A DNA stretch of 64,000 nt from the NCBI RefSeq assembly GCF_016432865.1, contig NC_067401.1, positions 467,232,001 through 467,296,000 on the forward strand, in the 5' to 3' direction. The notes under the pieces are model-generated. The model was not told the DNA's origin, made no database searches, and worked only from the letters and a program-made list of their open reading frames with translations. The DNA comes from Antechinus flavipes (taxonomy: Eukaryota). Position numbers and translations under genes: made by a program. Numbering within the stretch: the first letter of the stretch is position 1; each line of letters begins with the position of its first letter. This document shows, in pieces, positions 1-64,000 of the stretch.

Positions 1-254
1 GTAGTCTTTTAAACATTATAAAATGTCAGAGCTTAGCCAATGACAACAATCCATTCTTAAGACTGCAGGCAAGGGGTGTGCTAGTAAACTTTGAACAATC
101 TTCTCTCAGAAAAAAAAAAATAGAACAGATATTTAAGTTTAATTTACATCACTGCCATTTTCTCAGTTACTTTGTTAAGTGTAGACAAAACAATGAGTTA
201 AGTCGTGATCTGCAATGATTTTTAGGTGCAAATGCTCATACTGAGGAAATGGAA

Positions 255-495
255 AAGAGTAAGCATTTATGTAGCACCTATTATATGCCAGGCACTATGT
301 TGTGTGTTTTACAAATATCATCTTATTTGTAATTCTCACAACTATGCTGCAAAGAAGGTGTTGATTTACCCCCAGTTTATAGATGAAGAAATTGAAGCAG
401 AGTCAAATGACTTGTCCAGGATCATACAGCTAGTAAGCATTTGGGGCCGGGTCAGGTTTTCTTGACTCAAGGCTCAGAACATTATTCACTGAACC
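255..495 (-). mobile_element. MIR-family SINE
   Basis: Reverse-complement MIR core (TTTATAGATGAAGAAATTGAAGCAGAG...TGACTTGTCCAGGATCATACAGCTAGTAAG). Confidence 0.7.
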
Positions 496-2294
496 ATCCA
501 GCTGAGAATCAAACAATTGTTTGTCAAGGAGTCATTTGAAGCTGGGTCTAGGACAATCCTGAATGAATGACACATGGTTTTGTTGGAAGGTTTCCTTCCA
601 TATAATAAGTATAGAATCTCGATGTTGGAAGGATCATAAAGGGGTGTCTAACTGAACCCAGAATGCTTGCTTTCAGTCTTTCTTTTTTCCCCATACATCT
701 TTTACATTTTACATTTACTTTATCTGTAAGCAAAATTCTTTATGATTCAACCCTGTGTAAAGGGTTTCCCCTTTTTTTGGTATCCCCATGATTAACAGAG
801 CACCTTGTACATAGCAGGTAGTTAATAAGTGCTTACCGAATTTAACGTAATTATATTGAACAGAAGTCTCATTTACAACAGGCACAATAAGTCATCATCT
901 ACACAAAGACCTCCAAAAGAAGGACTTTTTACCAAGGTAGTCTGTCAGCTCTACTTTGGACAGCTCCGTGTTAAGAAGTTTTCTTTCCATTGAAACCCAA
1001 TCTGCTTCCTTTAAACTCCCCCATTTCCCCCACCACTATTTTCCCCAGTTCTCTCCTCTGGATCTCAGCAAATCAGATTGAATTCCATCCAATATCTGGA
1101 GACAGAGATCATGATTCCCTCTCCAAGATCAATATTCTGTAAACCCCTTAAAGACAGGGACTGTTTAGTTTAATTTCATATTCTCAGCATGTAGCACCCA
1201 CAGTGCTTGGCACATAGTAGGCGATTAATAATGCTTATTGCACTGACATGAATTAATATCTTCCCTTGTCTCAACTCTCAGTTATTTAGGGAGTTTCAGA
1301 AGGGAAGGTTTTGAGCCTCCTTATGAGCTTGACCTGCCATTCACTAAATTTGGAGTTGTGAAGTCATGGATTCAAAGACCTTCCAAACACTTATTAGCTG
1401 TGCGATCTTGAGCTAGTCACTTAAAGGAGTTGGAATCAAGGTCCCTTTCGGGCCTCAACCTCTGATCTTGCGACCATTCTGGTTTTAGGGCCACAGGAAT
1501 TATAGAAGACTGTCTATTAATTTATGGGCAAGGAAAGCTGATTAAGGTGATCAATTTGGTGAGCTACACATAAGCTAAAGTAAGCGATTTCCCAGAGTAC
1601 ACTTAGATTCAGAGTAACAATAAGTCAAAGAGACAGTCACATATAAATAACAAATGAAAATGAAATAGAAAAAGAAATGAGCCACATGCACTTAAATAAG
1701 CAAATGGATTCATGGCATATGTTTGTGTGTTCCCTCTAGTGATACACACGGAAACAGATCACGCGAGATTCTGCTCTCTTTTCACTAAGTTGTCGCATGG
1801 GATCAGTCAATGTTCTGAAAACCTCGGCGGCCTTCTCTTTATATTATTATTATGAGTTCACAGACCATTCGTCAATTGGCCTCTTGCCAGATCAATCCCG
1901 GGGTCATCATATTAAAGTTGCTGCTTGCCTATTTTTCTTATTTACACATCTTTGATAAGATGGAAAACCATTACAGTAAAATGGGAAAAATACAGAATTT
2001 GGAGTCTAAGGATGGATTTTGCAGGTAGAAAACATGGGGGAAATCCAGTTTGACATTCACTCCCTCTATGACCTTAGAGAAATCACCCAAACTCTCTGCT
2101 CCTCGGTTCCCTCCTTTGTAAAATAAGAGCAGGGTGTTCACTGAGCCCGACAGTCCCTCCCAGCCCTAAGTGGATGCTTTCCTGCTCTTTAACTTCAGAC
2201 CTCATCTGTAGTGTGTGACAGCCTGTTCCTGCCCTTTGCACAACTCTCCATTGGCTTCTGGCTAATGGTTTTCAATTCTTTGGAGGCTGGAGGG

Positions 2295-2430
2295 CTCCAT
2301 GACTCACTGGCTGACAGAATCACTCCAAATACTTGTTAAAATGTCTCGCACTTCAGTAGCCGGTGCCCGTTTGACCCAGCTGACTCAGGACCCCGGACCA
2401 CGTCTGGGTTTCTGTGCAACCACACAGGGA
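2295..2430. promoter_or_regulatory. Candidate enhancer: AP-1, ARE and RUNX motif cluster
   Basis: TGACTCA at 2300-2306; GCTGACTCA at 2379-2387 (reverse complement TGAGTCAGC, NRF2/BACH-MAF-like); AACCACA at 2418-2424; locally CpG-rich. Motif evidence only. Confidence 0.3.
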
Positions 2431-3669
2431 CCTTAGAGCCACTCGCTGAATGAGGGGCCCCGGGACACACAGATGCCCTTGTTCAGAGACACATAAGCTT
2501 CAGCTCTTGGCAGGGGGGTGGAGGGAGGGAAACGACATCGTGTCCTTTTTGAGTGAAAACAATTTACACCCCTCTTAGGTCACGACTGCCCCTTGTTTCA
2601 TGAACCCCTGAGAGAGAGAAGCTCAAGCACCAAGATGGTCTTCAGAATTGCCCTAACCCTTCACATTTTCCAAGAGCTATACAATGGAGGACTTATAACT
2701 TATTCATCACAGAGAGCCAAGTAAAAAGTGAATAGTCAGAGAAACAGGGACAAGACGTTTAATGGACCGGGGGCTTGATCAGTGTCAGGAGGTTGGGGTT
2801 AGGCTAGAATTCTGAGCCAAAAGTCTCAACTCGGTCACTTTTCCCCTTCTCTTTGTCCCCAACTCCAATACTCACATAGCTATAGAAGCAGCAGTTTAAA
2901 GCAGAAAGAAGGGGGGGGGTATGTTTTCCATTTTGAGAAAATTTCTCAAAGCCCAATTTGTTTTTGTTTTTCCTTAGAAAGGGTGTAAGAAAAAATGTCC
3001 TGGCCAACAGAACCCTGGGGGAGTAACATAACCTTAGACATCATATTCTCCTACTTAACATATCTTTGTGATCTCAACCCAACTCAACCCAACTGTCCCT
3101 TCCTAATCCTAATCTTCCCCAATGAATTGACTTGAATGAGGAATAAAATGGTCAGGTATAAAGATAAAAAGTCCCTTAAAAGCCCTGGTTTCTTACAAAT
3201 CAGATTGCTCTGATGCCAAATATTTCTCTTTTTTTGTTTCTTTTTATTTACAAGATATATGTGTGGATACTTTTTCAGCATTGACCCTTGCAAAACCTTC
3301 TGTTCTAACTTTTCCCCTCTTTCTCCCATCTCATGTATTTATGTTAAAGTATATGCTAAATACAATATATGTATACCTATCCATACAATTATTTTGCTGT
3401 GATACCAAATATTTCAATGAGACAAATCTGGGGCAGAGTCATCCCCACAGGGGGTAGACTCCCCTCCCTCTAAATTTTCCAAGAGGCCATGAGAAGGTAC
3501 TCCCCTTTACCTTTGGGATATGTCTTTAGGTTGGATTTATCTAAGTTTCTGTGAGTACTCAATTCTCCTTGTAGCCAGGGACTATTTGATTTTTGCCTTT
3601 GTATACCCAGTGGCTGGAGAATAGTAGGTACTTACTAAATGCCGAATGGTGGATTGATTACATTCAGTC

Positions 3670-4170
3670 CTGAAAGCTTTTCAGAGGAGAATAAATCATG
3701 TGGATATCGGATGAAGGAATTGGGGATGTTTAGGTTAGAGAGGAGAAGGTTCAGAGGGTCACGATAATGCCCTCCATGTTTAAAAAGGGCTATTTGCTGG
3801 GATGGTTGTTAGGATGCTCTTCAGAAGACAACGACTAGGGTCTTTTCCTGGAATAAGCAAGGAGGAGAGAGGGAGAGCAGATAATCTCGCTGCCTTCAGA
3901 TACTTGAAAGGCTTCCCCATGGGAAAAGAGACTAGACATGATTGGGTACAAGGTGTAGAAACAGATTTGGCCTTGAATTAGGGGGAAAGAAAGCAAAAGG
4001 ATTTCCTAATGATTCAGTCTGTCTCCAAGTGGGATGCGCTGCTACAAGAGTGTTCTAGGAACTGCTGAGCAGAGACTGAATAATCAATTGTGGGTCATAC
4101 CATTCTCTCAACTAGAGGGGATTCTTGTCAAGGTATTTCCTGACTCGGCTGGCCTCTGGAATTCTGGGTT
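3670..4170 (+). mobile_element. L3/CR1 3' fragment(s)
   Basis: TGAAGGAATTGGGGATGTTTAGGTTAGAGAGGAGAAGG and CTTCAGATACTTGAAAGGCT are CR1 3'-region motifs. Confidence 0.55.
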
Positions 4171-5089
4171 TACGGACTGAGCACAGCCTGCCTTGGATCC
4201 CACAAGGGCCAGAAGGATTTATCTATTTATTTCTTGCAATCCTACAATTATGCCAGGCAGAGTCAGCCTCATGTACAAAGCCTCCATTCTTTTGGGAAAT
4301 GTGGTATAGAATATAGACAGCAAATAATAAAGAAAGAATCTTTTTTATTGGCCACTTGTTATCTCTACCCCGCATTTGGCACTTAATCATACAATAGTTT
4401 CCACTGTTTTTCCCTTGTCTCATGTGTTGAGCTTTGTCTTCCCAAAGACACTGTAAGCTCCTCGAGGGCAGAGACTGGTTCACATGCTGCTTTTTATCCC
4501 CTTAATTCTAGTCCCCTTCCAATTTGCCTTTACTTGTATATAGTTCACATGTCAGCTTCCCCATTAGGCAGGGGGACTTTTGCCCTTTTTTGTATCCCCA
4601 GCACTTAACGCAGTGCCTGGCATCTACTGGGCACTTGCTAATCTTTACTAATTGGCACATTTGTGTCCTTCTTAAGACCATGGATCCAGAGCTACAAAGT
4701 ACCTCAAGGCCATCTATGTAATGTCCAGAATGGAGAATAATGCCCCAGCTGTTGTGTGACCAGGGCAGCCCCCATCACCCCTCTCTCTCATTCGGGACTT
4801 TTCCTCTCTCAATGCAACAAAAATAGTATAAACCTTTGGGATTTTTATATCTGTCTGTGGATCTCTCAGGAGCCTGAAGATCATTGTTACATGAATTTGG
4901 TTCCTAGTCTTTGAAAATCAAGCCAGAGTGCACAAAGACGATGCTGGGATGTTCATCTGCATTTTAAAAAGTACCAATAATTTTCAAAAGTCAGTTATAA
5001 TGAGAATACTTCATATTTGCCCACTCTTCCTGTAATGCTCAGTTCTTGCACTCTACTTATACTTGGATGGTGGTATTTGGGGCAGAAAG

Positions 5090-5330
5090 GTCGTACTGTG
5101 AATAAAATGCCAGCCTAGAATCAAGAAGCCTCCCCTTTCTGAATTCAAATCCAAGCTCAGATACCTGTTAGCTGTGTGACCCTGGCAAGTTACTTTATAC
5201 TGTTTGCCTCCGTTTCCTTATCTATAAAATGAAATTGGAGAAAGAAATAGCAAACTACTCTAGTATCTCTGCCAAGAACATCCAGATGGGATCACAGAAT
5301 CAGACATGATGGGAAATGGCTAAGCAACAA
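5090..5330 (+). mobile_element. Mar1-type CORE-SINE (BovB-derived tail)
   Basis: CORE motif CTGTGTGACCCTGGCAAGTTACTT...GTTTCCTTATCTATAAAATG plus the tail GGAGAAAGAAATAGCAAACTACTCTAGTATCTCTGCCAAGAA. Confidence 0.7.
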
Positions 5331-5419
5331 TGGTTATTTCATCTCACCTTGTTTATTTTTTCCTCTGGTTGATTTAATTGTAAATCAAGTTTCCCAATTT
5401 ACTTCTTTGTACTCCCATA

Positions 5420-5680
5420 TAGCAGCCAGGTAGCTGGATAGCTGGGTGAGGCAGTGGATAAAGCATTGGGCCTAAATTCAGGAAGATGGGAGTTCACATT
5501 GTGCCTCAGACACTTAATGGCCATGGGATCTTTGAAAAATCACTTTAATCTGTTTGCCTCGTGTGTAAATCGGAATACTAACAGCACCTCCTTCCCAGGA
5601 TTATTGACAGGATCAAATGAGATAATAATTGTAAAGTACTTAACATAGCTTGGCACACAGTGAGCACTACATAAGTGTTG
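5420..5680 (+). mobile_element. MIR-family SINE
   Basis: Head, core and MIR tail (GGATCAAATGAGATAATAATTGTAAAGTACTTAACATAGCTTGGCACACAGT). Confidence 0.7.
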
Positions 5681-6524
5681 TTGTTAACCCTAGACTACTC
5701 CTAGGTATCACGCTCACATATAGGAGGCCGCATAGCTCAAAAAAAAAATGGAGGATTTGCAACCAGTCGGAGGCTGGGGCTTTCTCCTTTTCTCCGACTT
5801 TTACTTCCTAAGTGATCTTGGAATTTCCTCTTTCTGGGGGTCAATTTCCTTATCTGCAAAATGAAGGGCTTGATCTACCTCAAAGACCTCTCTTAGCTCC
5901 CAATTTTGCATCTGCTGCTTCTAAGACCTTTTCATTAAAACTCCCAACAGGCCAGAGCAGGGCTACATACAATAGGGCTTCACTGGTTGAAGTTTGCATG
6001 TCCCTTAACACAACCTCAGCCCTCAGATCCCCAAGGAAATGGCAAGGATCCCAGAGCCCAGGAAAACCAAATCCCCTTTGTCATGCTGCCCCCTTGGTGG
6101 GCTAGAATCCCAAGGATGCAGCCACAGCACCCACATATATGATCTCTGCTTCCCCTTGGGGGATTGACTGTTGAAATGTCCATGAAAGCACCCCAAGGCT
6201 CCCCACTATCATGAGATTAGCAAGTAGCTGGGAGAAAAACAGCTGAAAAGATGTTAAGGCTCATTCTCCCCCAACCCCAGCGTTTGGTATTCCAGCCCTG
6301 GAGTTCTAAAATAAACATTCATTAGAATTCACAAAAAGTGAAATTCCAAAATGTCTTTGAAAGTAGCCAGTGAATGAATCTCAAAGCAAAGTTGCTTGTT
6401 AAGCCTGAAAGAGAACTTGCAGAGTCTGTAAATTAGCCATATGTGGGATTCTACTTTGGGAGATTTGGGTTAGAAACTTCTCGGGAATGACGCAAACACT
6501 ACTCACTTCACTTCGGTAATCAGA

Positions 6525-7533
6525 AATTATCCAAAATGATGGAAAGTACAAAGGTGGATGCTATTGGGCTCCAGGATATATTATAGTCATTGTTGTGGTG
6601 GTTGTTGTTATTGGAAGGACATCGTTTATTCTGTAGATTTTGTCTGTTCTTTTTTGGAGGGAGGGGGTGATTAAAAAAAGGCAAATTTTTATTTCTAAAT
6701 AAATTATCCAAAATAATGGCAAGTACAAAGGTGGATGCTATTGGGCTCCAGCATGTATTACGGTCATTGTTGTGGTTGTTGTTATTGAAAGCTTCTTGTA
6801 GCTTCAGTTCTGTTCTTTTTTTTGGGGGGGGGAGGGACTGATAAAAAGGCAAATTTATATTTCTAAATAAATTATCCAAAATGATGGAAAGTACAAAGAT
6901 GGATGCTTTTGGGCCTCAGAATGTAATGTTCTTGTTGTTATTGTTATTGGAAGAACATCATTTATTCTGTAGCTTCAGTTCTGTTCTTTTTTGGGGGAAG
7001 GGATGATTAAAAAAAGGCAAATTTATATTTCTAAATAAATTATCCAAAATGATGGCAAGTACAAAGGTGGATGCTATTGGGTTCCAGAATGTAATGTGGT
7101 CCTTGTTGTTATTGTTATTGGAAGAACATCATTTATTTTGTAGCTTCAGTTCTGTTCTTTTTTGGGGGAGAGGGGTAATAAAAAAGGCAAATTTATGTTC
7201 TTAAATAAATTATCCAAAATGATGGAAAGTACAAATATGGATACTATCAGGCTCCAGAATGTATTACAATTGTTGTTATTAGAAGGATATCATTTATTTT
7301 GTAGCTTCAGTCTGTTCTTTTTTTGGGGGGGGGTATGATAAAAAGACAAATTTATATTTCTAAATACATTATCCAAACTGATAGAAAGTACTAGGTAGAC
7401 ACTATTGGGCTCCAGAATATATTACAATTATGGTTATAGTTGCTATTGAAAGGACATCACTTATTTTGTAGCATTGGTTCGGTTCTTTTTTTGGGGGGAG
7501 GTGATAAAAAAGGCAAATGTATCTTCCTAAATA
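6525..7533. repeat. Tandem array, 6 copies of a ~168 bp unit
   Basis: Units start at 6525, 6702, 6870, 7038, 7208 and 7367 (lengths 177, 168, 168, 170, 159, 167). Each begins AATTATCCAAAATGATGG(A/C)AAGTACAAA and ends AAAAAGGCAAATTTATATTTCTAAATA, with a T-run/G-run junction and a variable (TTG)n patch. Confidence 0.95.
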
Positions 7534-8149
7534 AATATGAGCAAACATTGGAAAGATACACCCAGAGACCATGAAATATTGTTTTTGAGTGGCAAATAAC
7601 AATTTCTGTGGACAAAATCAAAAGCGGGTTATCCACCTGCCAATCCCAGAATTCCAGAGTTATGATCTTCCTCACTAGAAACCTTATCCAATCCGTAACT
7701 GACCAACTGCCTCTATAATATCCTTGGCAGGTCATGGATCATAGGCTCATATATTTAAATATGGAGGGGAAACTAAAGGCGATAAAGTTCAATTTTTATA
7801 GGTGAAGAAATTGAGACACAGATTATATGCCTTGTCCCCATAAAGGGGAAGCCACAATTGCCTGATGTAGTTCATCCCACTTTTGTATGGCACTAATTAC
7901 AAGGTCTTTTTTTACCCTGATAACAACTTTTCATTTGCGTATTAGTTCCATCCATCATGTCTCATTCTGCCTTTTGGGACCAAACAGGACACGCTTGATC
8001 CCTTTTCCATATGAAAATAATGAAAATTCAAATATTTGAATACGGCGTTGATGTCCTGCCTCGTCCTTCTCAACTCCAGGGTAAAAGTATCCTCATTTCC
8101 TTCCAAGATGAGCCCATCCTCATATTTGATTTGAGGACTTTCATACTGT

Positions 8150-8346
8150 GGTTGGGCAGTAGCACAATGGATAAAGCAACAGGCCTGATTGCGAGTTCAA
8201 ATCTGACCTCAGACATTTCCTAGCTGACCTAGACATTTCCAAGTCCCTTAACCCTCAGTTTCTTCATTTGTAAAATGACCAGGGGATAGGGAAGTCAAAT
8301 CCCTGTGGCATCCTTGCCAAGACTTAGACACAGCTGAACAACAACC
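8150..8346 (+). mobile_element. Mar1-type CORE-SINE
   Basis: tRNA-like head, CORE motif and RTE-type tail ending GACACAGCTGAACAACAAC. Confidence 0.6.
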
Positions 8347-8804
8347 AAAATCACCATGGTCGGTCTACCCTGGATGCCCTCCAGTCCACAATTTCCTTTC
8401 TAAAACACAGCATCCAGAACTTGCTTTTCCCAACACTCCTTCTCTGATATTTATGTCTGTGTCACCAATGCGTCACAGCTGGCACACCGGCCCTCCTTCC
8501 CTCAATTTTCCTGATTTCCTCTAAGACTGATTCAAACTTCACTCTCTGCAGGGGGGTTGGGGGGGCCTCCCGGCTCTTAGTTCCTCTCTCTCCAAGTTTA
8601 CTTTCTATCTAATTTGTGAGCATTGTACATGAACTTTGGATTGACCCATTTTCCTCATCAGACTGTGAAAAGTCTTGAGGAGCCCTTAAGGGTCTTACCT
8701 ATTTTTTGCACACTACCTGGCACACAGCAGGCACTTAATAAATGCTTATTGATGGATATAACATTCCAGATGTGCTCAGAACACAGAAACTGATATCATC
8801 CTTG

Positions 8805-9010
8805 GCAGCTGGTGGTATAATAAATAGAGCACCAGGTCTGAGTTCAAACATTTACTAGCTGTGTGATCTTATGCAAGTCACTTAAACTTTGCTTGCCTCA
8901 GTTTCTTCATCTGTAAAATGAAGCTAATAATAGCAGCTACCTCTCAGGATTGTTTTGACAATCAAATAAGATAGTGATTGGAAAACACTTATCATAATGC
9001 ACAAAAATAA
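8805..9010 (+). mobile_element. MIR-family SINE
   Basis: TACTAGCTGTGTGATCTTATGCAAGTCACTTAAAC...CTCAGTTTCTTCATCTGTAAAATG core. Confidence 0.75.
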
Positions 9011-10799
9011 GTGTCATATAAGTATTAGCTATTATCATTTTTATTATAATTATTATTATAGTTATTGCTACCTTAGTTCTAAACATTGCACCTCCCTCAC
9101 TGGGGTTTATGCTTGCATTTGATAGTAATTCTTTCTTCCTCCTCCTCCTCCTTCTCCTTTTCCTCCTTTTTTCTCTTTTTCCTCCTCTTCCTCCTCCTTT
9201 TTTTGCTTCCAAGCTCTGTTGAGTTTGTGGGATATTATAAATCCCAATTTAAAAAAAAGAATTGCTGTCTCGCCAATTCTTCCCATGTGGTATTCATAGG
9301 TTGATTTTCTCTCAAAAAATTAAGCACATAGCTTTATATTTATACATTTCTCTGGGCACAGGGGATCGTGAAACAGCCCTCAAGTCAGGAAAAGTGCTTC
9401 TGACATATTCTGGCTGGATGACATAGGTGACTCGCTTAACCCCTTTGTGCTCCAGATGTCTTTTCCGGCCTTACCTCGCCCGCTCTCAGCTGGCAACGAA
9501 ACTAAGACTTTGAAAGTAAAGGAAACCTGATTCTGAAGCTGGGTTCTGCAGGTCAGGTCCCAGAACCCAGACTTCTCCGTGATATAGAGCAGTTGGGAAG
9601 TTAAAAAAAAAAAAAAAGTGGCTTTTCTGACTGGAGGATCCCATGGTTATTACACAAGTAATAAAAGGGAGCCAAAGGCACTAGTTAATAAGCAAACACA
9701 AGAGCCCCCAGGAAGCACAATTAGGAAGGCTCTTGCATGATGAGAGATGCCAGTTGAAAATACATTTTAGCTCCAATTACCTTTCAAGAGTGGAAAGCAG
9801 GACCCACTTTTCCACTTCCCCAGAGCAAAGTGATGCAAGTGAGAGACATGACCCACGTTATTGTTTTCTGCCCACTTACGGAGCTAGCCCACATTCACCA
9901 GACTGCCTAGGTCTGTAGCCTTTCCCCTTTACTCTCATCCCACTCCCTCGGTCACTAGGATCAAAGGACTCCCTCCTTCTCCATCTCTTCATCACTGGTC
10001 CCTGTGACTGCCAGGTTCCATCAAGCCACCCCACAAACCAACTCGTCCCTGCTGTCTCCTTCCAGCCTCTCTGCCTCAGTCTCGCCTCCCAGCTTTATCA
10101 CTGATAATAAATGAAGGCTTCGTCACACATCAGGGCTGTCATGTTATTGAGGCTTGGCTGTGTTTTACTTGAACTGGTCTGAGAGGTTAGACTCACAGGA
10201 GAGAGCAAGAGAGCTGAGTAGGACTTGGGAATCAGTGAGAACAGGATTCAAATCCTGCCTCTGGTACTTAGTGGGCTGGGCGACTTTAGGTAAAGTATTT
10301 AATTTCCTTTGGCTTCATTTTTTATCAGCAAAATGGTGGGGATGGGGGCTGGACTTGGTGACCTCTGAAAGGGAGATTTGTGGCAAAACTTACTAGCTGG
10401 TCAACCTGAACAAATGACTTATTCCTTGCCTCAATTTATTCATCTGTTGAATGGAAATCATAGCAGCTGCCTCCCAGGAGTGTTACAACAAAAAAAAGAT
10501 AATATTTTAAAAGTGCATTGTGAAGCTTAAAACAATATATAAAGGATAATGTTAACATTATTAATAATGTTTTAATATCACTAATATTTAATAATAACAA
10601 TAGATGATGAATAAATCAGCTCATCCAAGTCTCTATTTTCTTGTCTAAAAAAAAGAGCGTAAGGACCATGTGGTCTCTTCTAGCCTAACAGGATCCTAAT
10701 AGTCTGTGTTGGAAATCTGACCACTTGGGGGATCCATTATAAGAGATGTTCCTTTCTGGCATCGAATGCAATAGATCATTGCTGGGGACCTTCTCAACT

Positions 10800-11075
10800 C
10801 CCCAATTCTAAGATTCTGGGAAGTTCACTCCCCAGGACTGATGCTCTTTCCTCTAAAGTCCTTTCTGGCTCTGACTTTTTATACTTTAAGGTTCCTTTCA
10901 AGTTTGACATCCAGTGTTCTAAGGACTCTTCTAGGAATAGCATTCTTTATTCTAAGATCCATTCCAGTTTTAATATTATCTGTTCCAAGGTCCCTCCCAA
11001 GTTCTGATATTCTCCATTCTGAATCTCTAGCTCTAAAGTTCTATGTTCTGTGGTCCCTTTCATCTAGTAGGGAGC
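10800..11075. repeat. Degenerate ~32 bp minisatellite of the same family
   Basis: Repeated TTCTAAG(G/A)..CC.TTC.AG.TCTGAC.TT motif, e.g. TTCCAAGGTCCCTCCCAAGTTCTGATATTCTCCA. Confidence 0.7.
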
Positions 11076-11189
11076 TTGTAAAAGTTTAACAATTCTCTTT
11101 CCAGGAGGAAAAATATACATAAATATATGCATAATTCATATATGTATATATATATATATACATAGATATATCACTTCCAAGTTTCTTCT

Positions 11190-11342
11190 CTATTAATGTG
11201 TTCTCCATCACTTTTTAAAGTATAGATGACCAACAAACAATAAATCAAGCCCTGACAGATTATTTAATGATTTTTTGATTTACACTGAAAACTTATCAAT
11301 CAGTTTCAGAATCCAGTTCAAGCTAGCTCACGCATCCTCCTG
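11190..11342 (+). mobile_element. Marsupial DNA-transposon-like remnant (second copy at ~70-250)
   Basis: Shares TTCTC..TCACTTT.TTAAGT.TAGA...AAACAAT...TCAAG collinear blocks with 70-250. The family assignment is uncertain. Confidence 0.4.
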
Positions 11343-11929
11343 TTTCCATCTCTAAATTTCTGTAATTCTCAATCCCTTCCCTGCCAGTGGCTTCCTACAT
11401 GAACCCTGGACAAAGTTCTTCAGTTCCCTGGACTTTATTTTTTTGTATCTTTAAGACCAGTACAAAGATGCTCACTTTTGCTATTTTTATTGCTTTTATT
11501 ATTACTTGGTTTACTTATTTATACTATGTATGTATTCATTGTATTGATTTATATATTTTGTGAGAAAAGTCTGCTATGCATGTATTATCATCACTTGTCC
11601 CTACAAAGCACCGCGTAAATGTCTGGGATTATTTTTAGTAGCCATAACATCGTAAGCACTATCATGAGGTAAAAAAGGCAGAATTGCTTAAGTTGGGTCC
11701 ATAAGGATACTGAATGAAGACCTTGGAAGTGCACATACTAATTGCTACCATTCACCAGGCTAGCCTTCTCCCTTTTCCATTTATTTATTCAGGATGTCTG
11801 AAAAAGGAAAAAAAAACCAAACTTGTCGAGCTCCCAGTAATGACAATTTCATCATCATCATTAGGGCTGCCTCCACCACCCTGCCCATCTGGTGTCTGCC
11901 AACTTCTTGCTTAATTGCTGGCAGCGTTC

Positions 11930-12550
11930 CAGCTGTTTTTGTCTGTCTCTGTCTGTATGTCTCTCTGTCTGCTTTCCTGTCTCTTACTCTGACTCTGGGT
12001 CTACCTCTCTGGCTCCTCTTGTTGTCTCCTCTTTTTCTTTTTCTTCCCCTTTCATCCTCTTCCTTTCCTTCCTTTCCCTTTTCTTCATTCCTTTTCCTTC
12101 TTCCCCTGCTTCTCTATCTCTTCTCCTCTCTCCTTCCCCTTCTTTTCCCCATTGTTTCTCTTTCTCCCACTTCCTCTCTCTTCTCTCTCTTCTCCCTTTT
12201 CCTTTCTTCTTTTCCTTCCCCAACCATTTCTTTTTCTTCTCTTCCCTTTCTCTTTCCCCCTTCTGCTGTCTCTTCTTTTTATTTCCTTACTCTTTTTATT
12301 TCCATCCACTTCCCTTTCTCCCTCTCCTTTTCTCTCTCTTTTTCTCTTTCTCTTCTCCCCATTCCCTCCCTCTTTTCCTTTCTTCCCATTTCCTTTTATC
12401 TCCACCTCTCCTTTTCTCTGTTTCCACCTCATTATTTCTCTTCTCTTCTTTATTTTTCTTCTGTCTCCCTCTTCTTCCCTCCCTCTTTTCTTTTCTTTCC
12501 TTCTCTCTCCACCTATTTCTTTCTCTCTCTCCTTCCCATTTATCCCCCTT
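11930..12550. repeat. ~620 bp polypyrimidine (CT-rich) low-complexity tract
   Basis: Almost entirely C/T on the plus strand. A similar shorter tract lies at 24296-24500. Confidence 0.95.
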
Positions 12551-12764
12551 AAGCCTAGGCTTCAAATGCTGAAAAACAAAACAAAACAAAAAACACAGAA
12601 TAATGTATCATACAAAGTTACTATATCACCTTATATAGTTAATAGCATACAACCTCTTTAGAGAAGGAAGTATTCCAAATCAGTGGATTTTTTTTTTTTA
12701 AAGACTTAAAGCTTATTGCCCTTCAAATACTAAAGCTATTGTTAAGATTTTGTTCTTTTTGAAT

Positions 12765-13944
12765 GAATAATTTTGATTATATTAAATTTAAAAGATTTTA
12801 TACAAAGAAAACCAATGCAGCCAAGATTAGAAAGGAAGCATTGAAGTGAGGAGAAAAAAATACATGCAGGGCTCTGAAAAAGGCCTCATTTCTAAAATAT
12901 ATAGAAAATTGATTCAAATTTATAAGAATATAAGCCATTCTGTGATGGATAAAGTCAAAGGAAATGAAGAGATAGTTTTCAGATGAAGAAATTAAAGTCA
13001 TTTGTAGTAGCATGAAAAAATTATCTAAATCACTATTAGAGAAATCAAATTAAGATAATTCTGAGGTTCTACATATCTTTTAGATTGACTAAGATGACAG
13101 AAAAGATAAAGATGATTGTTCTAGGGGATATGGGAAAACTGGGATGCTAATGAATTGTTGGGAGAGTTGTGAATTGGTCCAACATTCTGAAGAACAATTT
13201 GGAATTATGCCCAAAGGCTACCAAGCTGTGCATCCCCTTTGATCCAGCAGTGTCTCTACTGAGTCTGTATCCTAAAGAGATCACAGAAAAGGGAAAAATG
13301 TGCCAAAATATTTGTGGCAGCCCTTTTTGTAGTGCAGGGAACTGGAAATTGAGTGGATGCCCATCAGCTGGGGAATGACTGAATAAATTATGGCATATGA
13401 GTGTAATGAATATAATTTTTCTATAAGAAATGATGAGCAGGATGATTTCAGAGAGGCTTGGAAAGACTTACATGAATTCACGCTAAGTGAACGAGAACCA
13501 AGAGGACACAGTACACGGCAACAACAAGATTATGTGATGATCGACTATGATGGACTCGGCTCTTTTCAACAATGAGGTGATTCAGCTCAATTCCAATAAA
13601 TTTGTGATGGAGAGAGCCATCTGCATCCAGAGAGAGGACTATGAGGAATCAGTGTGGATCACAACATAGTGTTTTCACCTTTTTTGTTGTTGTTTGCTTG
13701 CTTTTTTCCTTTCTCTTTTTTTTTTCCTTTTTGATTGGATTTTTTTTTTGTGCAGTATGATCACGTGGAAATATGTTTTAAAGAATTGCATGTGTTTAAC
13801 CTATATTAGATTACTTTCTGTCTAGGGGAGCAAGGTGAAGGGAAGGAAGGGAGAAAAATTTAAAACACAAGATTTTGCAAGCATGAATATTGGAAACTAT
13901 TTTTGCATGTATTCTAAAAATGAAAAGCTATTATTTAAAAAAAA
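12765..13944 (+). mobile_element. L1 LINE 3' fragment (ORF2 C-terminus plus 3'UTR)
   Basis: The degenerate ORF2 peptide NILKNNLELCPKATKLCIPFDPAVSLLSLYPKEI...NWKLSGCPSAGE is typical of marsupial L1. An L1 3'UTR and A-tail follow. Confidence 0.9.
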
Positions 13945-14269
13945 TTGCTTCTTCTGATGGTGACTTCTCTAAAGTATATTGTACATACCCTCCCTTGGTC
14001 TATTATGGCAAAACATTCTTCAAGCCTTCAAAGATCTAGTATTTTGATTGGGGAAGCCACCGTTCTCCATCCCCCCAGTAGCTTACAACCGCAGGTACCT
14101 AAAAATGCTGCCATCGTGCAACTGGGCAGGATAAGGAAGCTCTCGGAACTGAGTTTGAGGAGTTCTTGGACCACACACAATCAATACCCCCATCAGACCT
14201 GTGATACTTAAGGATCAACAAAGTCAATCTAAATACAAAAATCCCAATGAACAGAATGACCTATGGTCA

Positions 14270-14620
14270 CTGTGAAAGAACTGGAGATACTCAGCTTCGA
14301 GAAGAAAAAAACTGGGGTTGTGGTAGGACAGTTCTTGCCCTATTTGTTCTCAGAAGACAGGACCAGGAGCAAAGAGAAGAGGATATAAAAAGGAAGACTT
14401 AGGAAGAACTTCGGGGGGATGGGGAAGCAGTTCTAAGAATTGCAGCTGTCCAAAAGTGGAATTCAGTACCTCAAAGATGTAGCAGGATAGCCCGCATGGG
14501 ATCTCATTTAAGGCAAGGTTAGATAACCTCTTGTCAGTAGTGTCCTAAAGGAGTTTCTTGTTAGGATATGAACTGGACAAGATGATCATTGAGGTCATTT
14601 CTAATTGAAAGATTCTGATT
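14270..14620 (+). mobile_element. L3/CR1 3' fragment
   Basis: CR1-like 3' region ending GATGATCATTGAGGTCATTTCTAATTGAAAGATTCTGATT. Confidence 0.55.
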
Positions 14621-14627
14621 CGTTAGA

Positions 14628-15062
14628 TTAGGGGCTCTTAACCTGGAGTTTGTGAACTTCATTCATTCACTTATTTGGATGTTGATAACGATATCATTAT
14701 GATGAATTTCCTTTATTCTTTTAAGTGTTTTATTCTTTGCATTATCAATCAAATACCACTAATACAACTTAATAGTGTAGTGGATAGAGACTTGAACTTG
14801 GAATCAGCAAGACTCATTTTCCTTAGTTCAAATCCAATCTCAGAGACTAACTAACATTGTGATCCTGGGCAAGTCACTTTAATCCTATGTGTCAGGTCCT
14901 GTGTTAAGCACTAGATATCCAAAGAAAGGCAAAAAAAAAAAAAAAAATTAAAAAAAAAACTCCTGTTCTGAAAGAGTTCATGATATAGTTTAGAAACATT
15001 CTGAGAAGAGTTCCTTAAGCTTCACCAAAAGCTTCAAAAGGGTCCAATAAGAACTCCTGCTC
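14628..15062 (+). mobile_element. Probable hAT-type non-autonomous DNA transposon, interrupted by a MIR fragment and an L2 tail
   Basis: Termini AGGGGCTCTTAACCT...AAGAACTCCTG form imperfect inverted repeats; internal ATTCTGAGAAG motif. Related pieces occur at ~50750-50910 and ~54600-54760. Confidence 0.5.
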
Positions 15063-18000
15063 CAGTCTAATCTTACCTACTAACGACAAGGCTTTATCTG
15101 CTATTTCTATCTCCTTGTGTGCACAAGGTCTTCCCGTGAGCACATAACATGCCTTGAGAATAGGTCAGTTCCATTTTTGTTTATACCCTCAGTGCTTGAC
15201 TCATAACGAGTGCTTAATAAAATGCTTACCAATTGAATGATTGATGAGGAACATCCCACTGAGCATGACTGACAGGGTCTATTCATACACTCTGTCTCTA
15301 AATTCCCTTGTAAATGATCTATTTTCTACCTGAAATGTAAATGCATGTGTTGTTTGTGCTGTGAAGCTGTGAAGGGCCTCGCTATAGGCTATATCTGGCT
15401 ATGTCACCCCTAGTATTTAAACTAGAGGGAGATCCTCTGTCTAGGCTTTAGATTCAGGAGTCATAAAGCTGAGTCATTTATAACTATAAACTTAAATTCA
15501 GCCAATGAAAAATAAAGATATAGTCCTGACCACCTTTCACATGTGAATTAATTTTTTCAAATAAAGGTTCTAATTGTTAACTCTTTAATATGCCAGATAA
15601 TGGGTTTAAAAGCCATCCATATTTGGTATTTTAAACTTTTTAACTCTTTTTGACAATCAGGTGAAGCTTAAGGAACTCTCCTCAGAATGTTTCTAAACTA
15701 CATCATGAATTCTTTCAGAACAGGAGGGTGTTTTTTTTTTAATTTTGTTTTTTGCCTTTATTTCTATATCTCGTGCTTAGCACAGGGCCTGACACATAGG
15801 ATTAAGTGGGGACTTTAAAAAAAAGGTTGTAATGATGATGATTACAACTCTTAATCTTTATTGCTACTGCTGCTGCTGCTGTTTTAAGGAAATACCAAAT
15901 ATGGGTTTTAAACCCAATTATCTGGCATATAAAAGAGTTATATAAAATAAGTTTATTAAGTCCCTACTATGTTCCAGGCACTGAGTTATACCCTGGGAAC
16001 ACACAGAAAGATACAACAGTCCCTGCTCAAGAAACATACCATCTACTAGATTGGAACCTGAAGAGAATTTTAGCAATCATGTAATTTTATACATGAGGAA
16101 ACTGAGGCTGTGAAAATTTAAGTCACATTGGAAGCAAGCATATGATTGGTGTTTTGCACCGAGGTCCTCTTAGGTTCCTATTGTTATATCATGAGAATCT
16201 CATTGCTATCATTATACACATGGTGGTTGTTTATAATATGGAAACCAATGGCCATAGAGGTGATGACTTGCCCAGCGTCTTTGGAGGATGAATCTGGAAG
16301 TTGGAAGAGGTCATTGAAAAAGTGGTTCCTGACCCAACCAGGGATCACATAGGACATTGATGCTCTCTAAGCGTGATCCATGCATGCATTTGCAATGGAA
16401 AAAAAAATAAAGCTTTGGAGAAGCAGTTCCCATTTGGCCAAGAATCTATCTGGGACCAGCCTTGTGTTTTAGTATGCAAGTTTCTAGCAGATTGCTCAGG
16501 AAGGGGATTATCTGATTGGTGATAGTCTCTCAGTCGTTTGGGTCTTGGCAGCCCACGGACATTGGGTGAGTGACCTTTGGATTATGTCCTTTCTATCCTT
16601 TACTGAGGGCTTCCCTTCCATTGCCCACAGGAGCATTACCCATCTCAATCGCTGCCTGAGCTTTTCCCTATTTGCTACACCTACAGGCAGGGAAGTTAGC
16701 GTGGAAATAGATCTGATGCTTGGGGTTCGGGACCTAATTCACCTTTAGCATGTAGTCCTTGACCCTGAGCTTCAGTTTTTTCATCTTAAGATGAGAGGGC
16801 TGGACTTGGTGCTCATTCCCACCCATTTCTGTACTCATGAGCCCATGACCCTTGTCCAAGGAAGACTATGACATGGGATCTCCTGAATTGAGAGCCCAAA
16901 GAGATCTCAGAAGTCAAAGAAGCTACCACTCCCATTTTACAGATGAGGAAACTGAGGTACAGGGAGGTTAAATTCACTGCTAAGAATCACACAGCCAGTA
17001 AGTATCCAAGATAGGATTTAAACCCAGATTTTCCTCACTTCTTTGTCATGTCCAAATAAATGTAGTCAGTGGTTCTTTGGTCCTGTCCTTCAATAATTCT
17101 GCCCACGATCAAGTCTGAATCTATGAGAGTCATAATTTTTCCAGTATAAACTTGGAAATATTTTTCATTTGTCCCTCCCCCTTAGGGTACACTTAAACTT
17201 ATCCTGGTATTTCTTAATTCCCATTATCCATTTTTATAAGTCACAGAGCTACTTTCGTAGCTCATGTCTTGACAGCAATAACAACCAAAAAAAAAAAAAA
17301 AAAAGTCCTCCACTCTCTTCATTCTCTCCAGAGACTCAGATTCTGACATCGAAGCCATAACACAAAGCGGAGATAAGCAACACAGATTATTTGGAGCTGG
17401 GGGTGCCGAATGTGTAACTGGAGACTAATAAGATTCTTCCATATTCCCCAAACAGTTCCCATCTTGGGCTTGGGAGCAGAGGTACAGAAAGGTGGCTAGA
17501 GAAATGCTTTTTGGAAAATGATACCATTCAGTTGTTATTCTGGCCCCTGCGTGGAGACTTTTATGAAAGTTTAGCAAGGGAGAAAAATCAACCCAACGAC
17601 AACCCCCCCCCAAAACTCAAGCAGACTCGTTGAAGAAATGACCAGAATGTATCTGGCCAAGAGTTCAGATGTGAAAGCAGCAGGGAGCTAGATAATGAGC
17701 CAAGTGTATTTTCCCATCAACAGCTGTGAAGGCTGGAGTCCCAAAGCAAACATTAGCGATGAAGCTCTTAGATGGATTTGAGACACCATGTGCGGAGCTT
17801 GGTTCCATTAAAAACAAAGGGCGCATGGGATGTAAAATAGCCGATTCTTCATACTCTGGGGGGTTGGGAGGGCAACCTACCCAGGCTCCTCAGATTCTTC
17901 TTTTCTCAAGCTCAAGAAGGGGAAATGAGCACTTGTTTTCTCAAAACCGTGTGAGTACATGGGATGAAATGAAAGCCTGGAAGCCTTTAGATCCCTTTCC

Positions 18001-18289
18001 TTTAGAAAAAAAAAAAAAAAAAAAAAAAAAGAAAGGAAAAGGAAAAGGAAAAAAAAACACACACACAAGATCTAGTTGCCTAGGGATGAACAGACAATCA
18101 TTTGAAATAGGTCCGAAATGCTACAAGAAGGGATTTACTTCATGTACTTACAGGGGATTCTACATAATTTTCTGACTTATCTCGGGCCCCAGCCTGCATG
18201 ATTCAGGGAATACTAACGACCACGTCTGAGACTGGATTTAATAAGCATTTATTAAGTAGCTTCTACGTGTCAGTTGATTGACACAGCTT

Positions 18290-19426
18290 GGTTAGCTTCC
18301 TTTGTGCTATATTCCAAATATTGATACTCCACTATAATACTCCATATTTATATAACACTATAGTTTACAAAGGACTTTCCTAGCCAAAAATAATAATAAT
18401 AATAATAATAAAAAATAAAAAACTCACATGGGGGTTTCTTCTTTTTGTGCAATGACTGATAATATATGAACAATATATGAATGAATGATAGCAATACTTA
18501 CCTTATCTGAAGTTCAGATGGATAAAGTGATTCATCCCACACCATTCACAGAATAAGAAACAGAGATGGTCTCAGATTTTGGTCTTTAAATGTCAGATCC
18601 AGTCCCTTCCCCACTCATCAACAGCACTGTCAAACAGACAATGTAGTCTTAAGCAGCTAGATTTGGAGACCAAGAATATGGCTTCAAATCCAAACTTCAT
18701 TGAGCCTTGATTCTGGATTTACACAGATAAAAGCTAAACAGTTCTGACCCTCAACAGGCCGCGGCAGGTAGCCTACAAAGAGCTAGGCCTCCAGTCTCTG
18801 GCAAAGTCTTGGGATCAGTGCATTAAACTTGGGAATCATCTTGGTCCCAGGTGATGCCTCATTTGGCAACACCTTGAGCCTCAGTTTCTCCTTTGGTGAA
18901 ATAGAGAGAGTAGCATTCATGTGTGCAAGGATCGGGGATGACAGACATAGAGCTGGGAGTGACTGCAGAAGCAAAGAAAGAGAAATCTAGAGAACTGAAG
19001 GCCCAAATGAAGCTTGGATCTGAAGCCATGTTTTTAAGAGGTCTCCAAATCTAGCTCCTTTGGACTACATTGTCTTTTTGACAGTTCTGTTGTCTGTCTG
19101 TCTGTCTGACTGTCAAACAGTTCTGTTGATGAATGGAGAAGGGACTGGATCTGACATCTAAAGACCAGAACTGAGGCCATCTCTGCTTCTTACATACTTC
19201 TTTTGTACGATGTATGATAAGTCACTCCATCCATCTGAACTTTAAGGTAAATATTGCTATTGTTTATTCATATATTGTTTATATATTATTGTTCATTTCA
19301 CAATAAAAAACCTCTGTAAAGAGTTTTGGTCAGGAAAGTCCTTAGCAACTATAGAGAGTTATAATATAAATATGATTATTAATAATAGATTATTAATATT
19401 TAAAATATAGCACAGAGGAAGTCACC
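18290..19426. repeat. Long imperfect inverted repeat (arms ~18290-18720 and ~18983-19426, spacer ~260 bp)
   Basis: Left-arm AGATGGTCTCAGATTTTGGTCTTTAAATGTCAGATCCAGTCCCTT matches the reverse complement of the right arm AGATGGCCTCAGTTCTGGTCTTTAGATGTCAGATCCAGTCCCTT. Collinear matches also occur at CTTCCT(T/C)TGTGCTATATT, AAGGACTTTCCT, AACAATATATGAAT, AAGTTCAGATGGAT and GCTAGATTTGGAGACC. Confidence 0.93.
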
Positions 19427-19823
19427 GATAAGAAAATGCATTGGGCTCTCCAAAAAAAAAAAAAAATAGGACTACAGGCCATAGTAATCACTTCCCAGTT
19501 TTTTAATTGATCCTTTAAGGGGAAGGTAAAATTACAAGGGAGGAGCGGGCTCAAGACACCCTGGGGATTGTTCAGTCCAGGGATTCTGCAGCCAAGTTTT
19601 ATAGCGTAAGTAACTTCTTATTGGGATGAAAAGAAAAGAATATATCAGTGAAGAAACAGGAATACCTTTGATTTGTCATTGCAAGTATAGCCAGGACATC
19701 AGGAAGAATTTTACACTAGTAAGTAATCATGAGACTTTCCACATAAAGGAAGTGGAAGTCCTGAGGCAGGTTGGAATCTCTTTTTAAATTATGGGATTAT
19801 GGGTTAGGATTACATATTCCTTA

Positions 19824-20030
19824 TATTCAAAGTTCTCCTCAAGCTTAAACAGTCCCTGTTCTAAGCCCCCTCATTGCCCTGACATCCCCTATTCTAAGAC
19901 CCCTCCCAGCTCTGACATCCCTTGTTCTCAGAACCTCCCAGTTCTGACCTTCCCCGTTCAAGGCTCCTCCCTGCTCTGACATCTCCTATTCTAAGACCCT
20001 TCCAAGGCCTGATTTTCCCATTCTGAAGAC
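19824..20030. repeat. ~33 bp minisatellite (~6 copies) at an L3-type 3' end
   Basis: Units such as TTCTAAGACCCCTCCCAGCTCTGACATCCCTTG and TTCTCAGAACCTCCCAGTTCTGACCTTCCCCG. Confidence 0.85.
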
Positions 20031-20519
20031 ATCATGTGAGAAAGGAAACCTAAAATGCTTCCTGAATGAGAGTTTTCTTTATGATTCACGTCTATTTCCT
20101 GACTTCCTCACTTGTCTGTGCTCTCCCTGATATTGTTTTGTTTTATAAATAAGAATTATCTTATAAAAATATTTCTATTTTCTATTTTTGCTTCATCTTC
20201 TTTTCCAACATATCCACCTCCCAAATCCATTTCATACCCGGCCAATGTTCCTTTGTAAGAAAGATTAAAAATAATGAGGAAAGAGACAGCTAGGTCAATG
20301 CTTCAGCTGAGTCTCGCAGATGTTATAGTACCCCCCTCCCCAGTTGCAAAGACAGGAGGGAGAAATGTTAGCCCATTTCTTAATCAAACCCAAATTTGGT
20401 CCTATTATCACAGAGCATCCTTCTATTTTGCCTGCCCAATAGAATGTAAGCATCTTGAGGGCAGGGGCTTTTTGCCCCCAGTAGCCAGCAGAGTCTCTGG
20501 AATAGAGCAGATGTGCTGG

Positions 20520-21130
20520 AAGGAAGGGTTTGGTTTATAGGTTGAAGCGAATGGCATTCCATGCTTTCCCACAGCTGGAAGCACAAGCTTCCTTCACTGA
20601 AGCACTCAGAGCCCCCCAGCTCCTGCTCCTCAGCTCCCCCGGCAGAGGAGAGGGCAGCCCCCACGGTTTCAGATTCAGTCTGGCTGCCCGCCCAGTCAGC
20701 AAAGGCCGAACACCCCAGCCAAGGCTTGTGGCCAGCTCCTGACGGCCCAGAGAAACGGCGCAAACAGCAAGTCTTTCCAAGGGATGCTCGGGTCCTGGGA
20801 AAAAGCAGGCCAGATGGGTCCTGCTCCCTCAGATCTACTGGATGCCGCATCCGCTGTGCTGCTGTGCCGGCAGCTGCCCACTGTCTAAGCCGCGGTGGGT
20901 TCCTGGGACTCCACCTCCACTTACAACAATAAACTGTGAAGCACATAAACAGATTCCTTCCCTCCTTTGCTTCTGATCCCAAGCCAGGCCCTGCAGGAGC
21001 TGCCCTAGTTTTATCTGCTCAGACACTGACACCACCTTCCGCCCTCCCCATCCCTTCCTGGTTCTCCCTGCCCGGTTTGGTCAGCTCCTTCCAGCCAGCC
21101 CTCCCTTTCCTGTCCGCTGGCCTTTTTTAA
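20520..21130. promoter_or_regulatory. GC/CpG-enriched non-repetitive block, candidate regulatory element
   Basis: Roughly 15-20 CpGs in 600 bp against a CpG-poor background; CAGCTG E-boxes; GCAAACA forkhead-like motif. Confidence 0.3.
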
Positions 21131-23361
21131 CTTTTCTCAAGAACTGCCCCTCCCTCGTCTCCTTGGACTTCTGATACCCAGATGAACGGTCTGGGGTTAA
21201 TGCTCAGTCTGGCTCAGAGGTACTCCTTGAGCTGGAAAGGATTTCCCAAACCAAGCAATGATGTTCCAGGCTGGTGGCGGCCAAAGGACACTGCTGCATT
21301 TACCACCCCAGGCAGCCAAAGGCCATCACAATCTGGCGTCCTGGAAAGAATGAGCTCAAGAGCCTTGGTTTGCGTCTGGGCCTAACATTTACTGTTTCTC
21401 CACACAGTTTCTCTTTGGCATCGAGTTAACTATTATAAGTTAGATTTGAACACAGGTCCTCTGACTCCCCAAAATGTCAGAAATAAGAGAATTTGCACTA
21501 ATATAGTTGTTGGGAGGTTCAAATGCATTAGAATTTCCCCAATTTGCCTAAAAGGTGATGTGTGAAGAAGAACAATCATTAAGCTAAATGAATTCTTACT
21601 TTGGGAATATTCAAGTTGGGGGAGATGAATACTTTTAAAAGAAGTTTTTTTTTTTTTTTTTTAAAGAAGGTCAATGCAACATGGGATTGGGAAAAAAAAA
21701 AAAAAAACTATTTGGGAAATAATGCAGGGCCACCAGCACAACCTGAGCGCTTTCTGATTTTTTCTGGAGTCCACAAGGTCTACATATATAGAGAGCCACT
21801 TACAGCAATCGTACAGAATCAATGTTCCACTACAAAAATAATTATAACTTCTCATTTAATCATAAAAATAAAACTCTAGAAAGCAGTCAGGGTGAACATT
21901 TCTCCCTACAGTCCCTCTCTGTATCACTTCCATCAATAATCCATCAATAAGTATTTTTATTAATCATGGATTATGAGCCAGGTACTAGGGATTAAAAAAA
22001 AATGAAACAAGCTCTGCTTTCTTGGAGTTTATATTCTATCTCTATTCCCACTCTCCTATTATTCTGGATCTTTTTGTTGGGTCCATAATGAAGTATTACT
22101 GATAAGAGAGACTGCATTTTGTACACTTGTTTTACTTGGCTTGAAGAGCCCAAAGAGCAGGTCCCCAAAAGTCTAGTTGATCTATCCCAGGATGGAAACC
22201 ACTGGGTAAGATGTCACCATGGGTTAGATTATTGAAAGGAAGTCACAATATTGCATTGCCTTTTTATGCAAGGATGAGACTAAAAACACAGATAAACAAA
22301 GAGATATGAAAATGTACAGTATTTGCCATAATAAAGTCATCCTATGATTCCTCATTAAAATATTGCGGAAAGGTTCATGACTAGAATTATGTCTCACTCA
22401 GAAAAATATTTCAGGAAAACTCTAATAGCTATGTTTACACCAATCGCTCCTTTCCAAGCTTCTCATCACCCACAGCATCTTCTCCAACACACATATCCTT
22501 TTCTTGCTCTTTCCTTCTTTGCTTGTTCTTCCTACTCAAGTTCTAGAACGATGATCATAATCAAATCTACTTTGGCCATTGTTCCTGGATGGGACCACAT
22601 CATGGCCTTATTCACTATGTCTATAACTTTTTGGACTAACATGTCCATTTCTGGTCATTATTGGGCTATTCTACATAGATTCCTGAGTTCCAGTGTCTGC
22701 ACTGATTTTGATTATTAGAATCTCTTCTAGGAAGGAGAAAAAAGCTAAAGAAAATTGACACTGAGACACTATTGTGGAATGACTAGAAAAAGTCTAAGCT
22801 ACATTTAGACCCTTTTCAACTTGGTAGAGGTAATGGGTGTTGTCATTGCTCAAGCAGACTGATGGCTGGGAGCCAGAGAAGATGGGAAATCTGAATGTTA
22901 AACCACAGACTAGGCAAATTCTTCCATGCTAATCAAGTATGATCCAAGAGGAAAGAAAACGACAGCTCCTTCCTCTCCCCCTTTCCATTTTAAAGAGGGA
23001 AGCAACTGTCTAAGGCATTATCTACTCACTTTCACCTGTCTTTCTTCTCCATCCAACCTCCCAGCCTGCTTCCATATTTACTTTGATTTTTTTTTTTTTT
23101 GCTATGATGTGAGAAATCTCCAGAACCTGGGAAGGTTTGTTTTCTTTTAAATGTTTACCTCTATATCTAATTTTTTTAAATGTGATAAACTCATTGGTTA
23201 ATAAAAATCTAAGATGTTTGATGTGTTTTATTTAAATTGTTAAGATATATGTAAGACTAAATAGAAATTTTCCTTCTGGAAAATGGAAGATACATTATTC
23301 AACTGTGCTGAATTGAAAGCTAAGTTGGGGGGGGAGGTGAAAGGAAGGGAAGGATTTGTGT

Positions 23362-23500
23362 NNNNNNNNNNNNNNNNNNNNNNNNNNNNNNNNNNNNNNN
23401 NNNNNNNNNNNNNNNNNNNNNNNNNNNNNNNNNNNNNNNNNNNNNNNNNNNNNNNNNNNNNNNNNNNNNNNNNNNNNNNNNNNNNNNNNNNNNNNNNNNN
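23362..23500. other. Assembly gap (139 N)
   Basis: N run flanked by purine-rich low-complexity sequence. Confidence 1.
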
Positions 23501-24106
23501 AGTAAAAAATGAAGGAAAAAGGGAGGAAACAAAGGAGAAGGAGGGAAAGAAAGAAAATAAAGAGATGGAGAAGAGAGAAAAAAGAAATATTTAGGACCAA
23601 ATAATGAAATATATGGACACTAGACTCATGTTTACTTTTTCTTTTTAAGAGAAAATAAAACAAAATAAAACAAACACAACAACAAACTACTTAAGAAAAG
23701 CTGTACACTAGAGCACCTTGTCCCCCCCTACTGAGGGTAGCTTCCTGGAAGAAAGGAACAAAGCTTTCACCTAGGGGTCTTTAGGCTAGTTGAGGACTTC
23801 AATTGCACATGTGCCATTGGCCAAGTTACTCTAACAGCAGCCCAATGATGCCTCCAGAGCCCACTCACAAGTGCCTCCTCGAGGTTAGATCTGGAAAATG
23901 AGAATAACTGTCCCAACTCTATCATTGGTTAGTTGAGAACATGGCGTACCAGATAAATGACATAATAGTATTTCATAAAGTAGTATATAAGAATACCTAC
24001 TTAATCTCTTCTTGAATCAACTGTGTATACATATATGTATATATACACATACATCAACAACATATACATATTATATGTAGACATACAGACACATATGCAT
24101 ATATAT

Positions 24107-24278
24107 GTGGTTCAGGGGATAGAGTGCCAGACATGGAGTCAGGAGGGCCTGAGTTCAAATCTGTCTGACCATGGGCAGCTCACTTAATCCTGTTTGCTTC
24201 AGTTGAAAAGCAGTCCAGTATCTTTGCGAAGAAAACCACAAATAATGTCATAGAGAGTCAGACACAAATGTATTAACA
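24107..24278 (+). mobile_element. Mar1-type CORE-SINE
   Basis: Head GATAGAGTGCCAGACATGGAGTCAGGAGGGCCTGAGTTCAAATC; tail CCAGTATCTTTGCGAAGAAAACC...GAGAGTCAGACAC. Confidence 0.65.
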
Positions 24279-26281
24279 ATTTAAAAAAAAAAAAGCCTCT
24301 CTCTCTCTTCCCCTCTTTTCATCTTTCTGTGCCTGTCTCTGATTTTGTCTCTATCTCCCCTTTTCCCCTTCTCTTCCCTCACTCTCTCTCTCTTCTTCCC
24401 TTTCTCTTCTTTTTTTTTCTCCCCCTCCCTCCTTCTTTTCCTGTCTGTTTCTATCTCTGTCTCTGTCTCATTCTCTCACTCCTTTCTTTCCCTCTCTCTA
24501 TCAAAACACATCATATATTTCCTTCTCAAAACTCAGTTTCTTTGAAAAGAGTGAACAGAGAAAGTTGGTGTACTTGACCATTCACTAGCACAAAGTCATC
24601 TTTGCCTGGGGGGATTCAGGCTCCTGGTTCCTTGCCATGCTGGCTATGACTGTTCTTTCATCATCCAAAAAGAAAATCTTGTCTAAAATCAATCCTGATC
24701 TAGGAGCAGACAGAGCCGCCTCGGCATCATGATTGCAGCCAGTTCCACATTTTGGCAAAGAAGGAGAAATCTGGAATCAAACGCACGCACATGCTGAAGC
24801 TCAGTGTGAGGTTAAATCTTGGCTGAAAACTTGTCATGCAGAGGAAGCAGGGAGGATACAGACCTTGGGTCTTTGTGGTAGACCCGTTTCAGATCCAGAC
24901 ATGACTCAATGAAAAATACCGCTATTTTCCTGCTTCATCCAGGTTTCTCTGTGGAGGGTGGAGAGCATGGAGTGGCGGGGTCTCTTTCTTAGTAGTCACT
25001 CACTCACTCAGCAAGCATTCACTGAAGAAGCCCTCACTGCCTTCGCTTCTCAAGCAGATGTTGCCATGGTTCCCTTGGGAAAGGTACCGGGTGAGTATAG
25101 ACCTCTGTTACTATCTTTCCAGACATCTGGGTACCAAGAAGCAAGAACCAACATGGAATCAGATTCAGATTGATTTCATAAGCTCTGGAAATTGACAGGA
25201 GCAAGAGAGGGGATCAGAAGTGCCCAGAGTCCAGACAGATCTCCTGCTATCAGTCTGGCCATCTTCTAACCACCTGTGGCCAGACTAAATAACTAACCAG
25301 CAGCAAAAGAATAAAGGTGGTTTTCCTTCTGGTTGTTTGATCACTAAATAAGTCTTCTTCCTCCTTTGTGGAACATGACAGACCATCATGATGCTATGGA
25401 TGTGCTGTGCCTCCTCTAATATATAAAATATATATGTATAATTGTATATGTATATATTATTATTTATAAAATGTGATTTATATGTAAATATACTAGCATG
25501 CATATAAGATACATTATACACACATATACAGGCATATGTGTATATACACACACATATAATAGCATTATAGCATAAATATAATAGTAGCTTGTGTACATAC
25601 ACACATAATACACCTATTATAAGTTATATGCACATATTGTCTTTATTAATAATATATAAACTTCTTGAGCACAGAAAATATTCCCTTTTGCTTTTCATAT
25701 CCTCAAAAAGACCTAGCATGGTGCTTCGAAAATCGTATGTATTTAATAAATGTTTTTAATAGATTGGTGGACTGGGTTGTAATCTTTTCCACATGGACAT
25801 TATTAAAGAGTAATAATCATTTAATGCAGTAGCAAAACATGGCTGGACAAAATATATTAACTGCTTGGAAAAGGACTTTTTAGGGAAGATATTATGTGAA
25901 AGAGGAGGTGGGTTTGTGTAGGAAGGGTTGGGGAGTGTTAGACAGTAATACTATAATAGAAATAATATGGGACTGGGGGTCAGTCAGCCTAGGTTTAACT
26001 GTCAGAGCTGCCATTTGCAAACAAACTTGGGAAGTCACTTCATCTCTCTGGGCTTCAGGCTTTTTCTTCTGTAAAGTGAAAGAGCTGATTTCTTTGAAAT
26101 TGGAATCCATGATCCATAGGGACACAGATTATAAATGTCAAGATTATATGACATTATATATCATTTTAAGGTATTTTGAGGAATCTGGGAATGGGATGGT
26201 TGAGCCGTATCTGCCACTATAACCGTGCAAAGTACATCTCTAAGACTATGATGCCAAAGGCCTGCTTTTGACATGGCTGTC

Positions 26282-26633
26282 TGTAAAGGGCTTAAACTCT
26301 GAGTTGATGCACTGGAATCAGACAACCGAGCACTTAAGGCTAATTACCGATTGGATAGTATTCTATTAGCATATGCTTGGAAACTGGCTCTTCTCACTCT
26401 TCTGTGCTGGCTTGATCTTTTGGTGTAGACAGAGAATTGTGGGAATGATTAGGGGGTGGAGTAAGACAAGCCAGACTCACTTGGTGGTAGTCAAGGAGAA
26501 GAGAGGCGGTGGAGATCCTGTATCCATCCCTTTCACTTCTATCCCTAAAGACCAAGAATAAAGACCAAGGACTTTTGCTTATCCTGACTCTGGCTGATTC
26601 CAAGGTATCCAGGGTGCTAACTCGTTCTTCACA
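26282..26633 (+). mobile_element. Solo ERV LTR (family A, copy 1)
   Basis: TG...CA termini; 6-bp TSD GCTGTC/GCTATC (one mismatch); AATAAA at 26557-26562; collinear with the reverse complement of 57694-58045. Confidence 0.85.
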
Positions 26634-26874
26634 GCTATCTGTTATGAAGTTAAACTCAGTTCTGCAACAAATTCAACTACTTATAAGGGAATCAGATTCA
26701 CATTTTTAATTTTGTAGTGGGGAAAATACCAGATTATTATTCTAGATTATAATTTACAATCAGGAAATTATTCTGATTCCAGTTCTAACTCCAACTATCT
26801 GTCTATGCTTAAATAGATTCCTCTGGATATCAATTTACTCTTCTGTGAAATTAGAGGGTTAGACCTAATGATCT

Positions 26875-27065
26875 TGTAAGGTTTCCTCTAGTACTAACAT
26901 TCAACATTCTAATGTCCCTTCTAGTATTCATGTTCTGCATTCTAGGGTCTCTTCCATCCCGTGACTAAAGATTTCTTCTAGCTCAGACAGTCTGTGTTCT
27001 GAAGTGTCTCAGAGCTTTGACATTCTATGTTCTAGGGGCAATACCAGCTCAAATAATTTATGGTC
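26875..27065. repeat. Degenerate ~32 bp minisatellite of the same family
   Basis: TTCTAATGTCCCTTCTAGTATTCATGTTCTGCA TTCTAGGGTCTCTTCC... follows a CORE-SINE core at ~26800-26875. Confidence 0.6.
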
Positions 27066-28139
27066 GGAGGTTTGAAAACTTTTAAGTTTATAATTTCTAA
27101 GAACCAGTTTAAATATATTTTGCATCTCTGTTTTCACACCACACTAAGTACATCTTGAAAAGGAGAAATTATTTACAATTAATTATATCATTTCCAAATC
27201 CGCAACAATAAAAATAAAACTTGATTATGAAATAAAGAAAATTAATCAAAGTAAAAACATTCTACTTATTTCCTTGGACAAAATTAACTAATATAAAAAA
27301 CAATCACTCCAATGAAGAGATGAAAAATGCCTCTTAATAAGAAAATTATTTAATTAGAAAACATTAAATTTTAGTTAGCAGAGAAACACGATAGCCAAGG
27401 GAGACTCTAGTTTAGAATGCAGTCTCATTTGCAAAACATTATGAAAAGAAAGACTGAAGCTATAAACAATATTATCTTACTGAACAGTACACAGTAGTTG
27501 AGAAAGTGAACCTGTAGAAAGCTTGGTTTTGAGTTCAGTTAAAGCTAAACTGTGCCCATATGATCCAAACATAAAAACAAATATTATTTCACTTGAACCT
27601 GACAACAACCCTTTGATATAGTATCCTCCTTTTTATAATTTAGGAAACTGAGGCAAATTAAGGTTAAATTATTTTTTTTAGGAACTTACAGCTAGTGAAT
27701 CTCTGAGATGAAATTTGAACTCAGATCATCCTTTCCGGCCCAGCATGATATACAATGTGTCTTTTAGCTATCCAGGTCATTTTATTTATGCTTGTATTGC
27801 CGCATCAAGTACAGTGACTGGCATCTAGTAGATGCTGAATAAATACTTGTTGATTTATTGATTAATATACCCCAGAGGCAAGAGGGAGCCATGAGAATAA
27901 GTAGTGAATGACAGTAGGCTCTGTTCTTGGTGCTGAAGCATGGTACAGAGCCATCCATGCTCTAGTAATAATGGTTTTGCAGCTGTGTGGAGCATGTGTT
28001 AGAAGGAAATGAGACTGAGGACAGTGACTGTGCAGGTAAATAGTAACCAGTGTGACAGTAGCATGAGATTATATATATATATATGTATATATACATATAT
28101 ATATAAAATTTAGATAGACTTGTGGACTTGAAACTAGAA

Positions 28140-28208
28140 GAGAAGGAAAGAAGGAAGGAAGGAAAGAAAGAAGGAAAGAAGGAAAGAAGGAAGGAAGGGA
28201 GAGAGGAA
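28140..28208. repeat. (GGAA/GAAA)n microsatellite
   Basis: Read directly from the sequence. Confidence 0.9.
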
Positions 28209-29504
28209 GGGAGTTGGTGTTGTGTTGGTTTAGAAAGTTACATGGATGGTAAGTGGAAACAAAGGGTTCCATAAAGAGCTGATTTGAATATGCATCCAGG
28301 AATGGAAAGGGGTGGGGAGGCATGAGAAGTCTACCTTCAGGAGTGAGGGGGATGATAGAAGATGGTTGGGGACAAATGTCAAGTAGAGTTAACCAACCAC
28401 TGACTGGTACCTCAGGGCTCATGGTCAATGAGTGGCTCAAGTTCACCAGGACAGGGAGTCTACACAGCTGATATGGGAGGGCTCCAAAGGGAAGGATGTG
28501 AGGCCGACAGCTGGAAGGAAGCTGAGGAAATGGCAGTGTCAGACCTGTGTGTGATCCTCTGGTCCTGCTCCTTCATTTTGCATAGGAGGAAGCCATCACT
28601 AAAGCTTGTTGAGTGACTGGTCTTAGGTCAAGGATGAGAGCACGGAGAGGGGTCCATCTGCCCTTTTCCAACTTGTTCTCCTGGATCATGTTTTGGTCCC
28701 AAACTTGGCTGCAACCTGCCCTTTGGCTGAGGGTTTCACTGATTACATGAAGCCATTTTTTTTGATTAAACCAAACAAGGAAGGTGAGCAGAGAGCAAGG
28801 AAACAAGGAAGGCCCAACTGAGGGTCTGAACCTCCTGAATGATCCTGAGATGGGACTGAGGAAGCTGGACTGAGATTCTTCCTGCGTCCTCATACGCCCA
28901 CAGCCATCAGCATGGCCAGCACTCAGGAACACTCTTGTGGAGACTTTAAGGCCTCTCTGAGCATCTATTTAACCCCTCAAAGTCACGCCATGATACCATG
29001 CCCTAAGGTTAGGAGGACAGCCTAGCTTGGGCCCCTGTCTTTAAGCAGAACCCTTCCCAAAGTGCTCCAGACAGAAAAAGAGTGCTGAGTACCTGGCCTT
29101 CACACGCAGTGCTCCCCCTGTGGTGTCTGAGCCATGGCGAGAGAATTCCCAATGCCGCTCTGCTCAGTCTCCTCCACTCTGTTCTTAAAATCCCTGACTT
29201 CCTTCCAAAGTCAGTTCTTTAGCCATCTTTCCCTATAACCCCAATGTCTTGTGTTTCCCCCAGTTACCTTGGATTCATACACATTCATACTTATATTGTG
29301 CGTGTTCATATATAAACACATGAAGGTACATGTATAAGCATATCTTTATATTTAATATATGTATAAATATAGGTTGTATGTATATGGAGATATGTACATC
29401 TAATCTTTAACCAATGGGAGTTTCTACAATAATTTAAATTGATGAGATTTGACCTTTCAGGTTTATCAAGTTTCTCAAGAAAGTGGATGCTGGCTGGGGT
29501 TACA

Positions 29505-29770
29505 ATGTTGTTTTATTTTGGCACGTTTCAGTCCTGTGCATCTCTTCCTTGACCCCATTTTTCTTGGCAACAGGTTTTCTTGGTAAAGATACTCTGGTGA
29601 TGTTTGCCATTTCATTCTCCAGCCCATTTGAGAGATAAAGAAATTGAGGCAAACAGGTTTAAGTGACTTGCCCAGGTCACATGGTTATGAAGTGCCTGAG
29701 GCCATATTTGAACTCTTGAATCTTTCTTATTTCAAGGTGATTGATCCACTGTACCACCCAGCTGCCCCTA
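29505..29770 (-). mobile_element. Mar1-type CORE-SINE
   Basis: Reverse-complement head TAGGGGCAGCTGGGTGGTACAGTGGATCAATC, CORE motif and GGAGAATGAAATGGCAAAC tail. Confidence 0.7.
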
Positions 29771-30101
29771 GGGTTATAAAGGTCAAGATAATTACAAGAC
29801 AAAAAAAAATGAACTTTAGGCAAATTTTTCTGGAATATGGATGGTAGATGAAATTTATAAAAACAGGGAATATTAAATACAGCCTGATAAAGTCTGAACA
29901 AAACAGAATTAAAATCACTTTTTAATTGTACACAAGTCTAATGACCATTTACTTCTTCAAAACCTTACAGCCAGAAGGCTCTTGATTCCGATGACCAAGT
30001 TCTCAAGTTTGCTACAGAAACATAGAGTCCGATCAATCCAAATACCACGATTAAACTGATTGCTTGTTTTTGAACACACGAGACATGTAAAAAAGAAATA
30101 C

Positions 30102-30229
30102 CTAATCCTCCAGCATGAGCGTCAATAAGTGATGCAGCCACAGCAATCCCTGTAGGGAGGCCCAGTTCCTTCGCAGCCTCTGGGGTGAGACCTTGCCAAG
30201 AGAATCTCCGGGAGACAGCACTTGGGTTC
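30102..30229 (-). CDS. FGGY: Internal coding exon of FGGY carbohydrate kinase domain-containing protein (probably equivalent to human exon 7), with an apparent 1-nt frameshift
   Basis: Minus strand reads ...tgtctgtccAG|GA ACC CAA GTG CTG TCT CCC GGA GAT TCT CTT GGC AAG then GT CTC ACC CCA GAG GCT GCG AAG GAA CTG GGC CTC CCT ACA GGG ATT GCT GTG GCT GCA TCA CTT ATT GAC GCT CAT GCT GGA GGA TTA G|GTattt. This gives (G)[12 protein letters not shown] / [31 protein letters not shown], matching human FGGY as recalled ([44 protein letters not shown]). Phase-1 acceptor and donor are canonical. The two halves lie in different ORF-track frames (30102..30305 and 29965..30324). Confidence 0.92.
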
Positions 30230-30232
30230 CTG

Positions 30233-30256
30233 GACAGACAGACAGACAGACAGACA
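30233..30256. repeat. (GACA)6 microsatellite, i.e. (TGTC)6 on the FGGY sense strand directly before the acceptor
   Basis: Read directly from the sequence. Confidence 0.95.
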
Positions 30257-31514
30257 AGAAAATCCAAACCAAACAGAAGAACAAAAAACAGATATGAGTT
30301 GTCAAGATTTTTTTCCCCCCACAACAGTATTTCCCTCCTCCAAATTTATGTTAAATACAGAATTCTCTGCCTCGGTTTCCTTAATTGTAAAATGGGAATT
30401 ATAATGGTATCTCCCACCCAGATTTGTTGTGAAGATTAAATGGGATCAAGGAGTAGACGCTTTAATATATGCATCAGTTCTGGATTGAGGGTAAAAAGAA
30501 ACCTTAGAAGGTAATCCAGCCTTCCTCCTTGAGAAACAAGAATCCTACACCTGGAAAACGACTCGATCAAATTCTCACAGATAGTAAGCCACCAAGGAAG
30601 AGTGAGAGCTCCTTAGTCACCAGATTCTAGCTCTTCCCATTGGACCGTGATTCCTCTCAGCAGATCAGTGAAGTCTAGTTGCTTTTATTAAAGACTTAGG
30701 TGTGAGGGCCTCCCTATTTGAATATCAATCTTCAGAATACTTCTACAGGCCCAAAGGGCAGCTCAAACATATGGAAAATTCCATTCAGAGGAAACCCATA
30801 ATATGCTTAATGCAACTCATCCAGTTGTAAAAAAAAAAAAATAAAATAAAACATTTCTGAGACTGATGTTAAATAAATATTCCTTTAAACTCACACATCC
30901 ACACAAACAATACTCTTCCTGAGGGGAATATATTTGTAGTGATAGGGAACTGGAGGAAGTCCACTTTGGGAATCACTTCCTGCCAAAGGAAAAAGGGTCT
31001 AGTTGTTCCCCCATAACACAATTACAAAAAGGGGCTTTCTCAGAATGAAAAGAAAAGCTCTCTTAAATCTGTGGGCTAATAACCAAGTCATCAGAACGCT
31101 CCGATGAGTCAGGAGTTACCATACTGAATGCTTTCCTATGGAGTCTGGACTATGTTAACAACTGTTCAGTTTGAAGGCTCTACCCTTGATCTTGGTTGGT
31201 GGTACAACCTTACAGGGGAGGAAAAGGTTATACACGTGAAATAATATGATACAGGTTAGAACTCATCAATCAACATTTTCCCCTATATGAGAAGTTCTAA
31301 GTAAAGACTATTTATTTTGTACCTCTCTCCCCTGAAATGAGTACGTTTTATACCAATGTCTATTGATGAAACATCAGATAATTAATAGGCAATATGGAGC
31401 TTTGATATCTGTGAATAATAGAATCATCTTTTTGAACTGAAAGATCTTTCAAAGGTTTTCTATTTTAATCTTTTATTTTTATAAATAAGAGGAATTTTGT
31501 ACAGAGAAGTTGCC

Positions 31515-31770
31515 TAGAGTAAGCAAAGAGAACAGTGGTTAGAGTGTGGGACCTGAAGTCAAGAACTGAGTTCAAACCTATTTTCAAATGCTCACTAGCT
31601 ATGTGATCCTAGACAAACCACTTAACCTCTATCTGCCTTTGTTTCCTTAATAATAAAATGGGGGATCATAATAGTACCTCTCTCCCAGATGTGCTGTGGT
31701 GATGAAATGTGATTATATTTTTAAAAGCTTTTTGGCAAAAAGTAGGCACTTTAATATATGTTTGTTCCTT
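31515..31770 (+). mobile_element. MIR-family SINE
   Basis: Head AGTGGTTAGAGTGTGGGACCTGAAGTCAAGAACTGAGTTCAAA, core and tail. Confidence 0.7.
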
Positions 31771-32206
31771 TCCTATTTGCCCATCCCTCGTCAAGCTCAT
31801 ATAGTTTGTAAACTGCAATGATAAGAATAAATTATTATCTCATGTAAGTCTCATGAAAATTTGGTGAGGTAGGGTCTACTTACAGGTACTATTATCTCCA
31901 TTTTTACAGACTAGGAAACTGAGAATCAAAAAGTTTAAATGCTTTCCCACCCACCCCCACCCCATCACAGGCTAAGTATCAAAAGAAATGAATAAATCTG
32001 TGCCGAGCACAGATACAAATGTGAAAATATAAAAGCATCAACAGGCCCTGCCCTTACCAGTTTTTTTTTTTTTCCCCCCAGTGGCACAAGAAAATATACA
32101 TAAACAGTAGTAATCAGGAAAGGGAGTTATGACTTAGAAAGTCACTAGATGGTGAGAAAATGAGAAAACAATCCATTCCCAAAAAGTGGTGGTTATTTGA
32201 TTACAA

Positions 32207-32335
32207 TTCTCAGACAAAGAGATAGAAGTTCTCAGATAAAGAGATGGACATTCTCAGATAAAAAGATGAAAGTTCTCAGTAAAGAGATGGGAGTTCACAG
32301 ATAAAGAGAAAGAAGTTCTGAGGTAAAGAGATGGA
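32207..32335. repeat. 21-22 bp minisatellite, 6 copies
   Basis: Consensus TTCTCAGATAAAGAGATGGAAG. Confidence 0.85.
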
Positions 32336-35121
32336 AAGATGGAGTTGGGGACAGGATCAATAGGACAAGAAATGCAGATTCTGAAGGAATGTCATTTTAA
32401 GTGCTTAGTTTCTCTCAGGAATAAACTCTGGAGGTCTGGTGACTGGAAGAGTCAGCAGCATGGTAAAAGGCACAAAGATAGGGTAGATGATAGCTACTAG
32501 TACAGTTACAGTAAGAGGACTTGGGTTTGTAGTGTTGTTCTGTGGTGAATCAATCAAGCATCTTGCCAGGATTTCTAAGAAGTGAGAAAGGGACCATTTG
32601 CAGATTCCTTCTAGCTGTGATATGGAAGGGAAGGGAAGGGAAGGAAAGGGAAGAGGAGGGAAGAGGAGGGAGAAACATTTATTAAGCATTTCCTATGCAT
32701 CGGGCACTATGCCATTCAACAAGGATGCAAAAAACAAAAAACAAAAAACAAGGTAGTTTTTGTGGGCGTAAGCATCACATAAATGGAACTCAACAACAGC
32801 CAAGGGAGGCAGAGGATGATGATCAGAATGGAGACTGCCTGACTTGGAAGTGTCTGGGAGATGGCTAGTGGCCTCGGGTCAGTTGAGATAAGGTAGAAAA
32901 GCTCATGTATCAGAGCCCAGGATGGCAGGAGCAGAGTGGAATGAAGATGAGAAGCAGGGTTCCGAAGGCGTGGTTTGCTTCAGTGACCTGAAGTTCTCCA
33001 TCAGCCAAAGATATCCTCTGTCCCCTCCAGGCCGAGGCAACGAGACCCTCAGCCAAAGTTGGGTGAAGTTGATGGATGGTTCTGTCTGGTGCGCTGATGA
33101 GGTCACAGCTCCTTCGGCTGGTAGGCTGGAGAAAGGCTCCCTGGCTTGGACCTGCCAGGAACTGAGCCGTGGGATCTTGAAGATTGGGCAGTTCTCTCTG
33201 CTTGTGTGCCAGGATCTTGACTCTTGGAACTTAGCTAAGCTGAGATCATCTGTCTGGAAGTTCACGTTGATGCTATAGATCCCAGTCCAGCCATGCTTCT
33301 CCATCTTGTGTTTTGTTGTCCACAAGTTCACTCCAGGAAAAAAACATCCAACATCATTCACCTGATGTCCCAAGAATACAAATGGGAACTTAACCCATTC
33401 ACTTGTTTTCTCTTATTCTTGCCATATAAATCCAATATAAATCCAAACTGCCTCTCTGATCTTCCTAAGAAACATCCATGAAGGCACTGGAAATAGTTCT
33501 CTATCCTTGTCCTCCACAAGCTTAGATTCTCCTGGATTTGTTCCATGGGGCAAGTCTCAAAATTAAGTTGATGAACAACACATCTGATTTTTCCAGCTTT
33601 ATTCATAGCCCAGCTAAAAACCCCTTCAAGAAGCCTTTTCCAATCCCCCTTCCTGTTAGCACTTTCCCTCTGGGACCAGGCCATGTTCAGATCTCTCTTG
33701 TACACACATTTGTTCGCATGTTGTCTCACCTAATAGATTTTTAGCTCCTTGAAAGCAAGAATTGTCTTTGCCTTAGAATTCGCTGCACTTAGCACAGAAC
33801 TTCCCACGTAGTCAATATTTAACAAATGCTTGTCCGCTTGACTGGGAGACCCAGTTATTTCTGTTTGGGTTATTATAGAGCCAGGCATTCTAGGCTACAG
33901 TGACTCTGATCAAGTGGAGCCCAGGGAATTGTAGCCCATCAAAGAGCTGAGGATTGTTATAATATTTAATCAATCAACAAGAAAAAATTAAGCTCCTACT
34001 ATGTGCTAGGTATTATTCCTGCTACTGGGAATAAAAAGTAAAGATAATGAAGCAATTTTATTTTCAGTGGGTTTATTCCCAATGTGCAATGTCAACTGAA
34101 TAAATATAAATAAATAAATAGTAGTTAAGTAAAAGTTAGTTTGGGAGGGCATTAGCAGTAAGGAGGACTAGGAAATGATTCTTATAGAAGGGTAGGTTTG
34201 AGCTCTTTAAGAAAGTGATAGAATCTGATGTGGAATCAAAGGAGTGCATTCTAGACAAAAGCTCGGCAACGTGGGAGGAGCAAGACCAGTTGGCCAGATT
34301 GCATTGGATTGCTCTTTTGTGCTCATACTCCATTTATCTCAGTTCTTATTAACATCTCCTTGACATCACTTTGAAATGTTTTTCTCCATGCTGTCCTACC
34401 TAGAAAGCCATCTCCTGGAACAAAGAATAGTATTTATACTTTTGATTGCCTTGTGGGTGGCTGTTACCATTTCTGAGATGCCATATTTTCTTCTACATCC
34501 AAAGGAAATTCCAGATATGTACCTGTGGTCTAGAGTGTGTAATGGTGGAAGGTAGAATGGGAACAGAGAACACATATTAGAATCCTGGAAGCAAGAACAC
34601 AAATAGGGAATGGTTGATCAACACGGGAAGGCTCGGGGACCAAGACAGCATAAGAGATTCTAGTCCTTTGGATAATAGGTGGCCAACAGGGAGGCTTGGA
34701 AATAAAAAAAGAAGAGAAAGCCTGAGGGCCAAAGGCCAAGGTTCCATCACATCAAATGGATGACAACCCCAGGCAATCAACAGGAGAAGATGAGAAATGT
34801 CTCACAAGCTACAAGGATGTACCACATAAATGATCAAAAATCATCATATATATGAGAACAAATCATCATGGCTTACTTAGGTGAATGCTGAATCAAAAGT
34901 CAGGGGACCAGAACTTTGACTTGTTACATTTGGGGTCAAAGGTGAACCAGTAGAACCTGCCCATATTACAGATGAGGAAATGGAGGCCCAGAGAGAAGCA
35001 ATTTGCCTAAGGTCTTTCAGGAAGAAGCTAGATTTGAAGTCTTTCAGGGTGACTCTTTTCAGGTTTATTTCATGTTACCTCTCCTTTTATATACTGGACT
35101 ACATTCTGTTTCCTATACTTA

Positions 35122-35345
35122 ATTTTGTTTAGTCATTTTTCAGTCATGTCCACTCTCCTACCCCATTTGAGATTTTCTTAGCAGAGATACTGAAATAGTT
35201 TGCTGTTTCCTTCTCCAGCTCATTTTACAGATGAAAACCTGAGGCAGAAAGTAATGACTTACCCAAAAATCATACAACTGTAAGTACCTGAGATTTGAAC
35301 TCAGGGTTTGCTGACACTCTATCCATTATACCACCTAGGTATCCA
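35122..35345 (-). mobile_element. Mar1-type CORE-SINE
   Basis: Plus strand TTTCCTTCTCCAGCTCATTTTACAGATGAAAACCTGAGGCAG is the reverse complement of the CORE/tail junction. Confidence 0.7.
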
Positions 35346-36744
35346 TCTACCATTTTGATGTCATTGCTCAGCTGTATACCATATATGCAATGTTCTCCCT
35401 CCTTACTTTCATCTGTAGGAATCCCTGGCTCCCATAAAAGCTTAACCCAATTGTCACCTTCTATGTGAAACCGTTCCTGATTCCTTCAATGATGTTAGAG
35501 CCTCCCATTAGGCAATTACATTGTATTTGCTGTGGAACAAGCAATGGGGTTTCACCTTGATATGATTAATGGACAGGGAGCAGTAAAGTTTAGTTAGAGC
35601 TCAGAGCTAAAAACAAATAACAGTTTGAGATCAGGTTAGACTGCTAAACTGAAGATAATTAGCTAGCATTCGTGTTTTGCGAGAGGTAAGCCCTATTAAG
35701 ATTGCCATTTTCAGAGTTGAGGAAACTGAGGCAAATAAGAATTAAACAATTTAATTAGATTCTCCCAAATAGGAAGCATCTGAGGCCGGATTTGTATTTG
35801 AATCTTTCTGACTTCAGGCCCAATATTTTATCTCCTGTAACACCTGACAGATCAGAAGACTCTGAATTTCAAGCTAGAGTTAGACTCTATAGAAGTGGCA
35901 ATGGGAAATCACTGGGCACTGGAATGACATGATCCCATCAGTTTCTAGGGCAGATTAACCTGGCATTGGTGTGTCAATGCACTGCCATTGAAGAAAAAGA
36001 TTGCTGGCTATTGCTGATTTTTGTTGACTTGTCAGTGTGAAAGAAATATCTGTACTATCACTCATTAATGGTTCAGTTGGGATGATTAGCAGGTACATCC
36101 TTGGAACATCCAATCCTTTTTTTCCCTCAGTATATCTGATTGTGTTCCATTTTAATCACAACAAGAGGTTGTTATTATTTTTTTAAAAAATGATAAATTC
36201 CCAAAGAAATTCAAATAATCAGGATTTTCTGGTGCTCTCAGATCAACTTTTAGAATCATCCAATCAAGCAGTACATGTTTTTTAAGCACTCATGGTGATG
36301 GGCATTGGAGATAAAGATAAGAATGAAAATGACCACATTCTCACAGAGTTTACAGTTTTTACTGAAAAAAAAACAACACAAAAGAACTGAAGGCACAACT
36401 AAATACAGGGTTCTATTATGGCTGACCAGGTGCCAAGTACAATGCAGAAGGATCTAAAATAGAAATGCAAAAAGCAAAACCAATTTCTTCCCTCAAAATA
36501 TTTATAAGTCTAATGGAAATAAGCTATGAGAAATTTAATTTAAAAAGCAAAGCTACTTCCGGTTATGGTTTAGCATCCATGTTCAAGTCACCATTGACTT
36601 TATTTTTTTTTTTCTTTCATGCCCAAACAGTCACAAAGTCCTATCTTTGTTTTCTTTGCAATAGCTCAGTGTCTTGAGATCTACGTTGGGCTAAGGAAAA
36701 AGGCTGATACTAGAATGGACATCCTCTCCTTTTCAACTAATCAG

Positions 36745-36960
36745 CTAGATGATGCAGTAGAGAAATCAGGAAAACCTAAGTTTAAATCTAACTTCAGATA
36801 CTTAGGAAACTGTGCTATCCTAAGCAGGTTCCTTAACTTCTATCTGCCTCAGTTTCCTCATCTGTAAAATAGAATTAATAATATGATCCACAACACAGGG
36901 TTGTTAAATGAGATTTGGGAAGCACTTAGCACAATGATCAACACATAGTAAGAATAATAC
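36745..36960 (+). mobile_element. MIR-family SINE
   Basis: CTTAACTTCTATCTGCCTCAGTTTCCTCATCTGTAAAATAG core and MIR tail. Confidence 0.7.
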
Positions 36961-37480
36961 TTATTTAATTAAATTTAATCTCAAACTATTTTTTTTTTGT
37001 TTTGAGCTCTGATCTCTGGCTAATAAATTTAAATTAAATTAATTTAATTAATACTTAATTAATAAATTCTTCTCCTCTTCCCTGACCACTTCAGGTGATG
37101 TAAAACTGAAATGAAACAGTCTCTACCTGAAAGGGATTAAGTTCAATCAAAGAATATATGCAAGGCAATTTAGGCCAAGGGCTTGGAGTTAGAAAATGAG
37201 CTTCTTGAAGGCAGGACTATGTTATTTTTGTGTTTGTTGTCTCAGAGGGTTGCATAGTGCCCAATTTAGAGTAAGAATTGAATAACTAACTTTTCATTCT
37301 TTGACCCTTAAGTTCACCTCTTCCTTCTTCTTCTTATTATTATCCTTATTTCATTCCAGTTGAATATTAATTATAGCATAATACTAAATTCATCACTGTA
37401 TTCCTTTCCCAAAACATTCTGGCTAATAATATTTTAGCATTTTCTGTCTTAAATAGTGATACATATATAATTTATTTATT

Positions 37481-37597
37481 TTTCTGCAGCAATTAGGTCA
37501 CACAGCCAGGAAGTGTTAAGTGTCTGAGACCAGATTGGAACTCAGGTCCTCCTGACTTCAGGGCTGGTGCTCTATCCACTGCACCACCTCGATGCCC
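37481..37597 (-). mobile_element. WSINE1-type SINE with internal deletion
   Basis: Close match to 59930-60063 (AAGTGTTAAGTGTCTGAGACCAGATTGGAACTCAGGTCCTCCTGACTTCAGGGCTGGTGCTCTATCCACTGCACCACCT). Confidence 0.85.
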
Positions 37598-38191
37598 TGA
37601 TACATACATAACTTAAAATAAAACTTTGGGGATGTATGTGGAAAGGCATAATCAGGGAAGGGCCGATGTGCTGTGTTCCATAGCAGAAGATCTAGAGAGT
37701 GAGCATAGAGTACTTCATGCCCTACTTTTTTGTCCTGATGTAGCCTTGAGAATCTTGTTTCTTCTATTAATGATCTCAATCTAGATGAGTTGACCCTTGA
37801 CCCACTGGAGGCTACCACCTATACTTGCACCAGGGGAGGAAATGTTAGCTATGTTTCTATGCAGGTATCACCACAGCCTTGCTCCTCAATAGTAAAGCAG
37901 GTAAAGGAGCCCAGGGGACTCCAAGCTGACACATCTGCCACCATTTTCCTAAAACATGTCTCCTAATCCCTTCAGGGGTTGACAGCACAATTGTGCAGGT
38001 GGCTCATGAATTCCCCCAGGTCCTTCTAAACCGAAACCCTTTGCACATCATTGTTAGAATTGAAACCAATCAAAAGCTACGGTGCACAATTATTGGATGG
38101 TTTGGTCTTCAACTACCCAACCAACCGCCAGATTGGGGTTACTATTACACAAAATCCTTCCCTAACAGTTTTTCAATTATTTACGTCTAAT

Positions 38192-38324
38192 NNNNNNNNN
38201 NNNNNNNNNNNNNNNNNNNNNNNNNNNNNNNNNNNNNNNNNNNNNNNNNNNNNNNNNNNNNNNNNNNNNNNNNNNNNNNNNNNNNNNNNNNNNNNNNNNN
38301 NNNNNNNNNNNNNNNNNNNNNNNN
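38192..38324. other. Assembly gap (133 N)
   Basis: N run. Confidence 1.
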
Positions 38325-39104
38325 AGCAAAAATTAATGACTGTATGGATTGCTGGGAGACAGAGATATATTATGATGGTCAACAGAACAGTGTTTCTCCT
38401 CAGGAGGCAGAAGGTAGGGTGCGGTTTACATACCCCTAAGGTATCACAGGCTTCCTTTGTTTTTGGGAAAACAGCTAAATAAACCTTCCTTAATTCCAGG
38501 CCAGTATTTGCCAGAGTGGAGAAGGAAAGCAGAGCTCCCAGAGAGATCAGAAAAAAGGCTTAGACATTAGATGTGGGCAGGCTAGAAACTGGATCCCTTG
38601 TGCTCGGTAATCTGTACCTCTGACTCTGCAAGAAGGTGCTTCTTACCACAGAGGCATTGTGGGAAAGATTGGGCTGTGCTAACTGACACTTAGATGGGAC
38701 AAAGGAAAGGGAAAACTGGTTGTGCAGTCCTGGGTCTTTCTCAATCTGTAGCCACAAATATTATATCATTTTTGCCTTTATTAGTAGCAATGTCGTTATC
38801 ACTACATACTGTTATGATTATTCTATAATATACATCAAGAAAACAATAGATTTATATAAATAAAATGTGAGAGGTTATGTGAGATTGACGTGACTTATAA
38901 TATATGGACCTGAGAATTAGAATTGAGTTCAAGAATACAATCTAGGCAATTCGAAGCCTATTTTGCCACAGAAGTGGTGTCTATCTACATATTTAGAGGT
39001 AATTTTCCCACTGGGGAAATCATAGGTTGGACCCCGAAACCCCTAATCACTAAGGGTATCCTTAAATTGGGTGAGATATGGCCAATTGTAAGAGTCTAAC
39101 CTGG

Positions 39105-39106
<2 letters not shown>

Positions 39107-39152
<46 letters not shown>
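39107..39152. repeat. (GT)23 microsatellite
   Basis: Perfect dinucleotide run. Confidence 0.95.
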
Positions 39153-39154
<2 letters not shown>

Positions 39155-39655
39155 GGTGTATAAGGGATTGAAAGAATCACTCCAGAATCTTGATACAGAT
39201 ATAATGTAACTCAATAGGTAAAAATCATTTATTAAGATCCAACATTGTAACTGAACAATAACAAGTAAGAATCAGGAGGAATGGGTTTATGTACTGACTT
39301 TGGATAAAGCTCATTTTTTTTTTTTGTCACCTGTGAAATAATCAAGACAGTCTCAATGATCTCCGTTTGATTCTATGACTACCACTAATTTAGATGTCAA
39401 AGATGATCTAAATGTAAGATATGAAAAAGAAGGGATGCTCTAAGAAATGAAGTTCTGGCAAAGCAATTTTTAAATTGTCCTGATGAGAAAGGAAAAAAAA
39501 AAAAAGGTTTCATTCATTGGTATGATTATATGGGAAGCTGATGAATTCAGACTTTAAAAATAATAAAGAAACATTGAAATAAGGTCATATAATAAAATGT
39601 GAATATGAAAAAGTAAAAAAAAAAAAAAAAAGACCCAACATTGTGTAAAGCATTA

Positions 39656-39810
39656 NNNNNNNNNNNNNNNNNNNNNNNNNNNNNNNNNNNNNNNNNNNNN
39701 NNNNNNNNNNNNNNNNNNNNNNNNNNNNNNNNNNNNNNNNNNNNNNNNNNNNNNNNNNNNNNNNNNNNNNNNNNNNNNNNNNNNNNNNNNNNNNNNNNNN
39801 NNNNNNNNNN
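39656..39810. other. Assembly gap (155 N)
   Basis: N run. Confidence 1.
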
Positions 39811-39931
39811 GCCTTGCATTTTCTTGAAGGATATAATTTGTGTAGAAACAAAATGTATGTATACAGATAGGTACATATGTATGTACCAATGAAAGATCTT
39901 AGCTAAAAAACACTAAGGTTTCTTTCCACTT

Positions 39932-40105
39932 CTGGGGCCATTTCCAGTCATCCTGATCTATATCTTGCCACTGGACCTAGATGGCTCTGGAGGGGAAAGT
40001 GAGGCAGGTGACCTTGCACAGCCCTCCCTCACTTAAATCCAATTCACTTGCCAGTTATAGAATCACGTTCCTGATGTCATGGTGCTTTAGAGAATGAAAA
40101 ATAAA
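39932..40105 (+). mobile_element. Marsupial RTE-related SINE/LINE 3' fragment (family not firmly assigned)
   Basis: GGGCCATTTCCAGTCATCCTGATCTATATCTTGCCACTGGACCTAGATGGCTCTGGAGG...CACTTAAATCCAATTCACTTG is recognised from memory as a common marsupial RTE-type 3' end. Confidence 0.55.
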
Positions 40106-40109
40106 CACG

Positions 40110-40276
40110 TGTAATGTTCTCTCTAAAATGTAATGTTCTCTGTTGAGGTTTTCTTGGGGTCTCTGGAGGCAGCCTTTGTTTCAGTTCAATAATCACCACA
40201 CTAGTAGCCAGGGGTTAAAGTCCAAATCCTTTACTGTCTCCTTCAAAGTCTTGTCTTCTTCACTTGGGGCTTGGCT

Positions 40277-40307
<31 letters not shown>

Positions 40308-40776
40308 CTGGAGGCCTATCTCTCTCCTTGATTCCAAGAGCTTGAGCTCCCTCCTGCCTTCTCTGGCTTCTAAATCTCCCTGACTCCCAAGGGTTTGTGC
40401 TTCGGCCTCCAGCCACATCAAAGGTGGAAGATGGAATGAATCTGTCTCAGCCTCCCGGAATTTCTAGTGCTCTTGTCCCTTCTGGCCCTGAAAGCTTCTC
40501 CCTTATATGCCCCACACTGAGTACAAACCAATCATCCTATCACTAGGAAACCATTATTTGTGGTAGGATTAAATCAATGCTAAACTCGATTTAACCATTG
40601 TTTCCTCAACAAACATAGTAACTTGTTTCAAGTTCTGGCCCATAACATCTCCTTGTAGGGTTAAATCACTCATACTAAACCATGCAAAATTAGATAACTA
40701 CGGTTTCTATCAATTCCACTGACTTAGCTCCTTGTAAGAATCCTTTGTTTCAAGTTCAGAGATTTGGCCCATAACA
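40110..40776 (-). mobile_element. Solo ERV LTR (family B) with an internal duplication near one end
   Basis: TG...CA termini; 6-bp TSD AACACG/AACATG (CpG transition). On the minus strand there is a TATA-like GCATATAAGG (~40500-40510) and AGTAAA at 40230-40235. The motif TTGTTTCAAGTTC...TGGCCCATAACA occurs twice (ending 40647 and 40776). Confidence 0.75.
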
Positions 40777-41678
40777 AACATGTATGTACACAGTTACATG
40801 TGGAAACATATTCACTCAGATTAGCAAATACACATATGAGAGAAGGGAAGAGGAGGGAAAGAAACAGAGGGGAGGGGAGGGAGGAGGGAAAAGAGGTGGA
40901 AAAAAGGAGAGGGGAGGGGATGAGAAGGGAGGGATGGGGAGAAATAGGATTTGGACCCAGATTTCTAATTTAGAGCCAGTGTTCATTCCACTGCATTGTT
41001 CCATAGAGAGGAAGCCTAGGGGCTGAGATTCCAACTGCCATTTCCCTTTTCCTCCTATACCACACTGCCTTTATTCTCTGGATCATTTCTCACGATCCTT
41101 TTTTTTTTTTCCTTGACTTAGATCAGAATTGATGTCCTTAGGAGAAGAACAATCTGATAGTTACAATTGTTATATCTGGGTAAATAAGAGGAACGTTCTA
41201 ACCAGATTCAGTCCATTCTACGAAAAGAACGTCAGTCACTGGGAAGGATGATAAAGTATTCATGATACAAGCTTTCTAACGTTGCATACTTCTATTTGTC
41301 CCCATCTCTCTAGTTCCTTTTCCAAGTCACACATCTGAAATGTGCAGAGATATTTTCCTCCATGTTATTTTAAGGCCAAAGTGTTTGCTTCCAAATAAAA
41401 ATGTTTATTTTATCAGAAAACCTCTTGGCTGTTAAGATGGTCAATATTTTCAAGATGCTTAGTATATGGTTCCTCCCACTGCTCTCAGAAGACAGCACAC
41501 AAGGTGCCAGGAATATCAAAAATTGGTTTGGCCAGTCAAAAATGCATACATTTTTATAGGTAAGATAGTGTTATGGAATTTTTTTTTCTTCTGATAACGT
41601 TCAGTGTTTCAAGGTGGCTGAGAAGTCCAAGGCTCCGAAGTGAACAATTTCCTCAGTCATCCCACAACTTCACCTACT

Positions 41679-41795
41679 TGATGCCAAACATCTGGACATT
41701 TAGAAACATCTGGGCATTCCGTGCCATGTAGACAAAACATATGTTCCGGATGACTGCCCGGATTTTTCCATTTTCATCCAGATGTTATGGCGTCA
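41679..41795. mobile_element. 117 bp MITE-like element with ~19 bp terminal inverted repeats
   Basis: Left end TGATGCCAAACATCTGGA versus reverse complement of the right end TGACGCCATAACATCTGGA; subterminal AAACATCTGGGCA / AAAAATCCGGGCA. No TSD seen. Confidence 0.5.
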
Positions 41796-44354
41796 TATAT
41801 AGAGAAATCAATTTTTCACTTGCCCATGGAAACAAGCTGAAAACAGGAATACTCCTGGAGAGTTTTCCTTAGTTTTACCTAGAATATAATAAGATACTGA
41901 TGCTCTATGGAAGCTAAATGGCATACTGTTCACTTCATTAAAACGAGGGTGAAACATCCCAGAAAAGAGATGAGAAAATCCAGTCCTTTCCATATTTCTT
42001 CACAGAACTAACTCTCTGTCTCTCTCTTTGTCTTTATCTGTGAATATGAATAGGAAAATAAATATGTACTATCTACTTTATGCTGAACAAATCTTTTTTT
42101 TTTCTCTTTATTCTTTATTCTTTAAAAAAAAAAACAGTTCAAGGAATAAAAGAATTGACTGGGATATATTTATGAATAAAGGTAAGAAAAAAAGTATCAA
42201 TTAAAATGAATTTTCTTTAAAAATGAACCAGATGGTCTTTAAGGTCTCTTCTTGCTTTAAATCTAAGATTGGATGATATTCAGAAAGTGATTATTGCTTT
42301 TGAAATGTTTCCCACCTAGCACACACAAAACCCATCTGATAAGTTTTAATTAAAAAGGGAAAAAAAAAATTCTTATACCATTCGGATGAAACTAGGTACA
42401 CAACTCTATCAATTAGATTGTCTTTATTCCCAGAATTGGTGTTTTTTGTTTTCTTAATAAGATTAGCAACTTCAGTTCCAAGGATCCCACACACACACCT
42501 TTTTTTAGAATCTAGTTTACAAAAGGAAAGAGCTGTCTGACCCTTTTCCTCTTCTTCTTGAAACCTGCACTGGAATTTGCTCTGATCGTGTTTTCTTTAA
42601 AGAATTCATGTGGTTATCGGGGACCCTCCACCTTCTCTGCCATCACCATGACAACCAGCTATTTACCAGACCTAACAGTCAGGGCAGACAACAATGCATC
42701 CCTTCAGCTGGAGGCCTGAGCATAACTTTCAGTGCATAAGCTAGTATTTAATGAGATTCAACTTTGAACCTTTGTATGAGTGTATGGATGTTTAAGAAAA
42801 GCAACAACAAAAACAAACCAACCAACTAAAAAATGAGAAGTGGTCAATTCGGCAGTAAGGATGCTGACTCAGTAGGATGACAAACTTCTTATTGAGTCTG
42901 GTTTTTAACCTGCTGTGCAGAGCTCAGTTCCATTATGTATGTGCTTGTTTGTGTGTGAATGAATGTGCACACTATTGTGTTTGGCTGTGAAACTGAGTAG
43001 AAAACAGGAAACAAATAGAAAATGCCACCTGATCTAGGCAATATAGCTAGGAGATTTGTATCTGTCCCTTAAAAGGAAGTCTAAATTCATCTGGATAACT
43101 GTCTGTGATCATGTGTGTCTTGTCACATAGGGCTAAAAGTTTTGAGTTGAAAGAGACTTTAGAGATCTTTAGCCCAAATGGTTTTACAAATGAGGAAACT
43201 GAGGTCCAGAGAAGATAAGTCAAGTTCATATAGGGTCATTGGATCACAAAGGTAGACTGGAGAAGAACTTGGAGGACATTTAGTCACAAGATGAATGAAT
43301 GGATTGTTGGTCAAATGAAAAAGCATTAATTAAGTGCTTATCATATACCAAACAGTATAGTGAGACTGGGGTAAAAAATGTAGAAACAAGAAAATATCTT
43401 TCCTCAAGGAGTTTATTTTTTAATCAAGACCCATGAGGGAATCAGGGAGGGGCACTTGGTCCAAAAATGTACAGGGATGGAAAATAGAGTCACAGAGGAA
43501 TAGACTGAACTATGCAATCTGCAAGCAATGGTATAGTTGATAGGATCATAGTTCATGATTCCAGAATTGGGAAAGTAGGGTAAAAGAATAAAACATAAAC
43601 CCTTTGCATTGAGGGAGTTGATAAGGAAACTGTGAAGGAGATGATCAGAGAGGAAGAGATAAAGCAAAAAGCTTTCTGGAAATAATATTCAGAAAGACAC
43701 AGTCACCAATCAAGACAGTTAAACTCCAGGGTCAAAGTCCCTCCCTTACTATTTGCTGTTTCTGACAAATTTGACAAGGTGATTGGCAAAGAGATTCTGA
43801 AGAAGTTGATTGAGAAGGCAAGGGTCATTGGATCATGGATTTAGAGCCACCCAGTACAGTCTCTTCATTTTAAAAATGAGGAAAGTAAGGAACTGATTAA
43901 GTTACCTGCTCAGCTACTTGGTGGCTGAGGATTCGAACTGAAGCACTACTGACTCCTAGTACGGTCTCCCATTTATTAAGCATTCAGCCTTTCACCCCTT
44001 AATTTTTCTAGTTAAGAAGTCGAAGCCAACTTGTACAGTGTCATGTAGGCAATACAAAGAAAAATCAAAATTAGAACATAGATTTGCTGGCTTCAAGTCC
44101 AGCACCTTGGCCAGCTGTGGGCACATTACATCTCAGATACTGGACAAAATGGCCTATACTAAATTTATGACCCTGAGTCTTAATTATCCAATCTTTTGAA
44201 TGGAACAGGTATTACAATCATATATTAAATCTTCATCTCATGGAAGTTCTGCAGGAGTAACTTCTTGTTCTACTACAACTTATTGTCTTCCTCAAATTAC
44301 CTAAATTCCCAGTGAAGGGGGAGTGAAACTGTGTTCCCTTTAAAATTTTCACTC

Positions 44355-44854
44355 TGAAATTATGTCCCCTTTGAAGAAGAGATCAGGGTTTCCCCAGGCT
44401 CTAAGGAGTCTAGAGAGAGGGCCCATCCTTCCAGGATGAGAGAAGCAACACTATTCAAGGACAAATCAACTTCGATTGATCGTCTGGAAAAGTCACATCC
44501 TTATTCAGGGAATTCTAAATTTTCATTCAGTTGAGAAATTCTGGTCTGATCAGCTCAGGCTGTCCCAGCCCCCCACCAAGAGATACCCATATAACAGGTT
44601 TTCTTTTACTCATTTCTTTGCAGAAGGTCCAAAGCAGCTTGCTTAGCTGCTAGGACCCTGCCTAATGAGAAGGCATTCTCTTCTCAGTGCCAGCCTCCAT
44701 TTCCCTAATAGGACTTTGCCACTAAAGAAGTCAGTCTCTTAGCAAAACTGGCTTCCTATCCAACAATAAACTTCCATTTTTGCCAATTAATATTTTAGGT
44801 CTGTGAATTCCTTCACGAAGAACCTGAGCCTCTGACCAAAAGGGGATTTCTACA
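44355..44854 (+). mobile_element. Solo ERV LTR (family C; 4-bp TSD, ERV1-like)
   Basis: TG...CA termini; 4-bp TSD ACTC/ACTC; CCATATAAC TATA-like motif near 44590; AATAAA at 44765-44770 followed by a U5-like T-rich segment. Confidence 0.75.
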
Positions 44855-45589
44855 ACTCTCTAATGGCCACTAACCTCATCATCAGTGTTTTCATTGGATA
44901 CCTTGGCTTCCTAGCATCTGGCTTCATTCTGGTTTTCTTTATTGGAGTCTATCCTACTTTGTTTCTTTTGTTACTCTTGGTTAGATTCAGCTACTATCTT
45001 ATTCCAGCCTACAGGTTTCCTCAATATTGATGCAAATTTAAATATTATGTAAACATTTACATAACATTACCATTCCTAATACAAGTAATACCAGGTAATA
45101 TCTGATAAACTCGGGGCATATTTTAAGAGAACCAAGGAACAAAACTAATAATCAGGACCCAGAATAGGAAAAGGTAATTACTCTGAGAGGAAGCTGAGTC
45201 AGGAACACACATGGTTAAGTATTACAGTGGTAGAAAAAATAGAAATTTATTTAAAGTCAGTTATTAATTTAATTACTTAAAATTAATTTTAAAAAGAAAA
45301 AAAAATGTCAGTAATCAGAATATCTGAGCACAAATCCTGTTTCGGCCACTTACTAGCAATCTGACCTTGGGCATGTTGACTTCAACTTTAAATCCCTTTC
45401 AACTCTCTAAAAAGTAGAGGGATAAGGAAAGGCTTTCTTTGAGAGGGAGGAAGTCATCTTCAGAGGCAGAGTTGGTCAAGGAGGCATCACAGGCTTAGAA
45501 AACCAGAGGCAAAGGCAAGGGGACAGGATATGAAATTTGAACAAAACCAAACAGCTAGTAGACTGTTTAATCAGAATAGTGAGTGTACA

Positions 45590-46330
45590 AATAGGAGTCA
45601 TGTGAAATAAGGGAAAGGTGACATATAATAGGTGGCTTTCAATTTCAGGTTGAGGATTTTTTTTTTTAACATTTTAACAGAAATAGGTAAACACTGAAAC
45701 TTCCTGAATAAGGGCCTGAAACAGTCAGATCTTCTTTTTAGGTCCTTTAAGTTGGCAGCTATGAAAAGAAGATTGGAAAGGGAAAAGATTAAAGGTGAAG
45801 AGACCCTTTAGGAAGCTAGTGTCCTGGTTTCAGTCAGAGATAAAGATGTCTCAGATTACAATTAGAAAGAACCACTCAAGAAGCAGCAGTCAATCAATAC
45901 ACGTTTATTAAGTGCCTACTATGAGTCAGGCACTATGCTAAGCATTGGCATGTAATAGAAATATTCTTGATCATAATTAGTGACTGACTGGATGTGGGGG
46001 TGATGGAGAAGCAAATGTTAAGGATAACTCCAAAGTAATAAACCTGGGAAGCTGAAAAAATGGTGATAGTCTTGACAGAAATCAGTAAATCAAGAAGAAG
46101 GGTGGCTTTGGGGGAACTGTAATAATTTCTGTTTTAGATATGTTGAGTTTTTGATGGGCCATCCAAATAGATATATCCAGCAGAGAGACGGAGATGAGGC
46201 CTTGGAACTTGAAAAAAACAATTAGTGCTGAATAGGTATAAAATAGTTATCTGCACAAAAGTGATAACTAATTATCCTGATGAAAACACCCAACATGCAG
46301 TTGGGAACATGGGATGGGGACTTAGCAATG
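45590..46330 (-). mobile_element. L2 LINE fragment(s)
   Basis: Purine-rich L2-like body (GACTGGATGTGGGGGTGATGGAGAAG...TAATTTCTGTTTTAGATATGTTGAGTTT) with an L2 tail copy at ~45890-45950. Confidence 0.6.
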
Positions 46331-46559
46331 AGAACATGAAAAACCAGAATAGCCAGGGAAGCAGGTTGATTGATCTACAATGTCAGAAAGCAACAGTCAT
46401 AGTCCATTACTGCCCTAGACAGAATACCACCTTCCCCCATTCTGAAGAGAGGCAGCAGAGAAGGGGATCCCATCTTTGGCCAGATGGTTAAGTCGTTATC
46501 AGGTGATGGCAGGTTTGTCTATGTTGGAATGACAATGAAAAAGGCAGATGGATGGAATT

Positions 46560-47340
46560 TCTCTTTGGCTCCAGCTGATGGTTCTGAGCACTGAGGTTAT
46601 TTTTGTGAGCTTCTCTACTGAATGGAAACCATTTTCCAAAGTCAACAGTGATCTCTAAATCACCCATCTCATGTCCTGTTCTCAATACTTATTCTCAATC
46701 TCTTTGTACACTCTGACATGGTTGATCACCCTTTTCTTCTAGATACTCTTTTTTTTTTCAGTATACTTTTTTCCTTTGTTTTTGGAGGTGGGTGGGGGGA
46801 GAGACCCTGCATATACAGGTCTCATAATCTTATACGTAATAGCATGATTGCTCAATTACTTGACACAAGGTTCTTCCTGTTGCATCACTCCTCCATTCTG
46901 CTATCAAAAGGATGCTCCTAAAGCAGAAATCTGCCCATGTCATGTCTTGTTTGAATAACTTCCATTGGCCCTCTATTTCCCTCTGGTTTTTAAAGCCTTT
47001 CATCAATGACACTCTTTCTATCTTGACAATCTCCCTATACTTTCTTCCCCTTCACCCACCTAATGATCAGAGGAACCACTGGCCTATGGTTTTTCACACC
47101 CCAAGGATTTTCCCTGGTCTTCATTTTCCTCTGCCTGAAAGCTTCTCCTCCTTGCCTCTACCTCCTGATTTTCTTGGCTTCCTTCAAGTCCCAGCTAAAA
47201 TCTCACCTTCTATGAGAAACCTTTTCTGTCTCACTTTAATGCTAGCGTATTCCCTCTGAGATTACGCCCTTGATTTATCTGATAAAAGTCTTGTTTATAC
47301 ACTATCATCCACATACTTTCTCCTTACTACACTGGGAGCT
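46560..47340 (+). mobile_element. L2 LINE fragment
   Basis: RT-region remnant (CTCTGACATGGTTGATCACCCTTTTCTTCTAGATACTCT, corresponding to FDTVDH.LLL.TL) and L2 3' region (TCCTTCAAGTCCCAGCTAAAATCTCACCTTCT). Confidence 0.65.
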
Positions 47341-49199
47341 TTGGAAATCAAGGCACATTTTGATCTCAAACAGGGGCTGGATGAGCACTTGTCAACGGTG
47401 ATGTTTGGGCAAGTGTGGGGCTGACTTGGATTCATGGAAATCCCTTTTAACTCCTACAATCTGTGATTTTTAAAGGAGGAGCAAGACAATCAAGAGATTT
47501 TTAAAGCACAGAGGGAAAAATATAGGATTTCATTAATACTTAATGAGAATTTGAAGGGGACAGGTGGGAAATAAGCATTTGTCAAATACCTACTTTGTGT
47601 AGGGCACTGGGCTAAGCATATGTATGGCTAGTTTAGGAGGGGCTTTAAGAGGCAAATTAATGGTTTTACATTGGATCCTGGAGAAAATAGAGAGTCAGTA
47701 GGAGGAAAAGGGGATGAATATCTCTAGCCTAAAAGTCCAAAGACTTTAAGCAATGATTTGGGGCCCTCTGTCAAATGCTTTTATTTCATTTTGAGCCTCA
47801 GTTTATCCAGCTGTGACTCATCTCCTTGGAAATAACATTGACCTCACTTACCACTAAGAGTTCTTGGGGGTGCAGAAAGAGATAACAGATGTGAGAGTAT
47901 TTTAAGGTAAAAGCACAAGATTCATGTAAGGTAGTATTATTAGTAAGGCATTATCCTGCACAGAACTGTTCTCTCAGTTTCCTCATGGGGACAATGAGGG
48001 GGGTTGGACTCAATGATCGATTCAGTCCCCACCCAGCACTTACATTCCATGATTCTATGTAATTATGAAATCCTTACTCAAAAAAGACCAGATATAACCC
48101 AGCTCTACTAAATGAAGGCACTGGCTTTATGCTAATAATGAACTTCCTTCAAAGCTCAGCTCAAGAGAAACTTCTTAGAGGAATCCTTCTTTGATCCCCC
48201 AAGGTCCAAGTGTCACCCCCTATAACAACTCCATTCCATAATAATAACAATATATTTGTACTTTTGATTCTTAGAACAACCCCATGAGATAGGTCAATGA
48301 ACAATAAAAAATTATTCATTGAACACTCACCCTCTGACGGGTCCTATGCTAAACAATAGGGATCCAGATAAAGACATATGGCCCATGTCCCCAGGAGGTC
48401 CCATTCTAATGGAGGCAGTACTTATTGGGGAAAGGGGACATTTCCAGAGAAGGAAGTTTTGTTCTGGGAGTCCCAAGGTTGCTGAATGGAGTGCAGTATG
48501 ACTGCACTCTCTTCCCAGAAGCAACACTAGTATTGATTTAATTATCGTACCTAAAGCAAGAGGCAGAAAACAAAAAAGGAGAGCACATGAATATCAACTG
48601 GATCAGTGGCAGGATACTCAGGTCAGAGAGCTGAAAGGAGTGAGAAGCACGGGCAGCTGGAAGGTGGGCTAGATATGGCAGGTGGCTGAGTTTCCAGTTA
48701 CTAATTTACCACCAGAGACAACTCTGCTCTAGAGTAGGAGTTCCAAAGCCAGATGGATTGACCTCTCTAAGACCAAAGACATGGTTTCTAGAGGTCTGTT
48801 CTCAAGGGTGGTGCTCTGGGAAATCTGCTATGTGTTGGAGGAGATGGAGTGCTGGCAGGAAAATTGGAGTCCAAATCTTGCCTTGGCATTTACCAGCTGT
48901 GTGACCTTGAGCAAATTTTCTGGACTTTAACTTTCACACTTATAAAATGAGGAGGCTGGATCAGATCATCTCCAAGTACTCTTTTAGCCTTGGATCTCTG
49001 ATGCTAGATGGACAGGAGCAGGACAGATGGCAAAATTGCCAGGATGAATGACTTGAAAGTATATGAATCAGGACCTGGTATGGAGTCTATAGTAGACTTA
49101 ACATTTAAGATTTAATTTAGATTTAATGGGCTAGGTGAATTTATGCTCACTATTCAAGAGAGCTCATACCCAAACTGGGAAAGGAAGGGAGAGATGGAA

Positions 49200-49430
49200 A
49201 TAATCATTAATGTAGCACACTACTATTGGGGTCAAGCACTTTTTATAAATATCATCTCATTTGATCTTCACAACAATCCTGGAAGGAGGTTCTATTACTA
49301 TCTCCACTTTATAGATGGGGAAACTAAGGCAAACAAGAATTGTACTTTCTCAAGGTCACATAGTTAATGAATGTCAAAGGCTACATTTGGACCCACGTCT
49401 TCCTTTCTCCAGGCCCAGTATTCCAGCCAC
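49200..49430 (-). mobile_element. MIR-family SINE
   Basis: Reverse MIR (ATCTCATTTGATCTTCACAACAATCCTGG...ATAGATGGGGAAACTAAGGC). A second reverse MIR follows at ~49690-49860. Confidence 0.7.
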
Positions 49431-50928
49431 AGAGTTGTTGAGTCATATTATGTGTGAGGTGTGTATCTATGTGTGTTTGTATGTATTTGTGTGTGTATAT
49501 AGATAAAAATATATAAAGATAGATGTGTGTATATATACACATACATATATATGTATGAGAACAAAAACATGTATTTATAGATACATATATGTATACATGT
49601 ATAAATAGATATACAAGTATATAAAGCATTCATATGTACACATATATTATAATATCAAGAGTTTCTATTAATGAGATAACATTTCTAATAATTTTTATAA
49701 ATATCTCATTTGTTTTTCACAACAACTCTGTGAAAGAGATAACCACTATTATTCCCATTTTACATTTGAGGAAACTGAGATTTAGCAGATTTATTGCCCA
49801 TCTATTAAGATTCAGGAATGGATTCCATCCCAGCTCTTCTTAACTCCATGTCCTGCCTCTACTGAGACAAGTCTAAGATGTAGAGCATTTGAGGGATCTT
49901 ATTATTTATATATTCTATTTATTTATCATTCTATCATATATCAGAAACCCTCTCTTCAGTTACTAAGTATACAGCTAACTCTGAGAAAAGTGAAAATTAG
50001 AAACTGTTTTCAATGATAAAGACAAAATATCTTTCCACTGATTTGAGTTGATCCCAGAGAATGCTGAATTCATGGGTCTGAAGACAATTTGTTAAGATGG
50101 CATTTGGCCAGAATACTAGGGCAAGCCCTGCTCCTTCACCCAGGTTGCCATGGAGATTTTAATGGGGGAAGATTAACCAAAATGATACCATCACTTTCTT
50201 CCCTTAAGGTCCTCATCTGGGTCACTGATGGTGGATTTTCTTGCAGATTTTGGGAAAACTGCCCAAGTGATAAGACAGTAGGAGCTCCGAGTTTTTCAAA
50301 TGAAAGAAAATTCAATTTCTTCATTTATAAAAGCTCCGGCTCTGGAAACAGCATCTGGGAGGCCGAACAGTCTTCAAACAAAATTAAATGGGAGTCTGGC
50401 TCCAAGCCCGGGAATGTCACCAGCCGTCCCTTCTATTAAAACTGGCCACAAGAAGCAGCTCCCAAAGGGAGCAATGGAGGCAGAAGGAGTTCATAATGGT
50501 CAAACAGGCCCCGGGCTGAATAAAACATCTTTCCAGAAAAGTTGGCGAGGAATGGAACACAGGATATTTGCAGGAGTACCTCCTTTGGAACAAGTTTCCC
50601 AAGAGAGCAGAGGCTCTGAAACAAAAAGGCGATGACAAAAATGGCCATCTCAAAAGTTCCCTGAGAGGACTTGCTAAAGAATCAAGGCCCAGTAGGTGGC
50701 CTCTAAGGTAATGAGCCTCTCAGCAGTGACAGCCCTTAAGTAGGCATGGCGGTTTTTAGCTTGATCTCTGTGAATTATTTTCTTAAAATGTATATAATTG
50801 TATTTCAACATAATTGATTTTCTCTGTAAAATTATGTGTTTTATTTTACAAATTTGAAGGCATTTTGAGAAGGGGGTCCATAGGTTTTATTAGACTGCCA
50901 ATGAAATACATAAAATGCACATACACAT

Positions 50929-50954
50929 TACTACTACTACTACTACTACTACTA
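50929..50954. repeat. (TAC)n microsatellite
   Basis: Read directly from the sequence. Confidence 0.9.
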
Positions 50955-52978
50955 AAGTAGAAAATGGACCCTGAATTTCCTTTTTATGTAGGAGGCTTCT
51001 GGTAAGTAAGGTGTTTAAGAATTTTTTCATACATCTAAGAAATAATGATGATAATTGAGCATCATAGTATCTTGGAAGAAATTAAGATACTGGGCAGATC
51101 TTGCTTCTCTATCAATGATCTCCAATTTACCTTGTCTATATTTTCTTCATACATAGTTGTTTTCCGCTCTCCCATGAGATTGTGAGCTTCTTGAGAACAG
51201 GACCTTTTACCTCTTTTTATATTCTACTACATTTTCTGATGCATTATAGATACTTAATAAATGTTTAATAATGAGTAGCACACTCAATTCCAGTATTTCA
51301 GGTAAATAATAATAATATAACTGATACTTAAAGAGTACTTTAATGATTTTAGAAAACATTATACAAATCATGTCCTATTTGATACCACTACAAAGAATCC
51401 AAGAGTCTTCTCCATTGATTATGAAGTCTGAGCAAGAAAAAGAAGAGCTCTGGGACTCATTTTATGTGATCACTGCTGCCCATTAGATATACAGTCATCA
51501 GAAGGAAAAAGTCAGATTTGGGAAGTGAACAGATCACTGAACAGACAATGTCTGAAAGAGGAATTTCCATCTATGGGCTATAGTTTAAAGTACAGGAATG
51601 ATAGACTCCTTTCTGGGCCAGGGTGTAATAGCTGGTTGATTTTAGCAAAGGCCTGAAAGTTTTAATGCTGGAGAAGCATGTAAGTCAGCTTCCGCTCCAA
51701 GCTAGAGTAATAAGTATTTATCCTTATTGACCAAGTCCTTTATTGACTAAGAAAATGCTCAGCATAAATTTGAATACCTATATTAAGAGACTTACTTAAG
51801 TTTGTTCCAGGAACTCTTATGTGTCTTCTGAAAGAAACTTGTAAAAAAAACAAACCTAACAGGATGTGGATAGGGAAAGACTTTGAAGAGAAGACCATAG
51901 TCCACCAACATGTATTGGAGTGGAGGGTTCCAACCCCTTATTTTCCTAATGGAATATCTAATGCTTGCAGATCTAGAAGCTGTTTAGAGAAGACCACCCT
52001 TTGGTTGAAATTATCTCTTCTCTTGGTTTTATATGACATCTTAATTACCTTCTAGTTCATTTACTCTTTTATATTTCCTGAAACATTGCAATCTATGACT
52101 TTACCAGTTTCTGTTTGTTGTTTTACTTGGATAAATGGATTTACTTATTTGCTATATGTTATAGGCATTTGCATAACTAGAAATAAAGGAAGCAGATTTC
52201 TTTCTGAACCCATACTTTATATCTTTAGATGAGAAATGATTGAAGAGTGGATGATAGCTACATTTTTAACCCATTACCTCTCTAGGAAATTGATGGTATT
52301 TTTGATACTTGGAATTTGGTGAGACTTCCCACCATCAGTTACCTATACCTCAAATGAGTGTAGACATGGTTCTTCTCATATTTTCTGAAAAGGTGGATCA
52401 GACCTCAGATCATGTCAACTATTAGCCTGTGAACCCTGTTTATGTATTTCAATAATTCACATACATGCAAAGCTGACAAAATATGCATTTTCTAAGAATT
52501 TTGCAAATCTGATCCAGGGGGCTTTAATCTAGATTTGGATTATTCAATTTGAATTCCTCTTTAGAAACTTGTTAACTGTGTGACTCGGGACAAGTGATTC
52601 AATTTCTCTGCATCTCAATTCAAACTGCCATAAAATGTGAGAGTTGATCTCAATGACCTCCAAGCTCCTATGTGTCTATAAATCTACTCTTCTATGATAC
52701 TTGAAAGCTAAATACTATAGAAAATAGTAGATACAATTTAAGAAAATGAATGACAAAAGATATAAAATAGAAAATCGTTGATACAAAGTAAGAAAATGAG
52801 TAACAAGAGATATGGAGAATATGTAACAAGGCAACAAGGAAAAAAAAAGTTCTCAGATCTATAGCGTGCATAAATATGCCTTACTACTGATTTATTGCAA
52901 GTTACAAATAAAATACAGACATTTTAACGAAACAAAGTAAAGTGGACCTAGGGGTTAGATTCATTATCAAATATGTAT

Positions 52979-53796
52979 AAGAATCTATAAATCTGATTTG
53001 GATTTTGGAATACTGTGTTCTGGCATATAGTAACCTGTAGTTTTGAAGGATCATTTAAAAAACATCTCAGGGAATTTTCAACGCTAGCATTGGTAAAATG
53101 GAAGAAATTAGCCTCTCGGTGTTAAGAAGATTAGTTTTATAATATGTCAGAAACTCAGGACAGACCAACATGCCAAAATAAAATCAAAATGGATAAAACA
53201 TTTAGGCTTAAAAGGTAATATTATAGGCAAATTAGGAGAGCAAGGGATAGTTTACCTATCAGAGCTTTAGAGAAGGGAGGGATTTATGGCTAAAAAAGAA
53301 CTCAAGAATATTATGAAATGCAAAGTGGACAACTTTGATTACATTAAATTAAAATGTATCTGCACAAACAAAATCAATGCAGGCAAGATTAGAAGGGAAG
53401 CAGAGAGCTGAGGAAGATTGAATGTAAATCAACATGTGCTATGTTTACTTTTCTTCTTTTTCTTCTGTTTTTTTTTTTTCCTCTCCTGGTTTTTTTCCCT
53501 TTTGTTCTGATTTTTCTCTCCCAACATGAAACATATGGAAATGGTTTTTAAAAATGTACATGTATAACAAAAAAAGTTGAGATTTTTTATGAGGAACTGG
53601 GAACAATAAAAATAAAAAATAAAAAAAGAATCTATAGAAGTCTGGTTTGGTTCTTGGAACAATGTGTCTTGGCATATAGTAGCCTACAGTTTTGAAAGCT
53701 CATTTAGGAAGTATCTCAGGGAATGGACAATGATAGTACCAGTAAAGTAGAAGAAATTAGCTTCATTTTCTGTGTTTAGAAATTTATCTTTATTAT
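52979..53796. repeat. Diverged ~165 bp direct repeat pair (52979-53143 and 53626-53796) flanking L1 fragments
   Basis: Shared collinear blocks AAGAATCTATA, TGGCATATAGTA, AGTTTTGAA, ATCTCAGGGAAT and GAAGAAATTAGC. Confidence 0.85.
53178..53625 (+). mobile_element. L1 fragments (ORF2 piece joined to a 3'UTR piece)
   Basis: AAAATAAAATCAAAATGGATA...TTTGATTACATTAAATTAAAA...GATTAGAAGGGAAGCAGA is followed abruptly by 3'UTR-like sequence homologous to ~13650-13800, then an A-rich tail. Confidence 0.75.
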
Positions 53797-56700
53797 TGGT
53801 GATAGGAGAGGTAGAACTGCTATTTAGTTGAGTCAACAAGCATTTATTATCTATTGTGTCCTAGGCAAAAAAAGAAGGGCAAAGCACAGTTTGTTCTCTC
53901 TTTCAAGGAGCCCACACTCTAACTGCCAATCAGACCAGACATTGTTCAAAAGAAACAGTTAGAAATATTTCATAAGAAGATGGATATTTATATTATTTGT
54001 GTGGAAGAATTGGAACCTCAAAACCCAGGTTGCTTGTGCCTACAGCTGGCAATTCCAGTGGATATCCAGGACTCATTGCAATAATAAAGGGGATGCAGGC
54101 AAAAAAAAAAAAATCAGCTATGGGCTGTACTTTCTTTCCTAGCTCCTAAGCCCCAGATAGGAATAACTATGTTAGGGACTTATTTCAGTATCTTCATATT
54201 GAAAAAAAATGGATGATATATCTGAATTGCCCGTTTCTGAGCTCCTCATAATCCTTACAAAAGAAAAAAAAATATGCTTGGAAGAAGGATGGTAAAGGGA
54301 TGTAAAATTTGAAACATGAATGGGGATAACATGATTTCAAAGGACAGTGATAACTACAGCTATGGAATGGTACATCTAAAAAAATAATGGAATAGTTTTG
54401 TATATTAGGGATCTTAATAGGTGCATATGATAGTGTAGAATAGTGAATAGAAGATCTGGTTACAGAGACAGAGAAACCTGGGTTCAATGATCACTTCTGA
54501 TACTTGTTCTCTATATGAGATCTCTATATGATCTGGATCGAGTCATTTATAATATGGCCTCTGAGTTAACCTCCCAGCTTATTCATCTATAATGCTTTAA
54601 CTTAAATAAGTTTTTTTTTGTCTTTTTCATATTATGGATACTTTTGGCAGTATTATAAAGCTTGTGAAAAACTTTCTCAGAATCATGCTTTGAAATACAT
54701 AAAATAAAATGTGTAAGATTAAAAGGAAAGAGATTATATGGAAATAAGTAGATAATTTTGCCCATCCAAATTCATAGATTACATGTAATCTGATCACAGA
54801 CCCCATATTAAGAATTCTTGGTTTAATAGATGGTATTTGTGGGCTATTATGGCTTAAAGAATTATTTACCATGAAGCCACCATCCAATAAGACATTCAAT
54901 TAGACTAGTCCTTAAAAAGAGATACTGTGAATCAGTATTGGACTAGAGTACAAGATGGCCTTCTAGTCTTGTTAGATCTAGTTAGAGCTTGTTCTTGCTG
55001 GCACAGTTTTCAAGAATCAAGCATCACCTATACATCAAAATGAGACATTAGAGGTATAAGAGGTACAAATATTACCAAAAAAAGAGCTTCATCAATAGAT
55101 GTTAATGTCACCTTGCCAAATAGGATCCAGCACTAACTGGGAGAAAAAGCTTAAGCCAAGGTACCAGCAATCAAACAAAAAATGGAGGGGGAGAATAAGG
55201 AGGGTGGTGATAATGCTAGAAACACCTCCATTAGCTTTACCCTTCAGTGAACCTTTCATATCCGTTGAGTGTCCTGCTGTGCATGAGAATATGTTATCAC
55301 AAGAAAAAGTGACATCCTTTAATTAAGTTGCCTTGGAAAAGAGCAGACATAAAAATGCAAGTCTAAGGATCAGAGGGGGAGGGCATCCATGTGGGAATGC
55401 ACAGGAACAAAGCAAGGAGACAGAAATAGCAATACTGCTCCTGTTTTTTGATTTTCCTAGCAAATTTAAACGCTATCTCCTATAGGAAGCCATCTCCGAT
55501 ATTTTACTCTTTTCACAAACTCTGTTCTATGGACATTGCTCTATTTTATGGACATTGAACAGCATTTTATTTATACTTTGAAGAAAAGCATTTGTCGAGT
55601 TTAAATATATATATTCTGGTTATTTGTATACATTTTATTTCTCCCTATCTTTTGCTCTCTCACCCTTCCTCCCTTCATTGTATTCACCATAAATTCTATG
55701 AAGGCAGGAATTAGTGTTTACCTAAACTTTGTATCTAGTTCAGTCCCTAGAATAGTGTTGCCCTCTACATTAGGCCATTATTAAAAGTGTGAAATTCCAC
55801 TGAAATGGGTTCACATAGTCAAGTGAAGGCAGGACAATTTGAGTTCAGTCTAACATCTGAGTCAAAACTAATCTAGTCACTTAATTTCTCAATGTCTCAA
55901 GGAAACTTTTTAAAGCTATAAGCTGTAGAACAATCATTTTTTACTTCAGGACTCAGAGGACTTGTCATGTTTCTTGGATCTGTATATTGGAGTGGAGATA
56001 AGAAGTTGACCTTGGAAGGCAATCTGGTATAGTGAATAGAGTACCAGACTTGGAGTTATGAAGAAGTGAGTTCAAATACCAACTTAAACACTTACTAGGT
56101 TCTGATGCTGGGTTTGGAACCAAAAGGCTTCTAAGGTTTCTTCTAGCTATTAATCTAGAATATTATGATCTATGAGAAGTAGTTGGTCAAAAAGCATTTG
56201 TTAAGTATTTACTATCAATTAATCACGAATAAATAAATAAATCAGTAAGAAATAACTATTAAACAACCTCTAGGTACCAAAAAAATGGGACTATAAAGCA
56301 TCGCAAAGCTTTGTATCTCATTGTCCAAAGGGAGAGATAACGTAAAAACAAAAACAAAAACAAAAAAACAACTATGTACAAATAAGTTATATAAGATAAA
56401 TTGAATATAATCAGCAGAATTAAAGCATTAGAATTAAGGGAAATCAGGAAAGATATCTTATAGAAGATGGAATTTTAGTTGCCTTCAGGGAAGGCAGAGG
56501 ATGAGAGAGAGATGATGATGGATGGGCTGAAGAAATTTGGTCACTCCCTAGGAATCATCCATAAAAAATCAAGCAAGTTAAAACTGGAGTCAGAATTAGA
56601 GTTAGAACCACAATTTAAGGCTTAGAAACATCATATTCCTTAGTGATAATTTTAAAGAGAAGCCCCCCCATTGAGAGTTGATATCACTAGAAAATCATCC

Positions 56701-57134
56701 TTGGATTTAGTCAGGAAATACACTTAGAACTCTGAAAGGGATATTAGTTTTGCTTTAAAGGTGAAGCTAGTCTGTGAGGGGAGGATTTAAGAGAAATTAT
56801 ATGAACTCCAATTAGACTACTTAATCACAAGGTAATAGAATAATCATACTAATTGGGACCTAGATCTACTTATAACCTCCTTTGCAGACCTTAATAATGC
56901 AGGTCACATTATTTGGATTCTCACTCAATATTCCCATTGATTTAGAGCCTAATATTATATTTAACACAAATAAAACTTATAATAGTGTATATTTGAGTAT
57001 GCATATGAATATTTCAAGGGATCATATTATAAATGTGTATATACACACATTCATGTATGTATTACATGTACATATATAATTATATATGTATAATGTATAT
57101 AGATGTAATATGTCTATAGATGTGTAATATTTAT

Positions 57135-59308
57135 AAATAGATGAAGAAAGAAGGAAAGGAAAAGGAAAGGAAAAAAAAGAAAGATACGCTCAACTGAATT
57201 CAGAATTCCAGACAATGGCAAGAAAGAGAAGCAGATTTTATAATACCCTCAATTCAAAGAAATAGGGAAAAAAAAAAACATCAGAATGAGAAAGACAAGG
57301 GGTTATCTCTTCAAGAACATTAAATATATCAAGGGAACATTTCATAAAAAATAGATGTGATCAAAGACAAAAATGGTAGGGACTTTTCTGAAGCAGAAGA
57401 GATAAAAGAAAGGTGGCAAGATTACACAAAAGAACTAAAGAAGAGAGTTCTAAACATCACTGATGACTACAATGCTGTGGTTATTGATCTAGAGTTAGAC
57501 ATCCTGGAAAATGAAGTCAAGTGAACTTTAGGGAGCATTATTAAACAGTAAAGCTAGTGTAGGTGATGGAATTCTAGCTAAATTATTTAAAATCCTTAAA
57601 AAAAATGATGCTATTAAAAGTGCTGCACTTAATATGCCAACAAATTTGGAAAACTAAATAGTATCCAATGGATTGGAAAAAATCAGTTTGTGTTATGATA
57701 ATCGCACTAGCACCCAGGATACCTCAGAAGCAGCCTGAGTCAGGATAAGCAAAAGTCTCAGTCTTTTTTCTTGGTCCTTAGATGCAGGATTGAACAGGAT
57801 AGAAGCAGAATCTCCACAACCGCCTTCTCCCTCGTCTACTGCCCAAGTGTGACTCTGGCTAGTCTTACTCCACCTCCTAGTCCCTCCTACAATCCTCTAT
57901 ACACCAATCATTGAGCCAGCACGGATAGTGGAAAGGACCATTTTCCAAGCATATACCCACAGAGTATTGTTCAATCAGTAGTTAGCCTCAAGTGCTCAGC
58001 AGTCCCAACTTCAATGCATCGACTCAATAGTTTCAGCCCTCTACATTGTGTCCCAGTCCTTTCCAAAGCAATGCCAAGGAATATTTAAATGTATATTTCA
58101 CATGACAACAAGAATATGCTTAAGATTTTGCAAGCTAGAATTTAGCAATATGTAACCTGAGGATGACTAGAATAGCATATTGGCTTTTTAAGAGGCAGAA
58201 GAACTAAAGCCCAAAATGCCAATATTTCATGAGTTATGGAGAAAGCAAGGGAATTCCAGGAAAAAAAAATACTTCTGCTTCATCAAATACCCTAAACCCA
58301 TTGACTGTGTAGATCACCACAGACTATGTCAAGTCTTCAAAGATTCAGGAATATCATATCACCTTGTTTTCTGAGGCATCTGCGTGTGGGCCAAGAAGTA
58401 AGAGTAAGAGTCAAACATGGAATGACTGACTGAAGACTAAAAAAGTAGTATAATTAGGTGGTACAATGTCTCCTTATTTAATTAATCTACATTCAGAGTA
58501 CATCATACAAAATGCCAGGCTGTACAAATCAAAAGTCAGAATTAAGGATGCCAGAAGAAATATCAGCAATTTCAGATATACAGATGTCACTACTGTAATG
58601 ACAGAAAGCAAATTCAATTTTAAAATCTACCTATTGATTAGGGAGAAAGAAGAGGATATAAAAGCTGACTTGAAGCTTAACTTCAAGAACACTGAACTCC
58701 TAGCAACTAGTCCCATCACTTTCTAGCAAACAGTGGAAGAAGAAATGAAAGCAGTGTCAGATTTTATTTTTCTTGAGCTAAATGAGCACTGTAGATGGTG
58801 AATATAGAGGTGAAATTAAAAGCTGCTTCCTACTTGGAAGATAAACTATGGAAAATCTGGATAACATACTTAAATGCAGGGATATAATTTCGCTGGAAAA
58901 AAATCTATATAGTCAAAGCTACGGTTTTTCCAGTAGCAATGTATGGCTGACTATTGGTCTATAAGGAAGGGTGAGCCCTGAATACTAGCACTGGTGCTAG
59001 AGACTTCTGAGAGTCTTTGGGTAGCAAAATGTAAATACTTAAAGAAATTAATTCAAATTATTCATTAGTGCATCGAATAACAAAGTTGAAGCTTAATATT
59101 CTGGTCACACAATGAGAAAAAGGGATTCATTAGAAAAGAGACTGATGTTGGGAAATATTGAAGGCAAAAGGAAAAGGGAGAAGCAGAGGATAAGACGGAT
59201 AGATAATATTGTGGGCTTTGTGAGATAGTGGAAGACAACAGATTCTGGCATGCTATGGTCCATAGGGCCACAAAGAATCATACATGACTGAACGATTGTA
59301 CAATAACT
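57135..59308 (+). mobile_element. Decayed, 5'-truncated BovB (RTE clade) LINE interrupted by a solo LTR
   Basis: Disrupted reverse-transcriptase frames. ORF 58466-58726 (SPYLINLHSEYIIQNARL...RNISNFRYTDVTTVM) aligns with BovB LSPCLFNLYAEYIMRNAGL...RNINNLRYADDTTLM. RYAQLNSEFQ lies near 57183. The 3' end CATAGGGCCACAAAGAATCATACATGACTGAAC is BovB-type. Confidence 0.9.
57694..58045 (-). mobile_element. Solo ERV LTR (family A, copy 2) nested in BovB
   Basis: Perfect 6-bp TSD TTGTGT (57688-57693 and 58046-58051). The reverse complement begins TGTAGAGGGCTGAAACT and is collinear with 26282-26633. The terminal CA has mutated to TA. Confidence 0.85.
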
Positions 59309-59904
59309 AAAATACACATATGTGCACATATGTGCATGTGTATGTATGTGTGTGAATTGAGACCTTGCTGTAAAGTGCTATAAAACCTTTGAAGTTCTGC
59401 ACTGAAGTAGGCTGTCATAATTAAGTTAATATTTTTTTACTCTGATATCTCACTGAGATGGAAGTGATTTGGGGTTCTCTAAAGTACGTCAGCAAAGGAC
59501 AGTTTAGTTTAGACACTAACATTCAGGAAAAGCTTTCAGTATCTACCTGCTGATAGATTATGGGATAATTTAATTTCAACCCTGATAAAATTAAAGAAAC
59601 TCTTCATAATCTTAATAATCACCAGAAGTTATTCACTGAGATATGGAAGGGATGAGTTTTGGGGTTTAGCTTTTAAAGCCCTCCACCTCCTGCTCCTAAA
59701 CTACCTTTCCCTTCTCACTGGACATGACATTACTACCCCTGCTTCATTATGCAAGCCAGGCAAACAGAAATGTTCCTCACATGGGACATTGTATCTGCTC
59801 CTGATATACTTTTGCACTGTCTGTGCCCCATGCCAGCAAGATATTCCTTCCTTAACTCCATCTCACAGGATTCCTCTGAAACCAAATTAATCAGCATTTC
59901 TTTC

Positions 59905-60063
59905 TTTTCTTTTCTTTTTTTTTTTTTTCTGAGGCAATTGGAGTTAAGTGACTTGCCCAGGGTTACAGAGCTGGGAAGTGTTAAGTGTCTGAGGTCAGAT
60001 TTGAACTTGGATCCTCCTGACTTCAGGGCTGGCACTCTATCCACTGCACCACCTGGCTGCCCC
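59905..60063 (-). mobile_element. Young full-length WSINE1-type SINE with 10-bp TSD
   Basis: The reverse complement reads GGGCAGCCAGGTGGTGCAGTGGATAGAGTGCCAGCCCTGAAGTCAGGAGGATCCAAGTTCAAATC...AATTGCCTCAG followed by an A-tail. The TSD is CATTTCTTTC (59895-59904 and 60065-60074). Pol III A/B boxes are recognisable. Confidence 0.85.
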
Positions 60064-61054
60064 TCATTTCTTTCAAGAAGCAACGTCAATTATCTTTTGA
60101 TAATTTGAATGTCAATAATCTTTTCTTGATCATTTCAACTGATAATGCCTTCCATCCCAAACTCTTTCAAATTTCCCTCCCTTATAAATAAATAAATATA
60201 CATACGTACATATCAATTAATTTTATATTTATGCTGAATAGATTTACATATGTTTTTACTATCCCTATTGTAAGCTCATTTTGAGTCAAGATAATGTCAT
60301 TCTTTGTTAATCATCCTAGCATGTGCTTAATAAGCACTTACCAACTATTTGATTGATCAATTGTGAGGAGCATTCACCAATATTTGACCATGGACACCGA
60401 AACAATAAACCATTTCCTTAGTAAGATAGTCAATGATATGGGAAACCACCATCAGGGTAAACCAAGTAATCAGCCTTCAAACAAAGGAGAGTTGACTATG
60501 CCATCTCACATACATTGACTTACTAAAGTACCAAGGTATTTTCTGGGCATGTTCTACTAGGCAGTAAAAGGCAGATCACTAAGAAGGGAACTACTAGAAG
60601 TCATATATATGAGACCTCAAGTCAGCTGTCCTTGGACCATTAATCTTCTAGCTCTGTTCGTTGTTCCTAAGTGATATGTGAACAGCCAAAGCCACCTCTT
60701 TCTAAACTTAGGAAAAAGTCTATCCTGAGACCCCAAATGTTTAAGGATTCAATAAAACTGAGAAGTACTGGCCAAATGCACTTTCTCTAAATCTTTAAAG
60801 CTGTTTCTATTTTAAGAGAAATACAATGCAGATGAGGCTGATTCATTTAAATCATAGAAATATTGATTTTTCAAAAAAGCTATTTGGTGTACCAGAAGCT
60901 TTTTGAGTATTTTAAGTATAATTTTAATATTAAAAAAGGCTTATGTCTTAACAGGAAACCATTGTATTATGCCAAGGGAAAATGTATTAAAATCTCCCTC
61001 AAATGTGACTATCTTCCCAAAGAGGATGGCTACAGGTCAGAAAGGGCTCTAGAT

Positions 61055-61290
61055 AGCTAAGTGATAGAGTAGATAGAGCACTAGTCTGCAAGAAGATGTG
61101 AGTTCATAGCCTGCTCCAAATGATTACTGGCTATCCGATCCTGAGCAAATCAGTTCACCTCCCTGTGACTCAGTTTCTTCAAGTATGAAATAGGAATAAT
61201 AATAGCACCTAACTCACAAGGTTGTTGTGAGGATCAAATGTGATGATTTATGCAAAATGCTTTGCAAAATTTAAAGAACTTTCTAAATGC
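61055..61290 (+). mobile_element. MIR-family SINE
   Basis: Head GATAGAGTAGATAGAGCACTAG, core and tail CACAAGGTTGTTGTGAGGATCAAATG. Many more MIR fragments are present but not listed. Confidence 0.7.
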
Positions 61291-62974
61291 TAATTCATGC
61301 TGTCAAACTAGCCTCCAAAGAGCATGTTCTCACCCTCATAAGATATTTTGAATTAGGAAAATGTAAAAATCTTTATTATTTATTCATTCGCTCATTTGTT
61401 TGTTTAGGATTTGGATTTTCATGCTAAGCAGGCAGTTAAAATTTAACCAACAGTGGTAGAAAAATACAACAGCAAGAAAACCTAAGAATAAAGAGAATTT
61501 TTTTTCTCAATTATGAAACATTGATAAAGCATGTGTATATGATTAGAGAAGCTTTTTTAAAACTATGTGGGAGATAGCACCATTCACACAGTACTTAAAG
61601 TCCAAGTTTAAAAATCTGAAGAAATTATAATGAGAGTTGTTAAAAAAAAAAAAAAAGAAAGAAAAAGAAACTCAACAACCTTTTGATTTAAGATGAACAA
61701 GTTTTAAAATGAACCTGAAAGGTTTAAATGAAGGCTTCCATCCCTGTCACATACTATTTGACCTTGGACAAGATACTTCAATTTCCTGGGTTTGTTTCCT
61801 TATCTATAAAATGTGAGGGATGGAGGAAATGGCCCTTGACGATGCATTTCTAGATCCTATTATTGGAATGATACTTACTGTGTACCTAGCATAGTGCTAA
61901 GTGCTGGGAATACAAATAAAAAAATTGAGGCAGTTCCAGAACTCAACAAGTTCATATTCTACTTGGAGGAAACAATATATCAGCTGCAGGGCTTATGGCA
62001 AGGGATAAGAGTGCATTGTCAGACAAGTGAGATCCTTTGAAAAAAGTTTCAGAGTTGGGATGTTGAGTGAGAGTCAGAATTCTATCCATGGGCTACTTCC
62101 TTCAGCTTGGCTTCTGATCTCTCCATTAGGAGAGCTCAGAATGGAGTGATTAAGTACTGATGGTACCAACTGTCCCATTTTTGTCTCTTCAATTGTACTC
62201 TCTTTGCCTCAATTTCCTCACCGGTCAAATGAGAGGCCTAGATCAAATGAGCCCAAGGGTTTCTCCTAAATTTATGATTCTTGACAAGTTCACAAGGTTT
62301 CTGTTGCATCGAATGGTGATCCATTTGAAGTAAAGATGAGCTAGAGAGTCATTTAAAAATCACCCCCAAAAAGGCAAGTATAGATTTCCAGGAAAAGAGA
62401 ATCAAGAAATAGGAGATGGAGTGGGACTGGTGGGGAATGAAGTCAACAGCATCTGATTTCACATGAAAAAAAAAATCATAAGATGAAATCATTCCAGAGT
62501 TAGTAATATTTGATTTTTGTCTTTTCTCATGGGAATGAGGAATGATGCCTCCTCTCTTTTTCCACAATAAAATCTGTCCTATGTTTTGGGTGCTCGGATC
62601 TCTTTGGTTCTAAAATTTCTCCTACTTTTTCCCAAGGAGACTTCCTCTCTTTTTTAGGAAGATATCTAGGCTTTGTTTGCACCAAGCAAAGAAATTAAAA
62701 TATACTCTCACCTTAATGAATATATGAAGTATTTGCATTTTAGCACTTGTTTTAGGTGGGATAGGTTCTTTGATTAATTTGTTCATTTGGCCCCTGTTCT
62801 ACACAAAGATGGAAAATGACACAATAGTAGCACCTAGCATAGGAATAACATGAAGGATAAATTGTAGAAACAAAGATTGGGAGACAGAAAGACTTTGAGG
62901 ATTATTCTGATGAAAGGATGTATGAGGTTCTTGACTAGGGAGGTAAAAAAAGAAATAAAAAGAGGTGACAGACC

Positions 62975-63825
62975 ACATTGACTAAGGTGACAAGAAAATA
63001 TAATGATGAATGTTGGAGGGGATGTGGATGTGGAACTGTGAATGGATCCAACCATTCTGAAGAGCAATTTGGAACTACGCTCAAAAAGTTTTCAAATTGT
63101 GTATCCCTTTGACCCAGAAGTGTTACTACTGGGCTTATATCCCAAAGAAATCTTAAAGGACGGAAAAGGATCCACATGTGCAAAAGTGTTTGTAGCCAGA
63201 AAGTGGAAACTAAGTGGATGCCCATTATTTGGGGAATGGCTGAGTAAATTGTGGTATATGAATGCTATGGATTATTGTTCTGTAAGAAATGACCAGCAGG
63301 ATGATTTCAGAAAGGCCTGGATAGACTTATAGGAACTGATGCTGAGTGAAATAAGCAGAACTAGGAGATCATTGTACATGGCAACAACAAGACTATAGGA
63401 TGATCAGTTCTGATGAACGTGGCTCTCTTCAACAATGAGATGATTCAACCAGTTCTACTTGCTCAATGATGAAGAGAGTCATCTACACCCAGAGAGAGAA
63501 TTGAGGGAACAGAGTATGGACCACAACATTCTGACTCTCTCTGTTGTTATTTGCTTGCATTTTGTTTTATTTCTCAGTTTTTCTTTTTCTTCCTTCTTGA
63601 TGCGATTTTTCTTGTGCAGCATAAACAGAAACTGCATAAACATGTACACATACATTGGATTTACCATGTATTTTAACATAATTAACATATATGGGACTAC
63701 CTGCCAGTTAGGAGAAGGGGTGGGGAGGAGAAGGGGAAAATTTGGATCAAAAGATTTTGCAAGGGTCAATGTTGGAAAAATTACCCATGCATAGGTTTTG
63801 TAAATAAAAAGCTTTAATTAAAAAA
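62975..63825 (+). mobile_element. L1 LINE 3' fragment
   Basis: ORF 63042-63332 (PFDPEVLLLGLYPKEILK...WKLSGCPLFGEWLSKLWYMNAMDY) is the L1 ORF2 C-terminus. The 3'UTR ends AATAAAAAGCTTTAATTAAAAAA. Confidence 0.9.
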
Positions 63826-64000
63826 GAGAAGTGACTGATGAAAGAGACATTTTGAAGGTAATATATGTAGACCCATATATGTACTCTATATTATGGCTTA
63901 CCATCCAACAATTCTCTTGTGCACAAGGTTAGAATGGCGAAAACTATCAAATGTTTTGCTGAATTCTGGTTTTAAACAGATTTAGCAGATTAAACTATTA

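What the first reader, a model, noticed from the sequence alone, without database searches (positions are those of the whole stretch)
30102..30229. Apparent 1-nt frameshift in a conserved FGGY (D-ribulokinase) exon: gene loss or assembly error
Seen in sequence: the exon is 128 nt between phase-1 splice sites, which cannot preserve the frame. The FGGY-like peptide switches frame at GGC AAG | GT CTC ACC (30194-30190), where one base is missing from an expected AAG GGT. Read through, the shifted frame ([29 protein letters not shown]) stops at a TAG formed by the last three exon bases (30104-30102), which predicts NMD. Established: FGGY is a D-ribulose kinase (metabolite-repair role), and the IDAHAG motif here is conserved in the family. 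Inference: because the residues and splice sites are otherwise well conserved, this is either a recent or polymorphic null allele in a marsupial, or a consensus indel error in a short homopolymer.
Basis: partly seen in the sequence, partly recalled or inferred. Interest (0 to 1): 0.8.

Follow-up and report, generated by a model that had tools for sequence, protein, structure and literature searches.

The report
One-base gap in FGGY exon
One exon of the sugar-kinase gene FGGY in this marsupial assembly lacks a single G and so reads as broken; this is more likely a base-calling slip in the assembly than a real gene loss, but the read-level test could not be run.

Summary
Window 30229..30102 (minus strand) is a 128-nt exon with an intact CAG acceptor and GT donor. 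It encodes the FGGY (D-ribulokinase) segment that is residues 224-267 of the Tasmanian devil protein. Eleven annotated marsupial orthologues read GTQV(L/V)SPGD(S/P)LGKGLTPEAA...IDAHAGGLG. The window reads the same except for one G missing from the AAG-GGT run (30194-30190) and one substitution (A250T). Read through, the frame runs into a TAG at 30104-30102. That removes the catalytic DAHAGG motif and the whole FGGY_C domain.

I could not decide whether the lesion is real. No other tool served DNA of related marsupials, because the gene spans about 480 kb. This window holds no other FGGY exon.

My leaning is a consensus indel error, at about 0.6. The exon is otherwise pristine and strongly constrained across marsupials. 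The scan's own notes, which are unchecked, list many similar one-base frameshifts in intact conserved genes of this genome. A real recent or polymorphic null allele stays at about 0.3. Interest is low unless reads confirm the deletion.

The parts
30102..30229 (-). FGGY coding exon, 128 nt where 129 are expected. It encodes the equivalent of devil FGGY residues 224-267, the end of the FGGY_N domain, including the DAHAGG motif.
30230..30231 (-). Canonical 3' splice site AG (CAG|G), preceded by a (TGTC)n pyrimidine-rich tract with 75% pyrimidines at -23..-4.
30100..30101 (-). Canonical 5' splice site GT (TAG|GTATTT).
30190..30194 (-). Lesion site. The sequence reads AAGGT where all orthologues require Lys-Gly (AAG GGN), so one G of the run is missing.
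30102..30104 (-). TAG stop reached in the shifted frame; it is the last three bases of the exon.
30192..30193 (-). Cryptic AG inside the exon. If it were used as an acceptor, the exon would be 90 nt and in frame, losing 13 residues. This is speculative and nothing shows it is used.
   Evidence: sequence arithmetic only

Best explanation
The exon is the genuine, functional FGGY (D-ribulokinase) exon of a dasyuromorph-like marsupial. The missing G in the GGG run (AAGGGT written as AAGGT) is a consensus indel error of this assembly. The animal itself would then have a 129-nt exon and an intact 552-aa kinase. What is shown: the exon's identity, the position of the missing base, and its consequences if it were real. 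What is inferred: that the base is missing only from the assembly.
For: 1) The lesion is the only defect in the exon. The acceptor, the donor and 42 of 43 codons match devil, dunnart and bilby FGGY.
2) FGGY is annotated as a full-length protein with this exon intact in 11 marsupial species. They span Didelphimorphia, Microbiotheria, Dasyuromorphia, Peramelemorphia and Diprotodontia. The gene is therefore under long-standing purifying selection in the clade.
3) The deletion sits in a short homopolymer, which is a typical place for consensus indel errors.
4) A lead, not evidence: the scan's unchecked notes on this same genome list many one-base frameshifts in otherwise intact conserved genes. 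These include PIAS3, CRYBG1, ACP7, TTC31, AAK1, omega-globin, an NLRP and a BTN2A-like gene. One note places all frameshifts of a region in a gap-bounded segment at homopolymers. That density is far above what real loss-of-function variation gives. From my own knowledge, a person carries on the order of 100 loss-of-function variants per genome.
5) The exon lies in a 14.7-kb stretch bounded by N runs at 23362-23500 and 38192-38324. If those runs are true gaps, this is a small contig.
Against: No read or independent assembly was seen, so nothing directly shows AAGGGT in this species. A three-base G run is short for a classic homopolymer error. Slippage in such runs is also the usual origin of real one-base deletions. 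FGGY is dispensable in cultured human cells: HAP1 knockouts were viable with normal alpha-dystroglycan glycosylation (PMC4873967). A real null allele would therefore be tolerable. The scan notes are unchecked AI readings.
Confidence: 0.6

Rival explanations
1. The one-base deletion is a real germline allele. It is either heterozygous or polymorphic in the sequenced animal, or recently fixed in its species. It gives a null FGGY allele: a premature stop at the exon end, then NMD or a protein of about 266 residues lacking the catalytic Asp and the FGGY_C domain.
For: The sequence as given carries the lesion. FGGY loss is tolerated in human HAP1 cells. One lineage-specific substitution (A250T) in an otherwise invariant marsupial exon is compatible with slightly relaxed constraint, though a single change proves nothing.
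Against: Apart from the missing base, the exon shows no other sign of decay. Splice sites are intact, there is no second lesion, and 42 of 43 residues are conserved. Any real lesion must therefore be very young. All other marsupials examined keep the gene. The prior that a given gene carries a real frameshift in one individual is below 1% (my own knowledge). An indel-prone consensus, which the scan notes hint at, gives a several-fold higher prior for error.
Confidence: 0.32
2. The deletion is real, but the transcript is rescued by the cryptic acceptor AG at 30193-30192. That would yield an in-frame 90-nt exon and a kinase lacking 13 residues, equivalent to devil residues 225-237.
For: This rests on sequence arithmetic only. 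G|GT CTC ACC restores Gly-Leu-Thr in phase 1. The 23 bases upstream have 65% pyrimidines, against 75% for the canonical site.
Against: The strong canonical CAG acceptor lies 38 nt upstream and would be preferred. The cryptic site is an AAG with purines at -4 to -6. The deleted residues are invariant in marsupials. In FGGY kinases they lie just before the helix-strand-Asp catalytic segment (inference from family knowledge). There are no RNA data.
Confidence: 0.04
3. The exon belongs to a non-functional duplicated fragment of FGGY and not to the functional locus.
For: Only one FGGY exon is found in 64 kb. Petaurus carries two FGGY-like loci.
Against: One exon per 64 kb is what the native gene predicts: it spans about 480 kb in the devil. 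The splice sites are intact and the sequence is nearly identical to orthologues. Nothing indicates a duplication.
Confidence: 0.04

Closest known systems
Sarcophilus harrisii FGGY carbohydrate kinase domain-containing protein (XP_003767350.1; P0219, 552 aa), and the Sminthopsis crassicaudata and Macrotis lagotis orthologues
   Same: The exon peptide [43 protein letters not shown] is identical at 42 of 43 positions. The protein has FGGY_N at 11-267 and FGGY_C at 289-496. The gene spans about 480 kb on a chromosome of about 465-479 Mb. This fits a window that holds a single exon and lies more than 426 Mb into its piece.
   Different: The orthologues have Gly237 intact and Ala250. The window lacks one base of the Gly237 codon and has Thr at position 250.
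Human FGGY (D-ribulokinase)
   Same: It is the same family and has the same motif. Recombinant FGGY has strong ribulokinase and weak ribitol kinase activity. Knockout in HAP1 cells is tolerated (PMC4873967).
   Different: Placental sequences read ...PPGASLG(N/S)GLTPEAA.... No activity data exist for any marsupial enzyme.
Yersinia pseudotuberculosis FGGY-family kinase, PDB 3GG4 / 3L0Q
   Same: It is the closest solved structure. It aligns over residues 10-549 of the devil orthologue at E 6.5e-178.
   Different: It is bacterial. I did not use it to model the truncated or shortened product.
Consensus indel errors that break conserved genes in draft vertebrate assemblies (the class that annotation pipelines flag as low-quality proteins; own knowledge)
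   Same: There is a single one-base indel in a homopolymer. The exon is otherwise pristine and relatives are intact.
   Different: This was not demonstrated here: no reads were seen.

Membership tests
FGGY carbohydrate kinase family (vertebrate FGGY / D-ribulokinase orthologue) | Significant sequence similarity to FGGY orthologues across the exon | tested here: met
   phmmer E 2.7e-9 for 30 aa in 1.84 billion proteins. tblastn E about 1e-13. 42 of 43 residues identical to devil, dunnart and bilby.
FGGY carbohydrate kinase family (vertebrate FGGY / D-ribulokinase orthologue) | Pfam FGGY_N / FGGY_C domain match | tested here: inconclusive
   The 30-aa piece alone gives no Pfam family, because it is too short. 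The orthologous devil protein has FGGY_N at 11-267 and FGGY_C at 289-496, which places this exon at the end of FGGY_N.
FGGY carbohydrate kinase family (vertebrate FGGY / D-ribulokinase orthologue) | Conserved (L/I)IDAHAGG motif carrying the catalytic Asp | tested here: met
   The motif is present in frame b. It is conserved from bacteria-like ribulokinases to vertebrates.
FGGY carbohydrate kinase family (vertebrate FGGY / D-ribulokinase orthologue) | Uninterrupted reading frame across the exon | tested here: not met
   The exon is 128 nt between phase-1 borders, with a frame switch at 30194-30190 and a TAG at 30104-30102. This holds for the assembly as written. The state in the animal is unknown.
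FGGY carbohydrate kinase family (vertebrate FGGY / D-ribulokinase orthologue) | Ribulokinase activity | not testable with these tools
   This needs an enzyme assay.
Assembly consensus indel error | Raw reads or independent assemblies of the same species disagree with the consensus at the site | not tested
Runs X1-X8 that hold the locus are known.
Unitary pseudogene / lineage-specific gene loss | Lesion confirmed in reads and shared by conspecifics or sister species | not tested
   Same reason. No DNA of relatives could be obtained.
Unitary pseudogene / lineage-specific gene loss | Several independent lesions or relaxed constraint along the gene | tested here: inconclusive
   Within this exon there is a single lesion and one amino-acid change. 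The window holds no other FGGY exon.

The most novel reading that the evidence does not exclude
The one-base deletion is real and fixed in this dasyuromorph species. That would make it a natural knockout of D-ribulokinase in a clade where every other examined marsupial keeps the gene. It would also be young enough that the exon shows no other decay.
Probability: 0.1. Interest if true: 0.45.

Novelty: not a real feature. Interest (0 to 1): 0.2.

Why it matters
If the deletion is real, it would be a natural loss-of-function allele of a metabolite-handling kinase whose physiological role in mammals is still thin. FGGY has ribulokinase activity and weak ribitol kinase activity, and it is dispensable in HAP1 cells (PMC4873967). 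The allele would be a candidate for studying what D-ribulose phosphorylation is needed for in a whole animal. If it is an assembly error, as I think more likely, the value is practical. Together with the many similar notes on this genome, it warns that single-base frameshifts in this assembly should not be read as gene losses without read support.

Tried and rejected
I did not call again. The Rfam scans were split at 30416 and 30453, and the protein and DNA queries lay at or below 30324.

2) I used the window's 119-aa ORF (29968-30324) as bait for exon-level gene calls on related marsupial contigs. It found only birds, reptiles and placentals, plus one Monodelphis fragment. There was no close relative and no copy of the window's own ORF.

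3) A search with the Monodelphis fragment found no further short marsupial entries.

4) A region-scored search with a bird FGGY protein reached marsupial full-length proteins. The dunnart isoform is not on record.

5) Only 15 of the 30 members of the marsupial protein cluster are listed, and a second look-up gave the same 15. I therefore could not see whether the window's own species has an annotated or flagged FGGY protein.

6) Two exact-pattern scans of metagenome contigs for host contamination were blank.

7) The Pfam scan of the 30-aa piece found no family.

8) I launched the large representative search in parallel with the family scan, not after it. The family scan then left the piece open.

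9) I considered estimating the assembly's indel error rate from repeat copies in the window and rejected the idea. Natural indel divergence between copies swamps any plausible error rate.

10) I looked at the flanks of the three N runs for splice signals or FGGY remnants and found none. I did not fill the runs or look them up.

Full report
**The sequence**

On the minus strand the window reads ...tgtctgtctgtccAG|GAACCCAAGTGCTG...GCTGGAGGATTAG|GTatttc. The acceptor AG is at 30231-30230. The exon runs 30229..30102 and is 128 nt long. The donor GT is at 30101-30100.

- The frame that starts at 30227 gives [12 protein letters not shown] and then [29 protein letters not shown]. The stop is the TAG at 30104-30102.
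- The frame that starts at 30228 gives twelve meaningless residues and then [30 protein letters not shown] from 30192.
- No tandem repeat lies at the site.

**It is a real FGGY exon**

- The 30-residue second half alone finds 39 proteins at E <= 0.001 among 1.84 billion representatives. The best are at E 2.7e-9 and 97% identity.
- Those proteins are exon-sized or full-length vertebrate FGGY sequences.
- tblastn of five of them against the window hits only this exon, at E about 1e-13. The first half is recovered in the neighbouring frame, with a gap exactly at the Lys-Gly junction.
- Every homologue reads G-(K/N/S)-G-L-T-P-E-A-A, so one base of a Gly codon is missing.
- A Pfam scan of the 30-aa piece alone is blank because the piece is too short.

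**Marsupial orthologues**

A region-scored search reached annotated marsupial proteins. Their cluster lists name Sarcophilus, Sminthopsis, Macrotis, Phascolarctos, Vombatus, Petaurus, Notamacropus, Trichosurus, Dromiciops, Gracilinanus and Monodelphis.

- In all those where I located the motif, the exon reads GTQV(L/V)(S/F)PGD(S/P)LGKGLTPEAA(K/R)ELGLP(A/S)[17 protein letters not shown]. My pattern did not pick out the segment in Gracilinanus.
- Devil, dunnart and bilby are identical to the window at 42 of 43 positions. The only difference besides the missing base is Ala250 to Thr.
- The DSLGK variant, together with the scan's statement that this genome has 7 pieces and a piece longer than 426 Mb, points to a marsupial with 2n = 14, probably a dasyuromorph. 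It is not the devil or the fat-tailed dunnart as annotated.
- I did not try to uncode the species.

**Consequence if the lesion is real**

In the devil protein FGGY_N spans 11-267 and FGGY_C spans 289-496. The shift at Gly237 replaces the last 30 residues of FGGY_N, including Asp260 of the DAHAGG motif, and stops at the exon end. Many exons lie downstream, so NMD or a dead truncated protein is expected. This is inference from the standard NMD rule.

Skipping the 128-nt exon would also shift the frame. A cryptic AG at 30193-30192 would give an in-frame 90-nt exon lacking 13 invariant residues. It sits behind a weaker pyrimidine tract, and a strong canonical site lies 38 nt upstream. I treat this as unlikely.

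**Real or artefact**

This is the question that matters, and I could not answer it directly.

- The look-up of sequencing runs listed 20 holders. The best are organism A (X1 at 0.74, X2 at 0.55), organism B (X3 to X5 at 0.42-0.55), C, D and E. All are kept as contigs and none is on record as RNA.
- I respected the cap. From then on I kept those places out of every search.
- ORF-level bait found no close relatives.
The dunnart isoform is not on record.
- Two metagenome scans were blank.
- The window contains no other FGGY exon, so further lesions could not be sought.
- N runs at 23362-23500, 38192-38324 and 39656-39810 were left alone. Their flanks show no splice signals or FGGY remnants.

**Weighing the two readings**

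For an artefact:
- The exon is otherwise pristine.
- The gene is kept intact in eleven marsupials across five orders.
- The lesion sits in a homopolymer.
- As a lead only, the scan's unchecked notes on this same genome list many one-base frameshifts in otherwise intact conserved genes. They include PIAS3, CRYBG1, ACP7, TTC31, AAK1, omega-globin, an NLRP and a BTN2A-like gene. One note ties frameshifts to a gap-bounded segment and to homopolymers.
- From my own knowledge, real individuals carry far fewer frameshifts per coding base than that density suggests. This raises the prior for consensus errors.

For a real allele:
- The sequence is what it is.
- Short-run slippage is also how real deletions arise.
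- FGGY knockouts are tolerated in human HAP1 cells, where CDP-ribitol and alpha-dystroglycan glycosylation were unchanged (PMC4873967).

I put the odds at about 0.6 for an assembly error, 0.32 for a real young or polymorphic null, and small remainders for cryptic-splice rescue and for a duplicated fragment.

**Comparison with what is known**

The exon belongs to the vertebrate FGGY / D-ribulokinase orthologue group. The closest solved structure is the Yersinia pseudotuberculosis FGGY kinase 3GG4/3L0Q, at E 6.5e-178 to the devil orthologue. My one paper search, which was about FGGY function rather than gene loss, turned up no report of an FGGY loss.

**Surroundings**

The surroundings hold no Rfam family on either strand.

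**Verdict**

The interpretation, written as an either/or, is upheld but unresolved. It is most likely not a real biological feature, and interest is low pending the read test described under next steps.

Noticed in passing
window 23362-23500, 38192-38324, 39656-39810: There are three N runs of 139, 133 and 155 bases, which are exon-like sizes. The FGGY exon lies in the 14.7-kb stretch between the first two. The flanks show no splice signals or FGGY remnants, and the first run sits in CT-rich low-complexity sequence.
   Followed up: partly
P0040 (a 963-bp public contig, bird-like sequence): This is a single-contig ORF from another vertebrate. It shows the same kind of frame switch just upstream of GLTPEAA (PRKPRLVSWRVCWKGLTPEAA, against PGNHVLSPGESIGKGLTPEAA in its relatives). 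It shows that one-base shifts in this exon also turn up in unpolished public contigs.
   Followed up: no
window 30250-30266 (minus strand, just upstream of the acceptor): The polypyrimidine tract of the canonical acceptor is a (TGTC)n microsatellite-like run. Tandem Repeats Finder did not score it at the default threshold.
   Followed up: no
cluster of P0219: Petaurus breviceps carries FGGY-like proteins on two different contigs (35.9 Mb and 32.5 Mb) with parallel isoform sets. This could be a duplicated locus or two haplotype scaffolds.
   Followed up: no
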